From Eremomyces bilateralis CBS 781.70 (Eukaryota): 49,845 nt of DNA. The notes beneath the pieces were generated by a model. The model was not told where the DNA came from, did not search any database, and worked only from the letters and a program-made list of their open reading frames with translations. The position numbers were made by a program, and so were the translations under genes. Location of the stretch: assembly GCA_010015585.1 (NCBI GenBank), contig ML975166.1. One strand, given 5' to 3'. Positions 1 to 49,845 of this stretch are shown in pieces. How positions within the stretch are numbered: position 1 is the first letter of the stretch; the number at the start of each line of letters is the position of its first letter.

Positions 1-2873
1 TCCTCTTCGTGGTCCTTCTGATCGAATTCCTTGCCCACCTTAAAAACGACGACCGACTCCCGGCCGAGAAAGGACAGAACTTCTTGAACATCCTGATTGT
101 CTCCATCACCGTCGTGGTTGTCGCGGTTCCCGAGGGATTGCCTCTCGCCGTTACCCTCGCTTTGGCTTTCGCTACAACCCGCATGCTCAAGGACAACAAC
201 TTGGTGCGACTTCTGCGCAGCTGCGAGACCATGGGCAATGCTACGACGGTTTGTAGTGACAAAACGGGCACCCTGACACAGAATAGGATGACGATTGTGG
301 CCGGTACCATCGGTTCGTGGAACCGGTTCGGGGATAAGACAAAATTCACTCTTAGGGCGAACACTATAGGACCGGAGTCCGAGTCCATCCCCGAATTCAT
401 GGGTGCTTTGGGGGATGAGGTCAAGACCCTGATCGTCCAGTCGATTGCGATCAACAGCACCGCCTTCGAGGGCGAAGAGGATGGCAAGCCCGCATTCATC
501 GGATCCAAGACGGAAATGGCCATGCTGAACCTGGCGCGCGATTATTTGGGCATGGGCTCGGTCAGCATCGAGCGCTCCAATGCCACCATTGCTCAAATGG
601 TCCCGTTCGACTCCGCACGAAAATGCATGGCCGCCGTAGTCAAATTGGACGACGGGCGCTACCGCATGTACGTTAAAGGGGCCAGTGAGATCTTGCTCTC
701 CAAAGCCACTCGGATCCTCGATAATGCCACCAAAGACCTTTCGGATCGACCTCTCGATGCCGAGATCCGCGAGGAACTGAACTACGTTATCAGTTCCTAC
801 GCTAGGCGCAGCCTGCGCACTATCGCGCTCCTCTTCCGCGACTTTGACTCATGGCCCCCGAAAGGTGCTCGCACTATGCAGGACGATAAGACCAGTGTGG
901 AGTTTGACGATGTCTTCCGCGACATGACTTGGCTTGGCGTGGTAGGTATCCAAGACCCCTTGCGTGACGGAGTCCGGGAAGCCGTCCAAGACTGCCAACG
1001 AGCGGGGGTTTTCGTGCGCATGGTCACGGGCGACAACGTCGAGACGGCTAGAGCTATCGCCGAAGACTGCGGGATTCTGGTTCCCGGAGGCCTTGTGATG
1101 GAGGGACCGAAATTCCGCAAGCTAAGCCGCGGCAAGATGGCCGAAATCATCCCGAAGCTGTGCGTGTTGGCCCGAAGCTCGCCCGCCGACAAGGAGAAGC
1201 TGGTCAAACGGCTCAAGGAGATGGGGGAAACGGTCGCGGTTACAGGAGACGGGACCAACGATGCGCCGGCCCTGAAAGCGGCCGACGTGGGCTTTTCCAT
1301 GGGCATCGCTGGAACGGAGGTGGCGAAGGAGGCGTCTGCAATCATTCTTATGGACGACAACTTCGCCTCGATCGTGAAGGCCTTGCTTTGGGGCCGTGCC
1401 GTGAACGATGCGGTCAAAAAGTTCTTGCAGTTCCAGATCACGGTCAATATCACGGCCGTGGCCCTCACGTTCATCTCCGCGGTCGCGTCCGCTGATCAGA
1501 GCTCGGTCCTAACGGCGGTCCAGCTACTCTGGGTCAATCTGATCATGGACACATTCGCTGCGCTTGCTCTGGCCACCGATCCACCGACGCCGAGCCTATT
1601 GAACCGGAAGCCGGATCCCAAGTCCGCGCCGTTGATCACGCTCACTATGTGGAAGATGATAATCGGTCAGAGCATTTTCCAGCTTGCCGTCACGTTCGCG
1701 CTGCATTTCGGGGGTGCGAAGATCCTATCGTATGACACTCCCGAGGAACGGGATCTTCTTCCGACCTTAGTCTTCAACACCTTCGTCTGGATGCAGATCT
1801 TCAACATGTTCAACAACCGCCGGTTGGACAACAAGTTCAATATTTTCGAGGGAATTCAGCACAATTACTTCTTCATCCTGATCGCTACTATCATGATCGG
1901 CGGTCAAGTCTTGATCATTTTCGTTGGGGGCCGGGCTTTCCACGTGCAGCGCTTGGAACCCGCTCAATGGGGCTTGTCGGTCATTCTCGGCCTAATTTCG
2001 ATCCCAGCTGGTGTCATTATTCGATTGATCCCCGATGAGCTGATCAGAAAGGCGATTCCCGACTCCATCCGACGACGTGCCCAGCCGCAAATCACGGTCG
2101 AAGACGAAAACCGCTTCGAGTTCAACCAAGGCTTGCTCGACATTCGGGAGGACCTGTCGTTCATGAAAAGGATCCATGGCGGGCGTCTGTCCAGCTTCAA
2201 ATACCGCATCAAAAATCCTCGCGAAATCTTCCCCCAGAGATCACGCAGTGCGAGCCATCTCAGCAGCCAAGCCAGCATCCCCAGTACACCGAACATCAAT
2301 GACCCCAAGAGATCGAGCGAAGGGAAGCGGAAAGACAAAGATCACGACAAGGATCGTACACCGAATGCATCTCCCGATAAGCGACGTCGTGCCACCCGAT
2401 CTCGCAGCAACAGTGCATTTGGCGCTGCGGCTGCCATGGCAGGCGTGGTAGCGGGCTCCATCGGTGGATGGTCCCCCATCGATCGGGATGCCGGCGATGG
2501 CGACAGCGAATCGATATTCAATGCAGGGGTTTCACGGTCGCCGAAATTGAACGAGCGCCAGGATCTCGAAGCTGCGGAGGGCATCGAGCTGGCCAGCGGC
2601 ACGAGAAGCGAAGATCCGGTGCTGGTGCCTCAAGATGTGGTATTGGCGGGCAAGCTACCGCCCAGCCAGAGAGAGGAGACCACACCGGAGTTTAGAGTTG
2701 GGCCGTTGGCCGGGAAGGGCGATGATAAGCTTGTACAAGCCGAGAAGGAGATCGAGAGCTCGAAAGAAGATGGGGAAAAGAAGGAGGCCACGGTTGACAC
2801 CAAGGCTAAGGACAGCGATGACAGCAGTGAGGACGAGGTCGATGGAAAGAAGGACAAGAAATCGGGCGGGTGA
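1..2873 (+). CDS. PMC1: P-type IIB Ca2+-transporting ATPase (vacuolar PMCA-type), 5'-truncated by the window edge
   Basis: Motifs VAVPEGLPLAVT, phosphorylation site CSDKTGTLT, KGASE, MVTGDN, VAVTGDGTNDAPALK, QLLWVNLIMDT. Long charged C-terminal tail; stop at 2871-2873. Confidence 0.95.
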   Translation, partial: LFVVLLIEFLAHLKNDDRLPAEKGQNFLNILIVSITVVVVAVPEGLPLAVTLALAFATTRMLKDNNLVRLLRSCETMGNATTVCSDKTGTLTQNRMTIVAGTIGSWNRFGDKTKFTLRANTIGPESESIPEFMGALGDEVKTLIVQSIAINSTAFEGEEDGKPAFIGSKTEMAMLNLARDYLGMGSVSIERSNATIAQMVPFDSARKCMAAVVKLDDGRYRMYVKGASEILLSKATRILDNATKDLSDRPLDAEIREELNYVISSYARRSLRTIALLFRDFDSWPPKGARTMQDDKTSVEFDDVFRDMTWLGVVGIQDPLRDGVREAVQDCQRAGVFVRMVTGDNVETARAIAEDCGILVPGGLVMEGPKFRKLSRGKMAEIIPKLCVLARSSPADKEKLVKRLKEMGETVAVTGDGTNDAPALKAADVGFSMGIAGTEVAKEASAIILMDDNFASIVKALLWGRAVNDAVKKFLQFQITVNITAVALTFISAVASADQSSVLTAVQLLWVNLIMDTFAALALATDPPTPSLLNRKPDPKSAPLITLTMWKMIIGQSIFQLAVTFALHFGGAKILSYDTPEERDLLPTLVFNTFVWMQIFNMFNNRRLDNKFNIFEGIQHNYFFILIATIMIGGQVLIIFVGGRAFHVQRLEPAQWGLSVILGLISIPAGVIIRLIPDELIRKAIPDSIRRRAQPQITVEDENRFEFNQGLLDIREDLSFMKRIHGGRLSSFKYRIKNPREIFPQRSRSASHLSSQASIPSTPNINDPKRSSEGKRKDKDHDKDRTPNASPDKRRRATRSRSNSAFGAAAAMAGVVAGSIGGWSPIDRDAGDGDSESIFNAGVSRSPKLNERQDLEAAEGIELASGTRSEDPVLVPQDVVLAGKLPPSQREETTPEFRVGPLAGKGDDKLVQAEKEIESSKEDGEKKEATVDTKAKDSDDSSEDEVDGKKDKKSGG

Positions 2874-3975
2874 GCACGACGGTTGCAGATCGGGTTGCAG
2901 ATCCGATGCCGAACCATGTGCCGCAGCATTCCCGCCGTCCCGAACCAGGAGGCGATGGTACTGCCCATCATGGATTGCGACGATTCCTGATCGCAACACC
3001 ATGGTTCGTAGCCACGGCACCATTCATCGCCGCCAAACGGGCTGGCATTTTCTTGTGTCCACGGAGTTAGATCGAAGCAAAATCATTCTAGGCCGCAGAG
3101 TAGGGGCGACAGGCGTTTTCCGCATTTTCAGGTTAGTTTCATGTCCTGACAGCAAAGGCACGGCGTTGGCGATGCACACCAGACTATTGTTTTCTTTTGT
3201 GGGTGGGGAATTGGGATCTCGTAGACTGTGGGGACAAACACTTTGCTTCTTATTCTTGTGTTGATAGGTTACTTAAATAGGTATTGGTTTATACAAAATC
3301 CGGGGCTGTGGAGGAGAAAAAGTCTCGCTAGGAATGATATTACAAGTGTTCGAGGATATTCTGCCCTTCTGTGAGTGTCAAGAGTGAAATGTTTGAACAT
3401 GACATCCCTTCCCTACGGCACTTCAGTAGCGACGGCATACTACTTCTATGCAGAGAGTCTCAGCATGTCCCCTATCTTACCAGGTCGTTATCAAAATATG
3501 TGAATCCAACCCGACATTGCCATGGCGAATATGGCCACCGTGTGGGTGTGGATCAGCTTCCGATCTCCTTCCTGACCTTGGTCGTTGAAACTCGGCTGGG
3601 GAACGTCGAAATCCACACTGCAGGCTGGACTAAATATTATATGAGTATTATACGAAGTACCGGTGAGAATGTACAAGTAATTTGTTAAGTATCCAGACTC
3701 TTTAGACCAACTGAATCCATTGATTTCAGGGTGTCCCACCCATTTTGTTGTACGGAATATGGGTACTGGTCCCTGGAATTGATTGCTTAGGAGCATTACG
3801 TCAGACGCCAGCGTCGAGTTTTGGCTGGAGGATTCTGTTATTTTTGTTAGGTACTTCCTTAAGGTACCTTACCTATCAATACTATTCATATTTCCTGTTT
3901 ATGTCCTGTCGATTGTTTAAGAATCTACCTACCTCTGGCAATTGAGGGGCGACTGTTCATGCCATCTCGTTGAAA

Positions 3976-5003
3976 ATGTCAGAATCCGACGTAAAGGAGG
4001 GGAAGTCCAACATCAATTTGATTGAAGAATGTGACAAGTATGATGATCCAACGCGTTCCAAGAAGGAATACATGTTAATATTCGAAGTTTCCCATACTGC
4101 CAAAGAGATTTGGATACTTATATGCAGTATGTCTCGACATATTACCACTTCCGGGTGCCTTCCTGCCCTCGAACATTGGGATACGTTTTGCCCTCAGTTG
4201 CGGAAGTATTTCGAAATCTGCCCGACTGGGAAGTGGACGACTTCTCAACTCCCCGCACGCTTACTTTAATATTCGGGGATGATGCCGTATTCCGGTCGGC
4301 GGCAGTTGCTCGTACTGTCCAAGCGATGCGGGAGACGGGTCATTTCCAGGTTCTAGAAGGATGGCGAGATGAGCTTTATCCTGTCTACGACTCCGATGGG
4401 AGCATTCTGTTTAGCTTGGAGCGGTCGGCATCGCCCTTATTCGGAATAATCACATACGGCGTTCATATGACAGCATTCACCAAGTCGAATTCGTCGTATG
4501 GGCTGAAAATTTGGGTCCCGCGACGAGCCAAGAACAAGCAGACATACCCGGGCATGCTGGACAACTCGGTGGCCGGTGGAATCGCGTCCGGCGAGAACAT
4601 CTTCGAAAGCCTGGTCCGGGAATGCGCGGAAGAAGCGTCGCTCCCAGAATCCGTGGTGCGAGAGAGCGCACGGCCAGGCGGGACAGTCACCTACTTCTAC
4701 CTGCGCGATGCGAGGGCTGGGGGGGAGACGGGACTCATGCAGCCAGAATGCCAGTATGTGTATGATTTGGAGCTACCTGAAGACGTCACTCCGAAACCAG
4801 GCGACGAAGAAGTACAGGAGTTCTATCTTTGGACAGTGGAGGAAGTGCAGGAGGCTTTACGGAAAGGAGAGTTCAAACCCAACTGCGCTCTGGTCATTTT
4901 GGACTTCTTCGTGAGGCATGGGATTATAACCAGCGCGAACGAGAAGCATTATATCCAACTCGTATCGAGGCTTCATCGGCATCTCGAATTCCCAACTCCC
5001 TAG
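3976..5003 (+). CDS. Nudix hydrolase, YJR142W / Tnr3 N-terminal (thiamin pyrophosphokinase-related) family, 325 aa
   Basis: Exons 3976-4037 and 4088-5003 (GT-AG intron 4038-4087) give ..LIEECDNFPY... Motifs GWRDELYPVY, LERSASPLFGIITYGVH, WVPRRAKNKQTYPGMLDNSVAGG, Nudix-like box RECAEEASL, and FKPNCALV. Confidence 0.88.
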
Positions 5004-5170
5004 AGAATTCAAAGGCACCTCCAACCTTGGCTCTGACGCTGCCGTTGCTCGATGGCAAGCAGCACAGTTTGAGCCAGATCTGACGCGGGAGACCCTTGCG
5101 AATGGAGGTCCGCGGCACGTTCTTGAAAACCGTCACAACAGACATATAGCCGATAGACAGAACCTCATTC

Positions 5171-5646
5171 TCATTTCTTCAAGAGCAAATAGATGTAGTC
5201 GATGCGCAGGGACGTCAATCGCTTATACGGTCCTTCAAGATAGAGGAGGAGGCCGCCGAACGAGACATAGACCTTGCTGAGTGCCATGAGTTAGCTCAAG
5301 TCAATTGCGAGAATCAAGTAACGAACATATTCTCTCCATCACCCTCTTCGAACCTGTAGACCTTGCCATGACAGACATAGTCCCACAGATCCGCTAATGA
5401 AGCCTGGCCGTCGGTGGCTTCCCTCCAGCCTTTCTCATCCTTGGAGCCGTCGAGGTTCAATGTGCTTGCCAACATGAGTTGGATATTCTCGCCGACGGAT
5501 AACTGGAATAGGTCGGTGTTGATATCGAGGGTCATGGTCATCGTGCTATCGGTCGACGTGCCGGAAATGCGGGAGACGCGGTCATATTTTTGCGAGTTTA
5601 TGGAGGTGATTGCGAAAGTCTCGTCAAGGAGCTGTGAGTCGGCCAT
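5171..5646 (-). CDS. RPB8: DNA-directed RNA polymerases I/II/III shared subunit RPABC3, 141 aa
   Basis: Exons 5646-5327 and 5276-5171 (intron 5277-5326). [34 protein letters not shown], then spliced [20 protein letters not shown]...IYLLLKK*. Confidence 0.95.
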
Positions 5647-6119
5647 GATGTATTGCTTGTGACTGAACTGTACTGAGAGGTTTAAAGTGCACGTAAAAAT
5701 CCCAAGGACTTTAAGATGGAGTATCCGAATGGTTGACGAAGTGGGTGGTGAAGTTGCGATGCCTTGACAATTTTTGGAATTTTGCAGGCGTCTGCGCAGG
5801 CCGCAGGGTCCAAAAGAACGTCCACTCCACTCGAGTCTCAACCCAGATGATGTCAACCACTACCGGAATTTTCATACGGAGTCTTTCCTCGACCGGACTA
5901 TACCTTTCGCCATCCTAAAGTTCGAGAGTTATTATCTTGTTACCCTTCAACCTTGTGCTTGCGATCTTCAGTAGCGTCACCTTGGAGAACGGGATCGACT
6001 GAGATGAGAGCGGCAGCAAGTCATTGGCGACAGGAGCATGGCCGGGCCAGTTGCTGATATATTTACGATCTGGCATCTCTGGCATCAATTATCCCGTCGC
6101 GATCTAATCGATATACAGG

Positions 6120-7250
6120 ATGCTGCTCAGCAGGTCTTTCACGGGAGGGGTCCGATCTATCAATCGTCGAGTCCCTTCGCCACCATGGCCTCGACGGCAG
6201 CGGGGACTGCATCTGGCACCGCCATTTTTGCTGGATGACTACATCCCTCAATATCAATTAATATCCTCCAGAGATGCCGCGAAGAAACGTTCCCAGGCAT
6301 ATGCACACCTGCGCAATTGTAATCTATGCCCGCGATTGTGTGGAGTCAACCGGTATGAAAAGACGGGGGTATGCCTCATTGGGGCCGAGAGTGTCAAAGT
6401 GAATGTCATCGCACCTCACTTTGGAGAAGAACCGTGTATCCAAGGGCATAATGGGTCAGGATCTGTTTTCTTCTCCGGCTGCAACCTCCGTTGCGTTTTC
6501 TGCCAAAACCACGATATTGCCCATCAGCGAAACGGGTTTGATCTGACCCCGGAGGAGTTGGCTGAGTGGTACATGAAGCTGCAGGAAGTCGGCAAAGTTC
6601 ACAATATCAATCTGGTGACAGCCGAGCACGTTGTACCCCAGGTGGTGCTATCCATACTTCACGCGAAAGAGCTAGGACTGAATCTGCCTATCATCTACAA
6701 TACGTCCTCGTTCGATTCATTGGATTCCATCAAATTGCTGCACGGCTTGGTCGATATATATCTTCCGGATTTCAAAGTCTGGAGCAACAATACGTCCAAG
6801 CGATTGCTCAAAGCGGACAACTACACGGAGACGGCAATGGAAAGCATCAAGGCTATGCACGAGTCCGTCGGGGATCTCTGTTTTACCGCTGATGGAATCG
6901 CGAAGAAGGGCGTTCTGCTTCGGCACCTCGTCATGCCGGGACTTGAAAGTGAAGGCGAAGAGATTGTGAGATGGCTGGCCGAGAACATTTCGAAGGATAT
7001 GTACATTCATATCATGGAACAGTATCACCCTCGAGCCCACGTTGGGAAGCCAAAACGTCGCACGAAGTCGGACGTGGTCGCACCGGGAGGATTTCCATCC
7101 CCGGATGACCCTGACGTTCAAAGAGTTCGTTATGAGGATATCAATCGCCCGGCCAACGAAGACGAGGTCTCTTCCGTCCAAAAAGCTGCTCAAGCGGCAG
7201 GGCTGTGTAGATTCGTCGAGCCTGCAGCACATGGTGGCTTCAACATTTAA
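6120..7250 (+). CDS. Radical SAM protein, PflX (COG1313) family, with putative mitochondrial presequence; intronless, 376 aa
   Basis: CNLCPRLCGVNR N-terminal Cys cluster; HFGEEP..G..GSGSVFFSGCNLRCVFCQN (CxxxCxxC); HNINLVT, YLPDFK, LLRHLVMPG, MEQYHP. The first ~35 aa are Arg/Ser-rich with no acidic residues. Confidence 0.88.
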   Translation: MLLSRSFTGGVRSINRRVPSPPWPRRQRGLHLAPPFLLDDYIPQYQLISSRDAAKKRSQAYAHLRNCNLCPRLCGVNRYEKTGVCLIGAESVKVNVIAPHFGEEPCIQGHNGSGSVFFSGCNLRCVFCQNHDIAHQRNGFDLTPEELAEWYMKLQEVGKVHNINLVTAEHVVPQVVLSILHAKELGLNLPIIYNTSSFDSLDSIKLLHGLVDIYLPDFKVWSNNTSKRLLKADNYTETAMESIKAMHESVGDLCFTADGIAKKGVLLRHLVMPGLESEGEEIVRWLAENISKDMYIHIMEQYHPRAHVGKPKRRTKSDVVAPGGFPSPDDPDVQRVRYEDINRPANEDEVSSVQKAAQAAGLCRFVEPAAHGGFNI

Positions 7251-7673
7251 CATGGAGTTACCGCATAGAATGTGGACTGTGGACATACGGTACAGTACTG
7301 TTGACTACCTAACTGACTTGTTTATTGTCTCTTTGTCTCTCTGGTTCTTGGTGGCATATCTATCCGCCCTCGTCCGATTCCGGTTATCCAGACCTGAACA
7401 AAGAAAGAGCACTGCCGAAATCAAGGAATATTGACCCAATCGCTTAAACCTTTCACACTGTGAATGACTTTAGCGCGCGCTCGGAAGGAGGCTCATTGAA
7501 GATCGATGAGTCAGTGCACCTTATCAGGAACTACACCGTCTGACTCTGGTTGCAGATAGCTACTAGACCATAGTCGATCCAACCTGATAGCCTGGTGGTT
7601 GCATGTATCTAGACTGCGTTTCGACTTGGTCGCGTATCTTAGCCGTGCTTTTGCCTTCCATCTTAGGCATGCG

Positions 7674-8468
7674 ATGATGCTGATGGACGCGAGGATCAGG
7701 TTTCTCGAGGACCAAATGTGGTATTGTGCCGACATCCTTCATAAAATGCGCACCGACGTAGCGTATTACGCGAGCAAGATCCAAGACATTCAATGGGAGA
7801 TTGAAGTCGGCAGTCCATCATCTCGCCGTCGGAAACGGCTGGCGAAATTGAAAGCCCGGTGTATGAGACAGTTTGAATTCCGGGCACAGCAAGAGAAGCA
7901 TGTCCTGGAGAACTTCACCGCTACCCAACGAAGGCTTCAAGACCTTCGATGTCATGCCGCCTCTATGAGGCAGCTTCTGGACCTATACGGAGGCACTCTA
8001 CCGTATGAGAGTTTATATCCCCCTAGTCCCTCCCTCGAAGCCAAACACCACGGACCTAGCTCCTCAGCGATCCCTAATTTCCAACCAGTAGACGATCTAG
8101 CCTCCCCGCTGGAATCCACCCGAGAAGAGCGCAGCGGAAGAAGAAAAGGAACTGGTGACGGCAGCGGGAGAGGTGTCTTGGAGAGACATCCATCGAGATC
8201 TTTTCTCAACTGTGCTGCTCCTGAGCTTCACTCTCCATCACACGGGTCATTGAGCAGTGAGCCAGTCACGATGCCGCTAAATTACACCTATGCGCCGAAT
8301 AGCACCGCGATCTGGGCGAGAGGCACGGTTTCTGTCCCATTACCACGACGATTTTCGGCCCCAGTGCTAGATGTGGCGGGCGTATCCAGCCATTCGAACT
8401 CATCTTGCGCTCCGCAGCGTAGTTTTCACGCAGAACCGATGGCCACACAGCTCCGAGCAAGTTATTAG
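7674..8468 (+). CDS. Hypothetical protein (N-terminal coiled-coil with basic cluster, Ser/Pro-rich C-terminus); start uncertain
   Basis: Single 870-nt open frame (7599-8468) in otherwise unassigned DNA; first in-frame ATG at 7674; helical segment with SRRRKRLAKLK. Confidence 0.5.
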   Translation: MMLMDARIRFLEDQMWYCADILHKMRTDVAYYASKIQDIQWEIEVGSPSSRRRKRLAKLKARCMRQFEFRAQQEKHVLENFTATQRRLQDLRCHAASMRQLLDLYGGTLPYESLYPPSPSLEAKHHGPSSSAIPNFQPVDDLASPLESTREERSGRRKGTGDGSGRGVLERHPSRSFLNCAAPELHSPSHGSLSSEPVTMPLNYTYAPNSTAIWARGTVSVPLPRRFSAPVLDVAGVSSHSNSSCAPQRSFHAEPMATQLRASY

Positions 8469-9761
8469 AGTTATGTCGGAACGAACCATCGCCGTCGATA
8501 TTAATTACCCCTCATTTTTGGGGGTACATCAGACAACTCAAAGTTGATTGGAAAGGCCAAAGAGGCAACACATTCACCAACGTCACTTGCTCCACAACCC
8601 GCAACCGTGCGAGTGCAGTTCTGTTGCTTTGTACCGGCCAATGGCCCTTTTGGAAATGCTCTTGTGCATATTAAACACCTGAATAGCAAGCTCAGAGATG
8701 CTCTAATTGCTCTTGTCCGAAAATTCGAAAATCCAATTGCCATCAATAGATTTGAGCGGGGAGTCGACGGAATAGCCCCCGAGTCGCTCCGCATCTTGCA
8801 GCCATACTCTAAAACTATAACATCTGCAGTCAATCAATCCCTTGTCCCGTTGATCTGTTGTTGAACCAGTGAACCATTAACTTAATAATATTCTTCCCAG
8901 CCACCGGGAGTGGTGCTGGGTACAGGGGAAGGTAATAGGCTAGAGTCGGGCACCATCCCACGCTGCAGCGAAATCCGATGCACGTCATATCCACAGCCCA
9001 CCAAACATGTGTCAAGACCCAAGACGTTCAGACTCTTGATGCGAGAATGGGGGTGTCAGATGCACAAGAGGAAAAAAGCAAAGAAAGGAGTGCAATCTGT
9101 AAGAGCCTGCACAACGTATAACACAAGGACTGGAGAACCTACCGGAGCGTCCAATTGGCTTTTTCCTGTTTTCGGGAAGTCATGAAGTATTATCTGTCTT
9201 ATTCCTCCACTGCTGTGCCATAGTAATGGCGATTACGGATTAGAGAAATCGCGATTAGAGAGGACTCCGTAATTAGTTGAGGGCCACTTCCGGTAAGGTC
9301 CCCCTCTCACTAACTACTCCCTCACTAAAATATTCCAATATCCCCTTCGATTTCCACAAGTGCGAAAATCCACCGTCTTGTCCATGATTCCCATGCTAAC
9401 AGTAACCGCAACTGCAAGGTGTCCCCTTCGAAAGGCAATTGCCTAAGCACTGCACTGCTTCCAAATCGCCAATGGCTGTAGCGTCGTCCAGAATTTCCCA
9501 TCCCTCATCACCTGTCGCGTCCAATTCCTGGACGGTACCGGTCCCGGACACAACCAGACGCCATTGCCAGTGCGTGGCTATTCGCTGAGCCAGAAGCTAG
9601 AGTTCGAGACCGGCAAGCCATACAAACACTCCCCCGTTGCTGCATGTGCCCATCGATACAAAGAAAGATTAGGAATCCCATCTGCCACGCTATCGTGGGC
9701 AACGAAGGACAGGAGGATTGATAAACTCGCGTTCCGATCTCGCAACAGCTTCATCCTCAAC

Positions 9762-12700
9762 ATGGCACAATCACCAGGAGATACTGTCGATTCGGAAGGC
9801 CTCCGTGCCCGTCTGACCAACAATCCGGCCAAACCTCAGCTTGAAGCTTCTTCAAAATCCGCTAAGGATACGGTACAGAGCTTGAACCATGCCGAAGAAG
9901 AGAAGCCGGAGTCAGGACAACGGACATATGGGAGAACACCGAACGGAAAAGGCATGGGAACTGAGCACCGCATATATGCCTACGTATTAACCTCTCGCAG
10001 TATTCACCGTACCGCACACTCACGACATGGTCTCCCAACTCCTCTCTCCCACCCAACCGAAGAATCTTTCTGATGTCATCGTCCTCCTCATCCTAGCGAT
10101 CCACATCTCGGGCTTATACTTCCTTCCGCCAAGTCTCCAGGTCTTCGCATTCGGGACCCTTTTCGCATTCTGGAGACTCTCATACAATGCCGGTATCGGG
10201 TATTTACTGCACATTCAGTCCAACTACAAAGGTCTGGTGACATGGGCAAGACGGAGTGGCATCTTCGAGAACCCGTCCACGGGCAAAAACAAGCTCCCTT
10301 GGGCCTACGGCGTGTTGAAACGAGAATTCGAGACGAAGATCCCAAAGGATTACTCGTTCGAGGACGCTCCGATCGAGTACAACACGTGGCTGTTCTTCCG
10401 CAGGGTCGTCGATCTCATACTCATGTGTGACTTCGTGTCTTATTGTTTATTTGCGATGGCATGTGCCCACCTTCCAGACGAGTCCGTCCTCATGACCATC
10501 GGCCGCTGGACCGCGGGCGCCGCCCTGTTCCTCTTTAACCTTTGGGTCAAGCTGGATGCTCATCGTGTGGTCAAGGACTTTGCCTGGTACTGGGGGGACT
10601 TCTTCTTCCTGATCGACCAGGAGTTAACGTTCGATGGTGTCTTCGAAATCGCACCCCACCCAATGTACTCCATCGGCTACGCGGGATATTACGGCATCTC
10701 CCTGATGGCTGCGAGTTATAAAGTCCTTTTCATCTCCATCGCTGCTCATTCAGCACAGCTCGCATTCCTCGAATTCGTGGAAAATCCACATATTGAGAAG
10801 ACCTATAACCCGGTGGTTCCATCCATCGGCCGAGGTCTCGAAAAAGCGGCGGGCGGCGACGACATCGATAAATTGGACTCGGAGAGCGGAACCGGGACTG
10901 GCACGCCTGTACCGTCCGGCGGCTACCCTTCGTCGATTCACGGCTTGTTGGGCCTGAATAACGTGGATCTCCACCGAACAACGGATCTATCGGTTGGTTT
11001 GCTTCAGGTCTACCTGTTCCTATTTACCGTCCTCACGCCGTCGACACCCATATATCAAGCCGTGTTCGTCGTGAATGCGCTGATATGGCGGATTTGGTAC
11101 AGCTTCGGGATAGGGTACATCCTCAATCGCCAATCTCACAAAAAGAAGTGGACCCGGCATTTCATCAAATACGGGGACGGTATCGAGGAAGGCTGGCGAC
11201 AATGGAAGGGATTGTATCATATCAGCATGACCATGTTCTACGGCAGTTTCGTGGCGGCGGCATACAAGATGTACTCGCTTCCGCCGGATTGGACCTATGG
11301 ACTGGCTCTTCTTCGCCATGTCGTTGGTATTGCGCTCATCTCCCTCCAGTTCTGGACGGTCCACAGCATCTACGCATCCCTGGGCGAGTTTGGATGGTTC
11401 TTCGGGGACTTCTTTTTTGACCATGCGCCGAAGCTCACCTACAACGGCATATATCGCTATCTTAACAACCCCGAGCGAATCTTAGGGCTCGCCGGCATCT
11501 GGGGCCTTGCCCTCATCACCTGGAGTCGCGCGATTTTCCTTCTTGCGTTACTGTCGCACCTACTTGCAGTGGCATTCCTCGAGCTGGTCGAACGGCCTCA
11601 TATGCAAAAGCTGTACGGAGAAAGCATTCGAGAAGACTCCGGTATTTCTCGCAACATCAAGCGATCCTTGCCGAAGCAACTCCGCGACTGGCAGGGGAGC
11701 ATCGACCGTGCTTTGGGGGAGACATTCGAGATCGTCGAACACTTCCTCGAATCAACAAGTCCCCGCCTTGCGTCTGGCGTCGATGCTCTAGTCAAGGAAT
11801 CGACTACCAAATTAAAATCATATCCAGCAAAGATTCGCATTACCATGCAATCAATCGATCAATCACCTGACCAGCAGTACTATTCTTTATCCATTATAGA
11901 TACCCCTTCTAAATCGTCTGGCGAATTCGATCGTGGCAGTGGCCGCGAAGGTGAGCATGGGCGACGTCCGCAAGAGCATCGATCCAAATTCCGGCCGTTG
12001 ATATTTGAATACGGTGCCCCGATTAAAGTTCGATGGCAGGCGCCTAAATCACACCACAGAAAAGATTGGGTGGGACTCTACATGGTCAGCGACAACAGCT
12101 CCCGTGAGGTGACCCAAGTCAGCAGTCAGGGACGATGGGTGTCCGCGTGTCCTGGAGCATACGACGATAGTCGATCAGAGGATGGCATTCTAGTCAGCGA
12201 TGGTCCGATCGAGACCGAGGACATGATTGATCCCGACCTCATCTACGGCGAGATGGAATTCTCTGGCGACAAACTATGGTGGACGCCCGGCGTGTTCGAA
12301 TTTCGATTCCATCATGCTGGAAAGCACAATGTCATGGCCATCTCCTTTCCATTTGAAATCAAGGTCAGCAAGTTCGACGACGATAATGCCGAAGTCGATA
12401 GCAACGGCCAGATCCGCGGTTCCATTGAAGAAGCGTTGCTTTCCGTGGTACGGAATTGCTTCAACCGTGACCCTGATATTGCACCGAGAACGGTCGACGA
12501 AAGCTTTGGGAGTCTGATTGAGAGAGATGGCAAATATGCGAAACGAATCGTGTTCGCGGTGCAACGGATGTATGTCATTTCACAGAACTTGATCCGAATT
12601 CAGCCTTGGATTACTGACTTCATCACAGGTTCGGGATTGAATTTGCTCCCGAGGTGGTTAAAGCGGACGGTAATGTCAAGAACCTTGCGTGGAGGATATG

Positions 12701-12826
12701 TAATGCTAAAAACGTTCTGGTACGCAATATTCGTCCATGATCTGACTTGTCACTCACGCTCTACAGGCTCCGTACAGCATGTCCACATCACAGGGTCAGA
12801 GTACACCTAATGAGATAAAGTACTAG
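9762..12826 (+). CDS. CHO2: Phosphatidylethanolamine N-methyltransferase, 969 aa
   Basis: Exons 9762-9951, 10001-12569, 12629-12719, 12767-12826 (first intron GC-AG). [58 protein letters not shown], second PEMT repeat [22 protein letters not shown], and [21 protein letters not shown]. Confidence 0.95.
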
Positions 12827-12998
12827 TCGGTTGGGCGGAATCCGGTGTGGAGTAGTTATTCAAGCACCTCTCCAGAGTACATGAGACACAGCAGTCTTTT
12901 TTGCATTCTATTGTACCCGCACACAGGTCCATGTGCTTCGACAATGTGGACCACGCTTTGATGTATCTTGTCATTGATAGTTGAGTCACGGATATACC

Positions 12999-14729
12999 TC
13001 ATCCAGACTTCGCACTCGTTTGTCTGGTCTTCTCGGGGCCATTATTCTTCAGCCACTTTCTTGCCAGAACACCTTCTGGGAACCACTGTTCCGCCTTAGC
13101 TGCATGCTTCATGCTTTGGTATGCAACGCATTTCGCGCCAGCTTTGGCAGCTATCCTCCCAATATAGTAATGGCATTTCTGTTCATATTGGGGGAATCCG
13201 AGTCTGTTCGCTTGTTTGAGGGCTTCCCCCGCGTGAGTTACTGCGTCGTCATCATCGTTCAAGATGATACACATGTTGGTGAGGTTGTTCAGACTCCAGA
13301 TCGTGGCTTCGATCTGCACTTCGGGGAATGCTGGAAGAGCAGTTCGTTAGCTGACGATTTCGTGAACTAGGGGAGGCGACGCCGTACTGCTGAAAACAAA
13401 ATAATTACTCCCTTCTCCGCTATAGACCGGTTTCTTCGGCTCTGTCTTCACCCACCCGTACAATCGCATTCTTAACTCATGCTTTTCCCGTAGCTCCTTC
13501 TTGTGCGCTTCTTCATTGTAGTCTAATATTCCCTCCGAGTTATCCGGTTCGAGATCGAAGTCTGCTTCACCGGGACGTTCTTCTCTCGCTAGGAGGGGAA
13601 GTCTCATCAATATCGCCTTTATAGTCCCAAGCTCTCTATGACCGTGTGTGTTCTCCTTGGCTTTCGGTATAATCTCATCTTCGGAACTGGAGCTGCCGCT
13701 TCCACCTCCAACCCGAATAAAGGTATCTTTTGTCTCTTGGATGATCTTGTCGGTCTTCATCAATGGTTTATCATCGATTCCCCGCCTTTTATCTCCAGCG
13801 GTTGAGCTTTTTGTCCTAACCCTTTTAGACTCCTGACCTTTTATTTCGTATCGCGGTGGCTCAAGAACCACACCGCTTTGAGGTCCAACGTTCGTGTCGA
13901 GTGTCAGTCTGGGCTTGCTATCCATAGTTCTCGAACCCACGGGAACGATTCGCTTTGAGGCCTCCCCTGAATCCAAAGACCTAATGCCTGTACGGCTTGC
14001 TTTCACATTTAGTCTCTGTGTCACCCCCATTTCCCTGCTGGACTTTGCCTTGTCAAGACGCGTCGCAAACTCGCTAATACTCATGGCTTCTTGCACTGGG
14101 CCTATAGTAGATTTCTCATTCGCTCTGGGGTTCTTTGCAAGCGTGGAGATTCTTGGATCTGTTCCTTCTGCTCGAATGGGTCGGGGTAGGCCTGTTGCTC
14201 TCTGGTTTGATTCGGGTTTTGTTTCGGCACTAGCACTTCCTGGACCTGATTCTTCTGCTCGAATACGTTGGGTTACGCCTGTTGCTCGTTGTTTTGATTT
14301 GGACTTCGTTTCGGTGTTGAAACTTCCTTTGCTGTTCCTGATGCCACTCTGTTGGTGTTTCTCGGGTCCCTTGGTCAACGTAGATTTGAGTTTCGTTTCG
14401 GTACTGGCACTTCCTTTGCCATTCTCTATGCCAGTGTACCGTTGTTTCTCAGGTCTCCTGATCAACCTCGCGTCGCTTTTTTGGTTCTCTCTGTCACCGC
14501 GCTCGCCAAGATCCTCTTTCATAGCCCTGTTAACGCCACTCCCCGTGCCATCATCGGCCTGGGATCTTCCGATCCCCCCCGAGGAGCGTTTCGACGTATT
14601 ATGCTTATCCGCGTCGGTAGATGGTTCCCCAAGGCGGCAAAGAACCCCAACGCTTGGGAGTTGTTTCGACGGGTCAGTGGCAGCAAGATTCTCGTCGTCC
14701 ATCCGTGCGCCTTCCATCGCTGTGTCCAT
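12999..14729 (-). CDS. Hypothetical protein, ~557 aa: long low-complexity N-terminus with 29-aa degenerate repeats and a helical (TPR-like) C-terminal segment
   Basis: ORFs 14729-13347 and 13319-12999 join in frame through intron 13387-13331 (GTACGG..GCTAAC..CCAG), giving FSTFPEVQIEATIW. C-terminal segment AVTHAGEALKQA...KCHYYIGRIA is helical-repeat-like. Confidence 0.6.
14165..14455. repeat. Degenerate 87-nt (29-codon) coding tandem repeat, ~3.3 units
   Basis: GTTTCGG at 14221, 14308 and 14395; CTTCTGCTCGAAT at 14165 and 14252 (period 87). Confidence 0.8.
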
Positions 14730-15161
14730 CGCTGTGTTAAAAGGAATCCGAGGTCGGCCTGGAAAGAAGAACCATATTCTGAAACGGGTTCGGCATGTGC
14801 GCGCGAAAAGCTATATACTTCTAAAACCAATGCTGGCGGATACTGTTCAAACATATCCAGTGGCTGTTGTGAGCATGATGAAAGAAGATTTCTTCTAGGT
14901 TCAAATAGAAGGGCATCCTTGTCCGGTCACAATAGGACAACGCACATTCCAGGACACAAAGGATTCAACGGATACACGTGAATAGCATTCAAGACGTGAG
15001 GTTACTTGGATGAACTCTATTCTATGCCTCTTCAAAGGATTTGATTGCAAGCCAGAAAATTATCTGACCGAGAACCGGACCTGTTCCGGATAAAAGTCCA
15101 TCCCTAACAGATTTCCGTACCTGTCTATTCATGAAAAATTTCCTGCGCCAGATGTAATAAG

Positions 15162-16998
15162 TCAGTCCCGCATGAAAAGTCTGTATATCTCATCATCGGT
15201 GACCTCCACAAATGGATATCGAATTTCCTTCAGGAACTTTTGCAAACCGTCGTCTTCCGGAGACGGACATTGCACGCCTGCAAGGATCTGAGCCACATCA
15301 CCACCTTGGTTTCGATAATGGAAAAGGCTGATATTGAAGCCTGGCTGGAGCGTTTGAAGGAATTTATGCAGCGCTCCGCGACGCTCGGGGAATTGGAACA
15401 TGTATAACCTCTCATCCACGACTCCTGAACGACCGCCAACCAAGTAGCGAATGTGTGATTTGGCCAGCTCGTTTGTAGAACAGTCCCGAGCGGTCATGTC
15501 GGCAGCGGCTATGCGTTGAAGCAGGGCTCCCAGGTCTGATTCTCGAGCTTCAGCGGAAGAGCCAAACTCAACCCCCATGAGAACGTGAGCTTCGGCTGGG
15601 GTGGAGAATCGGTAGCGAAACTCGGAGATAATCGTCTCAGGGCCAACGCAGTCCACAAGCTTTGCAAACGATCCGGGCCGTTCTGGAATGGTGACTGCAA
15701 GGAGCGCCTCCTTCTTTTCGCCCAACTTGGCGCGCTCGGCGACGAATCTCAACCGGTCGAAATCCATGTTGGCACCCGACGCGATCGCCACCAATGATCT
15801 ACTAGTGTCCGGCGAAGGATTGTTCGCCACATACTTCTTGAGCCCGGCTATCGCCAGTGCACCGGCCGGTTCTAGGATGCTGCGAGTATCCTCGAATACG
15901 TCCTTGATCGCAGCACAGGTTTGGTCGGTATCGACCAGGATGATGTCGTCGACCACTTCGGACGCAATGCGAAACGTCTCTTCCCCAACGGTTTTGACAG
16001 CAGCTCCATCGGCAAACATACCGACCTCTTCTAGTACTACCCGTTCGCCTTTTTGAAGTGATGATACCATGGCATTGGCATCATAGGTCTCGACGCCAAT
16101 GATCTTCACCTGCGGTGCGATGCGCTTCACGTAGGCCCCTATGCCCGAAATGAGACCGCCACCACCAATGCAGCAGAATATTGCCTCCAGTTTCGTCAGG
16201 TCTGTTTGCCGTAACAGCTCCATGCCTATTGTGCCTTGTCCGGCTATCACGTACGGATCGTCGAATGGTGGGATGTTCAAGAGACCGTGTGTACGTTCGA
16301 GACGCGCTGCCTCTTCTTTTGCTGCGTCAAAGTCTGCCCCGTGAAGGACTACACACCCTCCAAGTCGAGCGACATTCAGATGTTTAATGGTAGGGGTCCC
16401 CGCGGGCATCACGATAGTCGCTGGGATCTTCAGGTGGCGGGCAGACATGGCAACACCTTGCGCATGATTTCCTACAATACAGTCAGCAAATTGGATGTAT
16501 TTCTCCGACTACGGATTGGCGTCTTACCGGCTGAGCATGCCACGACGCCTTTCCACCGTTCGCGTGGCGGTAAGTGAGCCATCTTGTTGTACGCACCGCG
16601 CAGCTTGAAGCTGAACACGGGCTGCAAGTCTTCACGCTTGAGCAGTACATTGCATTGAAGTCTGTTGCTCAAATTCAATGCTGTTGTAAGAGGGGTTTCG
16701 GTCTTCACAATCTCATAGACTTTCGAGGTGAGGATGAGACGAAGGTACTACGTCACTGTCAGCCGTCAGTCGGAATTTAAAAGCAAACCGAGTGGGTAAA
16801 GGGGATATAATTTACATCGGGATGCCCGTTCGGTAGTATGAAGGCGTCTGGAATGCTCTTTTGAGCCTTTGTCTTCGGAGACTCAGAGGGGGGGGAGGGG
16901 TTGGCGGTATACTCGGTCAGAGCCAGGCCGGAGAACTTAGGAGTGGCAGGCGTTGAGGTGCCATTGACCTGGGTATCGGGCGTTACTGGCCTATCCAT
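15162..16998 (-). CDS. ILV1: Threonine dehydratase, biosynthetic (PLP-dependent), 570 aa
   Basis: Exons 16998-16816, 16747-16528, 16471-15162. [19 protein letters not shown] (PLP lysine), [31 protein letters not shown]; two C-terminal ACT-like repeats ([16 protein letters not shown]). Confidence 0.96.
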
Positions 16999-17072
16999 CC
17001 CGCAGTGATAGTTATCCCATGTGTATGCTGGTACTATCTACCGCAACGGAAGGAATATATTTATTTGTGCGG

Positions 17073-17079
17073 TGAGTCA
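17073..17079 (-). promoter_or_regulatory. Gcn4/CpcA (cross-pathway control) element TGACTCA upstream of ILV1
   Basis: Plus-strand TGAGTCA at 17073-17079, 75 nt upstream of the ILV1 ATG and just distal to an AT-rich TATA-like stretch (17054-17066). Confidence 0.6.
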
Positions 17080-17398
17080 GTCCGACATCGCGCATTGGAT
17101 GACGAGTGACATGGACTGAGAACCAAATTATATTGCAGCCTGAGGCACACACCCTCTTTCACTACCTTGAGAATATAGACAGAAAAGAGAACGGAGACAT
17201 GATTCACCATTGATTGTCATCACTTTTTGTTCCCCAAGGTATTAAACAATCGTCTTATCCGGCCGAACATTGCAGACATCTCCCTTGTCTGGGTCAAAAT
17301 AAACCACATCTGCTCACCATGCATGACCTCCCCGCGTCACCAACAAGCCGATCATCAACCCGACAGGATGTAAAACCCTCTCAATCACCGACCGAACG

Positions 17399-19909
17399 AT
17401 GACAGACATAAGTGAAGGCACTGGCAGAGACGGCCACAGAGGACCTGGAATTCCCAGATCGATTTTTAATGGCGGGATCGTGGAGAAGATTGAGGCTCCG
17501 TCGCCAACAAACACTGCGAGCACATCCTTTTCCTCAGTCGAACCACGGGTAGACGCAAATGGCAGCGACGTATCCGATCTTGAGGACGAAGAGCTCGATG
17601 GTGAATCATATCGCGAGCTCTATGATGAGCGACCAAATAAATTCGTGGGACACCCAAACACATACAGACGGTGGATTGCGCCAGAGCGAGCGGTCGTAGA
17701 TGCCCTGGGTGTACAACAGGCCAACAATCTGGGTCTTCACCTTTATTGTGTCGAGAAGCTTAGGAAGTTCATACTATATAGAGCACGCAGTGCCCTGGAC
17801 AGTGGAAGGATAAAGAAGAGACGGAGAAATAAACGCGGTAGTGCCGATGGTCGCCAACTCGATCCTGTCCTTGAAGAACTCTCGCTCTCGGACTTCAAAC
17901 CAACGTATCCGCACTCCGAATCTGCTGGGGATGCCCAAATCTCAACACATCTTGGCCCTGACGCCAAAGACCTTCCAGAAGTCTGGCTACCACCAGATTC
18001 TTGGACCACTTGGCCACTAAAGGTCGGTCAAGTGCCGAACGAGAATGATACATTCGAGGCACATCGGCACACAGAACAGGATGGGCTGCTCGCGACTCCC
18101 AATAATACGGGCCATGCGGTGCCGAGCATGTGGATGCATGAGCTTCTTACCAGCTTGATTTTAAGGAATGCAAGATGCCTTGCGAACGAACGGCCTCGTC
18201 ATCGCCGGCATCAATCGATGCAGCCACGGAAGCGCAAGCCGAGAAAGCCTAAAATCAATGACAAGGGGTCCGAGGAGGATGCCGCTTCAGAGACCGATGT
18301 CAGCTCCAAGTCTGAAATCTCCAGACCGCGGCTAAAGGTCAAATTTCAGTATAAACCTGGGGACGTGAAGGAGAAGAGATATTTTCCGGTTCTTCTCGAA
18401 GATGAAGACGCCATCCAGAAAGTTGTTACACCGACTATTAGGTCGATTCTATCCGGACTTGATCGCTTACTCGTCTGTTCTGTCGATAGTGAGCACCGGG
18501 GACAGTTGCTCAAGAGGCTCGAACACCCGGTGTATTCATCTTCTTCGGAGGATGAACATGAATTGAGAAGCCAGACAAATCAGAAACAGGGCACTACCAG
18601 CGGAGCTATTACAGAGGTTCGGGAATCGTCCTCACAACTTGGCATTGACCCTTCGGCTTCTGACAATCAAGAACCGGCGAAGAGGAAGAGGGGTAGGCCG
18701 CCATCGAGCGTCCCCTCAGCCAACGAAGATTCTCCGGAGAGCGAATCCGCAGCTTCAACGAAGACACGACGAGGACGACCGCGAAGTGTGACCCGTATCA
18801 ACGGCGAGAGTTACTACATGGCTCGTAAAAGGCGACAGTCACAGGAACCTTATGCAGAACGAGAAGAATCAAGAGCACCTTCTCGGGGCGCCCCATACCC
18901 CTCTAAAAGAATGCGTACGGAAACGACGGGAGGCGTTACTATGGGCCTGGATCCGGTATCCACGGCTTCCATCAATCAATCAAGTTTTCGATTCGGTCCC
19001 AGCGTAGACTCTTCCGGGTTCAAAGTGCAGAAGCTGCAATCCAAGCCCATGGATTGGAGGGCTATCCTTGGACGCGCAGCGCTCCTTGGTTGGAATAGCA
19101 CTGTTCTGGATCGAGCAACTCAAAGATGCGTGGATTTGTTCAACGAGCCGATGGCGTTTGACGTTACGCTGTCCGGATCTGCAACAGAACAGCCCGTCAA
19201 TGTCGTCTTTCCCACTTCGCGAAAAACCCCAAAGTCCCCATCGATCGCCAATGCATCCGCTTCCCGTCGACCCAAACCGACTTTCAAGCCGTATTGGGAC
19301 GGTGACCAGTTGTTTTGTCCAATGCCCACCTGTTCTCGCCATTGGGAGAAGTTCGAGACCACCCGTCAGTTGACTCATCACTGCCGCAAGGTTCACAGGT
19401 TTGAGCCACAACCAGAAGCGGTGGCTAGGAAGGCAGAATCAAAAAGAAGCTGCAGGAGAAAGAAAGCCGAAAGCTCTGAAGGCCGTCGGTCTCGATCCAG
19501 GTCGCAGTCTCGGGCATCTCTCGCTAGCGACTCCCCACATTTTGACATGTTCATCGGTGGTGTCAGAAGTGATGGTTTTCTAGGAACAATAGACCGCGAA
19601 AGAGGATGGCATACCCAGGAGATTTGGGATGACATGGGCCATGACGATTCTAACGATAATCCTCCTACAGGGGGTCGGGATGAGGACGAAACGGAAGATG
19701 ATGGTGACAACGATATTTGTAGCGAAAGGAGTACAGTTGCTGGAGCTTTACCGCCGGATGACTCGAGCAGCAGTAACCCATTGGAATTTTCTAGCATTCC
19801 CCCTGGATCCGGCCGACCATCATCAGGTTACAGGCCGGTGCAGGATTCCAACAACGCCGGTTTATCCGCTACCACAGGCTATTCCGATGACGATGAAGAC
19901 GAACTGTAA
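17399..19909 (+). CDS. Rrn9-domain protein (RNA polymerase I upstream activation factor-like) with AT-hooks and a C2H2-like finger, 836 aa
   Basis: RPNKFVGHPNTYRRW..ERAV...L.....NLGLHLY and WTTWPL resemble the fungal Rrn9 domain. AT-hooks KRKRGRP and RRGRPR; finger CPMPTC..(F)..L..H...H. Confidence 0.72.
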   Translation: MTDISEGTGRDGHRGPGIPRSIFNGGIVEKIEAPSPTNTASTSFSSVEPRVDANGSDVSDLEDEELDGESYRELYDERPNKFVGHPNTYRRWIAPERAVVDALGVQQANNLGLHLYCVEKLRKFILYRARSALDSGRIKKRRRNKRGSADGRQLDPVLEELSLSDFKPTYPHSESAGDAQISTHLGPDAKDLPEVWLPPDSWTTWPLKVGQVPNENDTFEAHRHTEQDGLLATPNNTGHAVPSMWMHELLTSLILRNARCLANERPRHRRHQSMQPRKRKPRKPKINDKGSEEDAASETDVSSKSEISRPRLKVKFQYKPGDVKEKRYFPVLLEDEDAIQKVVTPTIRSILSGLDRLLVCSVDSEHRGQLLKRLEHPVYSSSSEDEHELRSQTNQKQGTTSGAITEVRESSSQLGIDPSASDNQEPAKRKRGRPPSSVPSANEDSPESESAASTKTRRGRPRSVTRINGESYYMARKRRQSQEPYAEREESRAPSRGAPYPSKRMRTETTGGVTMGLDPVSTASINQSSFRFGPSVDSSGFKVQKLQSKPMDWRAILGRAALLGWNSTVLDRATQRCVDLFNEPMAFDVTLSGSATEQPVNVVFPTSRKTPKSPSIANASASRRPKPTFKPYWDGDQLFCPMPTCSRHWEKFETTRQLTHHCRKVHRFEPQPEAVARKAESKRSCRRKKAESSEGRRSRSRSQSRASLASDSPHFDMFIGGVRSDGFLGTIDRERGWHTQEIWDDMGHDDSNDNPPTGGRDEDETEDDGDNDICSERSTVAGALPPDDSSSSNPLEFSSIPPGSGRPSSGYRPVQDSNNAGLSATTGYSDDDEDEL

Positions 19910-20402
19910 CTCCATGGCGTAAGGAAGGCACCCCGTTTTAGTTGTAAGAAGTCATGTTGCCGAAGCAATTAGCATTATACCCTCTTCTATATCCTTAACT
20001 AATTTCGGCTTCGACCTTAATCTCGCGCCGTTCAGTCTTCACACTGCCGCCACATGTCAATGATGATCTGAATTTCTTGCTCCGAAGCATTGGCCCGCGT
20101 TTTGTGATGCATTTTCCAAAGAGGCTTGGCTCCTGTCTGTTGTCAAGTCAACGACAGCAAATAAACCACCTGATCTCCTAACACTGGCGTCAAATCAGGG
20201 GTTCTCCTTCGATGCCCTGTCTCTGTTATCAAGTACAGGAGGCTCTGTACTTTCGTCATACGCATTCTTTCTCCGTTGTAGAGTTGGCATAAGATTGCAA
20301 GTGGATATCTGATTGTACTTCGACTCCATCCATGAAATGATCCCCATTCAAGGCTCATGCGGTCGCGTTGGCGAGAGTCTACCCCTCAACACGGTCTCCA
20401 TT

Positions 20403-22471
20403 TCAGCTCACCCGGTGATGATCTTCCTCATCAGACTGTGTATCATCGCGGTATGGTTGCAGTGTTTCTTCCATACGGTCGTTTTCTTCGTCTCCGGCCT
20501 TTTTTGGCTCCGCAGCACGCCATCCAGTTGCTGCCTGAGCCAATACCATCAAAGCCGTAAGGCCTGCGGCGGCGGCAAACAACCCCCGCGTCGCGTCCAC
20601 ATATGCGCCGATCGCAATCGATTTTTCTGGCTCTCCCAGTGTTCCAACAAGGGCTGGACTGCCCAGCAACTTTCTAACCAGTCCGGTTTTGTGTCCCAGC
20701 CCATGCCCCACGAATCCATTGGTGAGTGAGCGTTGAAGGGTTCGTGTAAAAACACCTCCTCCGATCGCCGATCCAAAGGAGCCAGCGAAGCCTCGGAAAG
20801 TGGCAAGTAACGAACTTGCGATGAAATGTGTGTGGGTTGGCGTCAGATGAAGAAGATGGGACAGCGTGTAGTTGAGTGAGGAGCCCGTGATCATGCCGTT
20901 CACAAAAGTCAAGGAAACAAAGAGCGCAGTTGATGATGTCGCCGTAGACGCGTAGGACATCGATAAGAGGCTAAGCGGGAATAGGATATTGGCTACGATG
21001 CTGGGACTAATCCAAATGATCAGTTGCATTCGATTCTGAGCATGTGCTGAACTCACATGTAGAAGCTGCCTGACCGCTTGATGTGCAGCCACCCGACTAA
21101 GATGCCACCCAGAGCGAATCCCGCATTTGTCGGAATCAATATCGATCCCGCTTTGGCGGAATGCCACTGTCGAACGGAGATGGCGTACACGGGGGTGTAA
21201 AACAGGATCGTCCATCGTGACATCATGAAACCAAGCGTGGCGATGCATGAGAAGAGCATGCCCCGAGACTTGAGAATCACCACTGGAATCACGGGATCTG
21301 AGGCCAGGTATGCTTCATTGAAAACGAAGATGGGCAGAATAATCAATGACAGAACGATTGGCAATATCTGGATGGTTGGTGAAGACAAGCCAAGAAGCAT
21401 GAGAAAAATGGTCGCAGTCTAGAATCGTTAGCATGCTGCCTCGGTTCAATAGAAGGAAGAACAGTACCAATGTGACGGCCCCTAAGTAGTCCAGACGCGC
21501 CAGCTTCTGTCGGAGAGAAACATCAGTCCGACTGTTATATTTCGAGGTTGAGAAATCCGGAAGTTTTATAAGTAGAACCAGCCCTGCTATGATAACAAAC
21601 GGGGATTGTCCCCAGAAAAGGGCTCTCTAGAATAGCGTCAACTCCTGAACTCTGTATCAGCTGCAGGATCCAACGTACCCAACCGATGACAGGTTCCAGT
21701 GCACCAGATAAGACAGCGCCGACGGAGACGCCGACAGTGTATCCCGTGTTTAACAGGCCGATAAATAACCCCCGCCGCTCGTCAGTAGCTAACTGTAGCA
21801 CGACGATCAAGGAGACTGTAAAGATGCCGGATGCTCCAACCCCCGTCACGACTCGCCCTACCAGGAAGAGGTCCAGATGTGGCGCGAGGCCGGTGATGAG
21901 GGATCCTATTGCGAAGATGACGGAGGCGGTGAACATGCACTGTTTTGGAGGAAATACGGTACAGAGCCGGCCTACTAATGGAGCAATGGATGACATTGCA
22001 ACCAAATATGCGCTCGTGAACCTGGTGATCGGTCAGTACTGGCTCAGGGGTATGCATTCGGGTTCGGAAGATACATTACCAGGTTACATTCTCAAAAGCA
22101 TCCAGTTCCGCAGCAATTGCGGATTGTGCGGTAGTCAAGAGCGAGATATTGGTAGCTTGAAGGAAAATAAGGATACTCATAGCGAAGACGATCAAGGTTC
22201 CCCGAAGCCGCATGCTCTGTCGCTTTGGCCACGGGGGAAATTCGGTGAGGTCGCCATCAACTATCGGGACCTGGTTGGCATCAGGTTGATCTGTTGCAGT
22301 TATTCCATTTCCGACACCGGGGAAGGTAGATTTCGACGACGCAAGCGATGCAGGCGAAGAAGGCGTATCTTGAAGAAGCGGAGTCTGCGCAGTGGTGATG
22401 GTGGTGGCGGTGGTGGTGGTGGAGGGGGTGGTGGAGGGAGACGACGGTGCGTCATCATCAGGACCAGCCAT
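20403..22471 (-). CDS. MFS transporter, DHA2/Vba-like family
   Basis: Five exons (introns 22079-22022, 21678-21627, 21467-21419, 21056-21007). FLQATNISLLTTAQSAIAAELDAF..VTWFTSAYL, PLVGRL, GRVVTGVGASG, RRGLFIGLLNTGYT.G...GA, RLDYLG, FRGFAGSFGSAIGG. Confidence 0.88.
22391..22440. repeat. Imperfect (GGT)n coding microsatellite in the MFS N-terminus (Thr/Pro/Ser tract)
   Basis: AGTGGTGATGGTGGTGGCGGTGGTGGTGGTGGAGGGGGTGGTGGAGGGAG; encodes PSTTPSTTTTATTITT on the minus strand. Confidence 0.7.
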
Positions 22472-23200
22472 GATGATGCTCTAATAGTTCTGGTTATCAA
22501 CCTGGTTTAATTCCCTCCTATGTTCGTAGGGATGGTTAAAGAGATGGATGCCATCAAGGTGAATCCGTTCTCGAGCTTAGTGGGGTTATTGGATTATTTC
22601 ATGTATTGGGAGGAATTCCAGCCCCGTGAAATTCTGGTTCTGTGGATGATGTAGTGGCTTCAACCTGATTGCTAAATATATCCAGTAAAGTTTGCAATAC
22701 ATAGGTCCTCAGTACCTATGCGTACTCAGTGCCGATTATGAATCCAAGCCAATACCTGTTATTAGGCAGTTTTCTGGTGGCATAAGGCATTAACAGATAA
22801 CGGGGATGACCGCAATCATGCATGCTGATATCATTGCTGGAGCACCCGGACATCGGATCGGATCTGAGTTATCAAAGCTGCAATACTGAATACGCCATAT
22901 GGATAGTCGGATACTCTCGCATTCAGCCGGGTCCCGCCCCAGCCAACGCTGGGGACCCACTAACCAGCAATATGCTATTGGAAATTGCTAATAATATCCC
23001 GTCTCGAACTCTCGGTCGTGTGTGTGGTTAGGTAGATGCTCGATAAGACGATGCAATATACGAGATCACGGTGTAGTGAGTGAGTGCACACATCTCAGCC
23101 AAACGACACTGTGAGAACCCAGGGCGGAGGCAAGACCTTGCTTCGACATGCTTGAATTTTTGAACCCAGGTGCTCCGGATATTTCTTTTAATGATATGGA

Positions 23201-24909
23201 TCAATTAACCCTCACCATTCCTTGCCCAATCGACCAAGGCTTCGATTCTGGCCCGAAAAGCAAATGAGGCTTCCGTTCCGCCAGATCCAATACTGTCTGC
23301 GCGAACACGCTATTCGCCCACGCGAACCAGCTCCGAGTGTACTGTCGCTTGTTCTCCACGTTCACACTCTCGTGAATCAACCCCAGGAGACTGGCATTCT
23401 TCACCAAGCCCACGGCTCCCATGATCTCCTCATCGTCGTCGCTCGTCATGGCTTGAACGAGCAAACTCATCGGCCATGCGTTCCGAACCCCGATATGGGG
23501 ACCTCCTATGCCATGGAACTCCTCGCCGATCAAGTAATACGGATTCCCTTGTGCGGAGAGGATCATCTTCCGGGTGTTCCGGTACGTCTCATCATCTCGG
23601 CTCACAAAGCCGAGGAGTGGAAGAGCGAGGAGGGAGGGCAAATTCGCATCGTCCATGAGCAAATGCGACCCGTACCCGTCCACTTCGAAGGCGAACACCT
23701 TCCCCCACTTCTCGTGTTGCACCGTTCCATGCTCCCAGACGCTGCGCTCGATGCTTTCCCCCTTGCCTCTCACCGTCGATGCGAGCGTGGACTTGCCCGC
23801 AGCGGCGAGCAAGTCGGCAGTCCTCTTCAGTTCCACCGCCATCATCGCATTGCCGGGAATGAAGAACCCGAATATCGTGGCATCGTCGCTGGGTCGGAAT
23901 GCGCTGCGGACCAGTCCGGTGTCTGCACCCAGTGGATTCCCGATCCCGGCCAGATTCAGGGTCTCGGTCCCGGTGTTAGCCATTCTCTGGAACCGATATT
24001 CATTTTGTACGTACGCGCCCGTGACAGGGTGGAACGTGCTACGGCTCTGTTCGTCAATTACACGCATCACCGTATTGAGCGCGGTGTACCAGCGCGGAGT
24101 AAGGAATGCCGTGCTACCGGTGGTCGCGTGGAATTGGTTCGCGAGCGATAAGAATGCCGCGAGGCTGTCGAGCTCATACTTGCATTCGAAGACGAAGGAA
24201 GGCTCATACATGGGATGAACCGTGTCGGCTTGTCCGCTCCCGGTTGGGGGAAGCCGTGACGGCGGCGGGGGCTGGAAGGCATTGCAATACGGCGACTTGA
24301 TCACGTACTCCGCTTGAGTATTGATGGCGCCAAGGATCAGCGATTCGAGCGCTTTGTCGAGCTTCGCGAGGCGCTGGTACTGTGAGAGCTGATTGGTAGA
24401 GTCGCGCAACCATTCCGCGTTGATATCTCCAGTGACCACGAAGCTCTGAGGACCCTCCCACTCATGTTCCTGCCGGGTTGACCGTTCCTTCGGCCTCGGC
24501 TGCGCGCCATTGTCATGCCATCGGATCGTCGTGTCTAAGGTGTTGGGAAAGGCGTTCTCGAAGATCCGCGCAAGGTCCTTATCAACCATCTTCTCGACCA
24601 TTGATCCGATGACCTCGTCCACCGCTGTGGACTGGAAAGTTCGACATCGTGTGGAAGGGCGTTGGAATGGTAGCTGCAAGGGGCCGGTGCTGAATGGCGG
24701 GCTGTTTTATGTAAGATACGGCCCATACCCTAAAGATTCCGTGCTCAGCCTTACTGCGGGTTTGCGGAGTATTGTTTGTAGTCTGGACATGCCAGCGTAA
24801 AACCTAGATCGAATCCCCCGGAGGATGTTTGATCTTCGAGGCTTTGCGCAGTTGACAGGCAGGTCGACGCGGATGCTAGCAGGAGCAATGAAGCGGATAT
24901 GGGCCTCAT
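23201..24909 (-). CDS. Glycoside hydrolase family 125 (DUF1237; exo-alpha-1,6-mannosidase-like), secreted, 551 aa
   Basis: Exons 24909-24755 and 24701-23201 (intron 24754-24702). Signal peptide MRPISASLLLLASASTCLS, then CPDY..YS..PH.PFSTGPLQLPFQRP, FENAFPNTLDTT, VTGDINAEWLRDS, FECKYELDSL, SAFRPSDDA, MDDANLPSLL, GIGGPH, YTRSWFAWANS. Confidence 0.92.
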
Positions 24910-26048
24910 CCTTGGAGTGTGAAAGTGTCCAGGCTATTCTAGGAGGCTATTCTAGTAGCCCACCGAGTGTCACGATACGCTATCATGTCGTTCAGGGCTC
25001 ATTCGATGTTGAGGCGGCTGAATGGCTCGTTCCCATCAATCCTAATCCATTTGAGCTATGTCAAGCTGGAGACACACCGATCCCGTATATATAACCAGTC
25101 CTGAGGAAAAGCAGGGAGGGTTAAGTGGATTGGCAGGAGCAAACACAGCTATCACGCAGTAGTACTGGGTACATGAGCTAAGATGGAGTTGATGGTTGTG
25201 AGAGGTGTTCTGTGTGCGAACAGGGTCCTGTTACCAAAGTCGGATGCACGGTGCAACCGTTCTACTTATGGGGATTGTGATCATCAACATCAAACATGTA
25301 GAATGGCGGCACGGAGGTACACGTACGGAAGTCCCAAGACATAAGTACGTACTAGAGTAGTCCATAATCATTCGAAGTACAAATACGAACTTCGTTACAG
25401 GTCGGATTAGTTGTAGAGTGCAGAGGTATCCTCGTAATTGTACCAGGGAACAATGGGAGAGATGTTATTATTACGGTTACAGTTATCATATATCAGGCAA
25501 TAAGGCCGTAAGGCCATAAACCAAATTTTATGTCGCGGTTCGAATGATGTCATCACACCGATGTAGCAGCACTGAGGCCTGAGAGTGAGGACCTGCTCTG
25601 TACGCTAGCTACATACTTCATACTCATCGTACAGCTTAACTAGTGAACAGTACATAGGGCGGAAGTACCGTAATGTCAGAGTACAATCACATAGTACGTT
25701 CGCATTACGCCGTGTCCTTGCTCGTCGTCTGTTCTGTTAAGCTGTTGCCCCGCTCCCCCCCTCACTACTTCCACCCATGATACCTGGCTCCTCGCTCACC
25801 GGTCACAAATGTTAGGCCTAGAACGGTTATGTTGCTTCTAAAGCCATGTGCAATTCGAAACCCTGGATTAGAGGTACCCCAAATAAATCATATCATACAG
25901 GTATAGAACGATAATAGACTTGATAACCGAATAGAGCGTAACATCGTCAATGCATGAGTGCCACCTTATGGCCCACTGGGGTCGGTTGCCAGACACGATC
26001 ACAGTCGCCATTTCACATCCCAGACTGCCTGTCCATACTTAAGCCAGT

Positions 26049-26678
26049 TCATGACTTGGTCTTCTTGAGAATGCCCCATCCCTAGATCCCGACTGCGTTA
26101 GCCTTGGTCCTTCCAACCGGACCATCCAAAGCACCACTTGCCTTTTCCTTGAGCTTATCAAAGTACGCCTTATCCCGCTCCGAGCCCTTGACATGGCCAT
26201 CACGAGATCCCGGCGTCGCGTAGATGCTGCCCTTGCGACGCTGAAACTGCGAAGGAGGGACCTTGGACGTGTCTGCGAAAATGTTCATGGTTCGTCAGCC
26301 TGGTGGTCGCACAATGTTCGTCATGCTCCAGCCACTCACCCCACTCCTTGCTCATCCTGCGATCCTTCCCGGGAGACGTCGACCCTTCTTTCATGTCCTC
26401 GGAGCCTGCAACATCTGCAAGGTTTTCTTCCTTGAAAGGGTCCTCGTTGCCCTCGCTCTGGCCTGAAATCGGGCCTTGCGACTCGACAGCGGGTGGGGTG
26501 CTAGGCCTAGCATCGCTGCCTACGCATTTGCCAATGTTAGAAACTTTTGTTTCGGGATCAATTCATAAGTAAAGAAATCGATTGACATAAACAAAGGCCG
26601 CATAATACACAGGAATCCGGACAGGGAGGGGATATCGTTACCTGATGTCATAGTTGTGGACTCGGTCGCTGCAGCCAT
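26049..26678 (-). CDS. Small hydrophilic fungal protein, 126 aa, four exons (last intron GC-AG)
   Basis: Exons 26678-26642, 26519-26340, 26272-26142 and 26081-26049 splice in frame to MAAATESTTMTSG..RRMSKEWDTSKVPPSQFQRRKGSIYATPGSRDGHV..DKAYFDKLKEKGWGILKKTKS*. All three introns have CTAAC/CTGAC branch points; TATA-like TTTAAATA near 26890. Confidence 0.8.
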
Positions 26679-28271
26679 GATGCTATAACCTTGGCAGTTC
26701 CTTTCACAAAAGCTTGAGATTAGAAACAACCAATTCTTGAGGACTCGACGCAAATAGCAGAAGAAATTTCTTAATAACAAGACAATGGGTTTGTTGATAT
26801 GAGTGATGTGTCCGAGAGGTTAGGGTGGATGATGAGAAGCGGGGAGAGGCTAGATGGGGAAGGGCGTCACTGAAGGGCTGGATCCCAGGTATTTAAACCC
26901 CGCGGGAGCAGCAAGGCAAACCCGATCCAGGATTCCAGGCCATACGGTTTCAATGAGCAACCAAGGGCAGAATGGTGAGAAAGGATTGGCTCACGGATTG
27001 ACTCAACCTCCGCCGCCTCTGCTGCTGTGATGCTGTGACTGGCTCATCAGTTGATCATCTCATCTATAGATTCCTGGATCGTGGCGGAGCGGGAGGGGCA
27101 CGCCAGTCATGTGCGTTCAAATAGGCCTGAAAAATTACCTGTAACAGAGGAACTCAGTCAGACCAGTAGGTACTGATACTTCCATGGTAGTCAAGGAACT
27201 TGAACTCTAGTCCTGTTCATGTCGTCGACGAAGGCGCATCCTTCATCACGATCACTTCGTTTACCGGTATCCGGGGTCTACAGACTACAGACCACAGACT
27301 CACAGGATACAACCCATTGTACAGATATATATTCTTGCGTAAGACTCGATATCATTAACATGCTGATGAGTCTGGTTCATGACATGATGAGAAGGATGTG
27401 GTTCCTCTAGCGCGAGGAATCGACGACTAGGATCTAGGATTCTAGGTAACCCCAGACGCTAACGCCTAACGTCTCTTAAGTTGCTCCCAACGGTTGGGGT
27501 TCTAACTTCTATGGAGACGTAGACGTGTGGACTGCAGAGTGGAGGTCTTTGACTGGAGGGTCCTGTCTTCGATGTGCTATTGAAATTGAACGAAGGGAAA
27601 GGTAAATCACTTCACGTTTACTGCCGATCCCCATCCCAATCAAACCACACCAACGAAAGCATGTCGAGTACCTAGTACCCAACAGAATTGACCACTTCCG
27701 TATGATCGCAGCTGACCAGTGACGACATACGTTCATCTCCCGCGTACTGTTAGCTACCGGTAATCCGCAAAGTCCAGAACGACAGCACCAAGCTTATCCC
27801 GCCCAATACGTGGGACTGAGGGATTTTCGTGAGGCCAAGACGATTGAGGCTGTGCAAGCAATTAAACAAGCCCAGACAATCGCCCTAGCCGCTGCAGAAC
27901 TCTTGATCTCACCTTGTTTGGACGTCGAAGGACGACCACCCTCCGGACTCCATTTTCTGGAGCATGTGTTCTTGGATGAGGCGGCTTGGATCGGTGGATA
28001 ACCACCACTCCGTGCTTTCGAGCGAGCCACGAGCACCAAACAAGACGCCACGTCGGAATAATGAATCGCAAGTAGCATTCCAATACAGGATCTATGTAAG
28101 CTCCACCCGTCCCATCGGAAAGGAGCCGTGAATTCCAACCGCCAACCGTGTTACGCCCGCTCTATGCAAGATGAATGTGCGCAGTTGCACCGCAGAGGTC
28201 AAGAGAAAAGAAAGAATGAGTATGGTGTGAGTACAAGGAGGATCATCCAGCTGAGAACATGGGGGGTGTTG

Positions 28272-30819
28272 TTATAAGTCTTCATCCAAATCAATCGCAT
28301 CGGGATTGGCCTCGACCGGCGCATCTGCGGCCGTAGGTTGATTCCCCCCCTCAGCTCCCGTGCTAGCGGCCACGAATCCAACCGGGGCACGAGCTTGTCG
28401 TTCAAGAGCAGCCATGGCGTCGGCAGCTTCGCCATCTTCAGCACCACCAAAGGGGGCTTCTCCGGTTTGGTTTTGCGCTTGACTTCGAGCAATGGCTTGG
28501 GAGGCAATAAAGCTGACATCGGTACTGCAGCCTGGTTAGGACGATATGAAAGGAATGGAGATATGGAACGTACTTGTATTGGGCTTGGACACTTCTCTTG
28601 ATGCGAAGCATCTCTTTGAACGTGTCCTCGTTGCCGTGTCGCACTTCGAATGACTCCCACTTCTGCCAAAAGCCGGGGTTAGTTCGGGGGTCGCAGAACT
28701 GGGACCCATGTCCATAGATTGCCCGGGCACGATCGATCTCGCCGAGTTTCCGCTCCATGTCGGCGAATTTCAGACACATCTCCTTCGCTTCTGCGTCCGG
28801 AAGTGCTTCGATCGCTCGCTCGTAGATGGGTCGGGTCGAAGCAACCCCGAAATTGGACGCCGATTTGGTGATGTAGAAGTTGAACATCTCCATCCGGTCC
28901 TCGTCGGACACTGCGCGAGTTGCCCGGTCATAGATCCGCATCGCATGACGCGTCAAACCACGCTCCTCTTCAAGAGCTCCGTACATGAGGTAAAGAACTT
29001 TGGCAAACTTGGGCGGACATCCTTCTACGGCCTGTTCGAACAGGTCTCGAAGTCGCTCGATGCTGATTCTTCGGTCGACAGCCTTAGTGAGGTAGAGGTT
29101 CCATATCTCGAAAGCCACGGGATAGCTGAACAAATCCAATCCCCGCTCGTAGATTTTGAACGACTCTTCGTAATACTGGTTTTCCTCCAAAAGGTTGGCA
29201 TAATTCACCACCGTTTGAGGGGTCGCGATCCGTAGTTCGAAGATTCTTTCGTAGATCTTGCGGGTCTCGTCCAGTGTCCCGACGCTCTCCACCAGGTCGA
29301 CGTAGAAGCTCCATAACTTCCAACTCTTATGCACCCTTTGTTGCGGTGATAATGTTTCGTCGAAATAGTCCACCTTGGACCGTTTGGGGGCTTGCGTCGC
29401 TTTCGCCATAATCTCGACCGCCTTGTCGAAATTCTCGTTACGCAGCTCCATTTCCGCCCATTCGCACCACATGTCTGCCAACTCTGCAACGGATTTGAAT
29501 GGGACTTTGACCGCCTTCTCCATGATGACCCGAGCGTTCAAAATGTCCGCTCCCGCCTCGTAGAATTTGGCATAATTCGCCCACAGGTCGTGGAACTTCC
29601 CGACCGCTTTCTTCGGATGTGTGGTAGCAATGGCATCCGTGTAGGTCTGTACCACCTCTTTCTTGTTGTCGCCCCATAGCGCCACCCGTTTCTGCCACTC
29701 GTTAACGTTGTTGGGGTTCTGACGGAGAAGAACGTCGTTGACGAGGAACGGTCTTCGATCCATCAATTGCTCGAACCTCATCATGCGAATATCCAGATCG
29801 AGATCCGCTTCAGGGTCCACGCGTCCTTTCTCCGATCGTGCTGCCGCCTCCTCCATCTGAATTCCGATGAGGGTTTCCTCCGCCTCGGTGTAGGACTCAA
29901 AAACGATCACGAAATCGCGGACCGTCATGACGGTTGTGATCCCCTCTTCGAAGACGTCTCTTGCCCTTTCGTAATCGCCCTTGTTCATCCAGTACTTGGC
30001 CAGGCTCACCCAAAGAATTCCTCTTTGGTCGGAGAACTTGGCGATCCCACTCCGCACGATTCGGTCGACATCGATGCCAGTGTCTTCGCCAGCCTCGACT
30101 TCGGTTGCATGGTCGATCAGCAACTCGAGCATCTCGGTCCACATTTCGAAGGGGCCTTTGGCTTCCTTGCTCTTGAAGCGGGGATTATTCAAGATATCCA
30201 TGTATGTCTTCACGGCCTCAGTATACCGTCTGGCATCGACGAGAAGCTCGATGAAATCCTCCGCCTCTTCGGGATGTATTTGCATATACCGCCTCCATAT
30301 CCGGATGGCCGTCTCGCCTGACGCGGAGTTTGCAAACGGACGGTATAGCGCCCAAACCCGGGCATGTTGCGTAATAGGAAGCGCACGTAAAGCTCGGTCG
30401 AAAGTTCTTCGCGTGGTTGTGACGAGAGGCTGCTTCATTAAAAATGACAGGTACATCTCCCAGATTCTCGGCATTTTATTGAGGAGAATCAATGCCCGTT
30501 CGAACAAGGTGTTGACCTTGAGGAAATGCGGAGCATACTTGGCTGGATTTCGTCCATCCAGGTGCTTGACCCTTAAACTTAGGTATAATTTCCATAGTTT
30601 ATAGGAGCGCGGTAACGTTGTGACGGCTCGTTCGAGGACGAAGGATTGGGCAAGTAGGCTTGCGCCTTGCTGGCGCTTGAAATGGACATAGTCCAGCCAG
30701 GGCTTGACGCGTCCGGGGTTCCGGATGAGTTCTTGTTCATACAGGATGTCGCCGTCATTAATGAGATAGAGGTCGGGCCGGAGAGCTTTCGGGTGCTTGT
30801 GAGGATTCTTGGTCGCCAT
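28272..30819 (-). CDS. SYF1: Pre-mRNA splicing factor Syf1 (HAT/TPR repeats), 832 aa
   Basis: Exons 30819-28574 and 28524-28272. YEQELIRNP..VKPWL.Y, LPRSYKLW, KMPRIWEMY, TRRTFDRALRALPITQH, LLRQNPNNV.EW, HGNEDTFKEMLRIKRSVQAQYNTDV, and ANPDAIDLDE at the C-terminus. Confidence 0.96.
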
Positions 30820-31399
30820 CTTGGAGGAGTTTGGGGTTGAAGAGTATAGAAGACTTCCAGGCATCGCGCTGGCCACGCGCAGCAACCGGCGCGGTCGACC
30901 GGAGACTCTTAACTCGTGGGCTAGGCGAAGGATTCAGGTAATGAGCGTGCTTCGTATCAATGGATGGGCGGAGAATACTGAAGTAATGAAAGGCTGTCCC
31001 AGAACGCGTGTGGAGGCAGTTTGATACGAAGTGTGAGAATCAGGCAGTAAGGCACAAAGTGAGGCAGGGAACCGACTGGAGGACTTCTCTACTCCACTCC
31101 TCCACTTATGGTTGATGCCTTGTGACCTTAACTCACTGCAGGGAAGGAGCTTGGGCCACCCCGACTGATTGCGGCGGTACCACCACCGCCGATGCCTTGA
31201 TCGATGCCAACTGCAGGTGAAGTTTGAAGGGGCCAGGACGGACAAGGTCTCTCGTGAACTGCCATCAACCGCATTTTTGTTTTGTTTTGTGTTCTGCTAT
31301 TACTCAGAGTCGTACCGGAGACCAAGGTTATAGAGTCCACGGCTCGGAGGACTGGACTTCATCACACCTTCATAAAGCCGACATTCGTATAGAGCAACG

Positions 31400-32379
31400 A
31401 TGTCTGGCAGCGGGGTATGGAATCATATCATGGCTTTGGATGAAGTCAAGATACTAACAAAGGCCCAAAGGCTCGAGAAACGGTGTTCCCCACCCGTCAA
31501 TCCCTAGGGTTGATGAAAAGCAAACTAAAGGGTGCTCAACAAGGCCACGACTTGCTGAAGCGGAAGAGTGAGGCCCTCACCAAGTATGTTTCCCGCTACC
31601 TTGCAATTATACCATTGTCTCGAGATCCTGAATACTAACAGTCCTTAGGCGGTTTCGAGGTAGGATACCTCCATGATCAATCCGTGTTGCAGCCAATTAA
31701 AGCGCCCCATCAGAGATCACACGCCGCATCGATGAAGCGAAACGGAAAATGGGTCGAGTGATGCAAATCGCCGCCTTCTCCTTGGCCGAAGTCACCTACG
31801 CCGTCGGTGGTGATATCGGCTACCAAATCCAAGAATCGGCCAAATCCGCTCGGTTCAGAGTACGGACGAAGCAGGAGAATGTTTCGGGGGTTCTGCTTCC
31901 AGCATTCGAAAGCTATACCACCGAAGGGAACAACGATTTCCAACTCACAGGTCTCGGTAAAGGCGGTCAACAGGTCCAACGATGCCGCGAGACGTACGCG
32001 CGGGCAGTGGAGACGCTCGTCGAGCTCGCCAGTCTCCAAACAGCGTTCGTCATTTTGGACGAGGTCATCAAGGTGGTCAATCGGAGAGTCAACGCAATGT
32101 ATGAGCCTGCCCATGCCGGCCGCAACGTAAAGCTCACATATGCACAGCGAACATGTCATCATCCCGAGAACTGAGAACACCATCAAATACATCAACTCCG
32201 AGCTGGATGAACTCGACCGAGAGGAGTTTTATCGCCTGAAGAAGGTGTCGGGGAAGAAAGGGCGCGATGCGGCAGCTGCGGAGAAGGAAAGGGAAGCAAA
32301 CTCCAAAAAGATCGCGGAGAGTGAAGAGGGAACGACGGATTTGCTCGGTGATCAAGAGAACGAAGATGTCATATTCTAA
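31400..32379 (+). CDS. VMA8: V-type proton ATPase subunit D, 251 aa
   Basis: Exons 31400-31414, 31471-31583, 31649-31659 (11 nt), 31714-32098, 32148-32379. REtVFPTRQSLG.MK.KL.GA..GH.LLKRKSEALTKRFR, ENVSGVLLP.F, GLGKGGQQV, LASLQTAF, NRRVNAIEHVIIPR, ELDELDREEFYRLKK. Confidence 0.96.
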
Positions 32380-32567
32380 CCTGCTTTTCGTTCGGTTCCC
32401 TGGCAATGGATGCTTAAATCCACCATGTTCGGCGTTTGAAGGAGTCCGTTTTTGCCTTGAAGGACGCCTGTACGTAGTGTTGTATTGGACTGCCACCCAT
32501 GCAAATACCGGAATGAGATAATTCCACCAACGCCTTGCTCAACCTTTTGCCATGCGATGAACACCGT

Positions 32568-33470
32568 TCATTGTCTCTGGAACGTCACTTTGATGGGACG
32601 GTCCCCCTCTCCAAGCACCATGCCCGCTGTTCTTTCCTTTGCACTAATTGCTCCCGTCTCTGCCTCATATTCCACGAACGCTATTCCGCTCCGTCCAGGC
32701 ACTAGGCGAACCTCTTTGAATCCCTCGAAGCGACTGAAAATGGCAGTCAAAGCATCGATATCGTAGCCATCGGGGATATTCTGCACAAACAGGATCTTGT
32801 TCGGTGGGAGGTACTCGTCGGGGATGACCGCTCCAGCTCCCGCGGTGGATTTGAGACCAGCGCCTTTGGATGGTTTCGCAGGTCGTGCTGGTGTCGGTTC
32901 GGGGGCGACGCCGGCAGGTCGTTTCAGTTTCTTCTGGCTCTCCTGCGCTTCAAGAGCCTGCTTCCGCTCTAGAGAGATCGATCAGCACGTGAATATCAGA
33001 TGGAGTTCCGCAATGCGTTTCGTACCTTTTTCTGCCAAACGCGCCCGCTTGTGCGCCTCGAACGTAGATTCATCTCCGGACCGTAATATGGTGGCGTCGC
33101 TTTTGGTTCGCGCATAGTCCAAAGCCATGGGTTTTTCGAACAGCTCGAACCCTTGCACTTCCTCGATCGCCTTCGTTGCGGATTCCGTGCTATCAAAGAC
33201 TACGAAGGCTTGGCCTTTCGCTTTGAGATTCCGCTTCGCGACAATCTCGACGACATTTCCGTACTCGCTGAAGATTTCGCTGAGGGCTTCCTTGAGGTCG
33301 TCGACCTTGACTCTCTCTTCGAGGTTGCGGACCTAGTCATTATAAGTATCTAGAATTATCGGTAACCCCATGCTTTGCAACACCTACATAGACTCTAGCA
33401 GTTGGTCAGTATGGAATCTCTCGAACGGTGACAATGCTTACGTCTCGTTTGGTGCTGACACCGCTGCCAT
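32568..33470 (-). CDS. U1 snRNP protein A / U2B'' family, two RRM domains, 247 aa
   Basis: Exons 33470-33442, 33394-33388 (7 nt), 33332-33026, 32968-32568. RRM1 PNETVYVRNLEE...KAKGQAFVVF; RRM2 PPNKILFVQNIP...FEGFKEVRLVPGRSGIAFVEYE...IKVTFQRQ. Confidence 0.92.
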
Positions 33471-34170
33471 GCTTGCAATTTCAAGGCCGTCTTTCGGTCA
33501 CCTATATTGTGTCGAGCTTGGAGTCTTCAAACGGGGAAGGCGAAACGTATTGATAGTGGGAATGCCAATGGGGTGACAGGAAGTATTCCACATCTGCTGC
33601 TCCAGGTCTGCTATTGCATCGCGAAGTGGCTGGGGTTGCTCCGTATCAATATCAAGACCTGACGCCACAGCACATTCCCCGCCCACCACGCTGTGATCAC
33701 AACCACATTCACATATTATTAATAACAGTACTAGTAGATAATAATGGTGAATTTAATATGCATCTCGGAATTCGTGTTCATATCTGTACGCTCGTTGGGC
33801 TATATAAGAGGTCAGGAGTCATCACTATCCTTTGCGGGCTTGTAATTCGTCCACATTCTCAGCTACTATAGAATCTTCAGACCTAGGATGGCATATCTAC
33901 GACCGGATATCGTCACGGTGTGACACTGCCTACAAATCCCGATGCCAATAACGCTGGCGGTGCTTCTGGAGTCTTTGACCAAAGTCTGCAGTTTCATTTT
34001 TGCATCAACTGTTCCGAGCCATCGCCACCAGATAAAACGCCTTGGTGACGCCCCACTACCACTTTAGTCTAGACAGCGGGTTATAAATTCCTTATTTCAT
34101 CGCAAACCGTCTTTGTTTCTCATTCGGCCCGCTCATTGAGAGCCCAAGTCATCTTCAATCCTGGATCGCC

Positions 34171-35686
34171 ATGACGTCTAATGGCCTTGATCCCGATACA
34201 CAACTCGATGCGCCGAGTCCCGACATGGCGCGTCGACCACGAGGTCTATCTTGGAGGTCCAGCACCCAATTCATCGTGTTTACCATCGGGGCTGGGATGT
34301 TCTCCGATCTCTTTCTTTACTCCTTGATCGTCCCTGTAGTTCCGTTTCTGCTCGAGGATCGCATCAAAGTCCCTCAGTCCGAAGTTCAACAGCGTGTCTC
34401 CGAACTATTGGCGGTGTGTGCTGGGGCGCAGTTCATTTTCTCGCCCTTGGTGGGAATCTTTGCGGACAGAATGCGATCCCGACAGGTTCCTTTTCTTTTC
34501 GGCATCCTAGCCTTGGCAGGATCTACCGTTCTGTTTGCAGTTGCGCGGTCAATGCTTCTACTCATGGCGGCCAGAATACTGCAAGGCTTGAGTGGTGCCA
34601 TTGTATGGTCTATTGGTCTTGCTATGCTCGTCGAGACCGTTGGCCCATCGAAACTTGGGACAGCAATTGGTTGGGTAAGTTTGGCCAATGTCGAATCGAG
34701 GGTCATTGCTAACAGTGATTCGGCGCTAGATATTCAGCATTATTACCGCAGGGCCTCTCATTGCTCCGCCACTCGGTGGAATGTTATATAGAGCGGTCGG
34801 CTATGACGGAGTCTTTGGAGTCGGAGTCGCGGTCTTGGCGATCGATTTCCTGTTGCGACTGCTAGTCATAGAGCGCAAAGTAGCGATGCAATACGGAATC
34901 GTAGATGACGAAGAAAACGAAAGAGTCTGCGAAAGTCTGGACGACACAGATGAGACGCCACTGCTTGAGCGCCAGGTTGAAATCGAGGAGCAAGAGTTCC
35001 GGATAGCCCCGATATCGTCGCGAATCGTATCCACGGTACCAATATTGGCTTGCATGAAGAATTCTAGTCTCCTGACTGCCTTCTTCCTTGCCGCTGTCCA
35101 AGCTCTCTTTTTAGGCGCTTTCGACGCGACAGTTCCGACCACGGCAGAAAGATATTTTGGCTTTGATTCTCTCAAATCCGGTTTATTGTTCCTTCCTCTG
35201 AGCGCCATGGACCTTCTGGTAGGTCCATTTGCTGGAAGACTCGTGGACCGGAAAGGGTCAAAAGTTGTTGCAGTTGTTGGATACAGTGTGCTTGTCCCCG
35301 GTCATATCCTCCTGCGTCTAGTGCAACCACAAGCAGATGGTACCGATCAGGTTGCGTTATATTTCTGTCTCTTGGCCTGCATTGGTATCGGCATGGGCAT
35401 CATCAATGCGCCTGCTGTGACAGAAGCCAGTTCAGTGGTGGAGAAATACTTCAAATTCAACCCAACGGTATTTGGTGGCAAGAGTCCCTATGCTCAGCTT
35501 TATAGCATCAACTCCATGCTCTTTAGTCTTGGACTTACGGTTGGCCCTGTCTTGGCAGGATGTCTTACAAAAGCGATCAACTATGGGAACATGAATGCCA
35601 TTCTGGCGGGTGTAAGTGCTCTCGCAGCGGTTCTCTCATATCGTTATTTGAGAGGTGGGGTGCCGAAACGGAACCATTGTAAGTGA
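34171..35686 (+). CDS. MFS transporter (vesicular amine transporter-like / DHA1-type)
   Basis: Exons 34171-34674 and 34730-35686. WRSS..FIV.TI..GMFSDLFLYSLIVPVVPF, G.FADRMRSRQ.PF, ARILQGLSGAIVWSIGLAML.ETVG, PYAQLYSINS...LG.TVGP. Confidence 0.9.
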
Positions 35687-35928
35687 CATAGAACGACCAG
35701 CATGATCTCTCATCATGCGTACAAGACAAAATAGAAATACTTTGGCTGTCCTCAGCCACGCTGACCGTACTTTCATTCCGGTGTGTTCACATTATATCGT
35801 CTTTTGGCAACTGTTACGCGGTGTGCACCTGATAAATACGCCGGCATGCAAGTTGGAAGGACCCCAGACATGCTGCTGGGAGTCATCAGGCTCATAACGG
35901 CGTATCAACGCTGCAATCATTTTTGCGC

Positions 35929-36451
35929 TCATAACATCGTACCGCCGTGCCCGCTTGTTGGCTTTTTCTTATCAAAGATGTAGCCCCAGGATACAGGGTG
36001 TGCTGCCGAACCTGCGGGCATGGGGAACGGCGGTCTTCGGAGGTTGTGGGTGAAGAAAACTGGGTGTCTGGTTGCGCTGTCAAAGACTGGAGTGGTGATG
36101 GGCATGGTCGGTGGTTTTAATGAGGGCCGAAGTCCCGCATGATTTGGAAATGAGGCCGTATGAGGCACAGTCACCAGGTGACCGGAAGGATATGGAGGCA
36201 TGGCTTCGATCTGGCTCGAAGGTTGCTTTGTTCCAAGGGCGCTAGAGAACATGTTTGTCCGGCTGCTTGGATTTTGGTGTTGGGAGCCTTGCTGAGGCAA
36301 ATAATGCTCGTGTGATTGACGAATCTGTTGATAGACTGGAGGTGGAACCGGTTTATCGGACGGAACCTACATCGGGTATTAGATCATGATCAAATGGGGC
36401 GATAGCAAGCGTCCGTACCTTCGGTCGACGAGGTTGTAATGATGGAAGCAT
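35929..36451 (-). CDS. Hypothetical Pro-rich protein, ~156 aa
   Basis: ATG at 36451; exon 36451-36419, GT-AG intron 36418-36367 (GTACGG..CTAAT..TAG), then in frame with ORF 36300-35929. No recognisable domain. Confidence 0.45.
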
Positions 36452-37286
36452 TATGACGGGTAGCTATGCAGGGTACTTCTGTCGTTATAGTCGCTAAGAA
36501 CTATGAGAACGATTGCAAGAAATGGCGGACTTCATCAGCATTCTGCCCCTTCGCGAGTTGAACCGAGGTGAAGGGGAGTTGCAGGTGCGCACTGCCGTAG
36601 ACGTCATTCTCATTGTATGGAGGTAGACGTTTCGGGCGGGCCGTAGTAACCATTCAAGCAGCTCTAATTATCCCAGTTGAGCAACCTCAAAATTCAGATA
36701 ATAAATCAGTTTCAGAGGAATATCCGTAGGGTACAGTGCCTTCAGTACTGGCATCAGATAACTTTCGGATTCATTTCACATCCAAACCACGGTCAAATCT
36801 CCAATGCCTGGCCCTTGGATAAGTCCTGCAACGGTTGATAACATCCGCCCTGAAATATTGCGAATACTGGTAACGTATGGCACGAGTCTGTTGAAGAGCC
36901 CCGTTTCCCCAGCTCTCTCCAGTTCTCCTCAACGGGAATAACGCGTATTGGGATCCACATGGCTTCTCGGCATATATGTCTCCACAGAATCTCCTTTTAG
37001 GTACCGTCGATACCTCAGAATGCGGGGTTATAATGTGCGGACTGCGGAGGTGGTGAATAATCCAGAAGATCCCAATCAGTGTGGTCTCGGTTTTAAAGAG
37101 TCATGGAAGATAATTAGGATCTCATGGTATGCTTCGTAGATTTTGCGACGGCAATTTTCGGCAACCTCATCACATACAAAGGAAGCGTTGTGGGAGTTGT
37201 CGTTGGATAGCGCTCAACAGTGACCATTTTTGCATCCCTAGAATCAATATCGCTTCTGTATATTTAATGCCCTTCTTGTACCAGAG

Positions 37287-39246
37287 ATGGCGAATCCCGA
37301 AAGCAAGCATTATATCATTCCACGACCAAGGAATTGGTACAACTTCATCGTTGCGCTCTTCGTAGCTTTCGGGAGTCTCAGCTATGGATACGCCAGTTCG
37401 ATCAGCGCCGCAACGATAGGTTAGTTGTAAATCAAAAGACACGGATTAGACAGGACTAAAAGGGACAAGGACAACCTTCGTGGTATGACTATATGGGGCT
37501 AGAGCAAGACAGCTCATATACCAACTCGGTAAGTACCTGACCGTGAAGAAGAATCATACTGAACAGTGATTCTCATCTAGATCATCGGCGTTATTAATTG
37601 CATATACGCCGTCGGAGGTATGAAGAAGCGATAGCTGTACCTGATGAGCCGTCCTAAAATCGCCTAGGTGTCTTGGGATGCATCTACAATATGTGGGCTG
37701 CAGAATATTTCGGACGCAAGATCTCGATCCAAATGGCCTGTGTCATGGCGATCTTCGGCGCTGCTTTGATGACGGGATCGCAAAACGTTCCCATGTTTGT
37801 CGTGAGCCGTGTCATCATGGGCTTTGCCATCGGAATCCTGGTTACGCTTGTTCCACTGTATCAGTCTGAAGTGTCTCCAGCCGAGTCCCGTGGCCTCATG
37901 GTTGGCCTTCATGGGGTGCTCATTGGATTCTCGTACGCCCTGACGGGGCTTGTAAGCTACGCTTGCAGCTTTGCCCCCTACGGAGAGTTTCAATGGCGAT
38001 TCCCACTAGCGGTTCAGATGATCTGGCCTCTGATCCTCTTCATCGGGATGTTCTTTCTGCCGTACTCTCCTCGTTGGCTACTCAGCCAAGGCCGCGAAGA
38101 GGAGGCCTGGACTATCACCAAACGACTGCATGCAAGCAGACACGATCCAGAGGATTCGTACGCGCTGGCAGAATTCCGGCAAATGCGTGAGCAAATCGCG
38201 TTCGAGAAGACACAAAGCGCTGCCGGGCCATGGGCTCAGGCCAAATATGCTTGGAGTCGACCAAGCTTCCGGAAGCGGCTTGGCCTTGGTATCCTGGTTC
38301 AGGCAGGTAACCAAGCCACTGGCGCCCTCGTGATCAACAATTATCAGACGGTGTTTTATAACCGCTTAGGGATTAGCGGAAGATTACCATTGCTTCTGGT
38401 GGGCTGCTTCAATTTGATTACGGTACCAGGAAATCTGATAAACGGACTGCTTGTTGATCATGTGGGACGAAGGAAGTTTGTCTGTAGGTGACCACTTACG
38501 GCTGACAAAGACATCCACCACATTAAGCAGACATAGCTAACTTTTGAAGTGACTGGGATTGTGGCACTCACCATTATCGTCTCTGTTGAAGCGGCCTTGA
38601 CGGCCCGGTTTGCAGACACCGGATCGGACAACAAAGTCGGGCTTGGATTTGGAGTAGCCTTCATTTTCATGTTCCCCGTATTCTAGTAAGTCTATGCCTG
38701 TCATTGTAGTAGAGGAGAATACTAACCCCTCATAAGCTCCGTCTGCCTCGATGCCACCATGGTACGTAAAACCTTCTGGATGTAACATTTCATGGACTGA
38801 GACCCTTGATAGTATTTGATTCCGGCGGAAATATTCCCCATGATTATTCGATCGTTCGGCATATCCTTTAGCATCATGGGCCAATGGATCGCGACTGCTG
38901 TACTCCTCGGAGCCGCACCCACGGCATTCGAGAACATTAAATTCGGATTTTGGATCGTTTTGATTGCTGGAAGTGTCGTGTATGGGGTTCTAGTGTACTT
39001 TTTCTTGCCCGAGGTAAGTCCATGCTCCCACTTCGGTTCTGAGAAGTCGCTTGATGGGATAAGTACTGAACCTTGGGACAGACGAAAGGAATGACATTGG
39101 AGGACATCAGTATTCTCTTCGGTGACCCTGTCGAAGTAACATTCGCGAAAGCAATGGAGAAGTCAGAGAACACAACAGAAGGATATTCGCATGCCGAGGA
39201 AGGAGATTCCAAGGACAAACATCAAGCTTTAGGGGAAATATTCTAG
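37287..39246 (+). CDS. Sugar porter family MFS transporter, 8 exons
   Basis: Introns 37420-37469, 37529-37580, 37618-37667, 38484-38549, 38686-38736, 38762-38812, 39014-39081 keep the frame. Motifs FGSLSYGY, FGRK, PLYQSEVSPAESRG, WRFPLAVQ, PYSPRWL, QATG..VINNY, DHVGRR, PAEIFP..IRS, LPETKGMTLEDI..LFGD. Confidence 0.92.
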
Positions 39247-42200
39247 GCACCGGGCTAAGAACATCCATATCCAAGAAAGACACCGGAGGATTAATAGAAA
39301 GGATAAACGTGTCGTGATTGAATAACAGATCAGGAGCAGCAGGAAAACCACAACCCGGACGTCTAAATTCATGTTTCGATTATCAAGCAACTTCAAACGT
39401 CACTTCTCTTCATTAATAGATAACCTCATCCATGGCAATGGCTCAAGTTGCAAGATGTCAAAGACCTGAAATACAAAGAGGTTGAAGAGCTGAAGAGTTG
39501 TTTTGAAGAGTTGAAGCATGAAAGAGTTGGAGAGTGGAGGAACTGAGGGGTGGATGTGGATCAGGGGGCAGGAATCATAGCTTTCGCAAGGAATGTGAGC
39601 ACATGATTAAATGCAGGGTTCTGGTAATGGCTCTAGCTGCCACGTGAAAAAACCCTGTCCAGCCCTGCCACGTACCTATTTCAGTGCCACACCACACAGC
39701 CACACCCGTTCTGTCGGCGCCGGGCTGCGGGTCCGCCAGGCTAAGATTTTCACACACTTTGTTCGTTGATGCTTTGGCAGCTGGTGGTTACCTATCGCGA
39801 TACACCTAGTATTCAGGACTGCGCGGGTGTCTCTGACAGATACCCATTCCTGCGATTGGAAGCCAGAAGCAGTTTTCACAGGTGGCTCGACAGGAGACTG
39901 GCCCTGCTGAACCTCTTCGGCCGGAGCCTGGTCGTCCACTCCCAATTGGATATTTCAACGACCACCACCAGGCACCAGCAGAACTACCCCATTCCCTTTT
40001 TTCCTCTTCCTTTCGGTCGTTGCGGTTCTTCCCTTGCGCTTGTTGAGCAATGCAGATCAGCCGGTTAAGACGAAAATGAGGTTTCGGCAGCAAAGCACTG
40101 GCATCGAACAGCACAGCAGTCAATGAGTTGCAACAAAAAGAAAAATCCTTGGGCAGTGCCACATACGTTTGTCGACTACATCACAATCGCGAAACGAAAT
40201 CTTTGTTGTCGGTCACCACTCATGACTCAGGAGCCAGAGCGTGGAAATGATCATATCATCATGGGATCAACGCCTCCACGGAGCTTCCTGCGGACTCTTC
40301 CCTTTCCAGCCTAGCCAGGGGCAGGAGTGGCAAATTCGACGTCACCCGGCCGTTGAACCGGAGTTTAGTCCTGAGTACGGGTATTCCGCACTGAAACAGA
40401 GTTTCATGAGAACATGACTTACATAGTACTCCAGGTCTCCATCGTGTCCTTGATTTACTCCAGTGGTTCTCAAGGCTTAGTTCGTTGCGTTCTTTTGGAA
40501 AGTAGCTTCAACATCGGATGGAGGAGATGAGGAATAAGAAGAGGAAGGAATTAAAACTGACGTACCGATGTAGAATTGGGTTTTTCGAACCTTGTATTCT
40601 CAATATTGAGGTCGATTGTAGCCGGTTGAACAGCAATCGTTTGGCTGCAAAGCATATTGAAAGACTCTTACTACGGACAGGCCAATCCGTTTAAATTGTG
40701 ATCGAGGGATCGTTTATTCACCTCTTAGAAATCTCTTCCTTATTTCAGTGTGCGATGCTGCGGTTTCGTTCTTCGCCGTGGACTAGGGATCGACGACAGT
40801 GTTCATAATCGCGGTGCGACTATTTCCTAGATCTGCCTGTCCTAAGTCCTGACCCTTGATACCTGGGAGCAAGATTGGTAATTGCCGATAGATAAATGGT
40901 ATGCGATGCGCAAATGAGGGGAGCGGGAGAAGGTCCACGGAAGTCGGAATCTATCAAAGCGCCACCTGCATGACCACCCTAGATAGAAAAGGGGATAGAG
41001 TATAGGGTAAGTGGGTATCACAGGATTCCGTAATACTCCGTTATTGAGTCTTTCAGTAATAACTACTTACCGTGTGGCGTGTGCGGTGAAAAACATATTG
41101 GATGTTTCGGCCCGGGTCATCATGAAATTTCGCGATGAGATTGCTGTGTCCGTGTCTCCCTGATAGGCTGTCCCCCTGTGACCCCGTCGAGCTGTTCGAG
41201 GCTCTGCGGCCTATATTCTAGCCGGTGTTCGTACTTTCCAGGTTTCAACCATCGCCGATTCCCGTGTTACGGGTTGACATTGCGCGAAATTCAACAGACA
41301 GATTGACGTTGTGCCCCTAATTTCCCTTTCTCATGTACATGTAGCTGTTTTCTCCCCTGAGCTTACACGGTACGGTTGAACTGCCGACTGAAACCGATCA
41401 TCAGGAGGACAAATTACTGAACCAGTCCCTCGACAGCAAGAGAAGAAGTTTGAGATTTTCATGGCTATCCGCTACACAGACACGGCAACCAGGCGTGTGA
41501 TCAGCAATGGTGAGACAAGGGATCGCCGAAACATGGCGTCATGTCAGGTCCCGATAGCTGGTGTTGTTTGTTGGTGCATCTACTATAAGGATTTATTCTG
41601 AGAATCTCAATTCTTAATAGAAATACCACTAACTAGACCAAAAGAGATCATACTTGGGTGTAATCGGCATTCTTTTGGTTCTCTGACAAATGACAAATCT
41701 TAAGTCTCAATCCCCCTTAACTCATTCGACTACCCGCCCTTCTGGAGCCGCGTTTGACCATGACCATATTTGGCCATGGTATCCTCCGTAATTAGGTATC
41801 TCCTTGGTTATAGCAACTGGCCAAACGCGGCGTTGATACTTCTATTAGACTTGGACAGGAGGAATAATGCAAACTCTTTCATGTCGGATCAGTGATTTTC
41901 CTTTGGAGTTTGGACTGATGGAATGATGGCTGAAATTGCTGCTCAGCTTCAATTCCCCTTGATTCCCGTCGCCGTCAAAACCTCCAGTATCGGCCAATCC
42001 GGAGCGCCACATCGGCGGAACGGCGCTCGGTTAAGGAAATTCGGGCACCAGGGTAGGAGGCGTTCGGCTACGTACCCTGGGTGGTCGTTTACAGTGTAAG
42101 GCACGCTAGCAAAACGCGATATTACACTTTTCTTCGCACAATTCAGTCAGGTGGACAGGCCGGGGATGAATCATGAAAGAAGCCATTTGCGAATCCCCAT

Positions 42201-43798
42201 CGCGTATTCCGGACACCCGTACACATCTACAAGCCGGATGAACACGGGTAGGGATGTTTTTTTCTTATTCTTGAACTATTTTGTACTACGTAAAGCTGAC
42301 AGACCCTCTCCTACCAGCCAAGGCAGCACGATTTCCCCTGAAGCAGGGATGTAACACAGCCTCCCCTGCTGCACACCTGATGAATACCTTGATTTGTTTC
42401 CCGCTTCCGGTCTATTCTTCATAGTATCCTTCTTGACTGTTGACGATGGAGAATGTCAAATGTAACACGGGTGTCAACGCTTCTATTGACGTCGGGTATC
42501 GTACTCAAACGAACAAGAAATTTCATCGGTGCTATGCTTCTTGTCTACTCTTTCTGTGCCCATCCCAGTTGGAATCGGATCGACCGGAGTGACGATGGCT
42601 ATGAAGCGATCGACCATCGATGATGAAATCGATGCGCACAACCCAGTCAGTCTCGGAGAGGTTCACCGCCATCTTGACGGAAGCTGCCCGTCCTGGAGAA
42701 CGGATAATTTCTTGCAACAGGGAGTATTACTGTTCTGTATTCCGTACTATGTACACTTGGACATGCCGGCCACACTGCCTTTCTGTTCCGCCAGTGTTCC
42801 GTACAGTCCTCTATATCACGATTAACCACTGTTCGACGGGGCGCAACTATGATCCCCAGTTTGTGTGCAAGGTTGATATCGACAGATATTACTATGTATT
42901 TTCATGCATTGGTGATATTGGTGGCATGGGCGCCCACAAGCCGAGCCAAGAGCAACATATTACCCCAAACCCCTCCAAATGCCAGCCCCGCATAAAGGGG
43001 GTTTCGCTGGAACCCACGCTGACCAACTAACGACGGTGGCTTACGGCACGCATCAGCTTCGAATCTTCCATGCATTTTGCATGGCGCTTCCCTCCCATGC
43101 AGTTCCCAAGGAAATTGCTAGCAGGGGGATCCGGTGCTCAAGTGCCCATGAAAAACGACGGCTGAATCCACTCATCCACGAGGTGGTGAAATGACACTAA
43201 GACCTCCTTCTAAGGACTAAGAGTGACACTGCCTGCCAAGTGTCAAAGTACACAATTCGACTGCGTGGGAAGTGGAGCCTTTGGTAAACATGTTGCATGC
43301 AAATCTGCAACATCCGTCGCGGTGTGGCCTGTTCATCCTCCTGAGTCCTGAATCATCACCGAAAGTCCCGATCCCGACTCTGGTCATTACCGGTATTTTG
43401 CTTGGATCTTGGGGCCTTGGATAGGTAGGTTTAATGTCGTTGGATCGACCTGATCCTGTCGCTCCTTGTCACTCATTGTCGTAAACTCGTAATGGAGCCT
43501 TGTCACGGCCATAAATAATCCCATCACCCTCCCGTTCTTTCATCCATGTTCAACCTCACTTCGTTTCATTTACATCGCCAAGTCTAGTCGTCGGTCTCCG
43601 GCTATAGCTTTAATTGCCCTACAGTTATTTAATAGCGCTCTGCATTATTGCATATATATACTGCCACTCCTCAATCTTATCTCCTGGTCATCAGGTGTCA
43701 CCATTAAACCACAGTCCGATCCGAGTCTTCGCCTTTTCCTCACCACCATCCCCCACCTCCCATAGAGTAGAATATTTCTACTCCCACGACTCATCACA

Positions 43799-43876
43799 AT
43801 GCCTTCTGTCTCACATCTCCCTCCATCCCCGGGTCCGCCACCTAATCGACCCCTTCCTCCGGTCCCAGCCAAATAG
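43799..43876 (+). CDS. Candidate 25-aa proline-rich micropeptide MPSVSHLPPSPGPPPNRPLPPVPAK
   Basis: ATG in CACA-ATG context (A at -3). Preceded by TATA-like elements and a pyrimidine-rich leader; followed by 3'-UTR-like sequence. Encodes the RxxPxxP motif RPLPPVP. Confidence 0.5.
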   Translation: MPSVSHLPPSPGPPPNRPLPPVPAK

Positions 43877-46800
43877 ACCGAGAGGATTCAGGCAGACACT
43901 CCATGTCTCTTCCCTGAAGTCGAGACATTCAGATACCCACATGGCCCGACAGCACTCCATACATCTCTGACATCACGACCTTCTCGGGTATTGCGAATCC
44001 CCTTGAGTTCGCCGTGAGGTTAGAATCTTGGCTGTCGCAACCTATGGGACCTGGATCGTATCGGCCCCTCCTTCACACATCCGTCACGACGATCCATCCC
44101 ACGTCTTCTCCATCTTCGTTTTCGCACCGAATCTTTGATTTATCGACGATGAAGCCACGAAGCAGCGCGATTAGATCGACGAATCCTGTTGGGTTGGGTG
44201 ATAGGTCGCAATTCTACGGACGGCAGCCTGTTGTCGATTTGGTTGGGCCAGTGAAAGGTCCTCGTGCTCTACGATTCCACCTATCAACATTTCCCTCGCC
44301 CTGTTCATCTACGGCGGTTCACGTACTGGAGCCTTAATCGGTTCCTGCCATCAACATGCTCACCTACATATCCTACCTACCTCATTCATTTCGAGGCATC
44401 GGCATTCACGGCTGAAAAGTGTATGCCGCTTGTTGCTTATTTATCTTGCCTTGGTTTTTTTGCAGTGGACAAGGAGCGGAGTGGATCGGTTCTGATTGTA
44501 GCATGGGGAATAGATCAGGCTTTTTTCCTTTGGATTTTTGATACCACTACCCATGGAAAGGGTTGATTTCGGTTGGATGGGATCTGGTTTCGCTGGTACG
44601 AAACAAATGGAAATATACTGGTAATTATGGGTTTTTTTGGTGGAAGGGCTTTTGTCGTTCAGAAGGGAACTTTGCTCTCCTTGACATCCTGTCTAGGGAG
44701 ACGTTGAAGTGAATGTAATACTCTTATAACTCTCATGGTCTCGTATTCACTGTTTGATGACTGGCCCAACATGCTCGATCCTCTGTAAGCAGTTGCATTA
44801 CGTATGTAACCAAATAGTCTACCTGATCAGTGAAGGCGATCCACCTTATCGCATTATATTTGACAAACGCCAATTTTCCATAGTACGGTTGGCTCCCTGG
44901 CAGTATCACTGCACGTATGCTTCCGGTATGCTTTCGGTACTTGCAAGTTCGATAGCAATATACCCACATCTCGACTCTCAACCAGCTTCAACGAACCATG
45001 TTTCCTAGCGAATCGGGCCATACTGTCATATGGATATCACAGCAGTAGTGAGTAATCAGAACCGAACAGCACCCATGGAGCACCCATGGAACACCCATGG
45101 AGGCGTTAGCTCAGGCGAAGGAAGCCGAGCTCACAGGCTACTGTTACAGGGTACGATCAACGCCTCCATCATGCCGCTATTTATTCCGAGGCAGTATTTG
45201 GTGTCCAACTATCCACGGCAGCTGGCCCGAGGACGACCATGTTAACTAAGTAGTTAGCTATCCGCGACATCCGCCGGGCGGTGGTGATGCTCAGAATGGA
45301 AGCACACAATTTCCTCACCATCGTCTCGGATCAACCCGAGACGTTTCGCACAGTTACTCAATAGTCCTGTGTAAATAATATAAGATATTTGTATCGGAGA
45401 AATGCAAACATCCTATACCCTGACACCTCGCACCGACCGCCATGACGCCCTCGCGGAGACGAATGGCCTTGGAATCCTAGGAGATATGGATTGATGTCGA
45501 ATTCATGATGTTTGATAGGATCGAACATCAACAATCACTCGAGAGGATTGTTCACGATAATGGAGATTGCTGGTTTCAATTAGAACTTAGAAGCGACGCC
45601 TAATCCGAACGGATATGCTGCTCGGTCGCTCCGTTGCCAGGACTAGACTTGTGACAGCCAACAGAAGCCCGCAGTTCCGCACCCTTCCCTCTCCATTGGA
45701 TCGTAACTCCTAAGGCGATCACTTACCTGACAGATGTAGCAACTAGCAAGTGTATGCAGTATGCACCATGCAGGTGTCGGAAATCGGAATCAGTTGACCG
45801 GTAGCCGCTCGACCGCTCGGGCGCTCACACTCCTGGTAAGGGTCATCCCACGTCGCTTGGATGATTGAGAGTTGTCCTCTGTACCCCCACACGAAGCCGA
45901 GGTTGATTTGAGTGCCACGGACAAGGTCATGCCTTCGCCTTCTTGCCGTTTTCTCTCAAGCGTTATTCAAGAAAAAGGCTATTAGCTGCCCAATCCAGGA
46001 CGAGAATATGCCATACCGAAGTGCGGGCTCCGTGTCACTTAACGAACATTCTTCATGTAACCAAGGAAAATGATGGACTTGGTGTACGGATCGCTCTTCT
46101 CCTTTTACTCGATATCTGCCATTGATATGAGAGCACATGATTGCAATATGCATTTCCCCTTTCAATGGCCGACCACTGGCTTGGGAATATAAATGGCAAA
46201 GCTCGCCTAGAAACCTATATGGTAGCAGACCAACTGCAGGGCACCAAACAGAGCCTCTGGAATCTGGATAAACTGAATTCCCTAGTCCTTGCAAGAGCCT
46301 GGGTGTCTGCCATGCTCTTACTGTCCAGAAATCTCCCGAAGACACCACAAAAGCCGCCGCACACTTGTCTTAATTCTGTGAAGGCAACGAGTGTGGTTTG
46401 CCGGAGATAGCTTCCAAATGGTTGGTCGACGCAAGGCACCGGGTAATATACGCGATGAAGAAGAGGATTATTTGCATCTGATCCCCGACACTACACAGCA
46501 TTTAGGATGGATTCATGTTCGAGATGAATTTCTAACAGTCAGGTTTCAGGTGATGCCATGATGAAGAGGAAATGGGTCTGAGGCATCCGATATGGACATA
46601 TGGATTATGGACTCTGTCAGTATGCCAGTATGCCACTATGGACTATGGTAGTAGCAGCTGAGTCAGCTACGGACGCCACACATGGTGTTTATACTTCAGG
46701 CTTCCAGGCTACAACAAACGTGTGTGGCTGTGCTGAGACTCCTGAGAGGGCCCAGCTTCCGCATGGACCAGCCGCCACATGCCGCTTCCTGGCTCCATCT

Positions 46801-47050
46801 CTTTCTGATCGGTTTCTCACCTCTCCTTTCTCACCTGCAATTCTCCTTTCTCATCTCTATCGACACTCCGACCTTCTAACCATTGGTCCGGAACCGAACA
46901 CAATCACTCAATCTCATGTAGCTCTTCATGAAACCCCAGCTTCTCACAGTCTAATTTTCCTAACCGTACTGAATCCCTACCCCGCTGCTAAAACCAACCT
47001 CCACCGCCTACGTATTGACATTTCCCTCCCTGGGGATATCAACCGTTCCG

Positions 47051-48642
47051 ATGCCCAAACTAAGCACCATCATCTATTACCTTTTCCATATCCCGGAATT
47101 GAGAGCAATAATTCAATGGTACGTTGACTGGAAAGAATCGCGCCGAAAGCCTCGTCTCTAACCTAGTTCCACTCGCAGGAAAATATGGCACGATGCACCT
47201 CATGAGCGCGATCCTGACAAGGAATCGGAATCACTTCGCCAATGCTTCTACTACCTCGACAAGACGAGCCGCAGTTTCGCAGCTGTCATCAAAGAGCTCA
47301 ATCCCGAGCTGCTCTCCCCGATTTGTCTCTTCTACTTGATCTTGCGTGGGCTGGACACGATTGAGGATGATATGACCATTGCGCTCTCGGAGAAAGAGCC
47401 CTTGTTACGCGACTTCGATAGCATTCTAGAGAAGGATGGTTGGTCGTATGACGGAAACCATGCGAAGGAGAAGGATAGAGAACTACTGGTTAACTTCCAC
47501 GTGGTCATCACTGAGTTCAAGAACATCAAACCCACATACCGATCCATCATCAAGGACATCACCAAAAAGATGGGCAATGGTATGGCCGACTATGCCAACA
47601 ACGCCGAACACAACATCAATGGGGTGAATACGGTCAAAGAATACGAGCTCTACTGCCATTACGTCGCCGGCTTGGTTGGTGAAGGGCTGACGAGGCTCTT
47701 CGTGGAAAGCAAACTCGCCAATCCCGCCCTGTTAGAGCGAGCACCATTGCAAGAGTCGATGGGCCAGTTTCTGCAGCAGACCAACATTATCCGAGACATC
47801 CGGGAGGACTGGGATGATAAACGCCGCTTTTGGCCGAAGGAGATCTGGTCCAAGCACGTTGCCAACTTCGAGGACCTTTTCAAACCCGAGCATCAGGTGG
47901 CGGCTTTGAATTGTAGCTCGGAGATGATTCTCCTTGCACTGGAGCGGGCGGACGAATGCCTTTTGTACCTTGCCGGTCTTCGTGAACAGAGCGTGTTTAA
48001 CTTCGCTGCCATCCCCCAGGCAATGGCCATTGCCACGCTGGAACTTTGCTTCCGGAACCCCGACATGTTCAAGCGTAACATCAAGATCACCAAGGGACAG
48101 GCATGCCAATTGATGATGGAATCGACCCAGAACCTCCAAATCCTCTATGGGGCATTTCGGGCGCATGTCAGGAAAATTCACACGAGGAATGATCCGAAAG
48201 ATCCCAACTTCTTGAAGATCAGTGTTGCTTGCGGCAAGGTACGTCAGAATGCCGCGATAATTGACTGGAAGGCTAACCATCGTTCAGATTGAGCAATTCA
48301 TCGAGAACGTTTTCCCGTCACAAGTCCCCCAAGCCAAGGTTGGCGCTCTGGGAGGCAAGACGATTACTGCCGAGGACGCAGCCAAGGCGAAAGCCGATGC
48401 GGCCGAGGCGAGATGGGACAGCATCTACATGCTCAGCGCTGTCTGCCTGACGTTATTCCTGGTGACGGTTTTCATGGTAGGTGTCCGGATGAGGATTCTC
48501 ATGATTTTGGAGCTAACCTGTCTACTAGGTTGGTACTGCATGGCTTTCGGGAGCGCGTTTCGACATTGTCTTCAACGATCTTTGGAACGGAAAGTTTTTC
48601 CCAAAATCCTCGACTACCGTTTCGGCAAAACAGGAGTTATAG
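47051..48642 (+). CDS. ERG9: Squalene synthase (farnesyl-diphosphate farnesyltransferase), 476 aa
   Basis: Exons 47051-47118, 47179-48238, 48288-48476, 48529-48642. [84 protein letters not shown]-terminal TM helix; ends KQEL*. Confidence 0.97.
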
Positions 48643-49090
48643 ATTCTATTCAACTGAACGAAGTATATGTCTATGCGAATTCCGTTGAGGTGCTGAACTA
48701 GCGTGGCACACATGCATTGAGTTGATGACGTATTTTCAGCGAGCCAATCCCCCCTGGGGTATAGAACAAGCACGGATGTCAAATTGCAATCCAGCCCATC
48801 AATGGCTGTGGTTGTGCCGTAGAAGTGCTGAGATGGAATTGCAATTACCTGGAGACGGGGCGGCTTGTCAATTCTTCCTCACCGGTGGAAGGGTTGGTGA
48901 AGCGGCATTGCATACATATCATACCGATGGATCGGTTCAGGTCGTAGACGTGATGTTGCATGGTCGAAGTATACTTTGCTTCCGGTTGTGGTGGTACAGC
49001 TGATGAGTTGATGCTCTATCGGTTGCAATGAAATACGATTTTGATTGACATAGTTTTTAGACAACCAACTGTATTAGATATCAACCAGTC

Positions 49091-49845
49091 TAGGGCTGGA
49101 CACGAATAAGGATTTTGGCTATTCGTATTCGACTTTTCCCTGGGAACGATTATTCGTATTCGACTAAATTTCGAGACGTTTTATTCGTATTATTCGCGAA
49201 TATTCGTAAATAATGCCAAGACTTATTCGGCAAAAGCCGAGCCAATGAATGAATGCCCAGCAGTCGCGACTTTTGTTTACCCAACATGCTCCAACTAGAG
49301 GATTTGAGCTCTAAGAGATACAAAGCATATCAATATGTTGCAACTTCTTTCTTAATATGGATGACTTATCCATGTCTCTTGGGAAGCGCCGTCTTCGCTC
49401 CGAGAGAGTTGATTATCATCTTCTTAATGATGGCAGTGACGAGGAAGCCTCCCTAGAGAATAGCACCAGCAAAAGGCGTTGTTCAAGTGGAGCCCGCAAT
49501 AGTCTCGAATTGATCTCTCCTGACGATTCAGCAAGCCAAGTAACCCCAGCTCAAGGCTCTCTATCGACCGTCTCTCCAGAGCAGGAGTTAAATGGAGACG
49601 AATTGCCGCCGTCCTCTACCGTCTCATATGAATCCGGACATCGGCGAATACGAGCACAGAATCAATCTCTATGGGAGCAATTCAAGGTTACCGTACTTCG
49701 AGACAAGCTATGGTGGCCAAAGAGGGGGACTGGGCCAGTACAAGATCGAGAGATTCGATGTATTCGGTGCGAGTGGAAGACAACGGATTCCGCGAGAGCT
49801 ACCTCGACGTCGAACATGACCCTCCACCTCTCTAAGCATAGGAAG
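49091..49845 (+). mobile_element. Left end of a hAT-superfamily DNA transposon (continues beyond the window)
   Basis: Starts TAGGGCTGGACACGAATA. Subterminal direct repeats TATTCGTATTCGACT at 49120 and 49151, with further TATTCG copies to ~49229. Followed by a BED zinc-finger ORF. Confidence 0.75.
49357..49845 (+). CDS. N-terminus of a putative hAT transposase with BED zinc finger (3'-truncated by the window)
   Basis: 163 codons with no stop: MDDLSMSLGKRRLRSERVDYHLLNDGSDEE..ISPDDSASQV..SLWEQF..IRCIRCEWKTTDSARATSTSNMTLHLSKHRK, matching the BED pattern W-x2-F...C-x2-C...TSN-x3-HL-x2-H. Confidence 0.78.
   Translation, partial: MDDLSMSLGKRRLRSERVDYHLLNDGSDEEASLENSTSKRRCSSGARNSLELISPDDSASQVTPAQGSLSTVSPEQELNGDELPPSSTVSYESGHRRIRAQNQSLWEQFKVTVLRDKLWWPKRGTGPVQDREIRCIRCEWKTTDSARATSTSNMTLHLSKHRK

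What the first reader, a model, noticed from the sequence alone, without database searches (positions are those of the whole stretch)
43500..44740. Apparent stand-alone transcript encoding a 25-aa SH3-ligand micropeptide inside the gene-free region
Seen in sequence: TATA-like ATAAATA (43511) and TATATATA (43653); a C/T-rich leader; ATG at 43799 in CACAATG context; ORF MPSVSHLPPSPGPPPNRPLPPVPAK* (43799-43876). About 850 nt then read like a fungal 3' UTR (CGACGA runs, T/G-rich tracts, TTTTTGATACC at 44535-44545, an AT-rich end near 44710-44735). Established: RPLPPVP fits the class I SH3-binding consensus RxxPxxP, and PPSP is a proline-directed kinase site. Inference: this is a gene below annotation cut-offs whose product is little more than one SH3 ligand, possibly a phospho-regulated decoy or competitor for SH3 scaffolds such as Sho1-, Bem1- or actin-patch-type proteins. 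The ~4 kb of gene-free DNA upstream could be its regulatory region. This is the best candidate here for an undescribed system.
Basis: partly seen in the sequence, partly recalled or inferred. Interest (0 to 1): 0.72.

Follow-up and report, generated by a model that had tools for sequence, protein, structure and literature searches.

The report
Abundant orphan transcript with proline-rich mini-ORF
A fungal stretch that looks gene-free makes a very abundant, unspliced RNA of about 1.2 kb whose only non-random reading frame encodes a 25-residue proline-rich peptide carrying a near-ideal SH3-binding motif, but nothing yet shows that the peptide is made or binds anything.

Summary
The ORF 43799-43876 reads MPSVSHLPPSPGPPPNRPLPPVPAK* and every landmark sits where stated. 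RNA contigs of one run (X1) cover about 43.47-44.70 kb at word depth 9,100-11,000. ERG9 next door has 1,100-1,300 and the upstream transporter 91. There is no splice joint, and one contig is colinear over 43727-44431. So this is a stand-alone, unspliced, abundant transcript, not an exon of a longer CDS.

The ORF is not explained by C-richness alone. Eleven in-frame Pro codons were reached in 50 of 20,000 dinucleotide shuffles. The strict motif [RK]PLPP[LIVM]P arose in 18 of 100,000.

Against a coding reading: codon usage is not gene-like, two upstream AUGs probably lie in the leader, and no homologue was found in any search. Translation, strand, conservation in close relatives and SH3 binding could not be tested here.

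My verdict: most likely a lineage-restricted small-ORF gene (about 0.45). The main rival is an abundant lncRNA with an incidental ORF (about 0.3).

The parts
43465..44700 (+). Abundant unspliced transcript of about 1.2 kb. Ends are approximate and the strand is inferred.
   Evidence: X1 word depth: 1,847 in bin 43135-43529, then 10,973 / 9,110 / 10,230 in 43530-44714, then 136. My arithmetic on these bins puts the 5' end near 43,465. The contig 43727-44431 has 0 mismatches and no joint. An adapter junction lies at 44677. The + strand is inferred from adapter orientation, calibrated on the + strand GT..AG transcript at 41176, and from an ERG9-leader-like C skew.
43799..43876 (+). 25-codon ORF MPSVSHLPPSPGPPPNRPLPPVPAK*, with its AUG in CACAATG.
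   Evidence: In-frame CCN enrichment: 50 of 20,000 shuffles reach 11 Pro. Codon-usage LLR is -4.1, against +6.0 (sd 4.8) for coding 25-codon pieces.
43847..43867 (+). Codons for RPLPPVP, a class I PxxP core.
   Evidence: The strict pattern [RK]PLPP[LIVM]P arose in 18 of 100,000 dinucleotide shuffles and 95 of 100,000 residue shuffles. It occurs once in 99,686 six-frame residues of the window and 0 times in 1,624,234 residues of 80 fungal loci. The pattern was defined after seeing the sequence.
43492..43518 (+). Upstream mini-ORF MEPCHGHK* (G at -3, G at +4), inside the RNA if the 5' end is near 43,465.
   Evidence: Its inclusion in the transcript is inferred from the binned depth.
43546..43587 (+). 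Upstream mini-ORF MFNLTSFHLHRQV* in weak context.
43653..43660 (+). It probably lies inside the transcribed region but could serve a downstream alternative start.
   Evidence: The low-depth X2 contig starts at 43691, a weak hint of a start about 30 nt downstream.
43877..44700 (+). About 820 nt after the stop codon with no gene-like ORF. It would act as a long 3' UTR.
   Evidence: The longest ATG-ORF, 44044-44337 (97 aa), has LLR -15.8 against +24 (sd 13.5) for coding pieces. Pfam found nothing on 10 six-frame ORFs. There is no homologue, no Rfam match and no enriched k-mer.

Best explanation
This is a lineage-restricted small-ORF gene. RNA polymerase II makes an abundant, unspliced transcript of about 1.2 kb with an mRNA-like pyrimidine-rich leader. 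Ribosomes reach the strong-context AUG at 43799, either after one or two mini-uORFs or from a downstream start site. They make a 25-residue peptide (24 after Met removal) that is 44% proline and carries a near-optimal class I PxxP core, RPLPPVP. At high copy number such a peptide would occupy SH3-type proline-recognition domains and compete with their normal partners. About 820 nt then follow as a long 3' UTR, the same layout as fungal a-type pheromone precursor genes.

Shown: the transcript, the absence of splicing, its relative abundance in one run, the ORF, and the non-random Pro frame and motif.

Inferred: strand, exact ends, translation, peptide stability, any binding and any effect.
For: -: X1 is RNA, shown by GT..AG joints in ERG9 at 47117/47178, 48236/48286 and 48475/48528. 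Depth is 9,100-11,000 over 43530-44714, against 1,100-1,300 for ERG9. The contig 43727-44431 is colinear and there is no joint.
- 11 in-frame Pro were reached in 50 of 20,000 shuffles. CC by phase is 11/3/4.
- this ORF is 1 of only 2 Pro-rich sORFs among 508.
- the strict motif arose in 18 of 100,000 shuffles and occurs 0 times in 1.62 million six-frame residues of other fungal loci.
- A at -3, and no longer ORF on either strand.
- a passage of PMC3068285 says long 3' UTRs are the rule for tiny a-type pheromone precursor genes (mfa-1, mf2-1, MF1-1, ppg2).
- passages of PMC4904012 give the Pbs2 motif as VNKPLPPLPVAG.
Against: - Codon-usage LLR is -4.1, where 89% of true 25-codon coding pieces score above 0. 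The Pro-rich composition drives much of this.
- Two upstream AUGs probably lie in the leader.
- A stop followed by about 820 nt would normally invite nonsense-mediated decay. This rests on general knowledge, not on a test here.
- No homologue was found in any search, so no conservation supports the frame.
- The strict motif was defined after seeing the sequence.
- Depth comes from contigs of a single run that was found with this very stretch, and its growth condition is unknown.
- The strand is not proven.
Confidence: 0.45

Rival explanations
1. It is an abundant long non-coding RNA. The Pro-rich ORF is a by-product of the C-rich leader. Any function lies in the RNA itself or in the act of transcription upstream of ERG9.
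For: - No ORF has gene-like codon usage: 25 aa -4.1, 97 aa -15.8, 139-aa frame -11.7.
- The longest ATG-ORF is 97 aa.
- There is no Pfam match and no protein homologue.
- The ORF lies in the most C-skewed 200 nt of the region.
- A 25-codon open frame arose in 16,320 of 20,000 shuffles.
- Upstream AUGs are present.
Against: - The in-frame Pro excess (50 of 20,000) and the strict SH3 core (18 of 100,000) are not explained by composition.
- The predicted fold is not more stable than shuffles (z -1.34).
- No repeated motif is enriched and there is no Rfam match.
- Read-through towards ERG9 falls to depth 4-10 by 45.5-46.7 kb while ERG9 stays high, so transcriptional interference is not evident in this sample.
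Confidence: 0.3
2. It is an expressed relic. The ORF is what remains of the Pro-rich N-terminus of a former protein gene, for example the ERG9-upstream family seen in other fungi, whose C-terminal domain has decayed.
For: - In 12 of 80 ERG9-anchored metagenome loci, a 180-260 aa ORF with a P/S/T-rich N-terminus lies on the ERG9 strand. In the 9 of these with a full 10-kb upstream flank the matched ORF sits about 2.4-3.1 kb upstream of ERG9; L055 and L064 are cut by their contig ends.
- The window ORF lies 3.4 kb upstream of ERG9 exon 2.
- tblastn aligns LLPSPLPASASPSHLP... with the window's ...MPSVSHLPPSP... at 52% over 31 residues, E 0.004 with composition correction switched off.
- A former coding origin would explain the 3-periodic CCN pattern.
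Against: - The family profile finds nothing significant in the window. The best hits in the transcript have E 0.9 and 4.4.
- hhalign of the family against frame 43918-44334 gives probability 0.25%.
- The similarity is confined to low-complexity sequence.
- In 9 of the 12 loci (L055, L064 and L047 were not examined in that output) a long minus-strand ORF lies between that gene and ERG9, and the window has none.
- The window's transporter neighbour is absent from all 80 loci.
Confidence: 0.12
3. The abundant RNA is transcribed from the minus strand, so the + strand ORF is irrelevant.
For: Contigs carry no strand information. The minus strand also has only short ORFs, 49 aa at most, so neither strand is favoured by coding capacity.
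Against: - Adapter orientation at 44677 matches that at 41176, where a + strand GT..AG intron fixes the strand. This fits a stranded library and + strand RNA, but rests on only two junctions.
- The C-rich 5' part mirrors the ERG9 leader on its sense strand.
- The AT-rich, T/G-rich right end looks like a fungal 3' end.
Confidence: 0.1

Closest known systems
a-type (lipopeptide) pheromone precursor genes of filamentous ascomycetes: mfa-1, ppg2, mf2-1, MF1-1, hpp1
   Same: They are stand-alone transcripts with a tiny first ORF in a good Kozak context and an unusually long 3' UTR (passage in PMC3068285). That these genes have high transcript abundance is recalled, not read here.
   Different: No ORF on either strand ends in CaaX and the peptide has no Cys. 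The peptide is Pro-rich, not hydrophobic. Mating-type dependence is unknown.
Proline-rich Sho1-SH3 docking motif of yeast Pbs2 (VNKPLPPLPVAG) and the Src class I optimum RPLPPLP
   Same: The core N-[KR]-P-L-P-P-[LV]-P is shared. The window has NRPLPPVP. The Pbs2 motif was read in PMC4904012. RPLPPLP appears in the search listing, and its status as the Src optimum is recalled.
   Different: In Pbs2 the motif is a docking site inside a large kinase. Here it is about a third of the whole product. No binding was tested. The exact string RPLPPVP occurs in 0 searched papers.
Small-ORF-bearing lncRNAs and lncRNA-encoded micropeptides
   Same: It is a polyadenylated-looking RNA of more than 200 nt without a long ORF. 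It is lineage-restricted and carries a short ORF near the 5' end.
   Different: Its depth is well above that of a housekeeping neighbour. The ORF's amino-acid pattern is non-random.
Unnamed ERG9-upstream protein family in fungal metagenome contigs (alignment A1)
   Same: It lies on the same strand as ERG9 and at a similar distance. Its N-terminus is P/S-rich and begins M-[APS]-S and, in the L042-L047 group and L068, contains SHLP.
   Different: The window has no detectable conserved C-terminal domain, and the flanking genes differ.

Membership tests
Class I SH3 ligand (short linear motif) | [RK]xxPxxP core | tested here: met
   RPLPPVP occupies residues 17-23. The minimal consensus is weak evidence: it arose in 1,804 of 20,000 shuffles.
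Class I SH3 ligand (short linear motif) | Close match to an experimentally used high-affinity core ([RK]PLPP[LIVM]P) | tested here: met
   It arose in 18 of 100,000 dinucleotide shuffles and occurs 0 times in 1.62 million residues of other loci. The Pbs2 motif was read in PMC4904012. The pattern was chosen after seeing the sequence.
Class I SH3 ligand (short linear motif) | Physical binding to an SH3 domain of the same organism | not testable with these tools
   No genome or SH3 domain of this organism is held, and the peptide is below the 30-residue limit of the complex predictor.
a-type lipopeptide pheromone precursor | Tiny ORF with a long 3' UTR on its own transcript | tested here: met
   A 78-nt ORF is followed by about 820 nt, unspliced. 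The comparison passage was read.
a-type lipopeptide pheromone precursor | C-terminal CaaX prenylation box | tested here: not met
   None of the ATG-ORFs on either strand of 43400-44800 ends in C-a-a-X. The 25-aa peptide has no Cys.
Long non-coding RNA | More than 200 nt with no ORF above 100 codons | tested here: met
   The RNA is about 1.2 kb and its longest ATG-ORF is 97 aa.
Long non-coding RNA | No coding signal and no translation | tested here: inconclusive
   Codon usage is not gene-like, but the in-frame Pro periodicity is non-random. No ribosome data are available.
uORF-regulated mRNA | A downstream main ORF with a coding signature | tested here: not met
   The 97-aa ORF has LLR -15.8, no Pfam match and no homologue.
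ERG9-upstream P-rich family (A1) | Conserved C-terminal domain (FFTL..HHP..Y.F..D..APTW..RIEG) | tested here: not met
   hmmsearch of the window's six frames gave no significant hit. hhalign gave probability 0.25%.
Any Rfam RNA family, tRNA or telomerase RNA | Covariance-model match or template repeat | tested here: not met
   Rfam gave one chance-level hit, E 0.81. There are 0 tRNAs and no CCCTAA or TTAGGG.

The most novel reading that the evidence does not exclude
The transcript is the message for a free-standing, high-copy short linear motif. This would be a 24-25 residue cytosolic peptide that is essentially one Pbs2-like class I SH3 ligand. It would titrate Sho1-, Bem1- or actin-patch-type SH3 domains, so that signalling or endocytic scaffolds are tuned by the transcription of a decoy rather than by modification of the partners. 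I found no such fungal micropeptide in print. None of the 12 papers listed contains the word micropeptide, and the peptide strings were found in 0 papers.
Probability: 0.2. Interest if true: 0.8.

Novelty: new member of a known kind. Interest (0 to 1): 0.5.

Why it matters
If the peptide is made and binds SH3 domains, it would be a gene whose whole product is one docking motif. That would be a simple, transcriptionally set competitor for signalling scaffolds, and a class of gene that annotation cut-offs miss.

Even if it is non-coding, one of the most abundant RNAs of this neighbourhood comes from DNA that looks gene-free. It would be missed by ORF-length-based gene calling: it has no long or gene-like ORF and no protein from it turned up in the databases searched.

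The case also shows that sequence reading alone predicted the extent of a transcript correctly.

Tried and rejected
- Relatives in whole genomes: none are held for this window.
- RNA runs: no listed holder is on record as RNA. X1 was shown to be RNA only by its splice joints.
- X2, another organism whose ERG9 is about 80% alike: it gave only a 269-nt, 100% identical contig at depth 3 over 43691-43959. I read this as carry-over from an X1-like library, not as conservation. No homologue at 80% likeness or more was laid.
- Protein searches:
  - The 139-aa frame gave none.
  - The 72-aa read-through with X at the stop gave none among proteins of near or longer length.
  - phmmer of the 36-aa stop-to-stop frame against 1.84 billion proteins gave 0 hits.
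  - The PDB sequence search gave 0 hits.
- Metagenome scan with the read-through: 598 pattern matches, none confirmed.
- ERG9-anchored loci: 80 loci at 66-77% identity. blastn of the transcript gave nothing below E 0.9.
- Rejected identities: Rfam family, tRNA, telomerase template, tandem repeat, internal repeats and enriched k-mers.
- RNA structure: z -1.34.
- A possible 71-nt intron, 43862-43932, would join the ORF in frame to the 139-aa frame. I rejected it because the donor GTCCCA is poor, that frame scores as non-coding, and no joint is seen.
- Earlier findings of this scan: nothing.
- The organism's name was not determined. The Atlas call only confirmed squalene synthase.
Full report
**1. 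What is in the sequence**

The ORF 43799-43876 translates to MPSVSHLPPSPGPPPNRPLPPVPAK*.

The window is fungal and ordinary in content:
- a sugar transporter ends near 39.2 kb;
- squalene synthase (ERG9, PF00494) starts near 47.1 kb;
- the rest are housekeeping genes, with no SH3 protein and no secondary-metabolite cluster.

On the + strand, 43500-44000 is strongly C-rich (GC skew down to -0.51). This resembles the ERG9 leader (-0.57). The stretch 44400-44700 is T/G-rich.

**2. A transcript is really there**

No whole genome is held for this window. One public run, X1, holds 96% of the sampled words of 43450-44800.

I laid X1 on 38000-49845. It proved to be RNA: its contigs skip three GT..AG introns of ERG9 (47117/47178, 48236/48286, 48475/48528) and carry adapter junctions.

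Word depth by bin:

| Region | Word depth |
|---|---|
| transporter, 38000-40369 | 91 |
| 40765-43134 | 16-37 |
| bin 43135-43529 | 1,847 |
| three bins 43530-44714 | 10,973 / 9,110 / 10,230 |
| 44715-45109 | 136 |
| 45505-46689 | 4-10 |
| ERG9 | 1,100-1,300 |

A 705-nt contig (43727-44431) is colinear with the genome, with 0 mismatches. No joint is reported anywhere in 43.4-44.8 kb. The RNA is therefore a separate, unspliced unit of about 1.2 kb.

Caveats:
- These are contigs, so each depth is one figure per contig.
- The run was found with this very stretch.
- Its growth condition is unknown.
- Contigs cannot show strand or exact ends.

*The 5' end.* I combined the bin means with the depth of the 43727-44431 contig. 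This implies a neighbouring contig of depth about 11,000 that reaches left to about 43,465. That is an inference. If it is right, both TATA-like boxes lie inside the RNA, and two mini-ORFs (43492, 8 codons, strong context; 43546, 13 codons, weak context) precede the 43799 AUG. A downstream alternative start near 43,690 cannot be excluded. It would lie 30 nt after TATATATA, where the low-depth X2 contig begins.

*The strand.* An adapter junction at 44677 has the same orientation as the one at 41176, where a GT..AG intron fixes the + strand. This fits a stranded library and + strand RNA, but there are only two junctions.

**3. What the RNA could encode**

Neither strand has an ATG-ORF longer than 97 codons.

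I trained a codon-usage log-odds score on 6,733 codons of the window's long ORFs. It separates in-frame from off-frame pieces well: 97% of in-frame and 0% of off-frame 97-codon pieces score above 0.

| Frame | LLR | True coding pieces of equal length |
|---|---|---|
| 97-aa ORF 44044-44337 | -15.8 | +24 (sd 13.5) |
| 139-aa stop-to-stop frame | -11.7 | not scored at this length |
| 25-aa ORF | -4.1 | +6.0 (sd 4.8) |

Other negative results:
- Pfam finds nothing in 10 six-frame ORFs of the transcript.
- Rfam gives no match: one chance hit at E 0.81.
- There is no tRNA and no telomerase template.
- There are no tandem or internal repeats and no enriched k-mer.
- The fold is not unusually stable, z -1.34.

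**4. Is the 25-codon ORF more than chance?**

Its being open is not: 16,320 of 20,000 dinucleotide shuffles stay open. The minimal SH3 consensus is not either: it arose in 1,804 of 20,000 shuffles, and 22 of 508 window sORFs carry a class I or II consensus.

Two features are more than chance.

First, the prolines are in frame. CC dinucleotides fall 11/3/4 by codon phase, and 11 Pro or more arose in only 50 of 20,000 shuffles. Of 508 ATG-ORFs of 15-60 codons in the window, only this one and a poly-Pro run exceed 30% Pro. Only three places in 50 kb have 10 or more CCN codons in 25. No microsatellite underlies the ORF.

Second, the core is close to ligands used experimentally. It reads NRPLPPVP. 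Yeast Pbs2 docks on the Sho1 SH3 domain through VNKPLPPLPVAG (passages of PMC4904012). The strict pattern [RK]PLPP[LIVM]P gave these counts:
- 18 of 100,000 dinucleotide shuffles;
- 95 of 100,000 residue shuffles;
- once in the window's 99,686 six-frame residues (this site);
- never in 1,624,234 six-frame residues of 80 other fungal loci.

I defined that pattern after seeing the sequence, so these figures overstate the surprise. Allowing for ten to twenty alternative proline-motif classes and the handful of sORFs in C-rich leaders, chance still looks unlikely.

**5. Relatives**

Nothing was found:
- the 139-aa frame;
- the ORF read through its stop with X, against proteins of near and longer length;
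- the 36-aa stop-to-stop frame against 1.84 billion proteins;
- PDB sequences;
- a metagenome scan: 598 pattern matches, none confirmed.

Using ERG9 exon 2 as an anchor gave 80 fungal metagenome loci at 66-77% identity. The transcript has no DNA match in them, and the transporter neighbour is absent from all 80. These fungi are too distant to test a fast-evolving locus. Conservation of the frame in close relatives therefore remains open.

One lead arose. In 12 of the 80 loci, a 180-260 aa ORF with a P/S/T-rich N-terminus and a conserved C-domain lies on the ERG9 strand. In the 9 of these with a full upstream flank it lies about 2.4-3.1 kb upstream of ERG9. It has no Pfam or NCBIfam family. Its N-terminus aligns weakly with the window peptide (52% over 31 residues, low complexity). 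Its domain is not detectable in the window, and in 9 of the 12 loci (L055, L064 and L047 were not examined in that output) a long minus-strand ORF separates it from ERG9, which the window lacks. I keep "expressed relic of such a gene" as a minor rival.

**6. Comparison with known systems**

The anatomy is that of fungal a-type pheromone precursor genes: a tiny first ORF, a good Kozak context, a long 3' UTR and its own transcript. A passage of PMC3068285 states that long 3' UTRs are usual for mfa-1, mf2-1, MF1-1 and ppg2. The defining CaaX box is absent from every ORF, so this is not a member of that family.

The motif resembles the Pbs2 and Src class I ligands, but binding is untested.

I found no fungal micropeptide acting as an SH3 ligand. 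None of the 12 papers listed holds the word micropeptide, and the peptide strings were found in 0 papers. Supplements were not read.

**7. Verdict**

The promoter assignment and the "gene-free regulatory region" are not: a spliced transcript lies at 41176-42892.

My estimates:

| Reading | Probability |
|---|---|
| lineage-restricted small-ORF gene whose Pro-rich peptide is made and acts as a PxxP ligand | about 0.45 |
| abundant lncRNA with an incidental ORF | about 0.3 |
| expressed relic of a former protein gene | about 0.12 |
| minus-strand RNA | about 0.1 |

Translation, strand, conservation and binding are all inferred. The tests that would settle them are listed under next steps.

Noticed in passing
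window 41176-42892 (+): A second unannotated-looking transcript lies in the 'gene-free' region. An RNA contig of depth 37 has a 222-nt GT..AG intron (joint 42095/42318) and an adapter junction at 41176. The ORFs 42490-42822 and 42605-43027 have no Pfam match.
   Followed up: partly
window 38000-40911 (+): The RNA contig of the sugar-transporter gene runs on about 1.6 kb past the apparent end of the transporter ORFs. It carries a 60-nt GT..AG joint at 40374/40435. This is either a long spliced 3' UTR or an overlapping downstream transcript.
   Followed up: no
window 47117-48528 (+): Three ERG9 introns are confirmed by RNA joints: 47117/47178 (60 nt), 48236/48286 (49 nt) and 48475/48528 (52 nt).
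   Followed up: yes
L042-L047, L055-L058, L064, L068; for example L043:6862-7479: An unnamed conserved fungal protein family lies on the ERG9 strand upstream of ERG9, about 2.4-3.1 kb away where the flank is complete. It has a P/S/T-rich N-terminus and a C-domain with invariant F.TL, HHP, Y.F, AAL, ER, D.D.TG, WAVT, APTW, R-I-E-G and L..V..VV. It has no Pfam or NCBIfam match.
   Followed up: partly
window 43691-43959, run X2: A 269-nt contig lies at depth 3 in a run of another organism, whose ERG9 is only about 80% alike. The contig is 100% identical to the window. It is most simply carry-over of a very abundant RNA between libraries. If it is not, this piece would be extraordinarily conserved.
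   Followed up: no
window 22300-22482 (-): This is the only other strongly Pro-rich frame in the window. A run of about 13 consecutive Pro codons lies inside a 52-codon ATG-ORF.
   Followed up: no
window 44423-44566 (+): A 47-codon ORF in the T/G-rich 3' part encodes two hydrophobic stretches. Its codon score is +1.0, between the coding and non-coding ranges. It is the ninth AUG counting from 43492 and is probably an effect of composition.
   Followed up: partly
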